Source: Candidatus Multivoradales bacterium
Lineage (GTDB): Bacteria; Acidobacteriota; Thermoanaerobaculia; Multivoradales; JAHEKO01
DNA length: 64,000 bases
NCBI GenBank assembly: GCA_965248055.1
Contig: CBDFIJ010000004.1
Location: forward strand, 1,056,001 to 1,120,000
Direction of reading: 5' to 3'
This document shows, piece after piece, positions 1 through 64,000 of this stretch (positions are counted from its first letter, which is position 1; every line of letters starts with the position of its first letter). The translations under genes were made by a program, and so were the position numbers. The notes below the pieces were generated by a model. The model saw only the letters and a list, made by a program, of their open reading frames with translations. It was not told the DNA's origin and did not search any database.

Positions 1-280
1 GGAACAACAGATCGGCGTGAAACCGATTCTCTACACCAGTCCGGCCTTCTGGGATCAGCACCTGGACGACTCCTTCAGTGGCTACCCACTGTGGGTAGCC
101 GAGTATCAAGTCGACAGCCCCAAGCTTCCCCAAGGATGGAGCACCTACCTGATGTGGCAATTCGCTGGAGATGCTGAGGTTGCTGGCGTCGAACACGAGG
201 CTGACCTGAGCAAGCTCGGACCCCATATTCAGTTGGAGGATCTAAGGCTAACCAAACTGCCCCATCCCTCCACTTCTTAG
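1..280 (+). CDS. GH25 family muramidase/lysozyme, C-terminal part (truncated by window start)
   Basis: Open frame from window start; PILYT..FW, YPLWVAEY, W..WQF, GV...AD pattern typical of the GH25 C-terminus. Confidence 0.8.
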   Translation, partial: EQQIGVKPILYTSPAFWDQHLDDSFSGYPLWVAEYQVDSPKLPQGWSTYLMWQFAGDAEVAGVEHEADLSKLGPHIQLEDLRLTKLPHPSTS

Positions 281-383
281 CACTGTGCGAGTCCGCCACG
301 CACGCTTCACGACGTAGTACAATTCCCATGTCAGGCGTTCATTTGAGTCCTCCCGAACGCCCGATAGCCACCAAGAATCGACT

Positions 384-1601
384 GTGAATTCGGCCACTCT
401 CCCAGAACGCTCGCCAACAGCAACCGGTAGGGCCGGAGCAGCGGTGGCCGAGTCGATTTCGTCTCAGTCACCTTCAACCGAGCCGACTCTGCCACCGCGA
501 GAATTGGGGCGCATCGTCGGTGATGCTCCCGGCCCGGTGTTGGTCTGCGTCGCTGGTTTGCACGGTAATGAACCCAGTGGAGTTGAGGCTCTCAAGATCA
601 TCTTCAACGAGTTTTCTGATGTCCGGCTCAAGCGCGGCACGATGCTCGGTTTGACCGGCAATCGGCGCGCAGCGGCAGAGAATGTTCGTTACATCCACGA
701 AGACCTCAATCGCATCTGGACTCTGAGCCGTGTCCACGGGATCCGATCTGATAGCTGCACCCTGGAAGCAGAAGACTTCGAAATCGCCGGCCTCGATCGA
801 GCCTTGCGTAAGGCCAGAGAGCAGAGCGTAGGCACGCCCTATGTCTTGGATCTACACAGTACCTCTGGCCCCGGCAAAGCGTTCACCACCCTCGACGACA
901 GCTTGGTCAATCGCGATTTCGCGTTAGCGTTTCCAGTACCCCTGGTGGTCGGTTTGGAAGAGGAATTGGCCGGCACTCTACTCAACTTCTTGACCAGCGA
1001 AGGCTGGGTCAACGCTGGTTTTGAAGGCGGCCAGCACTTGGATCCAGAATCGGTGGACCGCTCCCGGGCAGCGATTTGGATCGCCATGGAGGCTGCGGGC
1101 TTGGTCGACCGAAAGGATCGTCCGGAGATACGCGCTGCCCACCAGGCTCTAGAAAATGAACATCGCTCCATGCCCAAGGTGGTTGAGGTTCGTTATCGGC
1201 ACCACATCGGAATTGACGACCGCTACCGGACAGAACCTGGGTTTAGTTCCTTCCAACGAATCTCGGCAGGGGATCAACTCGGCACCGATCGCAACGGCTC
1301 GGTAACCTCTCCCGAAGACGGTATGCTCTTGATGCCTCTATACCAAAAGCAGGGCGAGGACGGTTTCTTTGTCACCCGACCGGTCAAGATGTTCTGGCTC
1401 CGGCTGTCGGCACGGCTCCGGCCATTGCACTTTGATCGATTGATGCGCTGGCTGCCCGGCGTGAGCCTCCATCCAGAAGTCCCCCGCACCTTGGTGGTCA
1501 ATCGCCACTACGCCCGTTGGCGTGCCCTCGAGATCTTCCATTTACTGGGATTCCGGCGAGTTGGGGTTGAGGGTCAAGAATTGATTTTCGAGCGTCGATA
1601 A
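384..1601 (+). CDS. Succinylglutamate desuccinylase/aspartoacylase (M14-like) family protein
   Basis: AGLHGNEPSG, DLNR, LDLHS and FEGGQH motifs; start uncertain. Confidence 0.85.
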   Translation: MNSATLPERSPTATGRAGAAVAESISSQSPSTEPTLPPRELGRIVGDAPGPVLVCVAGLHGNEPSGVEALKIIFNEFSDVRLKRGTMLGLTGNRRAAAENVRYIHEDLNRIWTLSRVHGIRSDSCTLEAEDFEIAGLDRALRKAREQSVGTPYVLDLHSTSGPGKAFTTLDDSLVNRDFALAFPVPLVVGLEEELAGTLLNFLTSEGWVNAGFEGGQHLDPESVDRSRAAIWIAMEAAGLVDRKDRPEIRAAHQALENEHRSMPKVVEVRYRHHIGIDDRYRTEPGFSSFQRISAGDQLGTDRNGSVTSPEDGMLLMPLYQKQGEDGFFVTRPVKMFWLRLSARLRPLHFDRLMRWLPGVSLHPEVPRTLVVNRHYARWRALEIFHLLGFRRVGVEGQELIFERR

Positions 1602-1607
1602 CGGTCG

Positions 1608-2522
1608 CTATCTCCGGCACCAATACTGAAACCCTTGTTGCTGCAAAAACTCTTCGGCACCCTCGCCCTGAAGAATAGCTAGCGTGGCAATGGCCCCTGC
1701 CTCGAGGCAGGATGGGGCGGCCACGGTAACCGAACGCGGAGCGTCGACTACCGGCCAACCGCTGCTGGGGTCGAGCACGTGGCCGTAGCGCACACCGTCC
1801 TTTTGCAAGAACCTTCGGGCATCGCCGCTGGTCGCCAATCCACCCTGATAGAAACTGACAACAGTTGGTGTGGTGGCGGGAGGCACCGGTTCGATACCCA
1901 CTTGCCAAGGACGATCACCGGCGCATGGACGCGAGACCCGGATGTCTCCTCCCAGATTAATCAACACTCCAGCGTCGACGGCTTCGGAAACCATCTGGGC
2001 GGCTCGATCCGCAGCGTATTCTTTACCGATGCCACCTAAGTCGAGCTCCATTCCCGGGGGCATTCGCAGTTCGGCGCCATCCCACGACACTCGATGCCAG
2101 CCAAGCAACGGTAGCAACGCTTCCACTTTCTTGCCTTCAGGTAAGTTGTCACTGCCATCAAATCTCCAAACTCGCCGAAGGACTCCGGAGGTCGGATCAA
2201 ACTTGCCTTCGCTGAGTTCGTAGATCTGAGACGCAAAGTCCAACAGACCGCCAGTCTCGGCGTCCACGGAAACCGGCTCTCCATGACTACCGTTGATACG
2301 GGCAATGACGTTGTCATCGCGATAGCGACTGTACTTCTGCTCGATACGCTGAGACTCCTGATGTGCCACCCGCAGTGCTTCGATCGCCTGCTGTCGATCA
2401 TCTCCTTCGACTAAGACCTCGCAGTCGCTGGCCATGGACGAAAAGCTCCCCACCCAGAATCCCTCTTCCCGACGAATTCGAGTCCCGGACCCCGACAGTC
2501 TCTCGCGAGGCCGTCTCGCCAT
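1608..2522 (-). CDS. apbE: FAD:protein FMN transferase (ApbE)
   Basis: FDPT, LDLGGIGKEYAAD, NLGGD, LATSGD, YGHVLDP motifs. Confidence 0.92.
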   Translation of the reverse strand: MARRPRERLSGSGTRIRREEGFWVGSFSSMASDCEVLVEGDDRQQAIEALRVAHQESQRIEQKYSRYRDDNVIARINGSHGEPVSVDAETGGLLDFASQIYELSEGKFDPTSGVLRRVWRFDGSDNLPEGKKVEALLPLLGWHRVSWDGAELRMPPGMELDLGGIGKEYAADRAAQMVSEAVDAGVLINLGGDIRVSRPCAGDRPWQVGIEPVPPATTPTVVSFYQGGLATSGDARRFLQKDGVRYGHVLDPSSGWPVVDAPRSVTVAAPSCLEAGAIATLAILQGEGAEEFLQQQGFQYWCRR

Positions 2523-2528
2523 CGCCGG

Positions 2529-3821
2529 TTACCAGGAGAAACCGTAGCCCAACTGTACGATCAAGGCATCCACATCGGGAAACAGGTCCAAGTCTTGTTG
2601 GACACCGAAGGCGCCCGCCGAGCCACCGTTCATCTGTTTGTAGTAGGCCGCCCGAACGCTCATCCGCCGACCCTGGCCGACTGGAAAACCATACTTGAGG
2701 CCCACGGTCACGGTGTCGAGGTCGCCCAAGCGGTAATCTGCTGTCGCGTGGTTCGGTAGAGATTCACCTTGAATCAAACTCGGGGTAAAGAAATCTGCAC
2801 CGGTCTGAGTGTAGAAGCGCAACTGCGGTTCGATAAACCGCACCCCCGTGCCTATTCGATAGTGCAATTCAAGGGTATGCGAATCAATGCCCCAGTCGTC
2901 GGTCATGTAGCGATAAGAAGTATCCAAAATACTGTCCTTCAGATGATACTTTGCCTGACCAAACAGACTGTGCTTGGTCCGAGCGTCGGGTCGACTCTCA
3001 AATCGATAGAGAAATAATCCATCCGGTCCCGCAACCGGGTCGCCTCGGGTGGGCGCCACCACACTAACTATTTTGTAGGGGTCAGTCAGATAGCCGGAAG
3101 AGCTACTCAGGGAGTAGTTCAATTGGGTAACCAACTTGCGGCTAACGATCTGCGACCAACCGAGAACCAGGTCCGACACGGTCTTGCTTTCAGAACCGAG
3201 CTTGTTGCTCTGTCTATTGACGCCCAGCATCGGTGAGAGAGCGATCGGAGAACCACCGACTGGGTCGATGCTATCTGAGGCAAAGGCAAAGCCAGCCGAG
3301 AGCGTCGTGTTGTTCTGGTTGAAGTCGCGCGAATAACGACCATTGATTCCGGCGTGTAAGTAATCGTATTCAGTAGAGAACGACAGCCCCAAGTTGACCC
3401 GGTCATGGCGGCCGAGCAACCGCTCCCAATTGGCCGCCACCGCGAAGCGGGTATCCAAGAAAGTCGAATCCAGCGGCGTCTCTCCTGGCGCCGTGGTGTA
3501 AGAGCCCTCTCCGGAAGGATTGGTGAATGTCTGAGCAACGTTCGCCGGTAGAGCCCCACTTCCTGACGCCCCGCTCAAGGTGTCAACCGTCAGCTTGAGA
3601 GTTAGTTCGTTTTCCTCACGCAGCACCTTGCGAGCGAGTACGCTAACACTGGCGTCTGATACTCGATCCGTCTCCGCATAGTAGAGAAAACCAACGTCCA
3701 GCTTCCACGGGTCGGGAGCACTGTTGCTTTCGTCAGCACGGACATGGTTGCCCTGTGCCGAGCCCAACAGGGCGCAGGCTGCGGCAGCCAAAGGACCAGC
3801 GACCTTTCTCTTTAGTTGCAC
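2529..3821 (-). CDS. DUF3570-type outer-membrane beta-barrel with flavinylation motif
   Basis: Signal peptide, YYAETDRV, DTLSGAS, YRYMTDDWGIDSHT, terminal aromatic (FSW); GTG start overlaps upstream gene end. Confidence 0.85.
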   Translation of the reverse strand: MQLKRKVAGPLAAAACALLGSAQGNHVRADESNSAPDPWKLDVGFLYYAETDRVSDASVSVLARKVLREENELTLKLTVDTLSGASGSGALPANVAQTFTNPSGEGSYTTAPGETPLDSTFLDTRFAVAANWERLLGRHDRVNLGLSFSTEYDYLHAGINGRYSRDFNQNNTTLSAGFAFASDSIDPVGGSPIALSPMLGVNRQSNKLGSESKTVSDLVLGWSQIVSRKLVTQLNYSLSSSSGYLTDPYKIVSVVAPTRGDPVAGPDGLFLYRFESRPDARTKHSLFGQAKYHLKDSILDTSYRYMTDDWGIDSHTLELHYRIGTGVRFIEPQLRFYTQTGADFFTPSLIQGESLPNHATADYRLGDLDTVTVGLKYGFPVGQGRRMSVRAAYYKQMNGGSAGAFGVQQDLDLFPDVDALIVQLGYGFSW

Positions 3822-4054
3822 CCACAACCTCCACCGCCAAATCCGCGACCTCCACTCGAGGCTTCCTTACTGAAATAGATGTGGTCGTCGGTGGCCGCTT
3901 CGAGCGGATCACAAACCAGTTGCATCGACTGTTTGGCGTGCAGGTCCTTTTCCCAGGGTTGAACCGGGTTGCTGGCGCAACCCGCCAACAAGATAACGGA
4001 GCCCACGACAAGGGCTCCCCTATTGCGCCAGTAACTGTTGAATCTCAGCTTCAT
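3812..4054 (-). CDS. DUF4266-type small lipoprotein
   Basis: Lipobox LAGC, VQPWEK, HIYFSKEASSGG...GGGGCGCN C-terminus. Confidence 0.88.
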   Translation of the reverse strand: MKLRFNSYWRNRGALVVGSVILLAGCASNPVQPWEKDLHAKQSMQLVCDPLEAATDDHIYFSKEASSGGRGFGGGGCGCN

Positions 4055-4550
4055 ACTGCTCTGCCTCTTTACTCAAGAATCCAACGTGTCTAAATGCGAT
4101 TTTCCCATCCCGTCCCAAGACAATCGCCTCAGGCATCCCGGCCACGTGATATTGCTTAGCTAGCCTGGCCTCAGGGTCAAGCACGATCTGAAAGTTGACC
4201 GGAGTATCAGCCAGAAACTCCGCTGCAGATTCTGCTTCGCGATCGAGGTTGATCCCCAGGACCACTAGTCCGTCGTCGCGATGTTGCTCTTGAAGTTCAT
4301 CTAACCATGGAAAGGACTTGCGGCAAGGACCGCACCACGAAGCCCAGAAATCGAGGTAGACCACCTGTCCGTGATATTGATTGAGATCGAGGTCGTCAAC
4401 CGAAATTGTCGATCTGCCGGAAGCAGAGAATGCCTGATCGCTAGACACTGACCATAGACTCATGATCATCAACGTTATATACCCGAGAATCGTAGTTGGT
4501 TTCAATTTGCTCCCCGCCAGAAAAATCAGCCAGAACCTTCCATGCCCCAC
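4020..4550 (-). CDS. TlpA-family thioredoxin-like disulfide reductase
   Basis: DFWASWCGPC motif, GMP loop; true start probably downstream of 4550. Confidence 0.9.
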   Translation of the reverse strand: MGHGRFWLIFLAGSKLKPTTILGYITLMIMSLWSVSSDQAFSASGRSTISVDDLDLNQYHGQVVYLDFWASWCGPCRKSFPWLDELQEQHRDDGLVVLGINLDREAESAAEFLADTPVNFQIVLDPEARLAKQYHVAGMPEAIVLGRDGKIAFRHVGFLSKEAEQYEAEIQQLLAQ

Positions 4551-4569
4551 TGCAAGCCATGGGCCAAGC

Positions 4570-4759
4570 CACTGATCGACTGGTGCGGTCGCAAGGCCAC
4601 ATGCCCTGGCTGCCGGGGGTAATCCTGCACCCCAACGCCCCTCGCACTCTGATCGTCAACCGCCGCTATGCCCGCTGGCGCACGCTGAAGATCTTTCACT
4701 CGCTGGGATCTAGAAGGGTCGAGACCGAGGAGCAACAGTTGATTTTCGGGCGTCGCTAG
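4570..4759 (+). pseudogene. Diverged duplicate of the 3' end of the 384-1601 gene
   Basis: WLPGVILHPNAPRTLIVNRRYARWRTLKIFHSLGSRRVETEEQQLIFGRR* versus WLPGVSLHPEVPRTLVVNRHYARWRALEIFHLLGFRRVGVEGQELIFERR*. Confidence 0.85.
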
Positions 4760-4907
4760 AGCGTCTCCTTGACCCACTCGGTCTCTCCGGGATCTGTACT
4801 CTCGCCCTTCTGGGCACACCGCGAAAACTGGTTGCGGGAATAGAGAGAGCTCTAGTTTTCTCAGTTCGACTTCTGGTCCTAAACCTGTTCAGGAGCCACA
4901 GGCAAGG

Positions 4908-4937
4908 GAAAAAGGCCCCGGACAAGTCCGGGGCCTT
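4908..4937 (-). terminator. Rho-independent terminator downstream of DinB remnant
   Basis: AAGGCCCCGGAC-AA-GTCCGGGGCCTT hairpin with A-run on the left. Confidence 0.7.
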
Positions 4938-4965
4938 GGAAATCTAGGTGGTTGAGAATTGGGGA

Positions 4966-5159
4966 TTAGCCGTCAGCTCCTGTATCCCCATCTTCGCTGT
5001 CGTCACTATCTCCATCGGCACTTGCGTCATCCTGCGGCACGCTCCAGGGTGGAACGATACCCATTGACCGCTCGTAAGCGATCGATTGGCCCAGATGCTC
5101 GTGCGCGTGATTCATCAAGATCATGATGAATGCAACGCTTTGGTCTGCGGTTTTGGACC
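4966..5159 (-). pseudogene. Diverged, frameshifted duplicate of the 3' end of the DinB gene (6949-7614)
   Basis: Translates GPKPQTK/fs/AFIMILMNHAHEHLGQSIAYERSMGIVPPWSVPQDDASADGDSDDSEDGDTGADG*. Confidence 0.88.
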
Positions 5160-5163
5160 GTAT

Positions 5164-6717
5164 CTATTGGACGGCGATCTCGGTGACCGCCTGATTCTTC
5201 CGGAGAACGACCCATTCGTTCTCTTTGTTCAGCCAAGCTGGCCGATACCCTCCCAGATTCGATGGTTTTTTCTCAGTTGTGACGACCCAAACGGCTCCCG
5301 CCCTCCCCACTCCGATGTCCTGAGCGAAGTTCTCGCCTTGGTTTCCTACCGGTTCAGCTTTGCCATCTTGGCCAAAGGTCCAGACCGCGCCTTTGGAATC
5401 GACCGTATAGGCCTTGCCGTCCTGCCCCACCGCGATCCGCACTCCGGCGGCGGTGCCCCCTGCGGTGCCCCACGACTGGGTTTTCGCATCCTTCAACCAC
5501 TTCGGTGCATAACCGCCCGGCCGCTCTTCGGTACTGATGACCCAGACCGTGCCGTCGGCACCGACTCCGATGTCTTTGGCGAACTCTTCCCCTTCGGGCG
5601 ACAGTAGATCGCCGCCGCCCGCTTGAAGTAGCGTCCAGACCTTGCCTCCCGAGTTGACCGTGTACGCAATTCCGTCGGGCGCCACCGCAAGCCGCACCGC
5701 CGCCGCGTTCCCCCGAAGGGTTACCCAGGACTTAGACACCAGGTCTTTCAACCACATCGGCGCATAGCCGCCCGGCCGCTCCTCGTTGCCGATAATCCAA
5801 ACTGTACCGTCAGCACCGACCCCTATGTCTTTCGCAAATTTCGCCTCAGGCGAATACTTCACCCCCCTTCCTTGCGCAAAGAGACTGTAAACATCGCCAA
5901 ACGAGTTCACGGAAAACGCCGTGGAGGACTGTAGGAGGAGCGAGTTGATACTGCGAATCTTCTCGGCTGCCGGCCCGGGCACCTCGTCATACGCATACCG
6001 AAATACTTGCTCATCCCTGTACGTCGTCCAGAAGGGGCCGACGAAATAATCAGGATCGTGCTCTATCGATGCGGTGACGAAATACTCTCCAATGTCGTTC
6101 AAGAAGTCTGGTTGGTTTTCCCTGAAGGTCGCCTTGAAAAAAAAGTGCCGCTCCTTGGCCGCACTCGCGCTGCTGAGTGCCCTCCTCCAGTGTCCTGCTG
6201 CGGTTGCGTCATGTTTATGCCCCACACTGGTCCAGATGCCGATGTAGTCAACCGCCTCCGCCAGGTGCATAGCGTTGGTTCTGCCCCCAAAGTCGGGGTT
6301 CATCGCAGCCATGGTTGGCTTGCCAGGCGCGGCGCTTTGGATCTCTTTGGAGATCTTGTTGATCTTGGTCACGGTCTCCTTTTTTGCAAGCTGCAGCCAG
6401 ATCTGGAATCCCCAGGCAGCATCCTTTGTCTCTTCGACCGCGTCCCTGGTATTCGTGCCCCATTGGTACCCATCCTTCTGCACATAATCCGAAAGGTCGG
6501 AGAGCCAATGCAGCCCGGCATCCTTCACCAAATCAATAAACGCAGGGTAGTTGTCGTGGAGCGCCGCCTTGTCAAACATGACGGCGTTGAAGTTGCAGTC
6601 GATCAGGTTTCTGAGTAGCTTCAGAAAATCGGCCTCCGTCGTTGGCCAAACGGCGCCTCCACCGTAGCCATTGCCCCCAAAGACTGTCAAATGGTCCTTT
6701 TTCTCTGTCATCTGCAT
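5164..6717 (-). CDS. Two-domain protein: uncharacterised N-terminal alpha/beta domain plus C-terminal tectonin-like beta-propeller repeats
   Basis: RBS AGGAG; repeats FAKDIGVGADGTVW..ERPGGYAP.W alternating with VR(L/I)AV..DG.AYTV.S.G.VW. Confidence 0.65.
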   Translation of the reverse strand: MQMTEKKDHLTVFGGNGYGGGAVWPTTEADFLKLLRNLIDCNFNAVMFDKAALHDNYPAFIDLVKDAGLHWLSDLSDYVQKDGYQWGTNTRDAVEETKDAAWGFQIWLQLAKKETVTKINKISKEIQSAAPGKPTMAAMNPDFGGRTNAMHLAEAVDYIGIWTSVGHKHDATAAGHWRRALSSASAAKERHFFFKATFRENQPDFLNDIGEYFVTASIEHDPDYFVGPFWTTYRDEQVFRYAYDEVPGPAAEKIRSINSLLLQSSTAFSVNSFGDVYSLFAQGRGVKYSPEAKFAKDIGVGADGTVWIIGNEERPGGYAPMWLKDLVSKSWVTLRGNAAAVRLAVAPDGIAYTVNSGGKVWTLLQAGGGDLLSPEGEEFAKDIGVGADGTVWVISTEERPGGYAPKWLKDAKTQSWGTAGGTAAGVRIAVGQDGKAYTVDSKGAVWTFGQDGKAEPVGNQGENFAQDIGVGRAGAVWVVTTEKKPSNLGGYRPAWLNKENEWVVLRKNQAVTEIAVQ

Positions 6718-6890
6718 TGCTCCTGTTCATGGTCGTGAAGGCTGTAGAGGACACGACGTGCTTCACTGAACGAGCCCAAGGCGCCGACCAGCAGAAACCC
6801 AAGCGCCTGCCCAGCTTCCAAACTGACTAACTGACTAACTGACAGTCAGTTTAGCCGCAGTCGGGGGGATAAGCACGATCAACTACCGTC

Positions 6891-6922
6891 AAAGAAAGAG
6901 GCCCCGGAACTCCGGGGCCTTC
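6891..6922 (-). terminator. Rho-independent terminator of DinB gene
   Basis: AGGCCCCGGA-AC-TCCGGGGCCT hairpin with A-rich left flank; near-identical to the 4908 hairpin. Confidence 0.7.
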
Positions 6923-6948
6923 AATACTGTGAGAACTAGGGACCGAAA

Positions 6949-7614
6949 CTAGGAGTCGCTATCGTCTCCACCATCTTCGTCGCCAGCGTAGTCGTCATCT
7001 TCGCTGTCGTCACTATCTCCATCGTCATCAGCCGCAGCATCCTGAGGAACGCTCCAAGGCGGAACAACACCGATCGAACGGGCATAGGCGATCGACTGAC
7101 CCAAATGCTCGTGTGCATGACTCATCAAAATCAGCAGGTAGGCACGCTTAGTCTGCGGTTGCGGGCCAAACAGCTGAATCTCGGTATCTAGGTCGGTAAT
7201 CGTCGGGACGGCTGCTTTGACGTACTCCAATGATTCTTTGAGCTTGGCGATCACCGCGTCCTTCTCGGTGAGTTCGGCTTCCCACTTGCCCAGCAAGGAG
7301 AACGGTCCTCCGTCTTCCTGCGATGGAAGTTCGAGACCCTCTGGCAACTCTGCCCCCATAAAAGACGGCAGTAGTAGGTTGACACCGGTAATGTGCGCGT
7401 AGACCTCACTCACGGTGCGGACATCAACGCTGGGATTCCAACCGTATTGGTCCGCTGGTACCGCTTCGGCGAGTTCGACGACTCGACCAACGGTGAACTC
7501 GAGGTTGGCGACGACGTCGGAGGCAAATCCCGACATCTCATCTTGTGCCTGAACGGTAGGCACCAGAGCGAACATACAAACCAGCGCCAGCGCGCTCACG
7601 ATAATTTTCTTCAT
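6949..7614 (-). CDS. Secreted DinB-family protein with acidic tail
   Basis: Signal peptide, P..VRTVSEV..H, HAHEHLGQSIAYARSIGVVPPWS. Confidence 0.85.
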   Translation of the reverse strand: MKKIIVSALALVCMFALVPTVQAQDEMSGFASDVVANLEFTVGRVVELAEAVPADQYGWNPSVDVRTVSEVYAHITGVNLLLPSFMGAELPEGLELPSQEDGGPFSLLGKWEAELTEKDAVIAKLKESLEYVKAAVPTITDLDTEIQLFGPQPQTKRAYLLILMSHAHEHLGQSIAYARSIGVVPPWSVPQDAAADDDGDSDDSEDDDYAGDEDGGDDSDS

Positions 7615-7792
7615 CTCAGTCTCAACTCCTTCTAGGTTGATTGAATATTGCCGCGCTAATGACCACGCGCTGATCAGTTTACGACGCTACCCCGCTTGTG
7701 GTTGCATCGGGAGAAGTGTATTGCCAACAAATTAGTCGCTAGGCCCAGCGTGGCGACGACCATTCAAACCACCAACTGTATCCTTCAGCCAG

Positions 7793-7824
7793 AAACAAAC
7801 AGGGCGGAGACCAGCCCCGCCCTG
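7793..7824 (-). terminator. Rho-independent terminator after M2 peptidase
   Basis: CAGGGCGG(A/G)G stem followed by TTTGTTT on the minus strand. Confidence 0.6.
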
Positions 7825-7847
7825 GCGGAATCATGATCGCTGGAAGG

Positions 7848-9770
7848 CTACCAACCGCAGGTCATGCCCTCGTTCTGCTCGTCGAGCCACTCATGCAGCG
7901 GTGCGAAGTAGTCGAGAATCGCGGTGGCGTCCATCTCGCGCTGACCGGTGAGCACTTCAAGTGCATCCGGCCACGGCTGACTCTGCCCCATCTCCAACAT
8001 CTCATTGAGCTTGGCTCCCGCCTCTTCGCTGCCATAGATGGTGCAACGATTGAGCGGCCCTTCATAACCAGCTAGGTCGCACAGGGCACGATGAAACTGA
8101 AACTGCAGGATGTGAGCGAGAAAGTAGCGGGTGTACGGCGTGTTGCCAGGAACATGGTATTTGGCGCCCGGATCGAAATCCGCTTCGCTGCGCTCGACCG
8201 GAGGCACGATTCCTTGGTACTTCTCGCGCAGATCCCACCAACCTTGATTGTACTCTCCTTCGCTGATTTCACCGGAAAAGACCTTCCAACGCCACTGATC
8301 GACCAGCAGACCGAACGGCAAGAACGCGACCTTGTCCAGGGCATCGCGCAGCAACAGTGCGATGTCCTTGGAAGCCGGAGGCTCTTCGTCGATCAAACCC
8401 AGTTGGACCAAATAGGCCGGGGTCACGGAGAGCGCGATGGCATCACCGATCGCTTCGTGGAAGCCATCATTGGCGCTACTGCGCAGGGTCAAAGGCTGCT
8501 GATTGTAGGCGCGCTGATAGAAGTTATGGCCCAGCTCGTGATGAATGGTGTTGAAGTCTTCGGAATCAACCTTGATGCACATCTTGATGCGCAGATCATC
8601 GAGGTTGTCGAGATCCCAGGCGCTGGCGTGGCAGACGACTTCGCGATCCTGCGGCTTGACGAATAGGGAACGGTCCCAGAAGGTGTCGGGCATGGGATCA
8701 AACCCCAAAGAGGTGAAGAAGGCCTCACCCTGCTCGACCATTTTGATTGCGTCGTACTCGTTGTCCACCAGCAACTGCGTCAGATCGTAACCCGGATCTG
8801 CATCGCTACCGGCGACCACGTCGAAGACATTGCCCCACTGCTGCGCCCAAATGTTGCCAAGCAAGTGCGCTGGAATCGGCTGATCCAGTCCAACCACATC
8901 TTCGCCGTAGTGCTCAGACAGTTGCGAGCGTACGTAGCAGTGCAGGGATTCATAGAGCGGGTTGACTTGGCCCCAAAGACGATCTAGCTCGGCGGCAAAA
9001 TCATCGGGATCCATGTCGTAGTCGGAGCGCCACAGGGATCCGGTGTCCGAAAATCCAAGTTCTTCTGCACCTTGATTGGTCAGCTCTACAAAACGCTGGT
9101 AGTCGTCACGAATCGCAGGCGAAGTGGAACGCCACTGCACCCAGGCTTCCTCCAGCTCAGCGGCATCACGACTCTCAGCGAGAATCCGGGTGAAATCGAC
9201 AATATCCCGGCAGCCCTCGTCTCCCGGCTCCGTTTCCTCAGGGCACCAGGATGCGCTGCCATAGTTGGATTCCATCCCGGCAGCGATCTGCGTCAATTCA
9301 CGAGTCAGGTCCGGGTCGCCGGGGGCCGGCATCGAGAATCCTCGCTGCATGACCGCGATCTGGCGCGCCACGGTCGGGGTCATGTCTTCGATACCGTTGT
9401 AAGCGGCGGCCTCTTTGGCCAGTTCGACACTGCGAGCAATCGCGACCTCGTTGGCCTGCGCCGACAAGATCTCGGTATCCCCAGTGATGAAGTTCTGCTG
9501 TACCCACGCTGCGCGAGCTGCCCGATCGTAGAGGTCGGCCAGATCGGCGTTGGCCGCTTCGACAAAAGCCGCGGCGTCGTCAGCGGTCAGTACCACGGGT
9601 GCGGCGACTTCAGGAGCAGCCGCTGCCGGGGCTGATGCTTCAGAGGGCGCCGCAGGAGCCGCCGGAGTAGCCTCGTGAACATTGATGCCAAAGGCACATC
9701 CGCTCGCCAGCAACAGGATCGCCAACGATCCCCCCAATCCAATTGAATTCATCTTTATCTTCATCAGCAA
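7848..9770 (-). CDS. M2 family peptidyl-dipeptidase (ACE-like), probable lipoprotein
   Basis: HHELGH, GFHEAIGD, PAHLLGN, CHASAW, FDPGAKYH motifs; ASGC lipobox. Confidence 0.95.
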   Translation of the reverse strand: MLMKIKMNSIGLGGSLAILLLASGCAFGINVHEATPAAPAAPSEASAPAAAAPEVAAPVVLTADDAAAFVEAANADLADLYDRAARAAWVQQNFITGDTEILSAQANEVAIARSVELAKEAAAYNGIEDMTPTVARQIAVMQRGFSMPAPGDPDLTRELTQIAAGMESNYGSASWCPEETEPGDEGCRDIVDFTRILAESRDAAELEEAWVQWRSTSPAIRDDYQRFVELTNQGAEELGFSDTGSLWRSDYDMDPDDFAAELDRLWGQVNPLYESLHCYVRSQLSEHYGEDVVGLDQPIPAHLLGNIWAQQWGNVFDVVAGSDADPGYDLTQLLVDNEYDAIKMVEQGEAFFTSLGFDPMPDTFWDRSLFVKPQDREVVCHASAWDLDNLDDLRIKMCIKVDSEDFNTIHHELGHNFYQRAYNQQPLTLRSSANDGFHEAIGDAIALSVTPAYLVQLGLIDEEPPASKDIALLLRDALDKVAFLPFGLLVDQWRWKVFSGEISEGEYNQGWWDLREKYQGIVPPVERSEADFDPGAKYHVPGNTPYTRYFLAHILQFQFHRALCDLAGYEGPLNRCTIYGSEEAGAKLNEMLEMGQSQPWPDALEVLTGQREMDATAILDYFAPLHEWLDEQNEGMTCGW

Positions 9771-9869
9771 TTCTCCTTGATTCTTGTTCCAGCTTGTTCT
9801 CTTGGATTTCTTGAAATCGCCCCAATCGCACCTAGCCCGATCATCGACATCGGGACAAGTTCAGACTGG

Positions 9870-10661
9870 TTATGAGTCGGCTGTAACTAGCTCTCGAGCA
9901 CGCTCCAGAAAGTCAGCCAAACCCATCTCCTCTTGCACTCCCAAGCGATAGTGCAAATGGCGCGACAGATAGGCGTGAGCGGTCGCAACATCCAACTCCA
10001 GTTCTTGGGCGGCGCGCGACTCGATCGCCGCTACTTCCGCGATCCCCAAATCTAGGCTTCGTTGCAGTAGAGCGACGACCTCGGGATCTTCAGCAAGTTC
10101 TTCCCGCGCCGCCCAAACAGCAAAAACAAATGGATGACCGGTCAGAGTCCTCCACTCCGCTGCCAGATCAAGAGAACGGTATCGGTTGCGGTCGATCTTG
10201 AGCGCCGGATCGCCAATCACCAAAGCGGCGTCGGCGTTTTCCAGCATGGTCTCAAGCTGCGGATCTGCGACCACCACTTCGGGTTCCACACCGTAGCGTT
10301 CTTTCAAAATGATCTTGACCAACACTACCGAGGTTCGACTATTGGCATCCAACGCCACCGAACGAATCTGGCTAATCTCGCCGGGACACACCAGCAAGAC
10401 GCTACGGACCTCGTGCGCCGAAGCGACACAAAGACCGGGCAGCCGACGAATGCCGGGAATCCGCAATAGCTCAACCGAAGGTACCAATCCGACGTCAAGC
10501 GAGCCATCGGCCAATCCATCGGCCACCCCCGAGGGCGGCAGATAGACCGGTGTGTACAGAGTCGGATCGTAGCGCTCTGTCAGTAACGCCCAAGCCAACG
10601 GCCAGGCGTTCAGATAGTCGACGACTCCGATCTTGATCTTGTTCGAACTGTCCGCAGTCAT
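9870..10661 (-). CDS. mqnA: Chorismate dehydratase (futalosine menaquinone pathway)
   Basis: YLNAWPL, VRSVLL, SRTSV, LVIGDPAL, DLAAEW..LTGHPFVFAVW. Confidence 0.9.
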   Translation of the reverse strand: MTADSSNKIKIGVVDYLNAWPLAWALLTERYDPTLYTPVYLPPSGVADGLADGSLDVGLVPSVELLRIPGIRRLPGLCVASAHEVRSVLLVCPGEISQIRSVALDANSRTSVVLVKIILKERYGVEPEVVVADPQLETMLENADAALVIGDPALKIDRNRYRSLDLAAEWRTLTGHPFVFAVWAAREELAEDPEVVALLQRSLDLGIAEVAAIESRAAQELELDVATAHAYLSRHLHYRLGVQEEMGLADFLERARELVTADS

Positions 10662-10665
10662 CGTC

Positions 10666-12174
10666 TTATTTTGACATCGCGTTCAGGAAATCCTGATTGG
10701 TATCCATCTTCCTAAGTTTACTGAGCAACAACTCCAAGGACTCGACCGTGGAAAGGGGATTGAGCACCTTACGCAACACCCAGACACGGCGCAGTTCATC
10801 GGCTTCCATCAACAGTTCTTCCTTACGCGTCCCTGACTTGGTGATGTCGATCGCTGGGAATACCCGCTTGTCGACCAACTTACGATCGAGGTGGATCTCA
10901 CAGTTACCGGTACCCTTAAACTCTTCAAAGATCACGTCGTCCATACGACTTCCAGTGTCAACCAAAGCGGTGGCGATGATGGTCAACGAACCGCCCTCTT
11001 CGACGTTTCGCGCGGCACCGAAGAAACGCTTCGGGCGATGCAGAGCGTTGGCGTCCAAACCACCGGAAAGGACCTTGCCGGATGGCGGCTGCACCGTGTT
11101 GTAGGCGCGCGCCAAGCGAGTGATCGAATCGAGCAAGATCACCACGTCTTTGCCGTGCTCGACCAAGCGCTTCGCCTTTTCGATCACCATGTCGGCGACC
11201 TGTACGTGGCGAGTTGCCGGCTCGTCAAAGGTCGAGGAAACCACCTCACCTTGCACCGAGCGCTGCATGTCAGTCACTTCTTCCGGACGCTCGTCGATCA
11301 GCAAGACAATCAAAATCGCCTCGGGATGGTTGGCCGCCACCGAGTGGGCGATCGACTGTAACAACATGGTTTTACCGGTACGCGGTGGCGCGACGATCAA
11401 CGCACGCTGTCCTTTGCCCATCGGGGTAGTCAGATCCAGCACCCGCGAACTCATGTCCTTGGGTTGTTCGAGTCTGATCCGCTCCTCTGGATAGAGCGGG
11501 GTCAAGTTGTCAAAGAAGACCTTCTTACGCGAAATGTCAGGATGTTCGAAGTTGACCGCTTCGACTTTGATCAGCGCGAAGTAGCGCTCGCCATCTTTGG
11601 GTTGGCGCACCTGCCCGGAAACCGTGTCCCCGGTGCGCAAGTCGAAACGTCGGATCTGGCTCGGACTGACGTAAATGTCGTCCGGACCCGGAAGGTAGTT
11701 GTACTCAGGAGCCCGCAAGAAGCCGAAGCCATCGGGTAAGCATTCCAGCACGCCTTCGGCGAAGATCAGTCCGCTCTTTTCGGTCTGCGCCTGCAGCACT
11801 TTGAAAATCAACTCTTGCTTGCGCAAGCTGCCAATCCCCTCGACTTCCAGTTTCTCGGCGATCTCAGTGAGCTCGGGCAGTTTCATTTCCTTCAACGTGC
11901 GGATATCGAGCATCGGACCCCGCTCGCCCTTTCGACCACGACCCCCCTTGCGCCGGCCTCGACCATCGCCTTGGCCAGACTTGTTTCCCCCGTCGCGTGG
12001 GCGGCTCTTGGGCTGATCCTTGGACTGATCCTTGGACTCTTCCGCTACGGCCTCGTTTGAGGCATCGGTATTGTCAGAAGCCAATTTTTCGGCGGTGGGC
12101 TCCTCGGTAACTGTTTCTGAGGAAGCCGTAGCCTCTTCAGTCATGGTGAGTTCTTCTGTGGTTGATTCAGTCAT
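10666..12174 (-). CDS. rho: Transcription termination factor Rho with N-terminal extension
   Basis: [40 protein letters not shown]. Confidence 0.99.
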
Positions 12175-12190
12175 ATTGTTTCCTTTCGGA

Positions 12191-12775
12191 CTATGTGCTT
12201 ACGGCTACGTCGATCGCAGACCAGAGAGCGCGGAGCCCATCTCCTTTGACAGATGAGAACGGGAGAATCCCGTCGTCGCTGAGCTTGAGGCGGTTTCGGA
12301 TCTCAGCCAACGCTCCGAATCGCTTAGGACGACCGATCTTGTCGATTTTGGTTGCCACCACCAGTGGCCTATACCCGTGTTCGGCCAAGTACTCGTATGC
12401 TTGGACGTCGAGCGAAGTTGCGCCGACTTTGGCATCGACCAACTGCACAACCAACAGGTCGTCAGGGCTTTGCTGAAAGTAAGCGTCGATGAGTTCGGCC
12501 CATCGCTGACGCTCCACCTTGCTCGCCTTGGCGTAACCAAATCCGGGTAGATCAACAAAATAGATCGTGGCATTGATTAAGTAGTAGTGAACGGCTCGTG
12601 TCCGCCCAGGCGTCGACCCAACGCGGGCCAACCCTTTTCTCCCCAGCAGCTTGTTGAGCAAGCTTGATTTCCCGACGTTGGACCGGCCTACAAAGCAGAT
12701 CTGAGGTCGACCGTCGGCTGGGAATGAGCCGTTGCCGGAAACCACATGCTCAAGCTGAGCGCTCTTGACCTGCAT
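12191..12775 (-). CDS. engB: Ribosome biogenesis GTPase EngB/YihA
   Basis: [27 protein letters not shown]; next to lon. Confidence 0.95.
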
Positions 12776-12890
12776 TCTTGACGATCCAATTGTTTTTACT
12801 CGCAGTCTCCAAAGAATCAGTCTTGCCGACTATTCGTGCAGGAAATTTTGAGAAAAAACGGTTCGGAAGAACCCGGGCAGGAAACTGCCC

Positions 12891-15362
12891 TTAGTGGGCG
12901 ACCGATCCGGACTCTACAGGGGATTTCGACGACGACTCTCGAAAATCACTTTTCGACGGGGTCATTGCGACCAAGTCACCATCGAGGGCATATCTTAGTA
13001 CATCGTCCATGGTTTCGACTAGGTGGAACTGCAAAACGTCGCGCACCTCTTTCGGGAGCTCTTCCAGGTCTTTCTTGTTTTCCGCCGGCAAAATGATCTC
13101 GGTCACGCCATTGCGATAGGCGGCGAGAAGCTTGTGTTTGATACCGCCGACCGGCAACACCCGTCCTCGTAAGGTAATTTCCCCGGTCATCGCGACGTCC
13201 CTGCGCACCGCTACCTTGGCCACCGCGGATACCAGTGCCGTCGCCATGGTAATGCCCGCCGAAGGTCCATCCTTCGGGATCGCTCCTTCAGGCACGTGGA
13301 GGTGAATGTCGGTCTCGTCGAAAATTACCGGATCGATGCCCAACTCGGCACATCTGTGGCGAGTATAGGAAGCCGCGGCGCGCGCCGATTCCTGCATCAC
13401 ATCGCCGAGTTTGCCGGTCAAGGTGAGGTTTCCCTTGCCCTTGACCAAGCTGACTTCGGTTTCCAGCATTTCGCCGCCAAATTCGGTCCAAGCCAGCCCA
13501 ATCGAAACTCCTATTTCAGGTTCGTTTTGCTGCTTCCAGGGACGGAACTTGATCGCGCCGAGGTACTCGTTGAGATCGTCAGCAGTGATCTTCACCTTGA
13601 TCTCCTTGCGCTTTTTCTTGTCAGGAGTTTCTTCGACGATTTGTCGCGCCACCTTGCGGCAGACTCGGGCGATCTCGCGCTCAAAGTTACGTACCCCTGC
13701 CTCGCGGGTATAACTGTCAATCAATGCGTGCAGCGCATCGTCGTCAACTGTCACTTGATCGGCACCCAGGCCGTGGGCCTTCAACTGCTTGGGAAGAATG
13801 AATCCGCGAGCGATCTCCATCTTCTCGGCCAGGGTATAGCCGGTTAGCTGGATCACTTCCATACGATCTTTGAGCGCCGGCGGAATCGGGTGCGAAACAT
13901 TGGCGGTGGCGATAAACATCACCTTGGAGAGGTCGTACTCGGTATCCAGGTAGTGATCGACAAAGGCATCGTTCTGCTCAGGATCCAAGACCTCGAGCAA
14001 AGCCGAAGACGGGTCGCCGCGAAAATCCATCGACATCTTGTCGACCTCGTCCAACAAGAACACTGGATTGACAGTGGTCGCCTTCTTCATCAGTTGAATG
14101 ATCTGGCCTGGAAAGGCACCGATGTAGGTTCGTCGATGACCGCGAATCTCAGCCTCGTCGCGCACGCCACCCAACGAAAAACGGACAAATTTGCGGCCCA
14201 TCGCCCGGGCAACCGACTTCGCTAGAGAGGATTTACCGACCCCAGGAGGTCCGACAAAACACAGGATCGAACTCTGTGTCTGCTGGGTCAACTGCCGGAC
14301 AGCGAGAAATTCAAGCACCCGCTCTTTGATCTTGTCCAAACCGTAGTGGTCTTGGTCCAAAACGCTCTGAGCCCGTTTTAGGTCACGATTTTCCCGGCTC
14401 TGCTTCTTCCAGGGTACACCCACCAACCAGTCGATGTAGTTACGAGAAACCGTGGCTTCCGCCGAGACCGCAGGCATGGCGTCCAGGCGATTGAGCTCCT
14501 GGAGCGCCTTCTCCTGGGCCTCCTTGGGCATGCCGCAGGATTCCACCTCTTCGCGCAGGCGTTCAATTTCACCGCTGCGGTCATCTTTCTGACCCAGCTC
14601 TTCATGAATCGCCTTGACCTTCTCGTTGAGGTAGTACTCCTTCTGCGCCTTCTCCATCTGCTTTTTGACCTGAACGTTGATTCGTTTATCAATGTTGGCC
14701 TTTTCGATCTCAACGTCGAGTAGGTCATGTACCCGCTGCAAACGGTCGTAGGGGTTGAGAATCTCCAGCAAGGTTTGCTTCTCGGAAGTGGGCACCATTA
14801 GGAACGCCGCCAGGGCGTCAGCCAACTCGCCGGGACCCTCGGCTTCGATGGTCGAAGCCACGCCCTCTAGGGTTGCGTGCTGGGCAACCTTGGCGTACTG
14901 CTCAAAAGCCGCCAACACCTTGGCCATGTATTCGTCGATCTGCGCATCCTCTGGATAATCGATGTCAAAGGATTCGCCGACCGCGTAGTGGACTCCGTCG
15001 ACCTCCGCGACTTCTCTCATCTCAGCGCGTTTCTTGGCCCGCACCATCACCTTGACATTGCCGTTGGGTAGCTTGACGTTCTGCACCACCTTGGCAATCA
15101 CGCCGACTGTAAACATCTCGTCAAAAGTCGGTTCGTCAATCCGCGGGTCGCGCTGGGCGACCAAGAAGATCTGCTTCTTGTGCTCAGAGAAGCTCTTGCC
15201 CAGGGCCTCGACCGACGCTTCTCGACCGACGATGAACGGTCCCATCATCCGCGGAAAGACCACCATGTCGCGCAGCGGCAATAGCGGAAGGCGGAATTCC
15301 TTAGGGGTGACGAAAGTTCCGGTCCGTGAATTCTCGGTCGCGGGTGGTTTCTTCTCAGCCAT
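12891..15362 (-). CDS. lon: ATP-dependent protease La
   Basis: [28 protein letters not shown]. Confidence 0.99.
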
Positions 15363-15368
15363 GCTTGT

Positions 15369-16607
15369 TTATCCAGCCTTCTTGAGCAGTGCCAGTGAAT
15401 GGTCCCGCTTGTTGACGATTTCTTCGGTAATCAGACATTCCTTGATGTCGGCCTGCGAGGGCAGGTCGTACATTAGGTCCAACAGCAGGTCTTCGAGAAT
15501 AATGCGCAATCCTCGAGCCCCCACCTTGCGCTGGATCGCCTCGCGAGCAATCGCCGCCATCGCGTTGTCGGTGATCGTCAACTCGACGCCTTCCAGTTCA
15601 AACATCGCCTGGTATTGCTTGACCAAGCTGTTCTTGGGCTCGCGCAGAATCAGTACTAGGTCTTCCTCACTCAAGTCGTTGAGGGTCGCGGTGACCGGCA
15701 ACCGACCGACGAATTCCGGGATCAGTCCGTACTTCACCAAATCTTCTGGCAAAGCATGGATCAGGATCTCTCCAACGCGCTGCTCTTTGCTCTCTTTGAT
15801 GTCGGCACCGAAGCCCAACGACTTGGCGTTCAGGCGGTGCTTGATCTGCTCTTCCAGACCGACGAAAGCGCCACCACAAATGAACAAGATGTCGGTGGTG
15901 TCGATCTGTAAGAACTCCTGGTGCGGATGCTTTCGTCCACCCTGGGGCGGCACATTGCACTGGGTTCCTTCCAAAATCTTCAACAGCGCTTGTTGCACCC
16001 CTTCGCCCGAGACGTCTCGAGTGATCGACGGATTGTCGGTCTTGCGGGCAACCTTGTCGACCTCGTCAATATAGACGATGCCGCGCTGGGTCTTTTCTTT
16101 GTCGTTGCCCGACGCCTGATAGAGCTTCAGAATGATGTTCTCGACATCTTCGCCGACATAGCCGGCCTCGGTCAGCGTGGTCGCGTCGGCAATGGTGAAC
16201 GGCACCTGGAGCACCCGCGCAAGTGTCTGCGCCAACAGCGTCTTACCGGTTCCGGTCGGGCCAATCAGCATGATGTTGGACTTCTGTAGCTCAACATCAG
16301 TGCGATTCTTTTCCGAGTGCTCTACCCGCCGGTAGTGGTTGTAAACCGCGACCGAAAGTTTCTTCTTAGCGTCTTCTTGGCCGATGACGTAGTCATCTAG
16401 CAGCGCTTTGACTTCGCGCGGTTTTGGCAGCTCAGTATCGAAACCGTCATCCACAGCCCGGTCTTCAGCAATGATGTCGAGGCAGATATCCACGCACTCG
16501 TCACAGATGAATACCGTCGGACCGGCGATGAGCTTCTCAACTTCACGTTGGCTCTTGTTGCAAAAAGAACAACGGAGAGTTTCGTCGCTGGTTTCTTTCT
16601 TGGCCAT
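15369..16607 (-). CDS. clpX: Clp protease ATP-binding subunit ClpX
   Basis: CSFC..ICDECV zinc finger, [19 protein letters not shown]. Confidence 0.99.
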
Positions 16608-16730
16608 AATTCCTCCGCCCTCGGCGTTGCTTCTTAATGCGAAACAAACGCCAACGACCCATAATTCCGAGTCAGCAACAAAGTTATGACTCGGTACTCA
16701 AGCATCTTACCCGCCTGATTCTTTCAGATG

Positions 16731-17333
16731 CTAGACGGCTTCTGGTCCTTTCTCCCGTTTTTCCATCACGCGATCAGCCAAACCGTACTTCACCGCTTCA
16801 TCAGCGGTCAGGATCTTGTCGCGCTCGGTATCTTCGTGAACTCTATCCTTTGGCTGGCCGGTGTGGAGCGCCATGATTTCATCCAATCGGTCCCGCAACG
16901 CCAACATGTCCTGGGCGTGTATTTCAATATCTGTCTGCTGGCCGCCCATACCCTGTATCAACGGCTGATGGATGAGGACTCTGCTGTTTGGCAGCACCGT
17001 GCGTTTCCCTGCGGCTCCAGCGGCGAGTAGCACTGCTGCCATCGAGGCCGCCTGGCCGACGCAATAGGTCGCAATATCCGGCTTGAGATATTGCATGGTG
17101 TCGTAGATCGCCAAACCAGCGCTAACCACCCCACCCGGGGAGTTGATGTAAAGCGAAATGTCCTTTTCTGGACTCTCCGCTTCCAGATAGAGCATTTGGG
17201 CGATGATGAGGCTGGACCCTTCGTCATCAATTTGCCGTCCCAAGAAAATGATGTTGTCTTTGAGCAAGCGCGAATAAATGTCGTACGCGCGTTCACCGCG
17301 GTTCGTCTGCTCCACTACCATCGGTACCAACAT
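16731..17333 (-). CDS. clpP: Clp protease proteolytic subunit
   Basis: [24 protein letters not shown]. Confidence 0.99.
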
Positions 17334-17336
17334 CGC

Positions 17337-18656
17337 TTATTCCTCCTCGCCAATCACAGATTCGCCGCCGTCCGTCCCACCAGTATCCGGATCAGCGCTC
17401 TCGTTCGGTTCTTGATCTTCCGCAACTTCGCCGAGCAATCGGGCGACCGCCGCCCGGCGTCGCAAGTGTCGACGCAGGCTTTCCAGCCTACCTGAATCCG
17501 CCAACGCCTTGCGCATGGCGACACTGGACACCTTGCGCTCAGTCGCCAATTGACCAATCGCGTTTTGTAGGTCTTCCGGGTCCGCCTCCAGCTCCAAATG
17601 ATCCGAAACCGCATCCAGCAGTAGACGAGCGCGCACTCTGCCTTCACCCCGGGGGGTGAATTCCTGCGCGATTCGCTCCCACTCAATGTCGCCTTTCTCG
17701 ACATCAACCCCTTGTTCCGACAACGCGGTTGCGTATTCAGTCAACATCTCTTGGACCTCGGCGTCCACTGCCCCCTGTGGAGCGTCAAATGGATGCCGCA
17801 GTGCCAGTTGATCAAGCATCGCCGCTTCGCGCTTCGCCATCCCTTCCCGTTGCTTGCCAACTCGCAATTGATCCGCAACCCGCGAGCGCAGCTCGGCAAG
17901 GTCGGTGAATTTGCCAACCTTCTGCGCCAAGGCGTCGTCAAGCTCTGGAAGAATTCTCTCTTTGACTTCTACCAGCTCCACGGAGTGCCGACGCACGATT
18001 TGGCCGCTCTCCGGATCGCCCGGCCGCGTGAACGGAGCGCTTTTGCCAGCCTCAAGACCGGCAAGAGCCTCACTGAGTTCCGGCCAAACGGTTTGCTCGC
18101 CAACTTCCAACATCACAGGACGGACTTCTTCGTCTCCATCTGTTTCGCGAATCTTGACTGTGACCAGGTCACCGTTAGCCGCTGGCCGCTCCACGGGTTT
18201 CCAGTCGCTCGCCTGACGTCGAATGTTTTCCAGCGCCTCATCAATCTCCTCGTCGGTGGGCTCGGCTTCTACCTCTGGCAGGTCGAACGACTCAAGGTCG
18301 CCAATGGTGATCTCCGGGCGAATCTCGACCGTCGCAGCAAATACAAATTTTTCATCGGTCCATTCGACTTCTCCGAGCTGCGGGGAGGTCAGCGGCTGCA
18401 GTTGACTCTCCGCCTCCGCCTGGCGCCAAAAGCGAGGCACGATCCGTTCTAGCGTCTCCTGGCGAATCTCCTCCATGTACCGCTTCTTCACCAAATCCAA
18501 AGGCATCTTGCCTTTGCGGAATCCGGGCGCTTTCGCGGTCTTGCGAATCGAGTGAGTAACTCGCTCCATTTCGGCATCCACCGCGGCCACCGGAACTTCG
18601 ATCGACAGTTCCTTACGCCAGGGGCCAACGTCTTTAATTTCGCGCACTACGCTCAT
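17337..18656 (-). CDS. tig: Trigger factor
   Basis: PGFRKGK motif; position upstream of clpP-clpX-lon. Confidence 0.95.
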   Translation of the reverse strand: MSVVREIKDVGPWRKELSIEVPVAAVDAEMERVTHSIRKTAKAPGFRKGKMPLDLVKKRYMEEIRQETLERIVPRFWRQAEAESQLQPLTSPQLGEVEWTDEKFVFAATVEIRPEITIGDLESFDLPEVEAEPTDEEIDEALENIRRQASDWKPVERPAANGDLVTVKIRETDGDEEVRPVMLEVGEQTVWPELSEALAGLEAGKSAPFTRPGDPESGQIVRRHSVELVEVKERILPELDDALAQKVGKFTDLAELRSRVADQLRVGKQREGMAKREAAMLDQLALRHPFDAPQGAVDAEVQEMLTEYATALSEQGVDVEKGDIEWERIAQEFTPRGEGRVRARLLLDAVSDHLELEADPEDLQNAIGQLATERKVSSVAMRKALADSGRLESLRRHLRRRAAVARLLGEVAEDQEPNESADPDTGGTDGGESVIGEEE

Positions 18657-18787
18657 GATGGATTTCGTTCCTCAGGTCGGGGACACAATGACTCAGCTAC
18701 AGGTTGCCCGCTACTCTTGTGTCTTTGACGTTTGTCGAATCTTGCTGATGCTGAAGGGCCCGGTTCCGATCCAAACTTCCAGTTTCC

Positions 18788-18872
18788 TGGTGCGAAAGGG
18801 GGGACTCGAACCCCCAACCCCGAAGGGACTAGATCCTAAGTCTAGCGCGTATGCCAATTCCGCCACTTTCGC
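18788..18872 (-). tRNA. tRNA-Leu (TAG)
   Basis: GCGAAAGTGGCGGAATTGGCATACGCG, CTAGA-CTTAGGA-TCTAG anticodon arm, long variable arm, GTTCGAG, 3' CCA. Confidence 0.97.
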
Positions 18873-18929
18873 ACGACCCTGGCTCCCAGCTCGCCGAGAA
18901 TCCAGACCAGGTCAAAACAGGGAAGTTAT

Positions 18930-19005
<76 letters not shown>

Positions 19006-19069
19006 ACCGGACCGCGAATAATACGGGAAGGGTCGCTGCCGAGCAAGGAATCCGGCGGCCCCGATAAGG

Positions 19070-19312
19070 TCAGCCGCCTTGGACGAAGCGGACGATTTCG
19101 AGACGGTCATTCGGGGCCAGCAACAGCCGATCAAATTCCGTGCGACGAACAATCTCGCGGTTGCGCTCCACCGCTACGGTTTCGGGTGCCAAATCAAGGC
19201 GTTGCAGTAACGACAATATGGTCAAACCGTCTACCCAAGGATAGGGATTTCCGTTCACCACCATCTCGGTTTCGCTGGACAAACTCTGCTGAACCGTTGA
19301 CGCCTCGCTCAT
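19070..19312 (-). CDS. thiS: Sulfur carrier protein ThiS
   Basis: VNG, VAVERNREIV, DRLEIVRFVQGG C-terminal diglycine. Confidence 0.92.
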   Translation of the reverse strand: MSEASTVQQSLSSETEMVVNGNPYPWVDGLTILSLLQRLDLAPETVAVERNREIVRRTEFDRLLLAPNDRLEIVRFVQGG

Positions 19313-19360
19313 GGCGCAGATTCTACCTTTTGCAGAACGCTGGGTAGCTGTGTACTCGCA

Positions 19361-19981
19361 CTAGATCAAGTAGCGAGCGGTGGCTTGGCGTCCGTCGGTC
19401 TCTGTACGCAGGACCAGCCCGGCTGGACGTCGCGGGCCGACTTCGCAGGAAATCGACAGGTTGCCGTTGGAATCGGTAATCAGAGATTTCAACCGGGTTG
19501 GCGGCCCAAACAAGTCGAAGCGCTCCACTTCCACGGTCGCCCCAGCAACCGCGCGCCCACCCGGGAATGTCAAGCGAGCCTCGACCGCCCCTGACCCGGT
19601 ATCGCCAACGCGCCGCAAGGCGCCAACGTCGACCCAAAACTTGGGGGGATCTTGGCGTCGTCGCTTGTGGCTTCCGATAAGTTCTGCCAGGCGGGCAAAC
19701 AAACCGGGTGCCGTATCGGGTTCCTCCGTCAGCGAGTCGGCCAGAGTCTCCACTTCAGTGTGTCCATCACCGACAAACAAGTCCAGCTCGCCGTGTTCCA
19801 GAACTCCGACGATTTCCTGGTGCTGGGCCGAAGCAGAGTCCTGCTCCGCCTGCTCACAACGGCGGGCAAAAACCACCTGGCCACCCATGTAGATCAAGGT
19901 CTCGACCCCACCCGGAGTCACCTGTGTCTGCACATGGTAGTGATCGCCGCCAACGCGGATGTCGCTATTGAATCCAGTCAT
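19361..19981 (-). CDS. Hypothetical protein
   Basis: ORF, probable start MTGFNSDIRVGGDHYHVQTQ; C-terminal Ig-like-looking segment. Confidence 0.6.
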   Translation of the reverse strand: MTGFNSDIRVGGDHYHVQTQVTPGGVETLIYMGGQVVFARRCEQAEQDSASAQHQEIVGVLEHGELDLFVGDGHTEVETLADSLTEEPDTAPGLFARLAELIGSHKRRRQDPPKFWVDVGALRRVGDTGSGAVEARLTFPGGRAVAGATVEVERFDLFGPPTRLKSLITDSNGNLSISCEVGPRRPAGLVLRTETDGRQATARYLI

Positions 19982-20138
19982 TGCGTCCCAAGGGATACCA
20001 TTGTCCGCATCCCTTGCGCATGAGACAATGACACAAGTCACACTGGAACAATCTGCACGATGTTCCGGTTGACTCTATTGGATGCAAGCGTCGAAAAATT
20101 CTTCGGCTTCAATAAATCAAACTCGGAGGTATCAAAAC

Positions 20139-20933
20139 ATGTCAAACCAGGATGTCCTGGTGGAATACGGCGTTCGCGACGGAGTCGCTTACCTGGTGCT
20201 CACTGACCCACCCGCAAACACCTACACCCACGAAATGATGCGTCAACTCGATGAGGCGATCCTCAAAGCACGGTTTGACGAGAACGTCCATGTCTTAGTG
20301 CTCACTGGACAGGGCACCAAGTTCTTCTGCGCTGGAGCCAACATTAGCATGCTTGAGGGGGCCGACCCGACCTTCAAATACTACTTTTGCCTGCACGCGA
20401 ACGAGACCTTGAACCGTCTTGAGCAGACTCCTAAATTGGTAATCGCCGCGCTCAATGGACACACCGTGGGCGGTGGTCTTGAAATTGCTATGGCGGCGGA
20501 CATGCGCATCGCCAAAAAAGACTCGGGAAGCGTCGGATTGCCAGAAGTCAACCTCGGTGTACTGCCGGGCACCGGTGGGACGCAGCGCCTAGTTCGCATC
20601 GTCGGCAAACAGCGTGCGATCGAATTGATGGTTTCCGGTCGGTTGACGTCCTACGAAGAAGCCAAAGATCTGGGCATCGTCTCCGATATTTATGACGGCG
20701 ATGATTTTGAGGATCAGATCCACCAGTATGCGACCTCGTTCTGTCCTCCCAATAGTGCTTCCAAGGCGGTCGGGCGGATCAAACGCTCGGTGCAAAGTGG
20801 AGCTGAGGTTCCGTTCGAGAGCGCTCTGGCAATCGAGCGCGAATTGCAGCAGCAACTGTTCCAAGGCGATGACGCCAAAGAAGGGTTGGCTGCCTACATC
20901 GAGAAGCGTAAGCCGGAGTTTTCCGCTTCCTAG
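20139..20933 (+). CDS. Enoyl-CoA hydratase/isomerase
   Basis: RBS GGAGG, FFCAGAN, GGGLE, PEVNLGVLPGTGGTQRL. Confidence 0.92.
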   Translation: MSNQDVLVEYGVRDGVAYLVLTDPPANTYTHEMMRQLDEAILKARFDENVHVLVLTGQGTKFFCAGANISMLEGADPTFKYYFCLHANETLNRLEQTPKLVIAALNGHTVGGGLEIAMAADMRIAKKDSGSVGLPEVNLGVLPGTGGTQRLVRIVGKQRAIELMVSGRLTSYEEAKDLGIVSDIYDGDDFEDQIHQYATSFCPPNSASKAVGRIKRSVQSGAEVPFESALAIERELQQQLFQGDDAKEGLAAYIEKRKPEFSAS

Positions 20934-20979
20934 CGAGGACGAGGGCGTGGGCAAGTGCCCCGCCCACCGTCTGCTCTTT

Positions 20980-22176
20980 ATGCCCAAGCAACCCGTTGTT
21001 CTGGCGGCTCCGGTTCGTACCCCTATCGGTAAGTTCGGCGGCGCTCTGGCTGAACTGTCCGCGGCCGACCTAGGCACGGCCGCGGCAACCGCATGCCTTT
21101 CCCGAGCTGAACTCGAGGGACGGCACATCGACCAAACAATTTTTGGCCATGCCCGCCAAGCTGGCGGTGGCCCCAATACTGCGCGCCAGATTTCCTATCG
21201 TTGCCAGGTTCCGATCGAGAGTCCGGCTTTCACCGTCAACCAAGCTTGTGGTTCAGGGCTGCAGGCAGTATTCGCTGCCGCCCGAGCGATTGCTCTGGGG
21301 GAAGCCGAAGTGGTGCTTGCCGGCGGCACCGAAAGCATGTCGAACACACCCTACATGCTGCCCAGAGCACGCTGGGGATACCGGCTGGGACACGCAGAAT
21401 TGACCGACGGAATGTATCGAGACGGGTTTGTCGATCCGCTCTCTGGGCTGGTGATGGGCGAGACCGCCGAAGAACTGGCTGCTGAGATCGGCATCAGCCG
21501 CAAACAAGCGGATGCATGGGCAGTCCTCAGCCAGCAGCGATACCAAGTAGCCCGAGAGCGAGGCCGCTTTGAGCGAGAGCTGGTTGCCGTCGAGGCGCCA
21601 CAGCGGCGAAAAACCGTCACCGTGGACCATGATGAACATCCGCGCGACCAGGTATCGATCGAGGGTTTGAGCAAACTCAAGACTGTGTTTCGCGAGGGCG
21701 GCACGGTGACCGCCGGCAACGCCTCCGGGATCACCGACGGTGCGGCAGCCTTGATCGTCGCCTCCCAGGATGCAGCACAGCGGATGGGGCTGGAGCCCGC
21801 CGCGATCTTGCACGACTGGGAAGTGGTTGGCGTCGAGCCGCGAATCATGGGGATTGGGCCGGTTCCCGCGGTCAGAAATTTGCTTGAGCGCAACCAGCGA
21901 ACCCTGAGCGACATCGACCTGATCGAACTCAACGAAGCTTTCGCCAGCCAAGTCCTGGCCTGCAACCAAGAACTTGAACTGGACCCCGAGCGGGTCAACG
22001 TCGACGGCGGCGCGATTGCCCTGGGTCACCCGATTGGTTGTACTGGGGCACGGATCTTGGTGACCCTGATTCATGCCCTGGCCGATCGGGATCGGCGGCT
22101 GGGAATCGCCACCCTCTGTGTATCCGGGGGTCTTGGCCTGGCAGCGTTAGTCGAACGCCCTGGAGAAAGCCAGTGA
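20980..22176 (+). CDS. Acetyl-CoA C-acyltransferase (thiolase)
   Basis: RTPIG, NQACGSG, NEAFA, GGAIALGHPIG, LCVSGGLG. Confidence 0.95.
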   Translation: MPKQPVVLAAPVRTPIGKFGGALAELSAADLGTAAATACLSRAELEGRHIDQTIFGHARQAGGGPNTARQISYRCQVPIESPAFTVNQACGSGLQAVFAAARAIALGEAEVVLAGGTESMSNTPYMLPRARWGYRLGHAELTDGMYRDGFVDPLSGLVMGETAEELAAEIGISRKQADAWAVLSQQRYQVARERGRFERELVAVEAPQRRKTVTVDHDEHPRDQVSIEGLSKLKTVFREGGTVTAGNASGITDGAAALIVASQDAAQRMGLEPAAILHDWEVVGVEPRIMGIGPVPAVRNLLERNQRTLSDIDLIELNEAFASQVLACNQELELDPERVNVDGGAIALGHPIGCTGARILVTLIHALADRDRRLGIATLCVSGGLGLAALVERPGESQ

Positions 22177-22940
22177 AGAGTTCCGGCTTTACGCTAGATC
22201 GGGGTGAGCGCGTCGCCGCCATCCGGCTAGATATTCCTCCGCTCAACGTCTTGGACCTAACCACCATGGCGTCGCTGATTGAGGCGGTGGACGACTTGGC
22301 GCTCGATGAATCGATCGCCTGCCTGGTGTTGCGCGGTTCCCACAAAGCCTTCTCCGCAGGTGTGTCGGTCGCCGATCATACCCGCGACAAGATCGAGGGC
22401 ATGCTGGACCGCTTCCACGGGTTGCTGCGTCGACTGGAGGAATTCCCTGCGCCGACCTTGTCCGCGATCGAAGGTCATTGCCTGGGTGGTGGAATGGAAT
22501 TGGCCATGGCTTGCGATCTGCGGGTTGCCAGCAAGCGGGCCCGTTTCAGCCAACCAGAGATTCGACTTGCTTGTTTCCCACCCTACGCGGCGGTGCGCTA
22601 TCCAGGCCAACTGGGAGCGGCCAACACTGCGGACTTGGTGCTTACCGGTAGAAATCTCAGTGCCGAGGAAGCGCTTAGCATGGGAGTCGTCAGCAGGCTG
22701 TTTCCCACCGAAGACTTTGATCAATATTTGGATCAAATGTTGGAGGAAATCCTAGCAGCCAGCACCCCGGTTTTGCGACTGTCCAAACAGGCGATGGCCA
22801 ACGCCAAGGATCGCGGTGAAGACGCCGCGCTAGCCGACGCCGAACGCATCTATTGCCAACAACTAACGCAGCTACAAGACCTCGATGAAGGGCTGGCCGC
22901 GTTTGTCGAAAAACGATCGCCTACATGGCGACACCGATAA
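22173..22940 (+). CDS. Enoyl-CoA hydratase (cyclohexadienecarbonyl-CoA hydratase-like)
   Basis: GTGA overlap with thiolase; PPLNVL, FSAGVSVADH, CLGGGMELA, QPEIRLACFPP. Confidence 0.85.
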   Translation: MKSSGFTLDRGERVAAIRLDIPPLNVLDLTTMASLIEAVDDLALDESIACLVLRGSHKAFSAGVSVADHTRDKIEGMLDRFHGLLRRLEEFPAPTLSAIEGHCLGGGMELAMACDLRVASKRARFSQPEIRLACFPPYAAVRYPGQLGAANTADLVLTGRNLSAEEALSMGVVSRLFPTEDFDQYLDQMLEEILAASTPVLRLSKQAMANAKDRGEDAALADAERIYCQQLTQLQDLDEGLAAFVEKRSPTWRHR

Positions 22941-22942
22941 TC

Positions 22943-23040
22943 AGGGGACACAATATCCATACGATGTTAGGTGCAGCACGGACCCTATTAGCTCGGGATT
23001 CGCAGTTCATCTGGGCACGACAATTCACTTTGTGTCCCCT
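22943..23040. repeat. GGGGACACAA..TTGTGTCCCC palindromic element
   Basis: AGGGGACACAA at 22943 and TTGTGTCCCCT at 23030-23040. Confidence 0.7.
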
Positions 23041-23068
23041 TCACAATCTACAAACCAAAGGAGAACCG

Positions 23069-23845
23069 ATGTCTGAAACCGTACTCATTGAACGCCAAGA
23101 TCGCGTCGCAATTCTAACTTTCAACCGCCCCGACAAGCTCAACGCGCTATCCGAACAGGTCCGTAGTGAGACCATGGCCTACCTGGAAGAGATTGAGAAG
23201 GACGACTCGATCGGTGCGGTGATACTGACCGGCGCCGGAGAAAAGGCATTTGTCGCCGGCGCAGACATCGGCGAATTTGAAGGCCGTTCTCCTTTCGACC
23301 AGCGCAAAGCGATGGCCAGTCCGCGCATTTTTGACGTCATGGCCACGTTTCCGAAACCGGTAATCGCCATGATCAATGGTTTTTGCTTGGGCGGTGGCTG
23401 TGAGCTCTCGTTGTCGTGCGACATCCGCACTGCATCGTCCAATGCCCGTTTTGGTCAACCAGAGATCAACCTAGGCCTGATCCCAGGCGGCGGTGGCACC
23501 CAGCGTCTGACGCGTTTGGTCGGCCTCGGTCAGTCGATGCGGCTGATCCTCTCCGGTGGCATGATCTCCGCAGAAGAAGCCCTGCGTATCGGCCTGATCG
23601 ACATGATGTTCGAGCCTGAAGAGTTGCGCGAACAGACTCTCAAGTTGGCCTCCCAGATCGCCTCCAAGAGTCCCCTCACGTTGCAGGTAGCCAAGCAGGC
23701 GGTACGCGCCAGCCAAACCATGTCGATCGATGCCGGAGTTGCTTACGAACGCGACCTATTCTGCCTCTGCTTCTCCTCAGAAGACAAAGCCGAAGGCGTC
23801 GATGCGTTTCTCAACAAACGCCCCGCGGAGTGGAAGGGTCGGTAA
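23069..23845 (+). CDS. Enoyl-CoA hydratase (crotonase)
   Basis: RBS AAGGAG, NRPDKLNAL, AFVAGADI, GGGCEL, PEINLGLIPGGGGTQRL. Confidence 0.93.
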   Translation: MSETVLIERQDRVAILTFNRPDKLNALSEQVRSETMAYLEEIEKDDSIGAVILTGAGEKAFVAGADIGEFEGRSPFDQRKAMASPRIFDVMATFPKPVIAMINGFCLGGGCELSLSCDIRTASSNARFGQPEINLGLIPGGGGTQRLTRLVGLGQSMRLILSGGMISAEEALRIGLIDMMFEPEELREQTLKLASQIASKSPLTLQVAKQAVRASQTMSIDAGVAYERDLFCLCFSSEDKAEGVDAFLNKRPAEWKGR

Positions 23846-23933
23846 CGTTTTCTAGCCTAGCCTGCCAAGCCGGTGGAGAGGGAGCTGGCTCAACTTCGGC
23901 TGCCTCCCTCAATCACGGCAAACCGGGACATTT

Positions 23934-24239
23934 GAGATCCTTCGACTCCCCTCGCGGGTCGGCTCAGGATGACAATCAAAGGAAAGCTGAGCGGAGAGTA
24001 AATCCCTGCCCTACGAAAGGGCACGTCGGACACGACTGGCACTAGTTCTCATAACTCTCTCGCTTCTCGTCTATTAAACAACCCAATCTGGGAAAGCGCC
24101 TTGCGTGCTCCCGTCCCCTGCCCGTCATCGCGGCAGGGGGACGGGCAGGGCGGCCGGGATCCAGTAGCACGCATAAACCGCGCAGCAGTATCGAGATGTC
24201 GAGATTCTTCGACTCCCCTCGCTGTCGCTCAGGGAGACA
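23934..24239. repeat. Cluster of REP-like elements (GAGATCCTTCGACT..GCTCAGGATGACA family)
   Basis: Copies at 23934-23974 and 24201-24239; reverse-complement copy at 42244-42288. Confidence 0.65.
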
Positions 24240-24400
24240 TTTGCAAGAACAGTGGACGCTCACGATTCGCCACCGTCGTCATCCAAGCCACACCAGAAAA
24301 CTAATCACCCTGCCAACTCGTAACAAACCCAGCCGCGAAGGAAGCCGCCGAAGCTGGGCTCCCTCGTTTCCGAAACGACATCAACCAGAAGGAATTGTGG

Positions 24401-25444
24401 ATGAAAAATAGAATCACTTTGGTCGCAGTGGCCCTGCTTGCTTGGGCGGCAGTCGCCTCGGCGCAAAACATTACCGGGCTACCCCGAGTCAGCCCGCACG
24501 CAGAAGTCACGCAAAAGGTCGGTATTTCGACCGTCACTGTTGACTATCACCGGCCTTCGGTCAACGACCGCGAGGTATTCGGAACCTTGGTGCCCTTTGG
24601 TGCGGTGTGGCGCGCCGGGGCCAACGACAACACCACGATCACGTTCTCAGACGATCTCTCGGTCGAGGGTGAGTCGCTCGCTGCGGGCACCTACGGTCTA
24701 CACATGCTCCCCGGCGAAGAGGCATGGGAGATCATCTTCAGCAACAACAGCACATCCTGGGGAAGCTTCTCCTATGACGAGACGGAAGATGCCCTTCGGG
24801 TTTCTGTAAATGCCGAAACTTCTGCGGTATTCAATGAACAGCTGAGTTACGGATTCGAAGCCGTGAGCGCCACCGAGGGCACTCTCGCCTTACATTGGGC
24901 GGACCTCAAAGTTCCGGTCAAGCTCTCTGTCGACACGCCAGCGCTGGCGATCAACAAAATCAAGAACGACCTACGCCACCTGCCGGGTTTCAATTGGCAG
25001 GGCTGGAATAGCGCTGCCAACTACTGTCTGCAAAACGGCGTTGATCTTGAGCAGGGGCTTGCCTGGTCGGAGCAGTCGATCAATCGGAATCCCAACGCGG
25101 TCAACCTATTTGTCAAAGCTGGCATTCTCACCGCGTTGGAACGCGTCGACGAGGGTAAGAGCACCGAACAAGAAGCGTTTGAGCTGGCCTCGGAAGCCCA
25201 GGTCAATGCCTTCGGCTACAACTACCTGTTTCAGCGCAACGACGTGGACCGAGCCCTGGAAATTTTCCAGTTCAACGTCGACAAGAACCCAGAGTCTTGG
25301 AACGCACACGACAGTTTGGCCGAAGCCTTGGCCACCAAAGGGGACACAGAGGCTGCGATCGCCAACTACCGCAAAGCGCTGGAGATGGCTCCGGAAGCGC
25401 AACACGCGCGCATCGAAGGAGTCTTGATCGGGCTTGAAGGCTAG
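24401..25444 (+). CDS. Secreted DUF2911 protein with C-terminal TPR
   Basis: PRVSP, VDYHRPSV..R..FG.LVPFGAVWRAGAN, WGSFSY; TPR (NAHDSLAEAL..AIANYRKALE). Confidence 0.88.
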   Translation: MKNRITLVAVALLAWAAVASAQNITGLPRVSPHAEVTQKVGISTVTVDYHRPSVNDREVFGTLVPFGAVWRAGANDNTTITFSDDLSVEGESLAAGTYGLHMLPGEEAWEIIFSNNSTSWGSFSYDETEDALRVSVNAETSAVFNEQLSYGFEAVSATEGTLALHWADLKVPVKLSVDTPALAINKIKNDLRHLPGFNWQGWNSAANYCLQNGVDLEQGLAWSEQSINRNPNAVNLFVKAGILTALERVDEGKSTEQEAFELASEAQVNAFGYNYLFQRNDVDRALEIFQFNVDKNPESWNAHDSLAEALATKGDTEAAIANYRKALEMAPEAQHARIEGVLIGLEG

Positions 25445-25495
25445 TTGAGGGGACGCAATCTAGTTGAGGGGACACAATCTTTACATTGTGTCCCC
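25441..25495. repeat. 19-bp tandem duplication plus GGGGACACAAT palindrome
   Basis: CTAGTTGAGGGGAC(G/A)CAAT twice, then ATTGTGTCCCC. Confidence 0.75.
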
Positions 25496-25628
25496 GCAGG
25501 AGGCGGAGCCGGACGACCGGTTCCGCCTCTTTCTTGCTGGGAATCTCTTCAACGCCAGCCTGCGTAACAGCAGCACAACACGGGGCAAGCGCCCACAACG
25601 TTTCCAGAAAACTACAAGGAGCCATCTG

Positions 25629-26210
25629 ATGTATAAAGGAATCACGCTCGCCGCACTGGCGATCTTCGCTTCGGCAAGTCTCTCCCACGCCCAGTCCGAT
25701 GCCCAATCCGATGCCATACCGCCCCGGGTCAGCCCGCGGGCGCAGGTCAGCCAAACGATCGGCATCTCCACGGTTACCATCGACTACCACCGGCCCTCGG
25801 TCAAGGGCCGCAGTATCTGGGGATCTCTGGTGCCTTACGGTGCTGTCTGGCGTGCCGGGGCAAACGAAAACACGACCATCACGCTGTCCGACGACGCAAC
25901 CATCGACGGACAAGCCCTTGCGGCAGGCACCTACGGTCTGCACATGATCCCAAGCAACTCGTCCTGGATCATCATTTTCAGCAACGACAGCGCCTCTTGG
26001 GGCAGTTTCTCCTACGATCAGTCCAAGGACGCACTGCGCATCGAAGTCACGCCGGTCGAGGCTCCTGCCAAGGAACAACTGGCTTACGAGTTTGATGCGG
26101 TCAACACCGAGGAGGCCACGCTATCTCTGCGCTGGGAGAAGCTCCGGGTTCCGGTCAAGATCCATTTCGATACTACGGCCTTGGCAGCCGCGGCTGGGAT
26201 CGAAGGCTAG
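25629..26210 (+). CDS. Secreted DUF2911 protein, short paralog without TPR
   Basis: RBS AAGGAG; high similarity to the N-terminal half of 24401-25444. Confidence 0.88.
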   Translation: MYKGITLAALAIFASASLSHAQSDAQSDAIPPRVSPRAQVSQTIGISTVTIDYHRPSVKGRSIWGSLVPYGAVWRAGANENTTITLSDDATIDGQALAAGTYGLHMIPSNSSWIIIFSNDSASWGSFSYDQSKDALRIEVTPVEAPAKEQLAYEFDAVNTEEATLSLRWEKLRVPVKIHFDTTALAAAAGIEG

Positions 26211-26230
26211 TTAGGGGAACACGTTTCTCT

Positions 26231-26258
26231 GGGGACACAATGTAGGGATTGTGTCCCC
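26231..26258. repeat. GGGGACACAAT palindrome
   Basis: GGGGACACAAT-GTAGGG-ATTGTGTCCCC perfect 11-bp stem. Confidence 0.8.
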
Positions 26259-27830
26259 CTACTTCGCAGGCAGCGCAGGTCGCCAGCGGGTCACCAGTTC
26301 CGCTCCCCCGCCTTGACGATTGTTCGCTGCGACGCTACCCCCCAGACCCTCAACCACCGTGCGTACGATCGACAGCCCAAGACCGGTGTGGCGCTCCTGA
26401 TCTGGTTCGGCAGTCGGTCGATAGGAAAAGAACCGATCGAAAATCCTCGCTCGGTGTTCCTCGTCGATCCCCGGGCCCTCATCCCATACCGTCATCACCG
26501 GCGCCTGATCAACGGTCTCTAGGCGGACACCCACCAAGCCATCGTCTGGGGTCAGGCTCACCGCGTTGTCGATTAAGTTCTCCAACACCTGGGTTACTCG
26601 CTCGGGCGGCGCTTCAATCCAGCGCGGAGCCTTGTCGGTGCCATCGGTCACGATCTCTCGACCGTGGCGAATCTTGGCGCCCTCCACGGTCTTGGCAACC
26701 ACTTGGTTGAGATCGAGGACTTGCATCACTTCTTCGTCCATCCGCGCGTCGATCAGCGAAATCTCGCGCACCGCCGAAATCATGCTTCCCATCCGCGCCA
26801 CCTCGCGCTGAATCAGATCCAACAGCCGTTGACGATCTTGATCATCTTCGACTTCGCCCAGAAGCTCACTGGCGTTGCGCACCGACGCTAGGGGATTCTT
26901 GAGTTCGTGGGCAACATCGGTGGCAAACGACTCGACAAAATCGACATGGTGCCGCAGCCGGACAGTCAGGGTTTCCAACGCTCGGCTCAGGTCGCCGATC
27001 TCGTCGCCTCTCTGCAAACCGACAAACTGCCCTTTGAATCTGCCTCGATGGTCAACCAGATCACGCGCCTGTTGGCGCAGCCGTTCCAAGGGACGAACCA
27101 GAGACGACGCCAAAGCGGCACTGACCGCAGCCGCAACTGCAAGCGACAATAGAAACACGCCAAACACCTCCAACCGCACTTGATACAGAGCCGACAAAAT
27201 TCGCACTGTAGACTGCGAAGCGACCACTGCGCCAACGACTTCTCTCTGGCCATAGATCGGCAGCGCCGAGTACAGAGTCAACGACCGTTGACCACCAGCG
27301 GACGCCCGGGTTGCCGCTCCGTATCGACCTGCGAGTGCCTCGGAGACCTCCGGGGTACGCCAAGTCCCCGGTTCCGATCCCAACGCTGGTTCCGGGATCG
27401 TCTTGGGGCCAAATAGCGCCCTTTTGATCTCCACCGCCACCGTTCCTAGGCGATACAGTGGGCGGTCCCGAACGTCGGCATCGACCGAGTCCCCGTCGAG
27501 ACCAGTCGTCTGCGGCGGGACCAAAGATGCGGTGTCCGCCACCACCTTGCCTTTTCCATCGACAACTCTGAGACGCGCCTCGACGCGCCCCCCGAGTCGC
27601 ATCAAGAGAGCCTCGGCAACCTCCGCGTCCAAGATTTCTACTCCACCCAACGCGGCGGACGCCAACCGCGCTTGCTGCACCATCGATCGCTCCTGCAATT
27701 CCAAGAGGTACCTCTCGTAAGCCTCCAGCGATAGCGCACCGGCCAACGGGACGAACAACAACAGCGCGTTGAGCGCCAGTATCTTGCCCAGCAAGCGCCA
27801 GCCGCTACGCCCAGGAATCGACCTAATCAT
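26259..27830 (-). CDS. Sensor histidine kinase (ChvG/CreC-like)
   Basis: Two TM segments, HAMP (DEIGDL), DVAHELKNPL, NLIDNA, DEGPGI, GLGLSI. Confidence 0.93.
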   Translation of the reverse strand: MIRSIPGRSGWRLLGKILALNALLLFVPLAGALSLEAYERYLLELQERSMVQQARLASAALGGVEILDAEVAEALLMRLGGRVEARLRVVDGKGKVVADTASLVPPQTTGLDGDSVDADVRDRPLYRLGTVAVEIKRALFGPKTIPEPALGSEPGTWRTPEVSEALAGRYGAATRASAGGQRSLTLYSALPIYGQREVVGAVVASQSTVRILSALYQVRLEVFGVFLLSLAVAAAVSAALASSLVRPLERLRQQARDLVDHRGRFKGQFVGLQRGDEIGDLSRALETLTVRLRHHVDFVESFATDVAHELKNPLASVRNASELLGEVEDDQDRQRLLDLIQREVARMGSMISAVREISLIDARMDEEVMQVLDLNQVVAKTVEGAKIRHGREIVTDGTDKAPRWIEAPPERVTQVLENLIDNAVSLTPDDGLVGVRLETVDQAPVMTVWDEGPGIDEEHRARIFDRFFSYRPTAEPDQERHTGLGLSIVRTVVEGLGGSVAANNRQGGGAELVTRWRPALPAK

Positions 27831-27974
27831 CTTGCTTCGAGTGAGCCAGCGTCATATCAGCAGTGGGCCTTTCAACACGTCGAACCTAGCTATGGGCGCG
27901 CCAAATTCGGCCCACCGGTAAGCCAGAAATGCACTAGAAATCTGGGATCGAACGGTGCTATCGACGAACCCACC

Positions 27975-28682
27975 CTAGGCTTCACGATATCGATATCCGA
28001 GTCCGTGAACCGTCTCGATCGCGTCAAAAGCCTGATCCACCGCAGCAAACTTGTGCCGAATCCGTTTTATGTGGCTGTCAATCGTCCGCTCGCTGACGTA
28101 GACATCGTACGGATAGCCCTCTCGCATCAGTTGTTCGCGACTCTTCACGTGGCCCGGTCGACGCGCCATCGCCAGAAGCATCAGGAACTCCGTCACGGTC
28201 AACGAAACCGACTGCTGGCACCAATGCACGGTGTAGCGATCCAAATCCAACGCCAGGTCATCGACCTCGACCATACGTTCTGGCTCGGCCGGTGTGTCCG
28301 CCAAGCTTAGGCGCCGAAACAGCACCCTCACCCGAGCTTCCAACTCGCGCATCGAGAACGGCTTAACCAAGTAATCGTCGGCTCCCAGCTCAAGGCCCAG
28401 AACCTTATCCAGCTCATCATCCTTCGAGGTCAGAAACAGAATTGGCAACCGATCCGACTTTTGGCGCAAACGGCGGCACAACTCCAAGCCATCCATACGC
28501 GGCATCAAGATGTCCAGAATCGCGACGTCCGGCAACTTGTGCTCAAACACCTCCCAGGCGTCTTGCCCATCGGTGTATGCGTTGACCGTGTAGCCGCTGC
28601 GTTTCAACGCCAAGCCAACCGTCTCTCGAATACTCGGTTCGTCGTCCACCAACGCGACCGTGCCGTGACTGAGTGTGCTCAT
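27975..28682 (-). CDS. OmpR-family response regulator (ChvI-like)
   Basis: RBS GGAGG; VDDE, LDILMP, GADDYLVKPF, ERTIDSHIKRIR, GLGY. Confidence 0.95.
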   Translation of the reverse strand: MSTLSHGTVALVDDEPSIRETVGLALKRSGYTVNAYTDGQDAWEVFEHKLPDVAILDILMPRMDGLELCRRLRQKSDRLPILFLTSKDDELDKVLGLELGADDYLVKPFSMRELEARVRVLFRRLSLADTPAEPERMVEVDDLALDLDRYTVHWCQQSVSLTVTEFLMLLAMARRPGHVKSREQLMREGYPYDVYVSERTIDSHIKRIRHKFAAVDQAFDAIETVHGLGYRYREA

Positions 28683-28831
28683 GATCCTCCTTGCCTGCAT
28701 ATTTGAGACCGGACCACCGCGGTGGTCAAGGCTGCCGTCAAATTGCCACAACACGCTGCCAGTTTTTCTCCACCCAGTCACGTCGTTGACGCCCGCTGCT
28801 GTTGGAATGATTCCAACGAGCCGAATCCACC

Positions 28832-29548
28832 GTGTCTGCTCGACCCTTTCTCAATCGCCCCAACCCGATTTGGCCGAATCCCGTGTGGCCCTTCGGCCGG
28901 AATATTTTTGATCCTGCGGCGGTGGACACTCGTCCCTGGCGACGGGCGATCTACCTGTTGATCGTAACGGCCATATTGGCGGCTCCCTACGGGGCGGCAA
29001 TGGGTTCGTGGCACAGTGGCCGCTTGGCCTTCTATTCTGCGATCAAGCTGCCAATGCTCTTAATCGCTACTTGGATGCTGGTCTTTCCCTTCGGATGGAC
29101 CCTGAGCCGCATTGCAGGCTGGGTCGGTGGGACAGGGCCTCTTGCAGCCGCCTCGGCAGAAACGATTTTCGGAACTGGCCTCGCTCTCGCGGCTTTAACT
29201 CCCGTCAATCTTCTGTTTACTCATACTGGCCCACAGCGGGGGAACGTCGATCTGATTGAATACCACGCCCTCTATCTCACCCACCTATCCCTGGTTGCCA
29301 TTTGCGGATTGATCGCCTCTGCGAGGCTTGGACGTCTTTTGATCGCCAGTACAGACAGTGGACGGTTGGTCTACTGCGGCTGGGTTCTAGTGTTTGCCTT
29401 CGTCGCTGGGCAAACGTCTTGGGTTCTAAGACCCTTTATCGGCAACCCACTAGGTCACGCGACCTTGTTTCGCAGGGATGCGTTCGATGGCAACGCCTAC
29501 GAGATGATCTATTCGAGCGTACTTCCACGCCTGTTCTCGACCCATTAA
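28832..29548 (+). CDS. Multi-pass membrane protein (SWVLRPFIG motif)
   Basis: About 5 hydrophobic segments; AIKLP and LRPF motifs shared with the next gene. Confidence 0.7.
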   Translation: MSARPFLNRPNPIWPNPVWPFGRNIFDPAAVDTRPWRRAIYLLIVTAILAAPYGAAMGSWHSGRLAFYSAIKLPMLLIATWMLVFPFGWTLSRIAGWVGGTGPLAAASAETIFGTGLALAALTPVNLLFTHTGPQRGNVDLIEYHALYLTHLSLVAICGLIASARLGRLLIASTDSGRLVYCGWVLVFAFVAGQTSWVLRPFIGNPLGHATLFRRDAFDGNAYEMIYSSVLPRLFSTH

Positions 29549-29572
29549 TCAGCCACTTGTCTAGGAGATGAA

Positions 29573-30187
29573 ATGTCTAACACCGTCCATGAAAACAGCC
29601 TCTTTCAGCGCCCGCTAAGTGAAATCCTTCCCCTCAAGACCCTGTTCGGCTGGTGTTGCGGCTTTCTAGGATTCGGGTTCGCCTTGGGCACCTACGCCGG
29701 GATCGGCCATGCTTGGCTTGCAGCGATAGAACTGCCGCTGGTCGGCCTACTGTCGGTGGTCATCACGATTCCCACTTTGACGGTATTCACGGCACTTATC
29801 AGCGGAACCTACTCGCTACGCAGCACGGTATACCTGGCCCTTGTGACAACGGCGACAGTCGGCGCATTGCTTCTTGCCCTCGCGCCTGTCATGTGGCTGT
29901 TCGCGTCCTCCAGTTGGTTTCTCTCCTGGCCAGCCATGGTTGCAACGGCCCTCGGCTTAGCATCGCTGTTTGTCACGGGTTGGCGAATCTCTTCTCAACT
30001 CAGCGGAGGCAAATCCGCCTATCTTCTGTGGATCCTCTTGTTGGTTCCCGTGACACTGCAGATGGCGACCGCACTCCGCCCGATCGTGACCCCACAAGCC
30101 CCCTACGGTGAGGAACGGATCTTTTTCTTGGAACATTTTGGGCAACTCGCCCATTTTCGACTGCCAGCTTCTGCTTCAAGAAACTAG
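29573..30187 (+). CDS. Multi-pass membrane protein, distant paralog of the upstream gene
   Basis: RBS AGGAG; AIELP and QMATALRPIV motifs. Confidence 0.75.
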   Translation: MSNTVHENSLFQRPLSEILPLKTLFGWCCGFLGFGFALGTYAGIGHAWLAAIELPLVGLLSVVITIPTLTVFTALISGTYSLRSTVYLALVTTATVGALLLALAPVMWLFASSSWFLSWPAMVATALGLASLFVTGWRISSQLSGGKSAYLLWILLLVPVTLQMATALRPIVTPQAPYGEERIFFLEHFGQLAHFRLPASASRN

Positions 30188-30270
30188 GAATTGGGATCTC
30201 CAGAGGAGATCCGTGGAGCACAACAGAACCTGCCTCCCGAGAAGGGCTCAGGCAGATCCTCGCCCGATCG

Positions 30271-30642
30271 CTAAGCGCCGGCTTCTTGGGTGACGTCGTC
30301 CGCGTCGCTCCACATACCTTCAAGCCGGTAGTAGTCGCGCGCTTCGGGGTCGAAGATGTGTACCAAGAAATAGCCGTAATCAATCAGGATCCAAGTTCCC
30401 TGTTGGTAACCTTCGACCGCTAGAGGCTTACGTTTAACCGAACGTAACCGGTCCAACACCTCATCAGAGAGCGCCTGGACCTGCCGCCGATTGGTGCCGC
30501 TGCAAACGACAAAATGGTTGGTGAAATCACTGACTCGGCTGAGATCTAGAACCTTTAGGCTCTCACCCTTCTTGTCCGCCAGCGCTGCTACCGCCAATCG
30601 AAGTTCTTGGGGTAACGACGGTTGTTCTGGCTGCGGCTTCAT
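30271..30642 (-). CDS. rsfS: Ribosome silencing factor
   Basis: DKKG, FVVCSG, RQVQA, WILIDYG, R.YY.LE.MW. Confidence 0.96.
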   Translation of the reverse strand: MKPQPEQPSLPQELRLAVAALADKKGESLKVLDLSRVSDFTNHFVVCSGTNRRQVQALSDEVLDRLRSVKRKPLAVEGYQQGTWILIDYGYFLVHIFDPEARDYYRLEGMWSDADDVTQEAGA

Positions 30643-31232
30643 CGATAGAGGTTGTATTTGCTGGCGTACTCTAGCACCCGTGGGTGCAGACCGTGCGGGA
30701 ATTCTCCGAGCTCTATTTGGCTACGGATTCGGGTCGATGACAGGGTATTGAGTGGGTTGGCAACCCAGCGAATGCGGTTCTCTCCGGCCGCACTGACCGG
30801 CTCAGGAATCGAGCCCGGTTCGGGGCAGCCGACACAGGGTCGGCAAAGCACCCCGATCTCAAACCGCAAGAGGTCCTGCCATCGGCGCCAAGTCGTCAAT
30901 TGGGCCAGTGAGTCTCCGCCGATCAACAACACCCACTCGACTTCCGGCCTCGACTCCGCCAGGGACTCCATGGTGTCAATGGTATAGCTCGGTTGATCGA
31001 GTCGAAGCTCGCGCGGCGATGCCTGCGCCCAGTCCAAGTCGAGAAGGGCCAACTCTACCATCACGTAGCGTCGCCAAGCTGAGGCCATCCCCTCGGTCGC
31101 TTTGTGCGGTGGGACCGCGGTGGGTACAAACATCACTTGGTCCAGCGCGAGATGACGACGAGCAAACTCCACCGTTTCCACATGCCCGTTGTGGACCGGG
31201 TCAAAGGTGCCGCCCAGTACGCCAACTCTCAT
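30639..31232 (-). CDS. nadD: Nicotinate-nucleotide adenylyltransferase
   Basis: GGTFDPVHNGH, PPHK, SYTIDT, SSTRIR. Confidence 0.96.
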   Translation of the reverse strand: MRVGVLGGTFDPVHNGHVETVEFARRHLALDQVMFVPTAVPPHKATEGMASAWRRYVMVELALLDLDWAQASPRELRLDQPSYTIDTMESLAESRPEVEWVLLIGGDSLAQLTTWRRWQDLLRFEIGVLCRPCVGCPEPGSIPEPVSAAGENRIRWVANPLNTLSSTRIRSQIELGEFPHGLHPRVLEYASKYNLYR

Positions 31233-31251
31233 TGCTTCGGTATCTCGGTTG

Positions 31252-32271
31252 TCACTCGTCAGCCACCCGGTTGTCTTGCGTCTGCCTCAGAGTATCGGCA
31301 ACCCAGGTCAACATGTGATCCAGTCCGTCCCCGGAAACCCCACTCACTTCCAAAACCGGAAGCTGACGCTGTTTGGCCGCCGTGGCCAATTCGCTACGAC
31401 GTTGCGCGTCGGCAACGTCCAACTTACTACCCACTAACAACCTTGGCCGATAAATCAAGTCTGGGTCAAAGGCCTCTAGTTCCCCTTCGATCGCCTGCAG
31501 AGAATCTTCGACTGAGCTCTCCGAATCCGCCAACTCCACCAGGTGAATCAGAACTCGGCAGCGATCCACGTGGCGCAAGAATTGATGCCCCAACCCCGCT
31601 CCTTGGGCGGCTCCTGCAATTAGCCCAGGTAGGTCAGCAACCACGAATGGATCGTCGATCCCCTGCTCCACCACGCCCAACTGCGGCACCAGGGTGGTAA
31701 ATGGATAGTCGGCGACTTTGGGCCGCGCGGCGGAAATCCTAGAAATCAAGGTCGACTTGCCAGCATTGGGCAAGCCCACCAATCCAGCGTCGGCCAGCAG
31801 CTTCAACTCCAGTCGAAGACTGCGTTCTACGCCTTCTGCCCCTGGAGTGGAAAATCGAGGCGTCTGCCTCGTCGAGCTGGAAAATCGAGCATTGCCCTTT
31901 CCCCCGTGCCCTCCTTTGGCGCTCACAATGCGTTCACCGCTGGTGAAGATCTCGCCCAACAACTCCCCCGAATCGCGATCGTAGATCAAGGTTCCCAACG
32001 GTATCGCCACCTCGATATCGTCCGCTGATTTTCCAGTTTTGTTTGATCCCTCGCCGGCGCCACCTTTCTTTGCCTGAAATCGAGTTTGATGGCGAAATGG
32101 GTACAGGGTGTTGAGGTTGTGGTCGCCAACCAAGACCACTGAGCCGCCATGCCCACCGTCACCTCCGGCCGGCCCGCCCTTGGGCACGAACTTCTCGCGC
32201 CGAAACGCAACACAACCGTCCCCACCTCGCCCACCGGCGACGTGAATCACGGCCTCATCAATGAAATGCAA
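31252..32271 (-). CDS. obgE: GTPase Obg
   Basis: FRREKFVPKGGP.GGDGG, GLPNAGKST, YPFTTL, DLPGLI. Confidence 0.98.
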   Translation of the reverse strand: MHFIDEAVIHVAGGRGGDGCVAFRREKFVPKGGPAGGDGGHGGSVVLVGDHNLNTLYPFRHQTRFQAKKGGAGEGSNKTGKSADDIEVAIPLGTLIYDRDSGELLGEIFTSGERIVSAKGGHGGKGNARFSSSTRQTPRFSTPGAEGVERSLRLELKLLADAGLVGLPNAGKSTLISRISAARPKVADYPFTTLVPQLGVVEQGIDDPFVVADLPGLIAGAAQGAGLGHQFLRHVDRCRVLIHLVELADSESSVEDSLQAIEGELEAFDPDLIYRPRLLVGSKLDVADAQRRSELATAAKQRQLPVLEVSGVSGDGLDHMLTWVADTLRQTQDNRVADE

Positions 32272-32277
32272 GTGAAA

Positions 32278-32535
32278 CTAAGAACTCGGAACGATGTTGA
32301 CGATGGTGCGGGTGCGGTGTTTTCTGCCGAACTCGACCGTTCCGTCAACCATGGCAAACAACGTGTCATCTTTTCCTCGACCAACGTTGTCGCCCGGGAG
32401 AATACGAGTACCGCGTTGTCGCACTAGGATCGTTCCCCCGGTGACCTGCTGACCACCGTAGCGCTTCACGCCCAGGTTTTGTGGATTGGAATCGCGGCCA
32501 TTGCGAGTGGATCCCTGACCTTTTTTGTGCGCCAT
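32278..32535 (-). CDS. rpmA: 50S ribosomal protein L27
   Basis: [21 protein letters not shown]. Confidence 0.99.
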
Positions 32536-32547
32536 ACCTCTTACCTC

Positions 32548-32865
32548 TTAGGCTGTGATCGAGTCGATCTGGACTCGAAGAAGGTTCTGACGGTGTCCTT
32601 GCGTGCGGCGATAACCCTTACGACGCTTTTTCTTGAACACCTTAACTTTGGGTGCGCGCACCCGGTCGACCAAGGTCCCCGCGACCGAAGCACCCTCTAC
32701 CACCGGAGTACCGACCGTAGTGGAGTCACCATCGGTGATCATCAAGACGCGGTCAAATTGAACCTTCTCAGTTTTTTTTCCGGTGGTCTGCGTCAGCTCA
32801 ATGTCGAGTACATCACCCTTGGTAACGCGATATTGTTTTCCACCGGTTTCAATTACTGCGTACAT
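32548..32865 (-). CDS. rplU: 50S ribosomal protein L21
   Basis: MYAVIETGGKQYRV, GHRQ. Confidence 0.99.
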   Translation of the reverse strand: MYAVIETGGKQYRVTKGDVLDIELTQTTGKKTEKVQFDRVLMITDGDSTTVGTPVVEGASVAGTLVDRVRAPKVKVFKKKRRKGYRRTQGHRQNLLRVQIDSITA

Positions 32866-32945
32866 AACAAACTTCTCCCAGGCGCAAGAAGCGCAAGAGG
32901 CGGAAATTTATCACTCTCCTGAGCGTCGGGTCAATCGCCGGATGG

Positions 32946-34298
32946 TCAATCTGCGGTACTGGCAAATCGCACTGCATCACCCGGGAAATGAACCGATACC
33001 GTAGCGCCTCGCTCACCTCGGGTATGCCCCCGGTCGCCGTCGTCAATCTGCACTTTCGCACCATGCGCGTCGGCAAAGCGTCGAACAATCGCCAGCCCCA
33101 ATCCGGTGCCACCCCGTCGATTGGAGTAGAAAACCTCGAATACCTTTTCTCGATGGTCCTTCGGAATCCCAGGTCCCTGGTCACTGACCCCCAAAGCAAG
33201 TCCGTCGCCGGAAGGGCGAACCCACAACCGCACTATCGATGGTTCCGTCGTTTCGGACCCAGTGGCAAACTGCGCCGATACCTGCAGCGAGTTGTGCAAC
33301 AGATTGTGAATCACCTGTTTGATCTGCGAAGAATCGACCCAAATCAGGGTTTCACTCCGGCCCTCCTCGACCTCCAAATCGACTCCAGCTTCGACAAAAG
33401 CGCTACTGGCCAGCTCATGGGCCTCTGCCAACAGCTCGCGCACCGATACCCATTCCCGCTCCAAAGGTCGAGGCTTGGCGTAGGCGAGGAAATCAGTCAC
33501 CAGTCGTTCCAAGCGTCGGACTTCCGAGCGAGTAATGTCGAACAACCGGCCCCGGCTGTCTCCCGCACCCTCTTCCAGCATCTGCAGGTTGAGATTGACC
33601 GCGTTGAGGGGGTTGCGGATCTCGTGCGCCAGCCCGGACGCCAACGTGCCCAAATAGGCAAGCCGCTCCGCACTCTGCGCCTGTTCCTCCAGTGCGCGGC
33701 TGCGTCGATAGAGCCAGGTCACCACACCGTAGGCGCCCAGCAAAAGCGCGGTGGTCAAGGCGGCGACCACTCCGGCCAGTCTCAGTAGGTGCTCCCTCAA
33801 TTCCTCTACTCGCTGTGACAGATGCTCGCGACTGAGCCCCACTACCAAGGTGCCCAGGCCGCGAATCGGCACTTCTAGATCTGATTCGGGGAGGAGGACT
33901 TGCAAATCTGCGATGGACCGCTCCTGTGCGCCCAACCTGGAAGAGTCTTCGTCATACCCTTGCGAATAAAGAAGTATTCCTTCAGCAGTGCGGACCATGA
34001 TCGCCTCGATGTCCCTGCGCCGTGCGAGCGACTGCAATTCAGTGACGAAGTCGACTTGATCACTCAGACCGCCGAGATCTTCCAAATCGTCGGCTTGATC
34101 CCCGATCGATTCAGCAACAGCCTCAGCATCTTCCCTGGTTTCCAACAACACCCGCTCAAGTTCTCGCTGCGAAAGACTACGAAATAACAGCCAACCAAAG
34201 AGGCCGAAATCCAGCAACAGCAAGGCGGCAAACACCACCGTCAACAGCCGCGCACGGCGCGCGAATACCTCGGCGGCAATGGATCGATCATGTCCCAT
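32946..34298 (-). CDS. Sensor histidine kinase, no adjacent regulator
   Basis: Two TM segments, GLAHEIRNPL, DQGPGI, GTGLGLAI. Confidence 0.92.
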   Translation of the reverse strand: MGHDRSIAAEVFARRARLLTVVFAALLLLDFGLFGWLLFRSLSQRELERVLLETREDAEAVAESIGDQADDLEDLGGLSDQVDFVTELQSLARRRDIEAIMVRTAEGILLYSQGYDEDSSRLGAQERSIADLQVLLPESDLEVPIRGLGTLVVGLSREHLSQRVEELREHLLRLAGVVAALTTALLLGAYGVVTWLYRRSRALEEQAQSAERLAYLGTLASGLAHEIRNPLNAVNLNLQMLEEGAGDSRGRLFDITRSEVRRLERLVTDFLAYAKPRPLEREWVSVRELLAEAHELASSAFVEAGVDLEVEEGRSETLIWVDSSQIKQVIHNLLHNSLQVSAQFATGSETTEPSIVRLWVRPSGDGLALGVSDQGPGIPKDHREKVFEVFYSNRRGGTGLGLAIVRRFADAHGAKVQIDDGDRGHTRGERGATVSVHFPGDAVRFASTAD

Positions 34299-34333
34299 TA
34301 AATTCACAGCAAAACAGCGTACCACCGCGGAAC

Positions 34334-34690
34334 TTGGGCGACGGCGTCATAGTCCTCGGTTGTCCGACCGGAGTGAGAGCGTTGTTGGCGCGGGCCGATC
34401 GGTCGTTCGTTGATGGCCTACGCAAGCGAAAGAATCTTGGTTTTTTGGAGCATCGCCGACGCCCTATCCGCGGTCACATCGGACCGTTGGCCAGCCGAGG
34501 CATTATCAGCCAAGTCAGCCCAACCAAAGTAGTCTACGACGCCGAAACCACGTCCAGCAGTAGCGGTGCCCTGTGCTCAATCTGCAAGGTCAAGTCGTGG
34601 CGATCATTGCTGCAATCATCCCCGCGTTCGTCGGTTCTAACCTCGGCGTCCCACGGCTTCCGCCGCGCTGTTGCTGGACTCAACTCGACT
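34334..34690 (+). pseudogene. Frameshifted C-terminal remnant of a trypsin-like serine protease
   Basis: VIVLGCPTG...RGIISQV...VYDAETTSSSSG then in another frame PVLNLQGQVVAIIAAIIPAFVGSNLGVP. Confidence 0.7.
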
Positions 34691-34876
34691 TGCTAGCGCA
34701 CTTACGGATGGCGCCGCGTCCTGACCTGCACAAGACCTAACCCATTAGCTCGGCGGCAAGGTCAAGCTCCGTCGGTGGAGCGACCGATCCACTACCGCCT
34801 TCCCACCGTAGTGCTCATATGGAGTAGCAGTTGGCAAACAATATACAGCGCGTTCGGTCCAGAAGGAGATGTAACT

Positions 34877-35521
34877 ATGCAACGCAAACTCGCAGTCGCG
34901 ATTCTCGCACTCACCTTGGCCCTTGGCGTCGGCATCGCCGTAGCGGGCGATGAGGAGCACCAGGCTCAGCCATTGACCAAGGACATGAAGATGATGATGA
35001 AAAACGGTGCTATGAAAAATATGGATAAGTACATGGGCTCACCGGAAGCAATGATGAGCGTGCTACCCAAGGCCATGATGACCTCTCAGGCCAGCACTGC
35101 AGAGCACGGCAAAGCACTGTTTAATGACACTGCTCTCGGAACCAACGGACAGTCCTGTAACTCTTGTCATCCGGGCGGCGGCACCACTGGCGGAACGGTC
35201 AAGACACCGATGGCCAGCGAGGTAACCGGCAAACCCTATGAACTACCTGTCCCTTCCTTGGTGGGAGCTGCGGCAAGCTTTCCCAAGTTCAAGGTCCCCA
35301 ATGATCGAGTCATCACCGTTCAGGAAATGTCCAACAACTGCATCATGATGTTCATGGCCGCCCAACCTCTTGACGTCAGCAGCTCAGAATCCGTCGCTTT
35401 GGGTTCGTACTTGACCCATCTATCTGAAGGTGAGGCCGTGGAGCCAGGCAAGATGCCCGAACGGATGAAGATGATGATGGAAAATATGGAGAAAATGGAA
35501 AACATGGACGACGCGGGCTAG
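34877..35521 (+). CDS. Met-rich monoheme c-type cytochrome, SoxA/TsdA-like domain
   Basis: RBS AAGGAG, signal peptide, CNSCH, RVITVQEMSNNC; Met-rich N- and C-terminal segments. Confidence 0.8.
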   Translation: MQRKLAVAILALTLALGVGIAVAGDEEHQAQPLTKDMKMMMKNGAMKNMDKYMGSPEAMMSVLPKAMMTSQASTAEHGKALFNDTALGTNGQSCNSCHPGGGTTGGTVKTPMASEVTGKPYELPVPSLVGAAASFPKFKVPNDRVITVQEMSNNCIMMFMAAQPLDVSSSESVALGSYLTHLSEGEAVEPGKMPERMKMMMENMEKMENMDDAG

Positions 35522-35541
35522 CAGCTCTCGATCTGTTCGGT

Positions 35542-35577
35542 AATCAGGGTGGCCCAGGATTCTGAGCCACCCTGATT
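35542..35577. terminator. Intergenic hairpin
   Basis: AATCAGGGTGGC...GCCACCCTGATT 12-bp stem. Confidence 0.55.
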
Positions 35578-35610
35578 CTCATTTAGGCTGGACATTTAGG
35601 AATCCGATTT

Positions 35611-36645
35611 ATGAAATCTCGGTGTGATATCACAGCTACGATAGCGCTTTCGATCGTGGCTATCTTGGGAGGGGGAGTGCCTTCCGAAACGCAAGAACTT
35701 GGCGAAGAATGGCGCGGAACGCCGCAGGAAGCCTTTTTGAAGGGGCCCATTGTCCAGAAGTATCAATGCGTGACCTGCCACACAATCGCAGATCAGGGTG
35801 GCACCGTAGGCCCGATCTTGAACATGGCCGGATTGCGCCGTTCGGCTGATTGGCTTGGCTCCTGGCTCGAAGACCCCAACGTGATAAAGCCAGGAACCAA
35901 GATGCCCAAGTTTCCTTTTACCGACCAAGAACGCAAATTGACGGTTGATTACCTTGCGGCGATGAAACGACCACTTCGCACCACGGAAATCTTGGCTCAA
36001 GATATAAACCAAGTCGAAAAGGGACGCCAACTATTCCAAGATTATGACTGTTTGGCCTGCCATCGTATCGGTGATGAAGGACGATTTGTTGGACCGGATC
36101 TAACTTGGGTTGGCTTACGTAAAAGGGAACCCTGGGAGCGTATATGGCTGACCGATCCACCCGGATTCAAACCTGACACCTTTATGCCTGACTTCCACAT
36201 CCCCCAAGAGGGTGTGGAGAGCTTGGCTGCGTTCCTCCACACTTTGCAAGGGCAGGACAACGAAGCCGGTCGTCAATGGGAGTTCATGTTCAGTTTCATG
36301 GTCAACACTACCGCTGAAGTGCGCGGAGAGATGGTTTGGAAGCGACTCGGATGTTGGGCCTGCCATGGTGAGAACGGCCGCGGGGGTATCCGTAACCCAA
36401 ACAGCGCAGAGGGCCATGAGGTGGTTCCAAATCTGAAGAAAACTCGAGATCAGTACGATCAAGAGGCGTTTCTGGAAAAAATCACGACCGGCACCCAGGT
36501 GTCGGCCACCGACCAGAATGCAGTACCACAGCCATACGCGTGCCCGGCATATCCGGCAGAAGCACTGAATCAATTAGGGCTCGATGATCTCTACGCCTAC
36601 GTGTCAAGTTTCGCCCCGCCTAAGAGCAAATGGAAGATTAACTAG
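35611..36645 (+). CDS. Triheme c-type cytochrome
   Basis: CVTCH, CLACH, CWACH; GP.L and MP motifs in the first two domains. Confidence 0.88.
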   Translation: MKSRCDITATIALSIVAILGGGVPSETQELGEEWRGTPQEAFLKGPIVQKYQCVTCHTIADQGGTVGPILNMAGLRRSADWLGSWLEDPNVIKPGTKMPKFPFTDQERKLTVDYLAAMKRPLRTTEILAQDINQVEKGRQLFQDYDCLACHRIGDEGRFVGPDLTWVGLRKREPWERIWLTDPPGFKPDTFMPDFHIPQEGVESLAAFLHTLQGQDNEAGRQWEFMFSFMVNTTAEVRGEMVWKRLGCWACHGENGRGGIRNPNSAEGHEVVPNLKKTRDQYDQEAFLEKITTGTQVSATDQNAVPQPYACPAYPAEALNQLGLDDLYAYVSSFAPPKSKWKIN

Positions 36646-36660
36646 AACTGGAGCTTCACG

Positions 36661-37380
36661 ATGAACTATTCACGGTTTCTTTGCCTCGCAACCCTCACTT
36701 TCGGCCTGTTTGCAGGAGCGCTGCAGGCTCAAGGCTATTCCGAGGTGTCGGTTGCCAACGGCGGTGTCGTGGTAGGGCGAGTATTTTTTGGTGCTGACTA
36801 CCCGGAAGCCGAGACCCTCCAACCGGACCGCGACGCCGATACCTGCGGTGTTCGCATTCCTGTCGAGCAGTTCGTAGTCGATGCCGACACTAAGGGACTA
36901 GCAAACGCGGTCATCCGAATCGAGGGGGTAAGTAAGGGGAAACCGTTCGAAGACGCCAAGCCCCGGATCGAACAACTCAAGTGCCGTTATGACCCCCACG
37001 TCCTAGTGGTGCAACCGGGTCAGGAATTCGAAATCGTCAACCAAGACCCTGTTCTCCACAACGTGCATGCCTACAACGGAGACGACACCGCGTTTAATCT
37101 TGCACAGCCGTTTCAAGGCCAGGCCACTTCTCAGATCCTCAACGAAACCGGAACGGTACGAGTCGCCTGCGATGTTCATTCATGGATGCAAGCGTGGGTC
37201 TTGGTGATTGATTCACCTTATTTTGCTGTCACCGACGCTCAAGGCAACTTCTCAATTCCCGATGTACCCCCTGGTAGCTACCAGATCACCATGTGGCACG
37301 AACTACTCGGAATCGCGGAAAAGACCGTAACCGTGACTACCGACGGGTCATCAGACGTTCAGTTCGTCATCACCGGGTAG
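36661..37380 (+). CDS. Secreted cupredoxin-like protein with carboxypeptidase-regulatory-like domain
   Basis: Signal peptide, HNVH, CDVHSWM, VTD..G.F.I..VPPG.Y....WHE. Confidence 0.8.
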   Translation: MNYSRFLCLATLTFGLFAGALQAQGYSEVSVANGGVVVGRVFFGADYPEAETLQPDRDADTCGVRIPVEQFVVDADTKGLANAVIRIEGVSKGKPFEDAKPRIEQLKCRYDPHVLVVQPGQEFEIVNQDPVLHNVHAYNGDDTAFNLAQPFQGQATSQILNETGTVRVACDVHSWMQAWVLVIDSPYFAVTDAQGNFSIPDVPPGSYQITMWHELLGIAEKTVTVTTDGSSDVQFVITG

Positions 37381-37469
37381 CTGTATGACCGCCAACGCTG
37401 CCACGATATCTTCAGCGACTCCAACTCGGTGATGCTCCGGAGCCAAGGAGCGCACTTGAATCTGCGTCA

Positions 37470-38259
37470 TCAGCTATTAGGGCGTGTTAACACTAGATAT
37501 AGCATCACAACGAGTGCGAAGTGTATAAAGAATGTGAAGATTATGTCCAATTTGTCGAAGCGTGAGAATATCCGACGAAACCCCTTCAAGCGACGAAACA
37601 AGCGCTCTACTTCATTGCGCTTCTTGTACATTTCTCGGTCGTATAGCCAAGGTTGTAATCGATTGCTTTTCGGCGGCACAACAGGTATGAGACCAAGATC
37701 GAGCACGAGTTGGCGTGTTTCATTACCTTCATACGCCCGGTCCATGATCATGTACTTGGCCGATAGAGTTGTCTTCCTCAACAGCTTACGACCCTCTGGC
37801 GCGTCAGCAGCATTGCCAGGAGACAGAGAAAAATTCACTGCGGTCCGAGCATCTGCGGCAACCATATGAATCTTTGTAGTCCATCCTCCCCGCGACTTGC
37901 CGATCGCCTGTGGACCGTTTTTTTTAGAGCGCCCGTTCCATCAGGGTGTACCTTAACCGCTGTGCTATCGAGTGAAACCGCCTCAACACGGACCTGAATG
38001 ACTTGCTGGCGTTGCAGTTCACTAAACACTCGTCCAGCACGCCTTTTTTTGCCCAACGGTTCATACGCGTATAGACGGTACGCCAATTACCAAAACGCTT
38101 CGGCAGCCCGCGCCACTTACAGCCATGTTCTGCAACGTAAAGTATCGCGTTGAGCACCTGGAGGTTATCTAACGATACATTGCCACGCTGTCGTGGAAGG
38201 AAAGGCTCGATTCGGGCAAATTGTTCTATTGTTATTTCCATCCACCGAATATACATCAA
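37470..38259 (-). CDS. IS5 transposase in two frames joined at an A8 tract (about 37918-37925)
   Basis: GCKWRGLP..FGNW.TVY.R..RW, LDST.VKVH, DRAYEG, YKKRNEVERLFRRLK.FRRI..RFDK. Confidence 0.88.
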
Positions 38260-38276
38260 CTAGTGTGAACACGCCC
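37480..38276 (-). mobile_element. IS5 family (IS427-like) insertion sequence
   Basis: Terminal IRs GGGCGTGTT(A/C)ACACTAG, TA at both flanks; two-ORF transposase. Confidence 0.92.
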
Positions 38277-38350
38277 TAGTTTGACCACGCGCTCCCGGGA
38301 TCGCTAACATCAACCGCTAGATCTATCACTGATCTCTAGATCGCTAAGCT

Positions 38351-39994
38351 GTGAGCTGTCCCATTAACTTTCCGAAAACACCGTCGTCGGACAGGAACCT
38401 AGCTCACACCACCGCCCTTTACTTGACCATCGTCGGATTGGTGGCATGTCAGCCACCTTGGGATAAGTCCAACACCGCGGTTATCGCTCTGGAGTACGAC
38501 ATTGGTGGGTTCAATGAGTTGGTTTCTGCGGACAACTCGACAACCCAACAGGTCATCGAGCGGTTGTATCTCGACTTGTTCGAGGAAGATCCTGACTCCT
38601 CGCAAAGACCGCCACAGTTCGGCCCACGCCTAGCTTTGTCGCACCAAGCCTCTGACAACGGCAAGGCCGTCACCTTGCACTTGCGCCCTGATGCCGTGTG
38701 GAGCGACGGAACGCCGATCAGCGCCGAGGACGTACGCTGGACCTGGCAGGTACAGACCGATCCTGCTGTGGCGTGGGAATACGCAGATATCAAAGCGGCA
38801 ATCGAAGAGGTCGAAGTGGTCGACCCGCAAACCGTGCGCTTTCATTTCACCCATAGCTACGCCAATCAACTCGCAGACATCAATGAAGGGGTGATCCTTC
38901 CACGGCACGCGTGGTCGCAATTACCTCTCGACCGGTGGCGCGAGGGGGAGGATTGGTTTCGCAAACACCTAGTGGTTAGCGGCCCCTATCAAGTCGAGCA
39001 CTACGCTCCGGGGTCGGAATTGGTGCTGGTCGCCAATGATCGTTACTTCGAAGCCGACCTGCCGACCATCCCACGCCTGTTGTTTCAGGTGGTACCGGAT
39101 TCGACCTCCCGGGTACGCAGTCTGCTGGCTGGCGAGCTCGATTTCATTCCCAAACTACGAGCCCACGAAGCGACACAAATTGAAGCCAGCGACGCCGCCC
39201 AGGTGATCGCCTATCCGCATCGCCAGTACGACTACATCGCCTGGAATCTAAACGACGAATTGTTCCGTTCGACAGCGGTACGTTTGGGGCTGCTGCTCGC
39301 CATCGACCGCCAACAGATCATCGACACGCTACTCTCGGGCTACGCAACAATCGCCAACTCGCCGATCGTCTCGAACGTCTGGGCGCACACCGAACTGGAG
39401 CCTTGGCCGCACGCTCCGCAAGCAGCGGTCAACAGCTTTGCGCAAGCCGGTTGGCAGCAAGACAACGAGGGGATCTTGCGCGACGAAGACGGCCAACCGT
39501 TCGCATTCGAGCTCGCCTTCAATGCCTCCAATACCTTTCGTCGCGATGCTGCGGCAATGATCCAAGAACAACTTCGGGCGATTGGAGCGCAGGTCACTCT
39601 GCGGCCCGAGGAGTTCAATGTGCTCTCAGACAAGTTAGAAAATGGACAACATCAGGCGTACCTGGGCGCCTTCAACATGGACACCACACTCGACCTCACG
39701 GTGATCTTCCACAGCTCCGCGGTTGAAGACGGATACAACTTCTCGCGCTACGCAAACCATGAATTGGATCGCTTAATCGAACGCGTCAAGACCTATCCCA
39801 ACATCCAGGACGCCAAATCGGACCTAGCACGAATTCAAGAAATCCTGCACCATGATCAGCCGATGGCCTTCCTGTGGGAGCCAATGCGGCTCAACGCACA
39901 CTCCAACCGCCTGCAAAATGTGGTGCCCAATCTCATCGACACCTACGCTAACTTGCGGCATTGGTCTTTGGCTTCGACATCCCCGACACCGTAG
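38351..39994 (+). CDS. Peptide ABC transporter substrate-binding lipoprotein (family 5)
   Basis: LVAC lipobox, LRPDAVWSDGTPISAEDV, SGPY. Confidence 0.92.
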   Translation: MSCPINFPKTPSSDRNLAHTTALYLTIVGLVACQPPWDKSNTAVIALEYDIGGFNELVSADNSTTQQVIERLYLDLFEEDPDSSQRPPQFGPRLALSHQASDNGKAVTLHLRPDAVWSDGTPISAEDVRWTWQVQTDPAVAWEYADIKAAIEEVEVVDPQTVRFHFTHSYANQLADINEGVILPRHAWSQLPLDRWREGEDWFRKHLVVSGPYQVEHYAPGSELVLVANDRYFEADLPTIPRLLFQVVPDSTSRVRSLLAGELDFIPKLRAHEATQIEASDAAQVIAYPHRQYDYIAWNLNDELFRSTAVRLGLLLAIDRQQIIDTLLSGYATIANSPIVSNVWAHTELEPWPHAPQAAVNSFAQAGWQQDNEGILRDEDGQPFAFELAFNASNTFRRDAAAMIQEQLRAIGAQVTLRPEEFNVLSDKLENGQHQAYLGAFNMDTTLDLTVIFHSSAVEDGYNFSRYANHELDRLIERVKTYPNIQDAKSDLARIQEILHHDQPMAFLWEPMRLNAHSNRLQNVVPNLIDTYANLRHWSLASTSPTP

Positions 39995-40012
39995 CGATAG
40001 GCTGGTGGACAG

Positions 40013-41041
40013 ATGATCCGTTTTGTCGGCCAGCGACTCGCGGCGGCTGTGTTGCTTGCTTTCCTGGTTGCCTCTCTCACTTTTCTGGTCTCACGGTTGT
40101 TGCCCGGAAGCCCGGTCGCTAACCACAAAGACCCCCGCATCTCGGCCGGTCAACGAGCCGAACTGGAGCGACTCTATGGGCTTGATCGGCCTCTGGTGGC
40201 TCAGTACGCTTCGTGGGTCTCCGCCACCCTGCAGGGGGATCTAGGCACTTCCTGGAGCCATCGACGCCCGGTGTGGTCGGTACTCCGACAACACTTGCCG
40301 GTAACCCTAGCCCTGGGTGGCTTGGCGCTGTTGGTGCAGTTTGGCGTCGGTACGGCTCTGGGTATTTGGGCCGCCAGTCGTGCTGCCACTGATACTGGCG
40401 CGCGTCCAGGCAGTCGGGTGGACGGCGGCATCCGCGTCGTCTCGCTATTGCTCTACGCGCTTCCGTCCTTTGTCGCTGCTCTACTGGCAATCGAACTGTT
40501 CGCGGTGCGCCTTCCGTGGTTTCCCGCTGGGCAACTGCATAACCCAGGGTGGAGATCTTGGCCAGCAATCGTCCAGATGTGGGACGGCTTGCAACACCTT
40601 TTCTTACCTGCTGCGGTCCTTGGACTCAGTACCTGTGGTGCAGTGATGCGTTTCACCCGCAACGGGTTGTTGCATGAGTTCTCCGCCGGATACGTGCAAA
40701 CCGCACGTGCCGCTGGTCTACCGGAATCGCGTATCCGTCGAGTACATGCCTTGCGCAACGCTGCCGGCCCGTTAGTTCAACTACTGGGTGCGTCCTTGCC
40801 GATCTTGATTTCCGGGTCGGTAGTGATCGAAGTGATCTTTTCCCTGCCCGGCCTCGGTCGAGTCGCATATGACGCGGTGCGCACGCTGGACTACCCGCTG
40901 ACCGTCGGCGCGGTGATTCTCACCACCACCATTGTGGTGTTGGGCAACCTAGTTGCCGATCTGGTGCATGCCTGGCTCGACCCGCGCGCCCGCACTCCAC
41001 GGGCTCCTTCATCGGCGGCTTCCTCGTCGGAGACCGCATAG
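40013..41041 (+). CDS. Peptide ABC transporter permease (OppB/DppB-like)
   Basis: YGLDRPL..QY, TARAAGL...HALRNA, IEVIFSLPGLG, DYP. Confidence 0.93.
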   Translation: MIRFVGQRLAAAVLLAFLVASLTFLVSRLLPGSPVANHKDPRISAGQRAELERLYGLDRPLVAQYASWVSATLQGDLGTSWSHRRPVWSVLRQHLPVTLALGGLALLVQFGVGTALGIWAASRAATDTGARPGSRVDGGIRVVSLLLYALPSFVAALLAIELFAVRLPWFPAGQLHNPGWRSWPAIVQMWDGLQHLFLPAAVLGLSTCGAVMRFTRNGLLHEFSAGYVQTARAAGLPESRIRRVHALRNAAGPLVQLLGASLPILISGSVVIEVIFSLPGLGRVAYDAVRTLDYPLTVGAVILTTTIVVLGNLVADLVHAWLDPRARTPRAPSSAASSSETA

Positions 41042-41044
41042 CTG

Positions 41045-41890
41045 ATGCGTTGGTCCGCAGGCATTCTGGTACTGGTGATCCTCGCTGCGATACTAGCGCC
41101 GGTACTCGCGCCAACCGACCCGCTGCGCCAGTTTGACCCCGCACGGTTGGCCCACAGCCCGCCGACAGTTGAAATCTCAGCGCAGGTCGATGCTCCAACG
41201 CGCTTTCTGTTGGGCTCGGATTCGTTGGGTCGCGATGTTTTGTCACGCCTCCTCTATGGTGCGCGCACTTCGCTAACCGTCGCCGTCTTGACCTTGTTGC
41301 TGGCCCTCACCCTGGGATTGGCCGTGGGATCGGTGGCCGGCCTTGCCGGTGGTTGGGTGGATCGAATCTTGATGCGAGGCGTGGATGCCGTGACCGCCTT
41401 TCCGCGTTTGTTCTTGGTTCTATTGGTCGCCGTGGTCACTCCACCCAACCCTTGGCTGGTAATCTTAGTTCTCGGCACCACCGGCTGGATGTTCGCCGCT
41501 CGTTTGGTTCGCGCCGAAGTTCTCAAACTGCGCAGTCGTGAGTACGTGGACGCCGCCCGCGCCATCGGTGTCAGCCCTTGGCGCCTTTGGAGCCGCCACA
41601 TCCTGCCTGGCGTCGTCGCCACCTTGGGCATCGACGCCTCGCTACGCATCGGCGAAATCATCCTTTTGGAATCGACCCTGTCGTACCTGGGGCTAGGCGT
41701 GCCACCGCCGACCCCCAGTTGGGGGGCGATGATCGCCGACGCCGCACCCCACCTGCACACCGCTTGGTGGCCCTTGGTCTTCCCCGCTCTAGCGATCGCC
41801 CTCACGGTGGCTGCTCTGAGTTTCCTCGGCGATGGGCTGGAAGAGCAGTTTGATCCCCGCCGCCGGAGAGCAATCACCGAGTCCGGATAG
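41045..41890 (+). CDS. Peptide ABC transporter permease (OppC/DppC-like)
   Basis: LGSDSLGRDV.SRL.YGAR.SL, EYVDAARAIG, LSYLGLG, SWG. Confidence 0.93.
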   Translation: MRWSAGILVLVILAAILAPVLAPTDPLRQFDPARLAHSPPTVEISAQVDAPTRFLLGSDSLGRDVLSRLLYGARTSLTVAVLTLLLALTLGLAVGSVAGLAGGWVDRILMRGVDAVTAFPRLFLVLLVAVVTPPNPWLVILVLGTTGWMFAARLVRAEVLKLRSREYVDAARAIGVSPWRLWSRHILPGVVATLGIDASLRIGEIILLESTLSYLGLGVPPPTPSWGAMIADAAPHLHTAWWPLVFPALAIALTVAALSFLGDGLEEQFDPRRRRAITESG

Positions 41891-42243
41891 ATCACGGCCC
41901 CCTTCCGATACCCGCCGGGATGACAAGAGAGATAGGTTTGTCCGCAGGGAGCGGTTCCCTTACCGCACCATGCCCCACAAGGGGCTCCCCTACAAACACG
42001 CGCCCCATCAAGTCGATTTTTCTTAGCGAAGGGTGGGGTTCATCCCTTCCTGACCCCTTTTTTTTCTTTCACAACCTACCCGGCCAGCTACCGGCGGCGT
42101 GTGGCGTCAACTCCAATATGTCCGACATAGTTGCGCTTTGAAGCGCAGCGAAGCTGAGGCGAGCGATCACCTCGTAGAGTCCGAGAGGCGCGAGCCGACC
42201 CAGGACGGCGGGGCACCAACCTCTTGCCCCCTCCCCGCTTCCT

Positions 42244-42288
42244 TGTCATCCTGAGCGAAGCCGCGAAGACGCGCAGTCGAAGGATCTC
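42244..42288. repeat. REP-like element (TGTCATCCTGAGC..GAAGGATCTC)
   Basis: Reverse complement of the 23934 element. Confidence 0.65.
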
Positions 42289-42304
42289 AAAGTCCCAATC
42301 CACC

Positions 42305-43381
42305 ATGCTCACCTCCGATTTCGACTTCCATCTCCCCGACCATCTGATCGCCTCAGAGGCTGTCCCCAGAGGCACCAGCCGGATGTTGGTAGTCCAGGGT
42401 TCCGCCTTGGTCAACGATTCGGTCAGCAACCTAGCCAAGCACCTTCGCCCCGGCGACGCTTTGGTGGTCAACGACACCCGCGTGATTCCGGCCCGTCTGT
42501 TTGCTGCCCGAGAGGTAGACCGTGCAAAACAAGACGATGAAAGCCAATCCCAGCTTGAACTTCTACTGGTCGAAAAGCTCGACGACACCACCTGGACGAC
42601 ATTGGTCAAACCGGGTCGCCGGGCCAAGCTCGGCAGCCGATGGCAAGTGCTTGACCGCCACCAGAATCCGGTCACCGGACTGGAGGTGGTTGGGCGCCCT
42701 GATACCTACACCGAGCAACGCGGGATATTCACCGTTCGTTTCGATCAACCGATCGATCCTGACCTGGAAGCGGTCGGCCACGTCCCTTTGCCTCCGTATA
42801 TTCAAAGACCCGACACCCCGGATGACCGGGACCGTTACCAGACCGTCTACGCTGCTCACGACGGCGCCATCGCCGCCCCCACCGCCGGACTGCACTTCAA
42901 CGATGAGCTGCTCGGCAGCATTCAGAATCATGGCGTCCACTTGGCCCGGGTGACCTTGCATGTGGGCATCGGCACCTTCCAACCGGTGACTGCAACCCTG
43001 GCCCACGAGCATCAAATGGAACCCGAACGCTACCTAGTATCAACGGAGACCGCCAAATTGCTCAACCGAACCCGGCAAGACGGGGGGCGAATCGTCGCGG
43101 TTGGCACCACCGCTGTTCGCACCCTGGAGTCTGTGGTCGATGATCAGGGAGTTCTTCATCCAGGTGAAGGAAAGACCAATTTGTTCATCTTGCCGGGCTA
43201 TCGATTCCGCGCGATCGAAGCCCTGCTCACCAACTTCCACCTTCCCAAGTCAACTCTGTTGATGCTGGTTTCCGCGTTCGCCGGCAAGAATCGCGTACTC
43301 AACGCGTACCGCCATGCGGTCGAAGCCAAATACCGGTTCTACTCGTACGGCGACTGTATGTTCATAAACCCTTCGGCGTAG
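42305..43381 (+). CDS. queA: S-adenosylmethionine:tRNA ribosyltransferase-isomerase
   Basis: FDFHLP, NDTRVIPARL, PLPPYI, YQTVYA, AAPTAGLHF, TNFHLPKSTL, FYSYGD. Confidence 0.98.
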   Translation: MLTSDFDFHLPDHLIASEAVPRGTSRMLVVQGSALVNDSVSNLAKHLRPGDALVVNDTRVIPARLFAAREVDRAKQDDESQSQLELLLVEKLDDTTWTTLVKPGRRAKLGSRWQVLDRHQNPVTGLEVVGRPDTYTEQRGIFTVRFDQPIDPDLEAVGHVPLPPYIQRPDTPDDRDRYQTVYAAHDGAIAAPTAGLHFNDELLGSIQNHGVHLARVTLHVGIGTFQPVTATLAHEHQMEPERYLVSTETAKLLNRTRQDGGRIVAVGTTAVRTLESVVDDQGVLHPGEGKTNLFILPGYRFRAIEALLTNFHLPKSTLLMLVSAFAGKNRVLNAYRHAVEAKYRFYSYGDCMFINPSA

Positions 43382-43391
43382 AGAGGCACGG

Positions 43392-44780
43392 ATGTCAGAC
43401 GCACCCACCCATCGCGTGGTCATTGTCGGAGGTGGGGTTGGCGGGTTGAGTGCCGCCCAAGCTCTAGCGGAGGCACCCTTCGACATAGCGTTGGTTGATC
43501 GCCGTAACTTCCACTTGTTCCAACCGCTGCTCTACCAAGTCGCGACCGGCGGCCTCTCTCCAGCGAACATCGCGGCACCGCTGCGACGCATTTTCAGCCG
43601 CCAGAGCAACGTCGACGTGGTTCTCGGGGAGGTAGAAGGGTTCGATCTGGCCGTCCAGCGTGTTCACCTCGCCGACCACGATCTCCGTTTCGACACCCTC
43701 ATTGTCGCCGCAGGGTCGCGGCACGGCTACTTCGGCAACGATCACTGGGAACCGCTGGCGCCCGGACTCAAAACCGTCGAAGACGCGCCCGAGATTCGTC
43801 GACGCTTGCTGATGGCCTTTGAAGCCTCCGAAACTAGCGAGGATAGTGACCAACGGCGCGCTTGGATGACCTTCGTGATCGTCGGCGCCGGCCCTACCGG
43901 CGTGGAACTGGCAGGGGCCTTGGCCGAGTTGGCGCACTACACCCTGCGGAACGAGTTTCGCCATATTGACCCAGCCGAGGCCAACATCATCCTGGTCGAC
44001 GCCGGTGACCGTATCCTCCCCGCCTACAGCGAAGATCTTTCGCATAAAGCCCTGCGATCTCTGCAACGCTTCGGCGTCAGAGTTCATACCGGATCGCCAA
44101 TCGTCGATGTTCAACCCGAGCATGTCCTCATCGCAATAAACGGCGGTCGAGAAACCGTTCCCGCGCGCACCGTATTGTGGGCGGCTGGGGTACGGGCCTC
44201 GCCTCTCGCTCGCTGGCTGGCTGAAGCGACTGGAGCCGACCTGGACCGGGCCGGACGCATCGCGGTCAGCCCCGACCTCACCTTGCCCGGCCAGCCAAAC
44301 GTCTTTGTCATTGGTGACATGGCCGCAGCCCAAGCTGCTGACGGCGGCCTGCTGCCCGGAGTCGCTCCGGTTGCTCAACAGCAAGGACGCTACGTAGCGA
44401 AAATGCTTGCGGAGCGGCTGGACAGGGAGCCCGGATCCGCCAGTCCCGTGGCTCTTTTTCACAACCGCAATCGCGACGCTGCTCCTTTTCGATACCGCAA
44501 TCGCGGCACCATGGCCACCATCGGTCGTTCCGCCGCGGTCGCCATGATTGGGCGGTGGCGTTTTTCTGGGCTACCCGCCTGGCTGATGTGGCTGTTTATT
44601 CACCTGATGCAGCTGGTGCGCTTCGAGAACCGCGTTCTGGTCGCCTGGCAGTGGGCGTGGAGCTATCTCACCTGGAATCGATCAGCCCGCCTGATTACCG
44701 GGCCCAGGGCACTGCTACGCAACCCCGCGGATGCTCGAACTGATGACTCGCAAGCGACCGGAGACGACGCAGACGAATAG
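43392..44780 (+). CDS. ndh: Type II NADH:quinone oxidoreductase
   Basis: GGGVGG, FQPLLYQVATG, GAGPTGVELAG, WAAGV, A.QQG. Confidence 0.9.
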   Translation: MSDAPTHRVVIVGGGVGGLSAAQALAEAPFDIALVDRRNFHLFQPLLYQVATGGLSPANIAAPLRRIFSRQSNVDVVLGEVEGFDLAVQRVHLADHDLRFDTLIVAAGSRHGYFGNDHWEPLAPGLKTVEDAPEIRRRLLMAFEASETSEDSDQRRAWMTFVIVGAGPTGVELAGALAELAHYTLRNEFRHIDPAEANIILVDAGDRILPAYSEDLSHKALRSLQRFGVRVHTGSPIVDVQPEHVLIAINGGRETVPARTVLWAAGVRASPLARWLAEATGADLDRAGRIAVSPDLTLPGQPNVFVIGDMAAAQAADGGLLPGVAPVAQQQGRYVAKMLAERLDREPGSASPVALFHNRNRDAAPFRYRNRGTMATIGRSAAVAMIGRWRFSGLPAWLMWLFIHLMQLVRFENRVLVAWQWAWSYLTWNRSARLITGPRALLRNPADARTDDSQATGDDADE

Positions 44781-44836
44781 GTGGGCACTGTGGTGATCTG
44801 GCAGCGAGGAATCAAACAACAACCCGAGCGCCTAGA

Positions 44837-45259
44837 TCAACCCTTGGTCTGGGAGCCGCTCACCCGACCACGACCCAGCACCATCGCATAGCGAAAACTA
44901 GACGGGGCATGGCTGGAGATCACCGACACCAAGACCAGTAACCCCAGTACCCACGGCTGCCACGACCCCAGCTTGGGCCAGATCACCAGCGTCCCAATCT
45001 TGATCAACACCACCAAGCCACGCACTTGCAGCATCATTGCTGCACTCTCATACAGATCCAGCAGTAACAACAGCACTCCGGACAACACCGCCGCCAGCCA
45101 CCAAGGCTGAACCGCGGCAGGGCCAACGCCGAACACCGTGCCACCCAGCAACACTGCCACCAGCAGTACATGCGCGGCGCGCAGCACGATCTTCACCGTG
45201 CGTCGGGCGTCAAAGGATCTGGGGCGTTCAGGGAACAGCAGTGCAGTGAGGCGGCTCAT
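44837..45259 (-). CDS. Hypothetical membrane protein
   Basis: Four hydrophobic segments; LRAAH and SHAP His-containing motifs. Confidence 0.7.
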   Translation of the reverse strand: MSRLTALLFPERPRSFDARRTVKIVLRAAHVLLVAVLLGGTVFGVGPAAVQPWWLAAVLSGVLLLLLDLYESAAMMLQVRGLVVLIKIGTLVIWPKLGSWQPWVLGLLVLVSVISSHAPSSFRYAMVLGRGRVSGSQTKG

Positions 45260-45347
45260 GAGGGGATGATGGCATGCTCAGTTTTCTCAGTGTTCTCTGG
45301 ATCACGGCTGCCCATCAGACCAATCGTATTCCACCGTCCAGCACACC

Positions 45348-45392
45348 AATTACTCAATACGTTGAGTAATTTTACTCAGTGCATTGAGTAAT
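45348..45392. promoter_or_regulatory. Tandem operator-like palindromes TTACTCA-N6-TGAGTAA
   Basis: Two adjacent AT-rich inverted repeats in an intergenic region. Confidence 0.55.
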
Positions 45393-45408
45393 TCGACAGG
45401 CTACAGAG

Positions 45409-46026
45409 CTATTGAACCTCGTCAAACGCCAACACTTGATACACCGGCTCAACCAACGCCCAGTTGGCATCCCAGTCCTCAGCGGGTGATTCAAATATCA
45501 CCAAGTACACGGTTCCGGTGTTCGGATTAGACAGCCACAGATAGTAGATGCGCACGTCAACCCCGTCAGGAAGGTGATCCACGACTTCCAGTCGGGTGGC
45601 GATAAACGGCGTCCCTTTCTTGGTTCCCTCTTTGAGGACCTCACGACTGCCACCAGCAGCAGACAAATGCTGCGCCATCTCCGCGGCAAACTGCTGCGGT
45701 GGAATGCCCCGCTTACCGGGAATATCCTTCAACTGGTTGATGGTGATCCCGGTATCAAATCCGTCGTTCGGAAGGATTTCTTCTTTGCTGATGAAACACG
45801 CCGCAGTGCCGCCTTGCTCCGCAGCCAGAAAGTGCCAGCCTGGAGGCACCAGAAACTGAGCCTTCATCAACTCACAGGGATGCCAGGTGTAGCCCTCCGG
45901 CACCTCCAGTTGGACCGGAGATTGCGGAGCTGTTGGCTGCTGCGCCTCAACCTGGGCGTGAACAACGGAGACGCCCAGCAACAAGATCGCCGCAAGCAAT
46001 CTCGCGACGACAATCGCTTGATCCAT
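45409..46026 (-). CDS. Hypothetical secreted protein
   Basis: Signal peptide ending VVHA; F.VPPGW and FESP..DW pattern. Confidence 0.7.
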   Translation of the reverse strand: MDQAIVVARLLAAILLLGVSVVHAQVEAQQPTAPQSPVQLEVPEGYTWHPCELMKAQFLVPPGWHFLAAEQGGTAACFISKEEILPNDGFDTGITINQLKDIPGKRGIPPQQFAAEMAQHLSAAGGSREVLKEGTKKGTPFIATRLEVVDHLPDGVDVRIYYLWLSNPNTGTVYLVIFESPAEDWDANWALVEPVYQVLAFDEVQ

Positions 46027-46042
46027 TCGTCCTTGCTTCGAA

Positions 46043-46363
46043 CTATCTAGAGCGACCAATTTCAATCCCCTCTCGAATTCTGACTCTCCACACCTCGGGA
46101 CTAGGATCGGCAATCGCCACCCACTCGGAAAACACCCGCTTCGCCGGGGCGAAAGGAAAGCTTTCTCCGCTCTCCACTAGTGCCGCGACTCGGGACTTGT
46201 CGAGCTTGACGATCGGGTTGTCGGTCTTGCGCTCTATTGCGGCGAGAAATTCACCACCGACCCGCAGGCAATCAAACCCGATCAAAGTGCCCTTCTCAAA
46301 ATCACCCTCGGCGAGGAACTCCTCCGCCAGCTGCCAAAACTGGTCTTCCGCTTCGCTACTCAC
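46043..46363 (-). CDS. Small hypothetical protein (TfoX/MmcQ-like)
   Basis: GFDCLRVGGEF, VKL...RV..LV..G....F, EWV. Confidence 0.65.
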   Translation of the reverse strand: MSSEAEDQFWQLAEEFLAEGDFEKGTLIGFDCLRVGGEFLAAIERKTDNPIVKLDKSRVAALVESGESFPFAPAKRVFSEWVAIADPSPEVWRVRIREGIEIGRSR

Positions 46364-46646
46364 TCTTATCCTCCAACTGATCTTCTGATTGTTCCTCTGG
46401 CTGTCCTTTCGACTGTTCTTCTATCTGTCCCTCAGATTCGGCCTTGCGGGTCCACTCCCTGCCGATGGCAAACCCCAGCGCCACCCCGGCACCAATGCCG
46501 ACCGCGATATTGCCGGTCGCCACCCCGATCCCGACTCCAATCGCGATTCCAGCGGCGATTCCACGTCCCATCAGTGTTTGATCCTTGGACTTACCCATCA
46601 ACTTTTTCCCTCGCTGCTCATTCTCCCCTATCTCGCGCTCGTGCAC
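46356..46646 (-). CDS. Glycine-zipper small membrane protein
   Basis: GIAAGIAIGVGIGVATGNIAVGIGAGVALG; start may be the internal Met. Confidence 0.75.
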   Translation of the reverse strand: MHEREIGENEQRGKKLMGKSKDQTLMGRGIAAGIAIGVGIGVATGNIAVGIGAGVALGFAIGREWTRKAESEGQIEEQSKGQPEEQSEDQLEDKSE

Positions 46647-46651
46647 AGATG

Positions 46652-46709
46652 CGGTGACAGGATACTTATTTCCCGCTACCCATTCTTTACAACTAGTATC
46701 CTGTCACCG
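46652..46709. repeat. CGGTGACAGGATAC palindromic element
   Basis: CGGTGACAGGATACT...AGTATCCTGTCACCG perfect 15-bp IR. Confidence 0.85.
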
Positions 46710-46842
46710 TATTTCTCTTCGACAGCCCCAAGGCGATGCCTCCGGCAATCCCCAGAGCAAGGTTGCCGATCACTACGCCGAGAGTGGCACCGATTGCCAC
46801 GCCGACGGCAATCCCACGACCCGCGTGGATGGTCTTGTTCAA
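46710..46842 (-). pseudogene. Frameshifted paralog of the glycine-zipper gene
   Basis: RBS AGGAG, TTG start: MNKTIHAGRGIAVGVAIGATLGVVIGNLAL/fs/IAGGIALGL. Confidence 0.65.
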
Positions 46843-46870
46843 TTTTCCGCTCTCCTAGTGGAGCAAATGA

Positions 46871-46926
46871 GGTGACAGGATACCTATTCCCCGCCGCTCT
46901 ACTCCTGATATGCGTATCCGGTCACC
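46871..46926. repeat. GGTGACAGGATAC palindromic element
   Basis: GGTGACAGGATAC...GTATCCGGTCACC (one mismatch). Confidence 0.8.
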
Positions 46927-47007
46927 GTATACATACATTGCTCCACCATCATGCTTCGGGCCTTCATAGCCGCCGGAGCTAACTATCTCAATGAGCGGCC
47001 GCTTACG

Positions 47008-47592
47008 CTATTGCTCTCCTACGTCTTTCGGTGCACTGCCTTCGTTGGCGCGAGTCTTCAGCACCCCGCGTCCAACAAGTTCTTCACAAAATCTCGCACC
47101 GACCGCAATCACGGTTCGACAAAACCCCCGCAGATAGTGAACTGGCAAAGGCTGATCTCCTACAGTCACGCCGGGGTTACGAGCGACAGCGAAGTCCTCA
47201 GTGTGTTCCCAGTCTTCGTGGCTCGCACCAAATTGCTGAGCCCAGGACGCAATGAACTTCGATCTCGTGAAGATCGCTCTTTCTCCACTCGGAGTGTGTT
47301 GCATGAAACACACCTCTGCCAAGTAATCCTCTAAAGATACCGCCTTCGGACCGACAGGGCGGTCGAGAGTAACCTTAACCGTGGACTCATACTTGACCAT
47401 TAAGTCGAGAAGTAGTGGCTTATTTGTACGCGTGCGAACGACAAGAACCCGTAGCTTGCCCGCTATTTCGCCATAGTAGCGATCATCTCCTTCACCGAAC
47501 GCGCGTTGCGCAAAATCTTCCAACAATGACAGATGCCTAATAAGAGTGTGGAGGAGGTCTTCATCCGGCCTTGCAATACGCTTCTTTCTCAT
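47008..47592 (-). CDS. Hypothetical protein
   Basis: Lower-GC standalone ORF; WAQQFGASHED segment; no confident family. Confidence 0.65.
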   Translation of the reverse strand: MRKKRIARPDEDLLHTLIRHLSLLEDFAQRAFGEGDDRYYGEIAGKLRVLVVRTRTNKPLLLDLMVKYESTVKVTLDRPVGPKAVSLEDYLAEVCFMQHTPSGERAIFTRSKFIASWAQQFGASHEDWEHTEDFAVARNPGVTVGDQPLPVHYLRGFCRTVIAVGARFCEELVGRGVLKTRANEGSAPKDVGEQ

Positions 47593-47681
47593 AGCTAACG
47601 GCGACAAGCTTACTCAAATCACCTCCTAATCTCATCGTCTCGGCTTTCGCCAACCCCAAACACGAATATGCTTCAACCCAA

Positions 47682-48932
47682 ATGAGACAAAAACAACCCC
47701 GCACCCCGGCGATGATCTTCATCTTCATCACCATCTTCATCGACATCCTCGGGATCGGGATCATTATTCCTGTGTTGCCGGAGTTGGTGAAGGGGTTTGT
47801 CGGCGGGGAAACGGCGGTGGCGAGTCGCTATTACGGCGCGATTGCTGCGGTGTATGCCTTGATGCAGTTTTTCTTTGCCCCGGTATTGGGGTCGCTGTCG
47901 GATCGATTCGGACGACGACCGGTGTTGTTGGGTTCGTTATTCGGTTTGGGATTGGACTATGTGGTGATGGGGTTTTCGACCTCGATCTGGTGGTTGTTCG
48001 CGGGGCGTACTCTGTCGGGGATATTGGGGGCGAGCTACACCACCGCGAATGCCTACATCGCCGATATCTCGTCGGCGGAGAACCGGGCGCGCAACTTCGG
48101 TTTGGTGGGGGTGGCGTTTGGTCTGGGGTTTGTCTTCGGCCCCGCGCTGGGCGGGATTCTGGGTGGAATTGATCTCCGACTACCGTTTTTCGTTTCCGCT
48201 GGACTGGCTCTGGTCAACTGGCTCTACGGCTACTTCGTGGTGCCGGAGTCGCTGGCACCGGAGAATCGCAGCAAGTTCACCTGGAGGATGGCCAACCCGT
48301 TGGGCAGCCTGCGCATCTTGCGTGCCTATCCTTTGGTGGCCGGGCTGGCGGTGGCGTTCGTGCTGATGGTGCTGGCCCAGCGCGGCCTGGAAACCACCTG
48401 GGTGCTTTACACCGGCCATCGCTATGGCTGGGACCAACGCACCAACGGCCTGGCCCTGGGGTTGGTCGGGGTGATGGCAGTGATCGTTCAGGGAGTACTG
48501 GTGAAACCGGTGATCTCTCGTCTCGGCGAACGGCGTACCATCTTGCTAGGCATGCTGGTGGCGGTCGGCGCCTTTCTCGGCTACGGACTGTCCACCGAAG
48601 GCTGGATGATCCCCGTGGTGATCATTCTGGGTTCGCTGGGCGGCCTCGCTGGCCCCGCCTTGCAGGGATTGGTCGCCGGCACCGTCGGCCCCTCCGATCA
48701 AGGCAAAGTGCAAAGCGCCTTGACCTCATTGATGAGCCTGACCGCGATCGCCGCGCCCTTGATCTTTGTCGCTGGGATCTTCAGCTATTTCACTTCGGAA
48801 GCGGCCCCGTTTCAACTGCCGGGAGCACCGTTCTTGCTCGGATCGTTGTTGTCGGTTGCAGCGTTGGTAGTGCTGGTGCGGTTGTTTCGCAGACTTCCAG
48901 AATCATCCGCTCTTTCGTCTGAAAAGCGCTGA
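47682..48932 (+). CDS. TCR/Tet-family MFS transporter
   Basis: DILGIGIIIPVLP, GSLSDRFGRRPVL, G.GFVFGPALGG, PES. Confidence 0.93.
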   Translation: MRQKQPRTPAMIFIFITIFIDILGIGIIIPVLPELVKGFVGGETAVASRYYGAIAAVYALMQFFFAPVLGSLSDRFGRRPVLLGSLFGLGLDYVVMGFSTSIWWLFAGRTLSGILGASYTTANAYIADISSAENRARNFGLVGVAFGLGFVFGPALGGILGGIDLRLPFFVSAGLALVNWLYGYFVVPESLAPENRSKFTWRMANPLGSLRILRAYPLVAGLAVAFVLMVLAQRGLETTWVLYTGHRYGWDQRTNGLALGLVGVMAVIVQGVLVKPVISRLGERRTILLGMLVAVGAFLGYGLSTEGWMIPVVIILGSLGGLAGPALQGLVAGTVGPSDQGKVQSALTSLMSLTAIAAPLIFVAGIFSYFTSEAAPFQLPGAPFLLGSLLSVAALVVLVRLFRRLPESSALSSEKR

Positions 48933-48999
48933 CCCCGCAGATGGAACCAACTCGCTGACCAGTCAACTCGCATCGGCCTCAGTTCTAGTGCGGAATTTG

Positions 49000-50145
49000 T
49001 CACTCTCCTTCCTGCGATTTGGGCTCCCAAGGTAGAGCGAGCAAATCGCCGTTCTGCATACCGACGAACAACGCTGAACTGGAGCTACCAAGGCCTCGCG
49101 GGAGCCCTCTCATCGGTCGCTCCCAACGAAGGCTGCCATCGCTTAGGGCCACAGCGGCTAACTGATCTCGAACACCAACGATGACTTGGTCACCAACGAC
49201 GAGAGGCTCGAAGGTGCCAAACCCACCGACAATGTTGGTTGTGTGGCGCCACAGCTCATGAGAAAGATCTGGAACAACGCAGCTCAATGCATGGTCGGAC
49301 GCACTCAAGCCTTGAGGTGATGCGACCAGCGCCAGAACACAGTTTTCGGTCGCCACCAATTCCCCATAAATCATCCCACCGATAGAGAGCTCGGACACGA
49401 TCGTGCCGTCGGCGCGATGGACGCGAACCATTCCACCTTCGAGCGTGCCGACCACAAGGTCAACGCCGATCGCTACCGCCGAGCTATTGGGAGGACTGGC
49501 AAGCTCAAGGCGCCATATCAAATCACCTGTTACCACGTCATACGCGTCGAGATGACCCGCATTCCAAGGCACATAGTAGCGGCCATCGGCCAACAGTGGA
49601 TCAAAGGGAAAAGCCCCTGAAGCGAGGGCAAACGCGTTTTCCACCCGCCAGCGCGCATCGCCCGTGTCCAGGTCAAACGCAGCCACCTCGCCATTCATCG
49701 CTGCCACCAAGACTGTATCGCCAAACCGCTTCAGGTCGACGGCAACGCCTAACGGAAAGGTGCGCTTCCATCGAGCGGCGCCATCTTTTCGCTCGAAGGC
49801 ATAGATATGGCCAACAGGACGGGCGTCGGAGCCGACGATAACCAGATCGTCAGTTACTAGAACATCGCCGTGGAACTGGGCTGCGGTTCCGTTGGTCGCA
49901 GTGTCGTACTGCCACAATACTGTGCCCGTTTCCGCTTCAAAGGCATAGAAGACGCCTGAGCACGATCCAACATAGACAGCTTCATCCGCGACCGCGGGTG
50001 CGATGAACACTCACCCCTTGGTGTTGAAAGTCCAAGTCGCTTCGGCAGCCAAGCGATCGGCTCGGGCATCCTCCGCACCCAACTGAGCAACGCCCAAGAG
50101 AAAAACGGCACAGGTAAATCGGAACACTGAGGTTAACTCAGTCAT
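49000..50145 (-). CDS. Secreted PQQ-like/BamB-like beta-propeller with in-frame TGA at codon 45 (candidate selenoprotein or nonsense pseudogene)
   Basis: ORFs 50011-50208 and 49000-50010 are in the same frame; signal peptide then repeats such as YAFEAETGTVLW and AFDLDTGDARW. Confidence 0.8.
49981..50007 (-). promoter_or_regulatory. Putative bacterial SECIS hairpin
   Basis: UGA GUG UUCAU-CGCAC-CCGC-GGUC-GCGG-AUGAA; GGUC loop 17 nt after UGA. Confidence 0.6.
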
Positions 50146-50189
50146 GTCGAGAAGATTATCACCATTGCCCATCCTCACGAATGGAAAAT

Positions 50190-50248
50190 ACGGGGACAGG
50201 ATACTCATTTCTCCCTAATTGCTAGTCAGATCACTATCCTGTCCCCGT
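50190..50248. repeat. ACGGGGACAGGATA palindromic element
   Basis: ACGGGGACAGGATA...TATCCTGTCCCCGT perfect 14-bp IR. Confidence 0.85.
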
Positions 50249-50313
50249 GTTTGCAGTCACCTCACGCCCGCGACAAGACCTAACGGGATTGATGTTTGAG
50301 AACGCACGCCTTT

Positions 50314-50730
50314 CTAACTGATCGGGCCGGACTCGTAGTTCCAGAGAATCCATCTTCCTGGAGTCCACAACAAATCCAGATAGTTTTCAGACCCACCAAA
50401 CGTAAACTTGTTGTAGAACAGACTGACACGAGCCGAGACGGGGTTGGATCGCAGGAAAGTAACCTCCAGGCGATCGCAACTCTCCCACCGCAGAGAAGCT
50501 CTCCTTGTTGGTTCGACAAAACCAATCGAGCAGATTCTTGTCGTTGGGTCCAAGATGCCTAGTTCTTCAGCTTCGGTTTGTAACAGTACATCTCCATTGT
50601 TGCTCTCAATCCATTTCTTGTACGCAGTCAAGTTTCCCTTAAATCGACTCCTAGTCGATTCGTCCAGCACAACGACAAACGGTGCCCGAACCACGTTGTC
50701 GTAGCGGTTTCCCTTAGCCATCTCCTGCAC
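50314..50730 (-). CDS. Hypothetical protein
   Basis: Lower-GC ORF, no recognised motif; 5' end uncertain. Confidence 0.5.
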   Translation of the reverse strand: MQEMAKGNRYDNVVRAPFVVVLDESTRSRFKGNLTAYKKWIESNNGDVLLQTEAEELGILDPTTRICSIGFVEPTRRASLRWESCDRLEVTFLRSNPVSARVSLFYNKFTFGGSENYLDLLWTPGRWILWNYESGPIS

Positions 50731-50867
50731 CAGGAACCTTGAGCGGGCCTCTTCCAGAAGGCGAGGCAGATCACGCGCAAGCGCTTTGTCTCTGTCAAGG
50801 CGTAGGAAAGCGGTGCCAGGATACTCCTTCTAGCCGGTACAGCCACCCTCTTTGACCACTCGTTTGG

Positions 50868-52235
50868 GAGATATAACCGAAAGTTGTGTATGAGAGTTTG
50901 AAGGCGGCGTATCCTGAGCCCGGTTTTTGTCTGGGTTCAATCATCCAAAAAAGGAGGATACGCCGTTGAGCAAGAGTAACGTAATTTCAATCGATCAGTC
51001 AGAGCGTCCTGAGGACGCTCTGAGCGAGGTCCTTCGCCTGGGTTCACGGCTGCTTCTTTGCGAAGCAATCGAGGCCGAGGTGGCGAGTTTTTTGGCCGAG
51101 TACCAAGATCAACGTACAGCGGCGGGTCACCGCCGTTTGGTGAGAAACGGCTACATGCCGGAGCGGGAGATCCAGACCGGTATAGGTGGAGTTTCAGTCA
51201 AGGTGCCACGGGTGCGGGATCGCCAGGGTGAGCTTCAGTTTCGCTCCAATCTAGTGCCACCGTACCTGCGCCGGTCCAAGAGCGTCGAGGATCTCTTGCC
51301 CTGGCTGTACTTGCGGGGGATATCGACCGGAGACTTCAGCGATGCTCTCGAGGCCCTGGTGGGTCCTGATGCACCTGGGCTTTCAGCTTCGACGGTGAGC
51401 CGGCTCAAACGCGTCTGGGGCCAGGAGTACAGCGAATGGCGGCAGCGCGATCTTTCTTCCAAGCGCTACGTCTACGTATGGGCTGACGGCATCTACTGCA
51501 AGGCTCGTCTGGATAACGCCAAGCTCTGCTTGCTGGTGTTAATTGGGGCCACAGCGGATGGCAACAAGGAGCTGATCGCTGTTGAAGACGGTTACCGGGA
51601 GAGTGAGGCGTCATGGCTGGAGCTGCTGCGAGGCTTGGAGAGAAGAGGCCTTACATTCGAGCCTAAGATCGCAATCGGTGATGGCAACCTGGGTTTCTGG
51701 AAGGCTCTGGCTCAGGTGTGGGGCAATACCAAGACCCAGCGCTGCTGGGTCCACAAGACGGCCAACATCTTGAATAAGCTCCCCAAGGTGATCCAACCCA
51801 AGGCCAAGCAGGCGATCCATCAGATCTGGATGGCCGAGACCAGGAAAGATGCCGAGAGGGCTTTTGATGCATTCCAGGCAATCTACCAAGCCAAATATCC
51901 GAAAGCGGTCCAGTGCTTGGTCAAAGATCGCGACCAGCTACTCGCTTTCTACGATTTCCCGGCTGAGCACTGGCTGCACTTGAGGACCACTAACCCAATC
52001 GAATCAACCTTTGCCACCGTGCGCTTGAGAACCGCCAAGACCCGGGGCTGTCTGTCGAGAGAAACCATGCTCTCGATGGTCTTCAAGCTCTGTCAGAGTG
52101 CTGAGAAACGATGGCGAAGGCTACAGGGCTACAAGCGCATTGCCCAAGTCGTTGAAGGGGTCCATTTCGTCGACGGAGAAAAACAAAATCGGATCGCCGC
52201 CTGATGACCCGATACACAACTTTTGACAATAACTC
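50868..52235 (+). mobile_element. IS256 family insertion sequence
   Basis: Imperfect IRs GAGATATAACCGAAAGTTGTGTAT / ATACACAACTTTTGACAATAACTC; 9-bp target duplication CTCGTTTGG at 50859-50867 and 52236-52244. Confidence 0.95.
50966..52204 (+). CDS. IS256 transposase
   Basis: RBS AAGGAGG and TTG start; RNGY, VPRVRDR, WADGIY, GDG.LGFW, QRCWVH, RTTNPIES. Confidence 0.96.
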   Translation: MSKSNVISIDQSERPEDALSEVLRLGSRLLLCEAIEAEVASFLAEYQDQRTAAGHRRLVRNGYMPEREIQTGIGGVSVKVPRVRDRQGELQFRSNLVPPYLRRSKSVEDLLPWLYLRGISTGDFSDALEALVGPDAPGLSASTVSRLKRVWGQEYSEWRQRDLSSKRYVYVWADGIYCKARLDNAKLCLLVLIGATADGNKELIAVEDGYRESEASWLELLRGLERRGLTFEPKIAIGDGNLGFWKALAQVWGNTKTQRCWVHKTANILNKLPKVIQPKAKQAIHQIWMAETRKDAERAFDAFQAIYQAKYPKAVQCLVKDRDQLLAFYDFPAEHWLHLRTTNPIESTFATVRLRTAKTRGCLSRETMLSMVFKLCQSAEKRWRRLQGYKRIAQVVEGVHFVDGEKQNRIAA

Positions 52236-52449
52236 CTCGTTTGGTCGATGCAGGGTATTTTTCAAGAAGCTCAACCGGTCGCGTCGGACGCGCTACGAAG
52301 CTGCCACCGCAATTGGGGCAAACACCCTTCAGTACGTTGTCAACACAATCGCGGCAGAAGGTGCACTCGAAAGAACAGATCATCGCCTGCTCAGAGTCCG
52401 GCAGCAGATCCTTGCCACAGCATTCACAACTGGGTCTGAGTTCTAGCAC
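52236..52449 (-). CDS. DUF1272 family Cys-rich protein, 3' end interrupted by IS256
   Basis: MLELRPSCECC, ICSFECTFC..C, CPNCGG; native tail VVKEGGCTG* continues at about 50830-50859. Confidence 0.88.
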
Positions 52450-52475
52450 TTCGTTCTCCCAATGGTTTAAGAATG

Positions 52476-53165
52476 CTAGCCCCTGCGTCCGGTCAAGCGT
52501 ACGATGTACCAGAACATCATGCCGATCGAGGCAAACAGGCTCAGCGCCGCACCAACGTGGTTGCCATAGTGGCCGCGGTTAAGGATCTTGCCGGTGTCAT
52601 AGAGCACCGAGGCGCCGGCCCAGGCGATCATCGCGACGCTAAACCAAGTACCCAAACGCAAACCAACGAAATATGCGGCAATGATCAGAATGATCGCGAC
52701 GATGCTCCCCCAATAGATGTAAGGGCGCCAAGAGGAGAAATCTTTGCGCGACAGGTAGGCCACCGCGGTTAGGCCGAGGGTGCCGAGGATCGTCACCTGC
52801 GCCGCTTGGCCGATGACGCCGGGTACTTGCGCGTTGGCGTGAAATAGCAGCGGCACAATGATGATCCCTTTGGCAAGGATGTAAAGGCCGAGACCGGCGT
52901 ACTGCAATGCCCGAGTCTTGAGTCGATAAGCCATCCGGGTAGCCAGCCAAGCGACCAACAAAAACGCCCCCAAGATCATCGGCCAGGGCACCGGACGCAT
53001 CAGCGCCGCCAGCCGCTCGGCATTGCCGGTGCGAAACAGCCACACTTCAAAAGCAACAAACACCAAGATCGCCGCCAATACGTGGCTGTAGGTGCGGGTG
53101 ATGAAGCTGGCGCGGGCGCTGATCGCTCCCGGAATGACGGGCCGGGCTGCGGAGTGGCTGGGCAT
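52476..53165 (-). CDS. Bax inhibitor-1/YccA family membrane protein
   Basis: FITRTYSH, SRKDFS, VLYDT, AALSLFAS; about 7 TM segments. Confidence 0.85.
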   Translation of the reverse strand: MPSHSAARPVIPGAISARASFITRTYSHVLAAILVFVAFEVWLFRTGNAERLAALMRPVPWPMILGAFLLVAWLATRMAYRLKTRALQYAGLGLYILAKGIIIVPLLFHANAQVPGVIGQAAQVTILGTLGLTAVAYLSRKDFSSWRPYIYWGSIVAIILIIAAYFVGLRLGTWFSVAMIAWAGASVLYDTGKILNRGHYGNHVGAALSLFASIGMMFWYIVRLTGRRG

Positions 53166-53185
53166 GGGCAAACTATACCGGGCGT

Positions 53186-53926
53186 CTACTCGACGCGACC
53201 CACCAACATCGGTAGGTCCCAGGTCACCCGTCGCCGTTCGCCCCAGCGTGATTGCAACAATTCTGCAAACGGAGCCACTGGATCTTCGGCATTTTCTTGA
53301 CGATAGCGGTTGACCGCCGACCAAGTACCAAAATAACCAACGACGTCTTCCAGGGTCCAATCTACCGACATAGAAAACTTCGGTGCGTCGAACCGGGGGA
53401 AGGGAAACGGCAAGTCACGGTAGCGAGAATCGACGTATCGACGTTCAGCAGGCCAGTAAGGCCCAACGGTTTGATCGGCGAAGTGAGTGATTCGCGAATC
53501 AACGTCGGTACCCGCGGAGAAGAACGGGTAGGTCCACGCGGCGAGAATGCCTCCCGGTTTGGCAACCCGGCGCACCTCGGCGTAGAAGCGGTCGAAATCA
53601 AACCAATGCAGAGCTTGACCGACGGTGACTAGGTCGACGCTCGCCGGTTTCAGGGGCGCGCCTTCGGCGCTGGCTGTGAGAGGGTGAAAGTCCACGGGTC
53701 GTTCCGCTCTCGCCATCTGACGCAGGCTGGCATCGGTAGCGACGACTCGCGCGAAGTGCGGCGCGAGGCGCTTAGCCGCTTGCCCGCTGCCGGTAGCGCA
53801 ATCCCAAGCGGTTTCAGTCGCCGGAACTAGGCCGGCCAGAAAGGCAAATAGCTCGGCGGGATAAGAAGGGCGGTGCGCCGCGTACCCGTCAGCGGATGAG
53901 AAGTGGTCTTTGAAGTGCGGTGACAG
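53186..53926 (-). CDS. Class I SAM-dependent methyltransferase; no canonical start codon
   Basis: Frame extends upstream of 53716 through HFKDHFS..GYAAHRPSYP and AWDCATGSGQ; QALHWFD. Confidence 0.85.
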   Translation of the reverse strand: MSPHFKDHFSSADGYAAHRPSYPAELFAFLAGLVPATETAWDCATGSGQAAKRLAPHFARVVATDASLRQMARAERPVDFHPLTASAEGAPLKPASVDLVTVGQALHWFDFDRFYAEVRRVAKPGGILAAWTYPFFSAGTDVDSRITHFADQTVGPYWPAERRYVDSRYRDLPFPFPRFDAPKFSMSVDWTLEDVVGYFGTWSAVNRYRQENAEDPVAPFAELLQSRWGERRRVTWDLPMLVGRVE

Positions 53927-53970
53927 GATATTGATCTCTCAGTTCTTGGTAACTAAGTATCCTGTCACCG
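53918..53970. repeat. CGGTGACAGGATA palindromic element
   Basis: CGGTGACAGGATA...TATCCTGTCACCG perfect 13-bp IR. Confidence 0.85.
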
Positions 53971-53988
53971 TATTCGAGCGATCAAATA

Positions 53989-54473
53989 TCACCGACGTGG
54001 CAGCCAGCGATTCACCAAAGCTTTGTATTCGCGGTAACTGCCGCCGAACCGCCGTTGCAGGTTCGGCTCCTCGTAGAAAATGACAAACAGATGAGTCAGC
54101 AAGAGGAAAAATACCGTGACCAAAAGAGTGGAGATTGAGCTAAGCATCAGGCCAGCGCCAGCAATGACGGTCGCCGCACCCAGGTACATCGGGTTGCGCA
54201 CCCAGCGATACGGTCCAACCGCGACAAAGTTTTTCGGCGGGTCAAACGGAGCTGGTGTTCCCCGTCCTGCGAAGGCAAAAGTAGCGATACAACTCACTGT
54301 GACAACTGCGCCGACAACGGCAACCGCGAGCCCTGGAATCCTGAGCCAAACTGGAAGCGAAACGGCGAGCCGATCATCCAGGGGTCGTACAGTAACCACA
54401 ACCACCACCAAACGGCGACAAATCCAGTGGCGTAGACCAGACTGCGAACGGCGTCAAAGATTCGTTGATACAC
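53989..54473 (-). CDS. Isoprenylcysteine carboxyl methyltransferase/PEMT-family membrane protein, apparent frameshift near 54400
   Basis: GRGTPAPFDPP, GPYRWVRNPMY, EEP.L..RFG..Y..Y...V.RW; N-terminus MYQRIFDAVRSLVYATGF in another frame. Confidence 0.8.
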
Positions 54474-54485
54474 CTGGAGGACAAG

Positions 54486-55232
54486 CTACTCTGCCGCTTC
54501 TTCCTCCATCTCCATCTCCATCTCCATGTCTGAGTCCATTTCCATATCTTCTCCACCACCCATTCCCATATCCATATCGATGTACCAGCGCCCGTCGATA
54601 CGGACAAATTCACCGGGCTCGTCGCCAACCGAAGCCGTCGCACGATCTCCGTCGATCACCAGATCCTCAAGCACCAAACCGCCCTCCGGAATCGAGAACA
54701 TCTCGCCAGGGCCACTGTCGTCGCCATCGCTGGGCAACATCTGCATGAACTGCATCAGGTCGGAGAACAACTCAGGGGAACTGAATGCCTCGGGCATCTC
54801 GGCATCCTCGGCGTCTGGATCACCCATCGACTCTTCATCGATTCCATAGCGCGCCAGCAGGGCTTCGAACTCCGCCATCAAGCCACCCACTTCTTCGGGT
54901 GCCGCCTCTACCTCTGCTTCCTCCGCCTCCCCTTCCTCACCGAAGGCTCCGGCCATTTCCTCCGCCATGCCTTCACCCATCTCGGAAAATGCGACCATCA
55001 TTCCACCCATGGCGACAAACATAGCGTTCATCGTCTGCAGACCTTCGGGCGCCATGCAGGCGGCGAGTTCGTTCCAATCGCTGGCTTCCGCAGCCGCGGA
55101 AAAACGGTCGAAAACTGCTTGCGGGCTATCACCGCCCGGTTTAGGGGCAGCCATGGACGATGGTGCCAGCCACAAAACGGCGAGCGCAACCATGGCTACA
55201 GCCAGTGTGGATCGTGTGATTCGGCGATGCAT
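54486..55232 (-). CDS. Hypothetical secreted acidic, Met-rich protein
   Basis: RBS GGAGG, signal peptide, IDGDRATA..FVRIDGRWYI (NTF2-like end). Confidence 0.7.
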   Translation of the reverse strand: MHRRITRSTLAVAMVALAVLWLAPSSMAAPKPGGDSPQAVFDRFSAAAEASDWNELAACMAPEGLQTMNAMFVAMGGMMVAFSEMGEGMAEEMAGAFGEEGEAEEAEVEAAPEEVGGLMAEFEALLARYGIDEESMGDPDAEDAEMPEAFSSPELFSDLMQFMQMLPSDGDDSGPGEMFSIPEGGLVLEDLVIDGDRATASVGDEPGEFVRIDGRWYIDMDMGMGGGEDMEMDSDMEMEMEMEEEAAE

Positions 55233-55325
55233 TTGAGACCTCCTTGGGGCTGCCCCGATATCGCTGTCGGCCCGTCCGATGCTGGTCGTGCCTGAGTGAT
55301 CACGGCAGCGAAAGATTGCTGGGCA

Positions 55326-56240
55326 TCATACCGCTTTGAGATTCGAGGCTTGGCTGGACAAAAGTGTGCGCCTCACGACCGTGGGGCTCTCTTGGCTAAG
55401 AAACTCAACCGCCTGGGCGACCACTTGTGGCTGGTGCAAGATCCGGTTGTGTCCCAGTCCAGGGTGTACTTTGAGTGCCGCCCCGGGCCATCGGCTGACC
55501 CAAGCCTTCGCTTCCTCAAGCGGCACTTCGCGGTCATTGTCAGCGTGAATTGCCAGCATCTTTTCGCTTCGGGTGGGAGCGTTGAGTGCCAATTGATAAT
55601 CGCTGAAATGGGTCTTGAAGCGAGCCTCGGCAATCCTTTGAAACCGACCGTAGAGCTGGTCGGCAAAGCCAAATTCCTGGATCGCGCGCCGGGTGGAGCG
55701 AATCACGTCATCGCTGACCCCAAGGTAGACCAGACGCTCGACCGGTCCGGCATCAGCCAGCGCAGCAGTCGCCACCGCCCCACCCATCGAGTGCGCCAGG
55801 ATTCCGTGTGCTGGGGTGTTACGACGCAGCAAATCCTCAATCACCCAACGGGACTCCGGCAAGGAAGATCGATTGCCAGAAGATTCACCGTGTCCCGGCA
55901 GGTCGAACCCCACCACCCGAAATCCTCGGTCAACCAGGGGCCCAACGAAGGCGCCGAGTTGCGAGCCGCGTCCTGCCCAACCATGGACCATCAGAATAGT
56001 TGGACCTTGACCCAGAGACCAGCCGACAATCTCGCGACCCTTGACCACCCAACGTTTCGGCACAACCGACTCCATCCAAACGGTTTCCCGTGCTGGGGTC
56101 GGATGCCGCGGAGGCCGCAAAAACATCTCGAAAAATAGCCGGCTGCCAAGTCTCGGCGATAGGCGAAACAGCGCATTGGTGATGCGTGGAATCCATACGG
56201 GAATCATGGGACGAACGTTCGTGCGTTTTTGTGGATCCAT
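55326..56240 (-). CDS. Alpha/beta hydrolase
   Basis: VHGWAG, DLPGHG, AHSMGG, D.EVP, GLGHNRIL; start may be 56207. Confidence 0.9.
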   Translation of the reverse strand: MDPQKRTNVRPMIPVWIPRITNALFRLSPRLGSRLFFEMFLRPPRHPTPARETVWMESVVPKRWVVKGREIVGWSLGQGPTILMVHGWAGRGSQLGAFVGPLVDRGFRVVGFDLPGHGESSGNRSSLPESRWVIEDLLRRNTPAHGILAHSMGGAVATAALADAGPVERLVYLGVSDDVIRSTRRAIQEFGFADQLYGRFQRIAEARFKTHFSDYQLALNAPTRSEKMLAIHADNDREVPLEEAKAWVSRWPGAALKVHPGLGHNRILHQPQVVAQAVEFLSQESPTVVRRTLLSSQASNLKAV

Positions 56241-56284
56241 TGCGTCTTAATCCTTGTCTGGCTAATCGTCTGATTGGGTCGTTG

Positions 56285-56890
56285 TTAGGTGGAGGCTACT
56301 GGGCGAGCGTCTCGCAGTAGGCGCTCGAAAGCCGCCTGAGCTCGATCGCCAGAACGCGGATCGCGCATCAGTCGCCAGGCGTGGTGATAGGCAAGAATGA
56401 TCGAGTAGAACTCGTAGGCGAACTGCTCGGGGTCTAGGTCTGAGCGAAAATGACGCTCCTCCACGGCAATCGATGCCGCACGAGCCAGCCCATCCAACCA
56501 AGTCTGTTGATAGGCCACCAAACGATCGCGCAGCGGACCTTCTCGGTCGTCGAGCTCGTTGGCCGCAGCAATAAATATGCAACCCCCAGCTCCATAGGTA
56601 CCCCCCGCCCAATCTAGCCAATTGTCAAAAAAGGCACGTACCCGCGGTTCGCCGCGAGGTACCTTGAGAGCCACGGCGAGCACCTGATCGGTGTAGCGCA
56701 CCACGGCGGCTTCCAACACCTCTAACTGTAGGTTTTCTTTCGACCGAAAGTGGCCAAACAATCCACTCTTCGACATCCCCAAGTCCACCGCTAAACTGCC
56801 AATGGTGACCCCTTCAAAGCCCAACGCACTCACCAGATCCACCGCTCGGCTAATAATGGCTTCTCGGGTCGCTGCGCCTTTCTCGGACAT
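56285..56890 (-). CDS. TetR/AcrR family regulator
   Basis: GMSKSGLFGHFRSKENLQ HTH, GGCIF. Confidence 0.95.
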   Translation of the reverse strand: MSEKGAATREAIISRAVDLVSALGFEGVTIGSLAVDLGMSKSGLFGHFRSKENLQLEVLEAAVVRYTDQVLAVALKVPRGEPRVRAFFDNWLDWAGGTYGAGGCIFIAAANELDDREGPLRDRLVAYQQTWLDGLARAASIAVEERHFRSDLDPEQFAYEFYSIILAYHHAWRLMRDPRSGDRAQAAFERLLRDARPVAST

Positions 56891-56907
56891 TGGATGCGTA
56901 TCCTATC

Positions 56908-56920
56908 CGAACGTTCGTGC
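56908..56920. promoter_or_regulatory. Putative TetR operator CGAACGTTCG (second copy at 56211-56224)
   Basis: CGAACGTTCGTGC just upstream of tetR and at the 5' end of the hydrolase. Confidence 0.6.
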
Positions 56921-56959
56921 TTTTATAAAAAAAACACCCCGCTGTTCCAATCTCGTGTC

Positions 56960-57426
56960 TCAGCCAGAACGCAAGCTCAAAGTTGCAACCCCCTTCTGGT
57001 AATTCCCACATCCTCCCTTCCAGTAGGTCAACGCCAAGTCAATTGGTATTTTTCCAATTGGATTGATTTCGGATTGCGCCCGACCAGTGGAATTCGAAAC
57101 ATCCGCCTTCAAACTGTCTCCCTCCCAAAAAAGACGACATACCGAGATCCCGTACGCGCGCCAAACGACAGTCTCTTCAACACCCCTCCGAACCACTATT
57201 TCCCAATCATCGTGGTTCATGAAATGGGTGGATGGGTAAATAACGGCAACAGCTTTGACGTCTCCCCCAGGACTGACCACAGAGAAGACGTCATGAGCTC
57301 TCTGGGCCACGGCGGAATATGCGCGCACCGAGAACAGGCCAACCGCCAGAAACCAACCACAAGGTAGAAATAGACCATCGTCGCTGCGATGTACTTGCCA
57401 TATCGATTGACCGTTCTCCAAGACAT
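56960..57426 (-). pseudogene. Possible frameshifted membrane-anchored hypothetical gene
   Basis: MSWRTVNRYGKYIAATMVYFYLVVGF joins LAVGLFSV... in another frame at a T-run. Confidence 0.35.
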
Positions 57427-57610
57427 TCCACAACGCTACGACCTCGTTCCAGAGCCCCAACGTTGGCCCTGAAATAGCAGTGAAAAAACTGACGAAACAA
57501 AATTTGGGCTTGATGTCTGCTGGTAGACGCAACCCCTTGCATAGTTAAAGGGTGGTCCTCTGTAGAAACAATGCAGCCTCATCCAGTGAACCCTTGCTAG
57601 GATCCTGGCC

Positions 57611-59644
57611 ATGAGCAATAACCAACCAAAGCCATACGCACTTCCCCTCGCCGCACTGTCCCTCACCGTACTGGCCCTGATTTGCACCGGGCTGCTAGCC
57701 AACCCGGCCGCAGCACAAGAGCCAGAGCAGCGCAGCGTCAACAACGGCAACGTCGTCCTCGACGGTGTTCCGGAGCTGGACCTAGAGCTAGGAGCGAAAC
57801 TCGATCGTTTCTTGAATACTCGAAGCAGCTCGTTTCGCGGCTGGACGCCCGAGGGTGGAATGTATGTAGCGACTCGATTTGGCAACACCACCCAGCTCCA
57901 CCGGGTCGATCACCCAGGAGGGGCGCGTCATCAGCTGACCTTTTTTGACGAGCCGATCGGAGCTGTGAGATCGAGACCGAATGGGACCGATTTGATTTTC
58001 TCCATGGACGCGGGTGGCAGCGAGTTCTCGCAGTTGTTTCTCCTCGACCCCAAGACTGGCGACTCGACCATGGTCACCGACGGCGAGTCGAGAAATGGCG
58101 TTGCGTTGTGGAGCGAGGATGGCAAATCGCTGGCATTTCAGAGCACCCGGCGCAACGGTAGCTCGAATGACGTTTGGATCGTGGAACCGGAAGATCCAGA
58201 TTCCGCACGGTTGGTGCTTGAGTCCCCCGACGGTGCTTGGTGGGGCCCCGCCGATTTCAGCGCCGATGGTGGTGAGCTCCTGGTCATGCAATATGTGAGC
58301 GTCAACGACTCTCGCGTCTATCTGCTCGATTTGGAGACCAAGGACCAGTACTTGATCGCCGGAGACCCCGACGATCCTTCGAGCTGGCTGGGGATTGCCC
58401 CGCAGTTTGACCACGCTGGGACCGGGGTGTTCCTCTCGACCGACAAACTGAGCGACTTCACCCAACTGGCCCATCTAGATCTTGCATCCGGTGAGATTCA
58501 GGTGATCACAGAAGACATCCCTTGGAACATCGAAGCATTCACCCTCAACGAAGATCGAACCCGGGCCGCTTTTGCCGCCAATATCGATGGGCAGTCTCAG
58601 ATCTACCTATTGGATCCGGCCTCCCGAGAGTATCGAGCGGCGGAGAATCTACCTCCTGGACTGGCGTTCAACCTGAAATTTGCCCCCGACGACAAGACGC
58701 TCACCGTCGGCCTGAATACAGCCAGCACTCCGAGCGACGTATTCACCCTGGCCTTGGCTGAATCAGCACTGGACGCTGGGGAGCTCACACGGTGGACCTA
58801 CAGCGAAGTAGGCGGGCTCGACACCACGTCGTTGGTACAACCTGAACTGATCCACTACCCCACTTTCGACCAAATAGACGGTGAACCGAGAATGATTCCA
58901 GCGTTCGTCTACGAACCCCAAGGCGACGGCCCGCATCCAGTGATCATCGACATTCATGGCGGTCCTGAAAGCCAGTATCGACCCTCATTTAGCAGTACCT
59001 ATCAAAGCTGGATCTCAACCCTGGATGCCGCGGTCATCGCGCCCAACGTCCGAGGCTCGTCGGGCTATGGCAAGGCCTATGTCAAGCTGGACAATGGTTT
59101 CTTGCGCGAAGACTCGGTCAAGGACATCGGTGCGCTGCTCGATTGGATCGCCCAAGAACCGACTCTCGACGAAACTCGGGTGATGGTGGTGGGCGGTAGC
59201 TACGGCGGTTACATGGTTTTGGCCAGCATGGTCCACTACGGTGATCGTCTGCAAGGTGGGATCGACGTGGTCGGCATCAGCAACTTCGTCACCTTCTTGG
59301 AAAATACCCAGGATTACCGCCGCGATCTACGTCGGGCTGAGTATGGTGACGAGCGCGAGCCGGCGATGCGCGAGCATCTGGAGGAAATCAGCCCGAGCAA
59401 CAGCGCGGACAAGATCACGGCGCCTCTATTCGTCGCGCAGGGAGCCAACGATCCACGGGTACCCATCACTGAGGCCGAACAGATTGTCGAGGCGGTACGC
59501 GCCTCTGGCTACGACGTCTGGTATATGAACGCGCTCAATGAGGGCCACGGATTTGGCAAGAAAGAAAACTCGGATCTCTACCTCCAGTTGGCGGGGATGT
59601 TTCTCCAGCGTCACTTGGCGCAGCCAGAAACGGAGAACGAGTAG
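57611..59644 (+). CDS. S9 family serine peptidase (secreted)
   Basis: Signal peptide, propeller region, HGGPE, PNVRGSSGYG, GGSYGG, ND.RV, EGHG. Confidence 0.95.
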   Translation: MSNNQPKPYALPLAALSLTVLALICTGLLANPAAAQEPEQRSVNNGNVVLDGVPELDLELGAKLDRFLNTRSSSFRGWTPEGGMYVATRFGNTTQLHRVDHPGGARHQLTFFDEPIGAVRSRPNGTDLIFSMDAGGSEFSQLFLLDPKTGDSTMVTDGESRNGVALWSEDGKSLAFQSTRRNGSSNDVWIVEPEDPDSARLVLESPDGAWWGPADFSADGGELLVMQYVSVNDSRVYLLDLETKDQYLIAGDPDDPSSWLGIAPQFDHAGTGVFLSTDKLSDFTQLAHLDLASGEIQVITEDIPWNIEAFTLNEDRTRAAFAANIDGQSQIYLLDPASREYRAAENLPPGLAFNLKFAPDDKTLTVGLNTASTPSDVFTLALAESALDAGELTRWTYSEVGGLDTTSLVQPELIHYPTFDQIDGEPRMIPAFVYEPQGDGPHPVIIDIHGGPESQYRPSFSSTYQSWISTLDAAVIAPNVRGSSGYGKAYVKLDNGFLREDSVKDIGALLDWIAQEPTLDETRVMVVGGSYGGYMVLASMVHYGDRLQGGIDVVGISNFVTFLENTQDYRRDLRRAEYGDEREPAMREHLEEISPSNSADKITAPLFVAQGANDPRVPITEAEQIVEAVRASGYDVWYMNALNEGHGFGKKENSDLYLQLAGMFLQRHLAQPETENE

Positions 59645-59851
59645 CGTCATTGACCTGTCAGCCTGAGCGCTCTGCCATCAGTCGGATGGATCGTCTGGTA
59701 TACCCTAGCCGCACTTGTGATACCCATTCGATCTTTAGAACGCGGTATCCGTCTGCAAGCATGCCTAACTCCGCTCTTGCAACGTCAGCGATGACACCAA
59801 GACTTGGGCATGCCAGCAATTCGCCCCTCTGGGAGAGGTAAGGGAACCACA

Positions 59852-60718
59852 ATGGCACGCTCAGGAAAGACTGCGTCCTCTTGGAGGGCTTGGGGCCGTC
59901 TCCTGCTTTCTTCCAAGATCGACGCGGCGACCTCCTACAACCTGCGCGGTGACGTGGCCCTGGTCGGCGGCCAAACCATACCCATAGCAAACATGGGTTA
60001 CTGGGACCAGCGCGACCCCAAGGATCCAAACGCGATTGAGGGCGCGGTGTGCGCCTTGTTCGACATGGTGTGCTCCGGTGCCGAGATCACGACCGAGGAC
60101 CATGTGCTGGACGCTGGGTGCGGATTCGGCACCAATGCGGTGCGCTGCCTTCAGACCTTCCAGCCCCGTCGGGTTACCGGCATAAACCTATCGTCGGTTC
60201 AGTTGAAAATCGCCCAGCAGCATGCCGCCAAGTCCGGTTTTGCCGATCGAATCGCTCTAATCGAAAGCGACGCAACTAAGCTACCCCTGCACCAGCGTTG
60301 CATCGACAAGATCGTCTCCGTGGAGGCCGCATTTCACTTCGATACCCGCAAGGACTTCTTTGAGGAAGCGTTTCGCGTACTGCGCCCAGGCGGCATCATC
60401 TCCCTGGTCGACTTGCTACCCCTGCCGGCCCGCAATTGGTCTCAACGGTTGATGCTAAAGATTCTCAGGCGGACCCACGCAATCCCGAGCTCCAATGTCT
60501 ATGGAGTCAAGAAGTACCTCGACCAAGCCACCGCCGCGGGGTTTGAAATCTTGGAAGCCGAGTCGATCCTTGAACGCGTCTACACACCTTTTCGCAAATG
60601 GGTCCTAGGGAAGCCGTTTCGTCAGATCGCGGCATACCACCCGCTTTTCACCCTCACTTCCACCGCGTTCCTGGCTTATCCCTGGGACTACATACGGTTG
60701 CGTGCTCGCAAACCGTAA
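59852..60718 (+). CDS. SAM-dependent methyltransferase (natural-product/sterol-type)
   Basis: ANMGYW, VLDAGCGFG, GINLS..Q, SVEAAFHF, RVLRPGG. Confidence 0.9.
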   Translation: MARSGKTASSWRAWGRLLLSSKIDAATSYNLRGDVALVGGQTIPIANMGYWDQRDPKDPNAIEGAVCALFDMVCSGAEITTEDHVLDAGCGFGTNAVRCLQTFQPRRVTGINLSSVQLKIAQQHAAKSGFADRIALIESDATKLPLHQRCIDKIVSVEAAFHFDTRKDFFEEAFRVLRPGGIISLVDLLPLPARNWSQRLMLKILRRTHAIPSSNVYGVKKYLDQATAAGFEILEAESILERVYTPFRKWVLGKPFRQIAAYHPLFTLTSTAFLAYPWDYIRLRARKP

Positions 60719-60871
60719 CCCAATCCCGCAACCCATAAACCCGGTGACCGGGTAAGCGTCGCTTAGCGACGGATAAGTCGGCGGCGGCCAGTGTCGCGGC
60801 AGTCAGTGTCCCGTTCCCGCAGCCCAGATGCCCTGTCGAGCACTCTTAGTGCAGACCACAGCCGTATGAAA

Positions 60872-60898
60872 ATTCACAATAGTTCAGTGGCAAACGTT
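60872..60898 (+). promoter_or_regulatory. Putative ECF promoter ATTCACA-N16-CGTT
   Basis: Same spacing as the two motifs at 63074 and 63161; upstream of the sigma gene. Confidence 0.5.
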
Positions 60899-61001
60899 TA
60901 CATAGTCCACTTGATGTCCGAGGGAGAGGGGCGACGTGCCGTCGATTTATTGACGCATTCGTCAACTGCCGAACCCGGCGGAGGTCAGAAGTTGACTGAG
61001 A

Positions 61002-62426
61002 GTGACGCGTCACAGGACTACCACCGCCGGATGCAACCCAACCACGGGCAAACCCAGTTCTGGGAAACCCGGCACTGGGAAACTCAGTGCTGGGAAACCC
61101 AGTGCTGGGAAACCTAGCGCAGGAAAACCGAGTGCCTCGGAATCCTGGCAGCACGAGTTTGAAGAGCTATGGAAAGCGCAATCCCGTTATCTGTTTCGCT
61201 GTTGTCTACTGTGGAACTCGGGCCGCCACGAGCATGCCGAAGAGGCGTTTTCCCGCGCAGCTCTGCGAGCATTTGAGAAGTATCCCAAATATCGCGGCAA
61301 GCTCGATAATCCCCGTTACTGGCTACGGCGACTAACTTTTAATACCTGCATGGACCTCCACCGGGACGAGAGTCGCCGTCGTTCTCATCTTGAAAACGCC
61401 ACCGATGTCGAGACGCTGGCCTCGCCGCACTCTCGCTCGCCCGCGGGGGACTATCTGATGGCCGAGCGCTGGGTGCATCTGCGGGCCGCGTTGGCCGAAC
61501 TGCCAAACCGTCTGCGGACCCCCATGGAGCTCCACTTTCTGCAAGACATGAGCTATTCCGAAGTTGCCACCGCATTGGCCATCTCCCAAGTGAACTTGAG
61601 GAAACGCATCCAGCAGGCCAGAGCGCTGCTGCGCGAGAATCTAGAACTCTATGAAGCAGGAAACGTGGTCATCCGCGAACTCAAATCGAACTCGCCAGTG
61701 ACCATTCCCGCGACACCCAAAACAAGAGTTCTTCCTACTGCCGCGACTGTCTGTCCGGCGATCGTCCGCTCATTCAAAGGCGAGCGGCGACCAGGCGAGT
61801 TGCTGCTGGACGAGCCGTTGACACCACGCTACCGACGCAAGGTCGAGATTCTGGAGAACTATATTCGGCGGCACCCAAGTGGCTGGAAAAAACGCTTCGA
61901 ACTGGGCAAACTGCTGCGAGCCAATGGCCACTTCGACGACGCCCAGCGACACTTCCAGGTGGTGGCAAGCCGCCAACGCCAGCACCTTCCGGCTTCGGTC
62001 TACTTGGCGGAAATATTTGCTTTGTTGGATCGTGGTCACGAAGCCACCTTGCTGTACCAGCGACTTGCCGAGTCGACGCAAACACCGGCAACCCAACTAC
62101 ATCTTCGTGCCCAAGCTCAAGCCTGTGCCGGGCACTTTTCATCGGCCGCGCAAACCTTTAAATCTGCGATTGATTTGGAGTCCCACAACGCCACCCATTG
62201 GATTCATCTGGGACGTCTGCGTCGAGATCAGGGACGACTTGAGTCCAGCTTGAAGGCGTTCGACCAAGCTCTTGCCCTCGACCCGCTAAACGTCGCAACT
62301 CTGATCTTGAGCCACCAGCCACTCGTATCGATCGGCCAAGGCGCTGAGGCTCGGCGCCGTGCTGAAAAAGCCCTGGCGCTCGAACCCACCAACATCTTGG
62401 CCAAACAGGCCTGCAACCGCGGCTGA
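61002..62426 (+). CDS. ECF sigma factor with C-terminal TPR extension
   Basis: Region 2 (AEEAFS..WLRRLTFNTCMD), region 4 (LP..LR....L.....MSYSEVA..L), TPR-like C-terminal half; start uncertain. Confidence 0.88.
   Translation: MTRHRTTTAGCNPTTGKPSSGKPGTGKLSAGKPSAGKPSAGKPSASESWQHEFEELWKAQSRYLFRCCLLWNSGRHEHAEEAFSRAALRAFEKYPKYRGKLDNPRYWLRRLTFNTCMDLHRDESRRRSHLENATDVETLASPHSRSPAGDYLMAERWVHLRAALAELPNRLRTPMELHFLQDMSYSEVATALAISQVNLRKRIQQARALLRENLELYEAGNVVIRELKSNSPVTIPATPKTRVLPTAATVCPAIVRSFKGERRPGELLLDEPLTPRYRRKVEILENYIRRHPSGWKKRFELGKLLRANGHFDDAQRHFQVVASRQRQHLPASVYLAEIFALLDRGHEATLLYQRLAESTQTPATQLHLRAQAQACAGHFSSAAQTFKSAIDLESHNATHWIHLGRLRRDQGRLESSLKAFDQALALDPLNVATLILSHQPLVSIGQGAEARRRAEKALALEPTNILAKQACNRG
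61047..61136 (+). repeat. Six 15-bp tandem repeats encoding GKPSA-like pentapeptides
   Basis: Consensus GGGAAACCCAGTGCT, degenerate copies. Confidence 0.9.
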
Positions 62427-62460
62427 CGGACGGTCGGCCAGCCGCGGCGATGGCGTGCGA

Positions 62461-63012
62461 TTACTCGCCAAAGGTGATGGCGACCTTGTTCACCCAGCCT
62501 TGGAACTCAGCGAATGTGACCCAATCTCGCTGACCACCACCTCCTGGAGGCCACGGGTCCAGCACATGGAGCCGAAAATCGTCACCGGCTCCGTCGTAGC
62601 CGATGACCACGTAGTAATGGATCGAGTTGCCAATGACCAGTACTCGATCCACATCGATTTCCGCGCGCACGATTCCCTCGGTCAGCAGTCCGACGATGGC
62701 GCCGCCGGTGGCATCTTGGTTGAAGACACCGTATTCGCTGCGAACCAACTGCACCACTGCGCTATTGAGGTTCGCGCCACCCTCCTCCAATTCGGGGGGC
62801 TCAGCAGTTGCGTCCATCAAGACGGCGGTCTGCCACTCGACGCCCAACTCAGCTTCCACCAACGCCCTGGCGCTGGTAAAAGCTCGGGCGATCTCGTACT
62901 GGGTCCGCTCCTCCAGCTCATAGTAGGCACGAACGATCTGTTCCGCGGCAGCAAAGCACCAAGCTCCCGTTTCCTGTGCGATCAAAGACGGTGGATTTGG
63001 GACATCAGGCAT
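62461..63012 (-). CDS. Papain-like cysteine peptidase (C39/C70-like)
   Basis: RBS AAGGAG; QETGAWCFAA, HYYVVIGY, VLDPWP giving Q-C-H-D. Confidence 0.8.
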   Translation of the reverse strand: MPDVPNPPSLIAQETGAWCFAAAEQIVRAYYELEERTQYEIARAFTSARALVEAELGVEWQTAVLMDATAEPPELEEGGANLNSAVVQLVRSEYGVFNQDATGGAIVGLLTEGIVRAEIDVDRVLVIGNSIHYYVVIGYDGAGDDFRLHVLDPWPPGGGGQRDWVTFAEFQGWVNKVAITFGE

Positions 63013-63073
63013 AACAAGACTCTCCTTTTGAGAAAAAGCCGACCGAAGTCAGCGGGTTGACCTATGTCCTCCT

Positions 63074-63100
63074 GACGCCGACACCCGCTGAAATGTGAAA
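63074..63100 (-). promoter_or_regulatory. Putative ECF promoter TTTCACA-N16-CGTC
   Basis: Points toward the peptidase gene. Confidence 0.6.
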
Positions 63101-63160
63101 GTTCTCTGCCAATTGAACCTGATCTCCCTAGCAAACCTCCCAGCAAAGCGGCGCAGAAAA

Positions 63161-63187
63161 TGTCACGCAGTGACACCCGAGGGCGTC
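63161..63187 (+). promoter_or_regulatory. Putative ECF promoter TGTCACG-N16-CGTC
   Basis: Points toward the lipoprotein gene. Confidence 0.6.
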
Positions 63188-63232
63188 CTAGCGATGTAGA
63201 CCCTCTACTGACAACCAAGAAAGGAGTCCTTC

Positions 63233-63733
63233 ATGCTGATCTCGAAAGACCATAGAGTCGCCTCAAGCTTCGCGGCGATCTCCACCGTGGTAATCATGGT
63301 GTTTCTCGTCGTTGGTCTGGCGTCGTGTCAATCCGCCGGCTACCACGCCCCAGAAACAAGCGCCCCAACAACCGGTGTTCTAGAAACCAACTATTGCCAG
63401 AAGAGTCCTAGCGTCGTTGACGGCGCGATTGTTATCCGCGGTGGTTCGGTCAACACCAAGACCTTGACCGACGGCGGAGACGTTGATGGAGCCGGCTATA
63501 TGACCGACTTATCGGTCAACTGTTCCGGCGCAACCGCAGCGGCCAACACCGCGGCAAACCGCGCCCTCTACATTGCTGGAATTCCCAACCCCAACTACGG
63601 AGTTACTTCGGCCAAGAAAATCTGCCAACAAGGCGGATACATCAAGCCAACCCCCTATCCAGGGCACCCGTACCACTGCACGGTCTGGCATCTAAAGCCA
63701 AAAACGGCGGCGAGTCTTTTCACCCAATATTAG
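63233..63733 (+). CDS. Lipoprotein with putative ART-like/Rhs-toxin-like domain
   Basis: RBS AAGGAG, LASC lipobox; VIRGG, LSV, GVTS..I...GG.I.PTP, HPYHC. Confidence 0.65.
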   Translation: MLISKDHRVASSFAAISTVVIMVFLVVGLASCQSAGYHAPETSAPTTGVLETNYCQKSPSVVDGAIVIRGGSVNTKTLTDGGDVDGAGYMTDLSVNCSGATAAANTAANRALYIAGIPNPNYGVTSAKKICQQGGYIKPTPYPGHPYHCTVWHLKPKTAASLFTQY

Positions 63734-63753
63734 GGTGATCTTTCCCTTAGCTA

Positions 63754-63786
63754 GTACTGGGACGGTCGACCTGGCCGTCCCAGTAC
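63754..63786. terminator. Hairpin downstream of lipoprotein gene
   Basis: GTACTGGGACGG...CCGTCCCAGTAC 12-bp stem. Confidence 0.55.
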
Positions 63787-64000
63787 AGCTCTGTGTCGTT
63801 CGCAAATGATCGTATTCGGCTCATCGACACGGTCCCACCAAAAAACAATGACGACCACGAACCCAGTATCTCTAGCTCGGTTCGGTCGGAACGAGAGAAT
63901 TGCCAAAATCGAGGCAACTATGAAGGCCGACTCACTTCGAACCGCCAGCGGCCAACTTCTATCGGTGTCCAAATGGCGGTGGATACCAATGAACTGGCGA

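What the first reader, a model, noticed from the sequence alone, without database searches (positions are those of the whole stretch)
49000..50145. Candidate new selenoprotein: secreted PQQ-like beta-propeller with in-frame UGA and fdhF-like SECIS
Seen: ORFs 50011-50208 and 49000-50010 are one frame broken only by TGA (50011-50013). Read-through gives a 381-aa protein: signal peptide, then WTFNTKG-U45-VFIAPAVADEAVYVGSC62SG, which completes the first propeller blade. Right after the UGA the mRNA can fold as UUCAU-(CGCAC)-CCGC-GGUC-GCGG-AUGAA, with a GGUC loop 17 nt downstream. Known: the E. coli fdhF SECIS has GGUC at its apex 18 nt after UGA. Inference: Sec insertion, perhaps pairing with Cys62, giving a redox-active or metal-binding exported propeller. 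I know of no selenoprotein family of this fold. Caveats: no sel genes in this window, no bulged U like that of fdhF, and neighbouring genes show frameshift decay.
Basis: partly seen in the sequence, partly recalled or inferred. Interest (0 to 1): 0.85.

Follow-up and report, generated by a model that had tools for sequence, protein, structure and literature searches.

The report
New exported beta-propeller selenoprotein family
The in-frame TGA in this gene almost certainly encodes selenocysteine, and the gene belongs to a widespread, so far misannotated family of exported beta-propeller proteins found mainly in Acidobacteriota.

Summary
Window 49003-50145 (- strand) is one frame broken only by TGA at 50011-50013. 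Coding conservation runs on both sides, a signal-peptide-like N-terminus lies upstream and a Cys lies 17-18 residues downstream. A DNA pattern built from this site found 97 more places in named genomes, and all 97 are family members, 79 of them labelled Acidobacteriota.

A hairpin with a GGUC (rarely GUC or GUUC-type) loop follows the UGA at 17 nt. It shows compensatory changes and strong synonymous-site constraint. The same genome's selD and fdhA-like genes carry GGUC-type loops 17 and 18 nt after their own UGA. The genome has selA, selB, selD and tRNA-Sec.

Rare full-length homologs have Cys at the Sec site, and one has lost both Sec and Cys. Databases hold the family only as N-truncated "BamB/PQQ" proteins. 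A 2026 catalogue of 119 prokaryotic selenoprotein families lists nothing like it.

The window's own hairpin is the weakest in the family. The protein's function is inferred, not shown.

The parts
49003..50145 (-). Coding sequence of the selenoprotein: 381 codons from ATG 50145, with Sec at codon 45. The stop TGA is at 49000-49002. An alternative upstream ATG at 50208 would give 402 aa.
   Evidence: Pfam PQQ_2 scores 104.3 bits against a cut-off of 27.6. The AlphaFold2 model has mean pLDDT 92.0 and pTM 0.87. The start codon was chosen by comparison with orthologs, whose starts lie 24-44 codons before the TGA. That choice is an inference.
50071..50145 (-). Signal-peptide-like N-terminus (MTELTSVFRFTCAVFLLGVAQLGA...). 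The limits are approximate.
   Evidence: A hydrophobic stretch lies in frame upstream of the TGA in the orthologs. It is modelled as a low-confidence helix, residues 2-31 of the model. No signal-peptide predictor was available, so this is an inference.
50011..50013 (-). In-frame UGA read as selenocysteine (U45).
   Evidence: TGA sits at the same aligned codon in 23 of 23 order-level matches, in 8 of 8 phylum-level matches examined, and in 97 of 97 pattern matches. Four full-length homologs have Cys there.
49981..50007 (-). SECIS-like hairpin of the window copy. Lower stem: UUCAU (50007-50003) with AUGAA (49985-49981). Upper stem: CCGC (49997-49994) with GCGG (49989-49986). Apical loop: GGUC (49993-49990).
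   Evidence: Family-level pairing and covariation. Synonymous-site constraint. The same loop and spacing occur in this genome's selD.
49960..49962 (-). Cys62 (UGC), 17 residues after Sec, in the motif GSCSG.
   Evidence: Invariant in the 19-sequence alignment A2 and present in all 97 pattern matches. It is replaced by Val in the one homolog that also lacks Sec/Cys at the first site.
49870..49872 (-). His92 of the invariant FHG motif. It occupies in blade 2 the position that Sec occupies in blade 1.
   Evidence: It is invariant column H88 of A2 and is still invariant in A3. The positional equivalence is read from the strand pattern of the model and is an inference.

Best explanation
The gene encodes a true selenoprotein. 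During translation the UGA at 50011-50013 is read as selenocysteine by the standard bacterial route: SelB carrying Sec-tRNA(Sec) is recruited by a hairpin in the mRNA whose GGUC apical loop begins 17 nt after the UGA. The product is an exported eight-bladed beta-propeller of about 355 residues after signal-peptide removal. It is of the PQQ_2/BamB-like kind, with Sec about 20 residues from the mature N-terminus.

Shown here: the conserved UGA, the Cys homologs, the conserved and covarying hairpin, the Sec machinery in the genome, and the fold.

Inferred: Sec45 sits in the loop that leads into the first inner strand of blade 1, and the invariant Cys62 sits in the next turn on the same face. Together they would form a redox-active selenenylsulfide or a chalcogen/metal-binding site on the propeller's top face, next to the invariant His92 and Asp107 of blade 2. 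I favour a catalytic redox role in the periplasm or at the cell surface (about 45%) over metal or metalloid binding (about 30%). The substrate is unknown.
For: (1) Conserved UGA. Searching 300 genomes of the window's order with the read-through protein gave 23 matches at E <= 1e-25 in 22 genomes, spanning 19 genera and 8 of 12 families. All 23 carry an in-frame TGA, and in all 23 it lies at the same aligned codon: W-x-x-[DE]-T-x-G-U-[VIL]-[FY]-x-x-P. An even sample of 401 genomes of the phylum gave 10 further matches. I examined the 8 from published genomes, and all 8 have the TGA at that codon. Protein identity to the window is only 26-42%.

(2) Breadth. A 37-base degenerate pattern spanning the UGA and the hairpin hit 97 places in species-representative genomes, and 97 of 97 are family members.

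(3) Cys homologs. P0139, P0207, P0208 and P0149 are full length and have Cys at the Sec column and Cys at the second column. P0195 has Ala and Val. An ordinary PQQ_2 paralog, P0037, has Arg and Ala.

(4) Hairpin. On the 23 order-level sequences, 90.7% of cells pair, against 43-66% when partners are slid by 1-3 columns. Four of 7 pairs show compensatory change. The covariation score is 0.282 against a shuffled mean of 0.102, reached by 0 of 500 shuffles. On 31 sequences the figures are 86.2% paired and 0.273 against 0.117, again 0 of 500. Amino acids covary with the stem: PAVA pairs GCG with CGC, PTVV pairs ACG with CGU, and PAVS pairs GCU with AGC.

(5) Synonymous sites. The loop Val codon is GTC in 29 of 31 genes, against 47.6% of 899 other Val codons in the same genes. 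The preceding codon ends in G in 29 of 31, against 32.5% of 1687 other Ala/Thr codons.

(6) Published bSECIS criteria, as given in PMC13188914 section 5. In an unconstrained fold, 75 of 100 distinct UGA+42-nt sequences meet all four criteria.

(7) Controls within this genome. selD (TCG-U-AAK) has the hairpin GAGUCC-GGUC-GGACUC with its loop 17 nt after UGA. An fdhA-like gene (CAAT-U-HAPT) has GGUUGCC-GGUCU-GGUAGCC with its loop 18 nt after UGA.

(8) Machinery. selB scores 340.9 bits, selA 450.2, selD 347.6 and tRNA-Sec 75.5, all above their cut-offs. Of 10 family-bearing genomes with other phylum labels, 8 have selA and one more has selB.

(9) TGA is an ordinary stop here. This gene and many of its orthologs end in TGA.

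(10) Fold. The model has pLDDT 92.0. The best PDB matches are BamB structures, with TM 0.76-0.84 at 17-18% identity.
Against: The window's own hairpin is the weakest in the family. Asp (GAU) replaces the usual Gly (GGN), which leaves a 4-bp upper stem. The consensus-register structure is -7.3 kcal/mol, just short of the -7.5 in the published model. The minimum-energy fold (-11.4) uses another register, with a CGC loop 14 nt from the UGA. The local fold is no better than shuffled sequence.

In 25 of 100 distinct family sequences the unconstrained fold does not show the consensus hairpin.

Some controls were not discriminating. selA is in 275 of 300 genomes of the order, so its co-occurrence with the family there (20 of 22) says nothing. 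The pattern search required the hairpin bases, so its 97 hits cannot count as evidence for the hairpin itself.

The same-genus genome G001 (98% complete) has no copy, and an intact transposase lies about 720 bases upstream. A recent arrival or an ongoing loss is therefore possible.

There is no protein-level or expression evidence. No RNA run was listed, which is no evidence either way.

I had no coordinates of the model, so the Sec-Cys distance was not measured. No conserved operon partner points to a function.
Confidence: 0.88

Rival explanations
1. The family is a real selenoprotein family, but the window's copy is poorly recoded or on its way to loss. Its weakened hairpin would give little Sec insertion, so most ribosomes would stop at the UGA.
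For: The window has GAU where 27 of the 31 genes have a Gly codon. That leaves a 4-bp stem of -6.5 kcal/mol, or -7.3 with the lower stem, and a competing fold of -11.4. The folds are no better than shuffles. The same-genus genome lacks the gene. An intact Mutator-family transposase lies next door.
Against: The frame is open for 336 codons after the UGA and shows no other defect. The nearest database relative, P0003, is 60% identical over 82% of the query. Every invariant residue of the family is kept, including Cys62, His92 and Asp107. The loop GGUC, the 17-nt spacing and a 4-bp stem still meet three of the four published criteria, and the fourth is missed by 0.2 kcal/mol. Other members with GAG at this codon also have shortened stems.
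Confidence: 0.08
2. There is no recoding. The TGA ends a short upstream ORF, and the propeller is made from a start codon just after it, as gene callers annotate it.
For: Every close relative in the protein collections is annotated in this way: 300-345 aa, starting at the residue after the TGA. In the window the next codon is GTG, a possible start.
Against: In many orthologs the codon after the TGA is GTC, ATC or CTC, none of which is a start codon. The upstream piece is conserved in the same frame; it holds the W-x-x-D-T-x-G strand that closes the propeller and the only signal peptide. The four Cys-form homologs are single continuous proteins across the site. Two unrelated adjacent genes would not keep one frame and one junction codon in 31 of 31 cases.
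Confidence: 0.02
3. The UGA is read through without selenium, either by a near-cognate tRNA (Trp, Cys or Arg) or because the organism reassigns UGA.
For: Nothing here shows selenium in the protein. Hairpins after a stop codon can also stimulate ordinary read-through.
Against: TGA ends this gene and many of its orthologs, so the code is not reassigned. The loop sequence and spacing are those of the same genome's selD and fdhA-like SECIS elements. Nine of 10 family-bearing genomes tested from other phylum labels have selA or selB. The only residue found in place of the UGA in close full-length homologs is Cys, which is the usual partner of Sec.
Confidence: 0.02

Closest known systems
Bacterial selenoprotein genes with a coding-region SECIS, such as fdhF/FdhA and SelD
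   Same: An in-frame UGA is followed by a stem-loop that has G in the first loop positions, 16-37 nt downstream (model quoted from PMC13188914, section 5). In this genome selD and the fdhA-like gene carry GGUC-type loops at 17 and 18 nt, and the candidate carries GGUC at 17 nt. Cys-containing homologs exist.
   Different: The protein is unrelated to any of the 119 families and subfamilies in Table 1 of that review. The Sec lies in a U-x16-C arrangement, not in a UxxC or CxxU motif. Sec forms far outnumber Cys forms: I found 4 Cys-form clusters, against roughly 75 N-truncated Sec-form clusters alone and many more. As I recall, that is the reverse of most selenoprotein families.
BamB (YfgL), the lipoprotein of the outer-membrane beta-barrel assembly machine
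   Same: It shares the eight-bladed PQQ_2-type propeller. Foldseek's best PDB matches are 3q54, 8orr and 3q7m, at E about 1e-21 and TM 0.75-0.84. It is also exported.
   Different: Sequence identity is 17-18%. The NCBIfam BamB models score 105.5 and 76.9 bits against cut-offs of 285.2 and 423. As I recall, BamB has no Sec or conserved Cys pair. The window copy has no clear lipobox (my reading of the sequence). The database name 'BamB' for family members is a repeat-level label only.
PQQ-dependent alcohol/glucose dehydrogenases
   Same: They share Pfam PQQ and PQQ_2 repeat matches and an eight-bladed propeller.
   Different: TIGR03075 scores 60.9 bits against a cut-off of 480.05, and TIGR03074 scores 31.6 against 832.65. 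At about 355 mature residues the protein is far shorter than these enzymes. There is nothing here to suggest PQQ binding.
Tetrathionate hydrolase of Acidithiobacillus ferrooxidans (PDB 7cqy, 6l8a)
   Same: It is an exported propeller enzyme of the same fold that acts on an inorganic sulfur compound. Foldseek gives E 2.5e-17 and TM 0.74. It shows that this fold can carry chalcogen chemistry without PQQ.
   Different: Identity is only 15-16% and its rank (45) falls below the BamB structures. No shared active-site residues were tested. This is a lead for function, not a relationship.

Membership tests
Bacterial selenoprotein gene (Sec-UGA with bSECIS) | An in-frame UGA conserved at one aligned codon among orthologs, with coding conservation on both sides | tested here: met
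   23 of 23 order-level matches, 8 of 8 phylum-level matches examined, and 97 of 97 pattern matches.
Bacterial selenoprotein gene (Sec-UGA with bSECIS) | Homologs with Cys at the aligned position | tested here: met
   P0139, P0207, P0208 and P0149 have Cys there, and P0195 has Ala. Cys forms are rare.
Bacterial selenoprotein gene (Sec-UGA with bSECIS) | A downstream stem-loop that fits the published bSECIS model: 3-9 nt loop, 4-16 bp stem, G in the first two loop positions, 16-37 nt from the UGA, MFE <= -7.5 kcal/mol (PMC13188914). Tested across the family. | tested here: met
   75 of 100 distinct sequences meet all four criteria in an unconstrained fold. Pairing and covariation exceed both controls. 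Synonymous sites are constrained.
Bacterial selenoprotein gene (Sec-UGA with bSECIS) | The same bSECIS model, tested on the window's own copy | tested here: inconclusive
   The GGUC loop, the 4-bp stem and the 17-nt spacing are met. The energy of that register is -7.3 kcal/mol, and the minimum-energy fold (-11.4) is a different structure. The fold is no better than shuffles.
Bacterial selenoprotein gene (Sec-UGA with bSECIS) | The genome encodes SelA, SelB, SelD and tRNA-Sec | tested here: met
   All four score above their curated cut-offs. selD itself carries an in-frame TGA.
Bacterial selenoprotein gene (Sec-UGA with bSECIS) | Selenium shown in the protein (75Se labelling or mass spectrometry) | not testable with these tools
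   No proteomic data were available. No RNA run was listed for the stretch.
Pfam PQQ_2 (PF13360) beta-propeller repeat proteins | Score above the gathering threshold | tested here: met
   104.3 bits against a threshold of 27.6. The model is a propeller with pLDDT 92.0.
BamB (TIGR03300 / NF008351 equivalogs) | Score above the curated equivalog cut-off | tested here: not met
   105.5 bits against 285.2, and 76.9 against 423.
PQQ-dependent dehydrogenases (TIGR03075, TIGR03074) | Score above the curated cut-off | tested here: not met
   60.9 bits against 480.05, and 31.6 against 832.65.

The most novel reading that the evidence does not exclude
This is the first selenoprotein family built on a beta-propeller. 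It is an exported, in some lineages lipid-anchored, selenoenzyme in which Sec is the rule and Cys the rare exception, and it is widespread in uncultured soil and sediment Acidobacteriota and Gemmatimonadota. If Sec45, Cys62, His92 and Asp107 form one site on the top face, the site would carry out selenium-dependent redox or chalcogen/metal chemistry outside the cytoplasm, which no catalogued bacterial selenoprotein of this architecture is known to do. It would also make these abundant soil phyla users of selenium at the cell surface.
Probability: 0.45. Interest if true: 0.8.

Novelty: new member of a known kind. Interest (0 to 1): 0.66.

Why it matters
Gene callers stop at the TGA. Every close relative of the family that I saw in the large protein collections is therefore cut short, losing its signal peptide, the strand that closes the propeller and the selenocysteine itself, and the ones that carry a name are called "BamB" or "PQQ-binding-like repeat protein". 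Recognising the family corrects hundreds of annotations. It also adds a new fold and an exported location to the known selenoproteome. The catalogue I read describes that selenoproteome as dominated by thioredoxin-like folds (PMC13188914, section 7).

The family gives soil Acidobacteriota a selenium-dependent function that can be tested by mass spectrometry, by reporters and by U-to-C variants. It is also a clean natural example of an RNA structure constraining which amino acids a protein may use: PAVA, PTVV and PAVS covary with the stem.

Tried and rejected
Pseudogene or sequencing error: rejected. The TGA is kept in every ortholog examined. Contigs of four runs hold the stretch with 0 differences at depths of 20-63. 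Those runs are one sample of one study and probably the source of the assembly, so they are not independent.

Reassigned genetic code: rejected, because TGA ends this gene and many of its orthologs.

Rfam: no SECIS family or any other credible match in window 49800-50200. The best hits were three chance-level matches at E 0.34-0.82.

Co-occurrence with selA inside the order: not informative. selA is present in 275 of 300 genomes, and 20 of the 22 family-bearing genomes have it. The two without a hit are 86% and 82% complete.

Conserved neighbours: I clustered 2014 ORFs around 98 loci. Only the family gene itself (95 loci) and an antisense ORF over it (56 loci) were widespread. The next clusters reached at most 15 loci and are lineage-specific: a cupin/DUF4437, protein kinases, a histidine kinase, a methyltransferase, LysR and an AcrB fragment. 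They give no functional lead.

Expression: no RNA holder was listed for the stretch.

The second copy in genome G046 (L069) has an unrelated upstream part and needs two frames. I treated it as a likely decayed copy. It is kept in the 23 of 23 count and in alignments A1 and A4, but left out of protein alignment A2. A2 also leaves out L024 (over-long reading past its end), L056 and L063 (cut by contig ends).

Literature: no paper describing a Sec-containing PQQ-like, BamB-like or beta-propeller protein of bacteria turned up in four full-text searches. Term look-ups in the main text were also negative in PMC13326102, PMC12013277, PMC13188914, PMC9312934, bioRxiv 10.1101/2022.07.06.499078, PMC2398784 and PMC1794560. 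For PMC13188914 I read section 5 and parts 1-2 of section 7, including the whole of Table 1. For the others I saw only the search listing and the look-up results.
Full report
**The observation**

On the - strand of the window, the ORFs 50011-50208 and 49000-50010 share one frame. Only TGA at 50011-50013 separates them. Read through, the frame gives 402 residues from the first ATG. The RNA after the UGA can form UUCAU/AUGAA plus CCGC-GGUC-GCGG, and the GGUC begins 17 nt after the UGA.

Taken alone, this hairpin is not remarkable. Folds of 71 and 39 nt are no better than shuffled sequence (z +1.21 and -0.57).

**The protein**

The protein is a PQQ_2-type repeat protein (104.3 bits against a cut-off of 27.6). 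It falls far below the curated cut-offs for BamB and for the PQQ dehydrogenases. An AlphaFold2 model built on 19 orthologs has mean pLDDT 92.0 and pTM 0.87. Its best PDB matches are BamB structures and designed eight-bladed propellers, with TM 0.75-0.88 at 13-23% identity. Tetrathionate hydrolase appears further down the list.

**Is the organism able to insert Sec?**

Yes. The genome outside the window has selB (340.9 bits), selA (450.2), selD (347.6, itself with one in-frame TGA) and a tRNA-Sec (75.5 bits). All four score above their cut-offs.

**The decisive comparison**

I searched 300 genomes of the window's order with the read-through protein. This gave 23 matches at E <= 1e-25 in 22 genomes, spanning 19 genera and 8 of 12 families. 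Every match carries an in-frame TGA. I cut out all 23. The TGA lies at the same aligned codon in all of them, inside W-x-x-[DE]-T-x-G-U-[VIL]-[FY]-x-x-P-[AT]-V. A hydrophobic, signal-peptide-like stretch and a start codon lie 24-44 codons upstream in the same frame, and a Cys lies 17 residues downstream. One of the 23, a second copy in G046, has an unrelated upstream part and a frameshift and looks decayed.

An even sample of 401 genomes of the phylum added 10 matches. The 8 from published genomes all have the TGA at that codon. I left out the two from unpublished genomes.

Identity to the window protein is only 26-42%, so synonymous sites are saturated. A stop codon held in place at that divergence must be under selection.

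**Breadth**

A degenerate 37-base pattern written from the alignment (T-x-G, UGA and the hairpin) was scanned over one genome per species. It hit 97 places, and all 97 translate to family members. By the record titles:
- 79 are labelled Acidobacteriota: Thermoanaerobaculia 25, Pyrinomonadaceae 22, unspecified 21, and small numbers of Polarisedimenticolaceae, Holophagales, Multivoradales, Blastocatellia, Bryobacteraceae and Chloracidobacterium.
- 9 are labelled Gemmatimonadota and 2 Eisenbacteria.
- 1 each is labelled Chloroflexi, Planctomycetota, KSB1 and Zixiibacteriota, and 3 only "bacterium".

All 97 are metagenome-assembled genomes. Because the pattern demands the hairpin bases, these hits show breadth and specificity. 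They do not count as evidence for the hairpin.

**The hairpin**

In the 23 order-level sequences, a 7-bp stem (consensus CCCCCGC/GCGGGGG) closes an invariant GGUC loop. Counted on that alignment:
- 90.7% of cells pair, against 43-66% when the 3' partners are slid by 1-3 columns.
- Four of seven pairs show changes on both sides.
- The covariation score is 0.282 against a shuffled mean of 0.102. No shuffle of 500 reaches it.

With the 8 phylum-level sequences added, 86.2% of cells pair and the score is 0.273 against 0.117, again reached by 0 of 500. Five sequences keep a hairpin in a slightly shifted register, with GUC or GUUC-type loops, and count as unpaired in this fixed register.

The stem dictates the protein sequence. 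PAVA (GCG with CGC), PTVV (ACG with CGU), PVVT (GUG with CAC), PAVV (CGGC with GUCG) and PAVS (GCU with AGC) are the pairs seen.

Synonymous sites say the same. The loop Val codon is GTC in 29 of 31 genes and never GTG, although GTG makes up 36.6% and GTC 47.6% of the 899 other Val codons in these genes. The preceding codon ends in G in 29 of 31 genes, against 32.5% elsewhere, and never in C, which is 51.7% elsewhere.

I also tested the published bacterial SECIS model: 3-9 nt loop, 4-16 bp stem, G in the first two loop positions, 16-37 nt spacing and MFE <= -7.5 (PMC13188914, section 5 and the legend of Fig. 2). In an unconstrained fold, 75 of 100 distinct UGA+42-nt sequences meet all four criteria, with a median energy of -15.1 kcal/mol.

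**Controls within this genome**

The selD gene of this genome (TCG-U-AAK) has GAGUCC-GGUC-GGACUC, with the loop starting 17 nt after its UGA. An fdhA-like gene (CAAT-U-HAPT) has GGUUGCC-GGUCU-GGUAGCC, with the loop 18 nt after its UGA. The candidate therefore presents the same loop at the same distance as two textbook selenoprotein genes read by the same SelB.

**Cys homologs**

A profile search of 1.84 billion representatives returned many 300-345-residue proteins whose match begins exactly at the profile position after Sec, at their own residue 1. It also returned three full-length proteins. A word-index search with one of these added two more. P0139, P0207, P0208 and P0149 have Cys at the Sec column and keep the second Cys. 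P0195 has Ala and Val at the two columns. An ordinary PQQ_2 paralog has Arg and Ala. So the classical Sec/Cys pair exists, Sec forms dominate, and the one loss seen removes both residues together. That hints that the two residues work as a pair, though it is a single case.

**Other checks**

Of 10 family-bearing genomes with non-Acidobacteriota labels, 8 have selA and one more has selB. The remaining one is a 1.7-Mb bin. Inside the order, selA is nearly universal (275 of 300 genomes), so co-occurrence there is uninformative. Four runs of one sample hold the stretch with no difference at the TGA, but they are probably the assembly's source. No conserved neighbour gene exists across the loci.

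**Where Sec sits**

This part is inference. In the model, residues 34-37 (numbering of alignment A2) form the N-terminal strand that closes the last blade. U41 lies in the loop before the first inner strand (47-49), and C58 lies in the turn between the second and third strands (57-60). By the usual propeller topology, which I recall rather than tested, these two loops lie on the same face of the same blade. The invariant His (FHG) and Asp (GSD) occupy the equivalent loops of blade 2. I could not measure distances.

I therefore propose a selenenylsulfide or chalcogen/metal site on the top face. I hold that loosely.

**The window's own copy**

Its stem is the weakest in the family, with GAU in place of GGN. 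The same-genus genome lacks the gene, and an intact Mutator-family transposase lies about 720 bases upstream. Otherwise the gene is intact and keeps every invariant residue. I put about 8% on this copy being poorly recoded or decaying.

**Novelty**

The 2026 catalogue of 119 prokaryotic selenoprotein families and subfamilies has no PQQ, BamB or propeller entry by name or by domain ID (PMC13188914, Table 1 read in full). The main texts of BSepDB, deep-Sep, the 2022 review, the 2022 preprint on eight new families, the GOS paper and the 2006 survey also lack these terms. Four full-text searches found nothing. NCBIfam release 20.0 has no model for the family.

The recoding mechanism is the ordinary one. 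What is new is the family, its fold, its exported location and its range. I file it as a new member of a known kind.

Noticed in passing
window 50927-52204 (+): An intact Mutator-family (IS256-like) transposase: 425 aa, Pfam Transposase_mut 219.8 bits, profile positions 19-377 of 379. It lies about 720 bases upstream of the selenoprotein gene and points away from it. Together with the absence of the gene from the same-genus genome, this hints at a mobile or recently rearranged neighbourhood.
   Followed up: partly
own genome, G000:C4:1264931-1265854 (L010), outside the window: selD is itself a selenoprotein (TCG-U-AAK). Its SECIS is GAGUCC-GGUC-GGACUC, with the loop 17 nt after the UGA. I used it as a control within the genome.
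   Followed up: yes
own genome, G000:C4:1910217-1912262 (L177), outside the window: An fdhA-like molybdopterin oxidoreductase with an in-frame TGA (CAAT-U-HAPT) and a GGUCU-loop hairpin 18 nt after it. It scores below the TIGR01553 cut-off (128 bits for the best piece), so its exact subfamily is open.
   Followed up: partly
proteins P0024, P0027, P0029, P0088 (about 583-599 aa): A subgroup of the family carries an extra C-terminal domain of about 260 residues. It has no precomputed Pfam hit. The ESM Atlas places it next to ChaN/Tiki-type 'Cofac_haem_bdg' clusters (score 0.97, 225 of 256 features; the Pfam family is on 22-36% of the members of those clusters). This is a possible link to haem or metal handling, and a lead only.
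   Followed up: partly
loci L087, L088, L093, L096, L103, L107 and other Pyrinomonadaceae-labelled records: In these copies the N-terminus ends in a lipobox-like ...[SN]CAQ just before the mature part, so the protein may be a lipoprotein there. The window copy has no clear lipobox.
   Followed up: no
L069 (G046:C5:222108-225740): A second copy of the family in one genome still has the TGA and the hairpin, but its upstream part is unrelated and it has a frameshift near residue 285. It is probably a decaying duplicate.
   Followed up: partly
window 18790-18874 (-), that is G000:C4:1074790-1074874: A weak match to the tRNA-Sec model (36.4 bits, gathering score 47). It is most likely an ordinary long-arm tRNA. 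The real tRNA-Sec is at C4:2576758-2576852.
   Followed up: no
protein P0097 (492 aa): Another family member has a different C-terminal extension of about 150 residues. By eye it resembles a glyoxalase/VOC-type domain. I did not test this.
   Followed up: no
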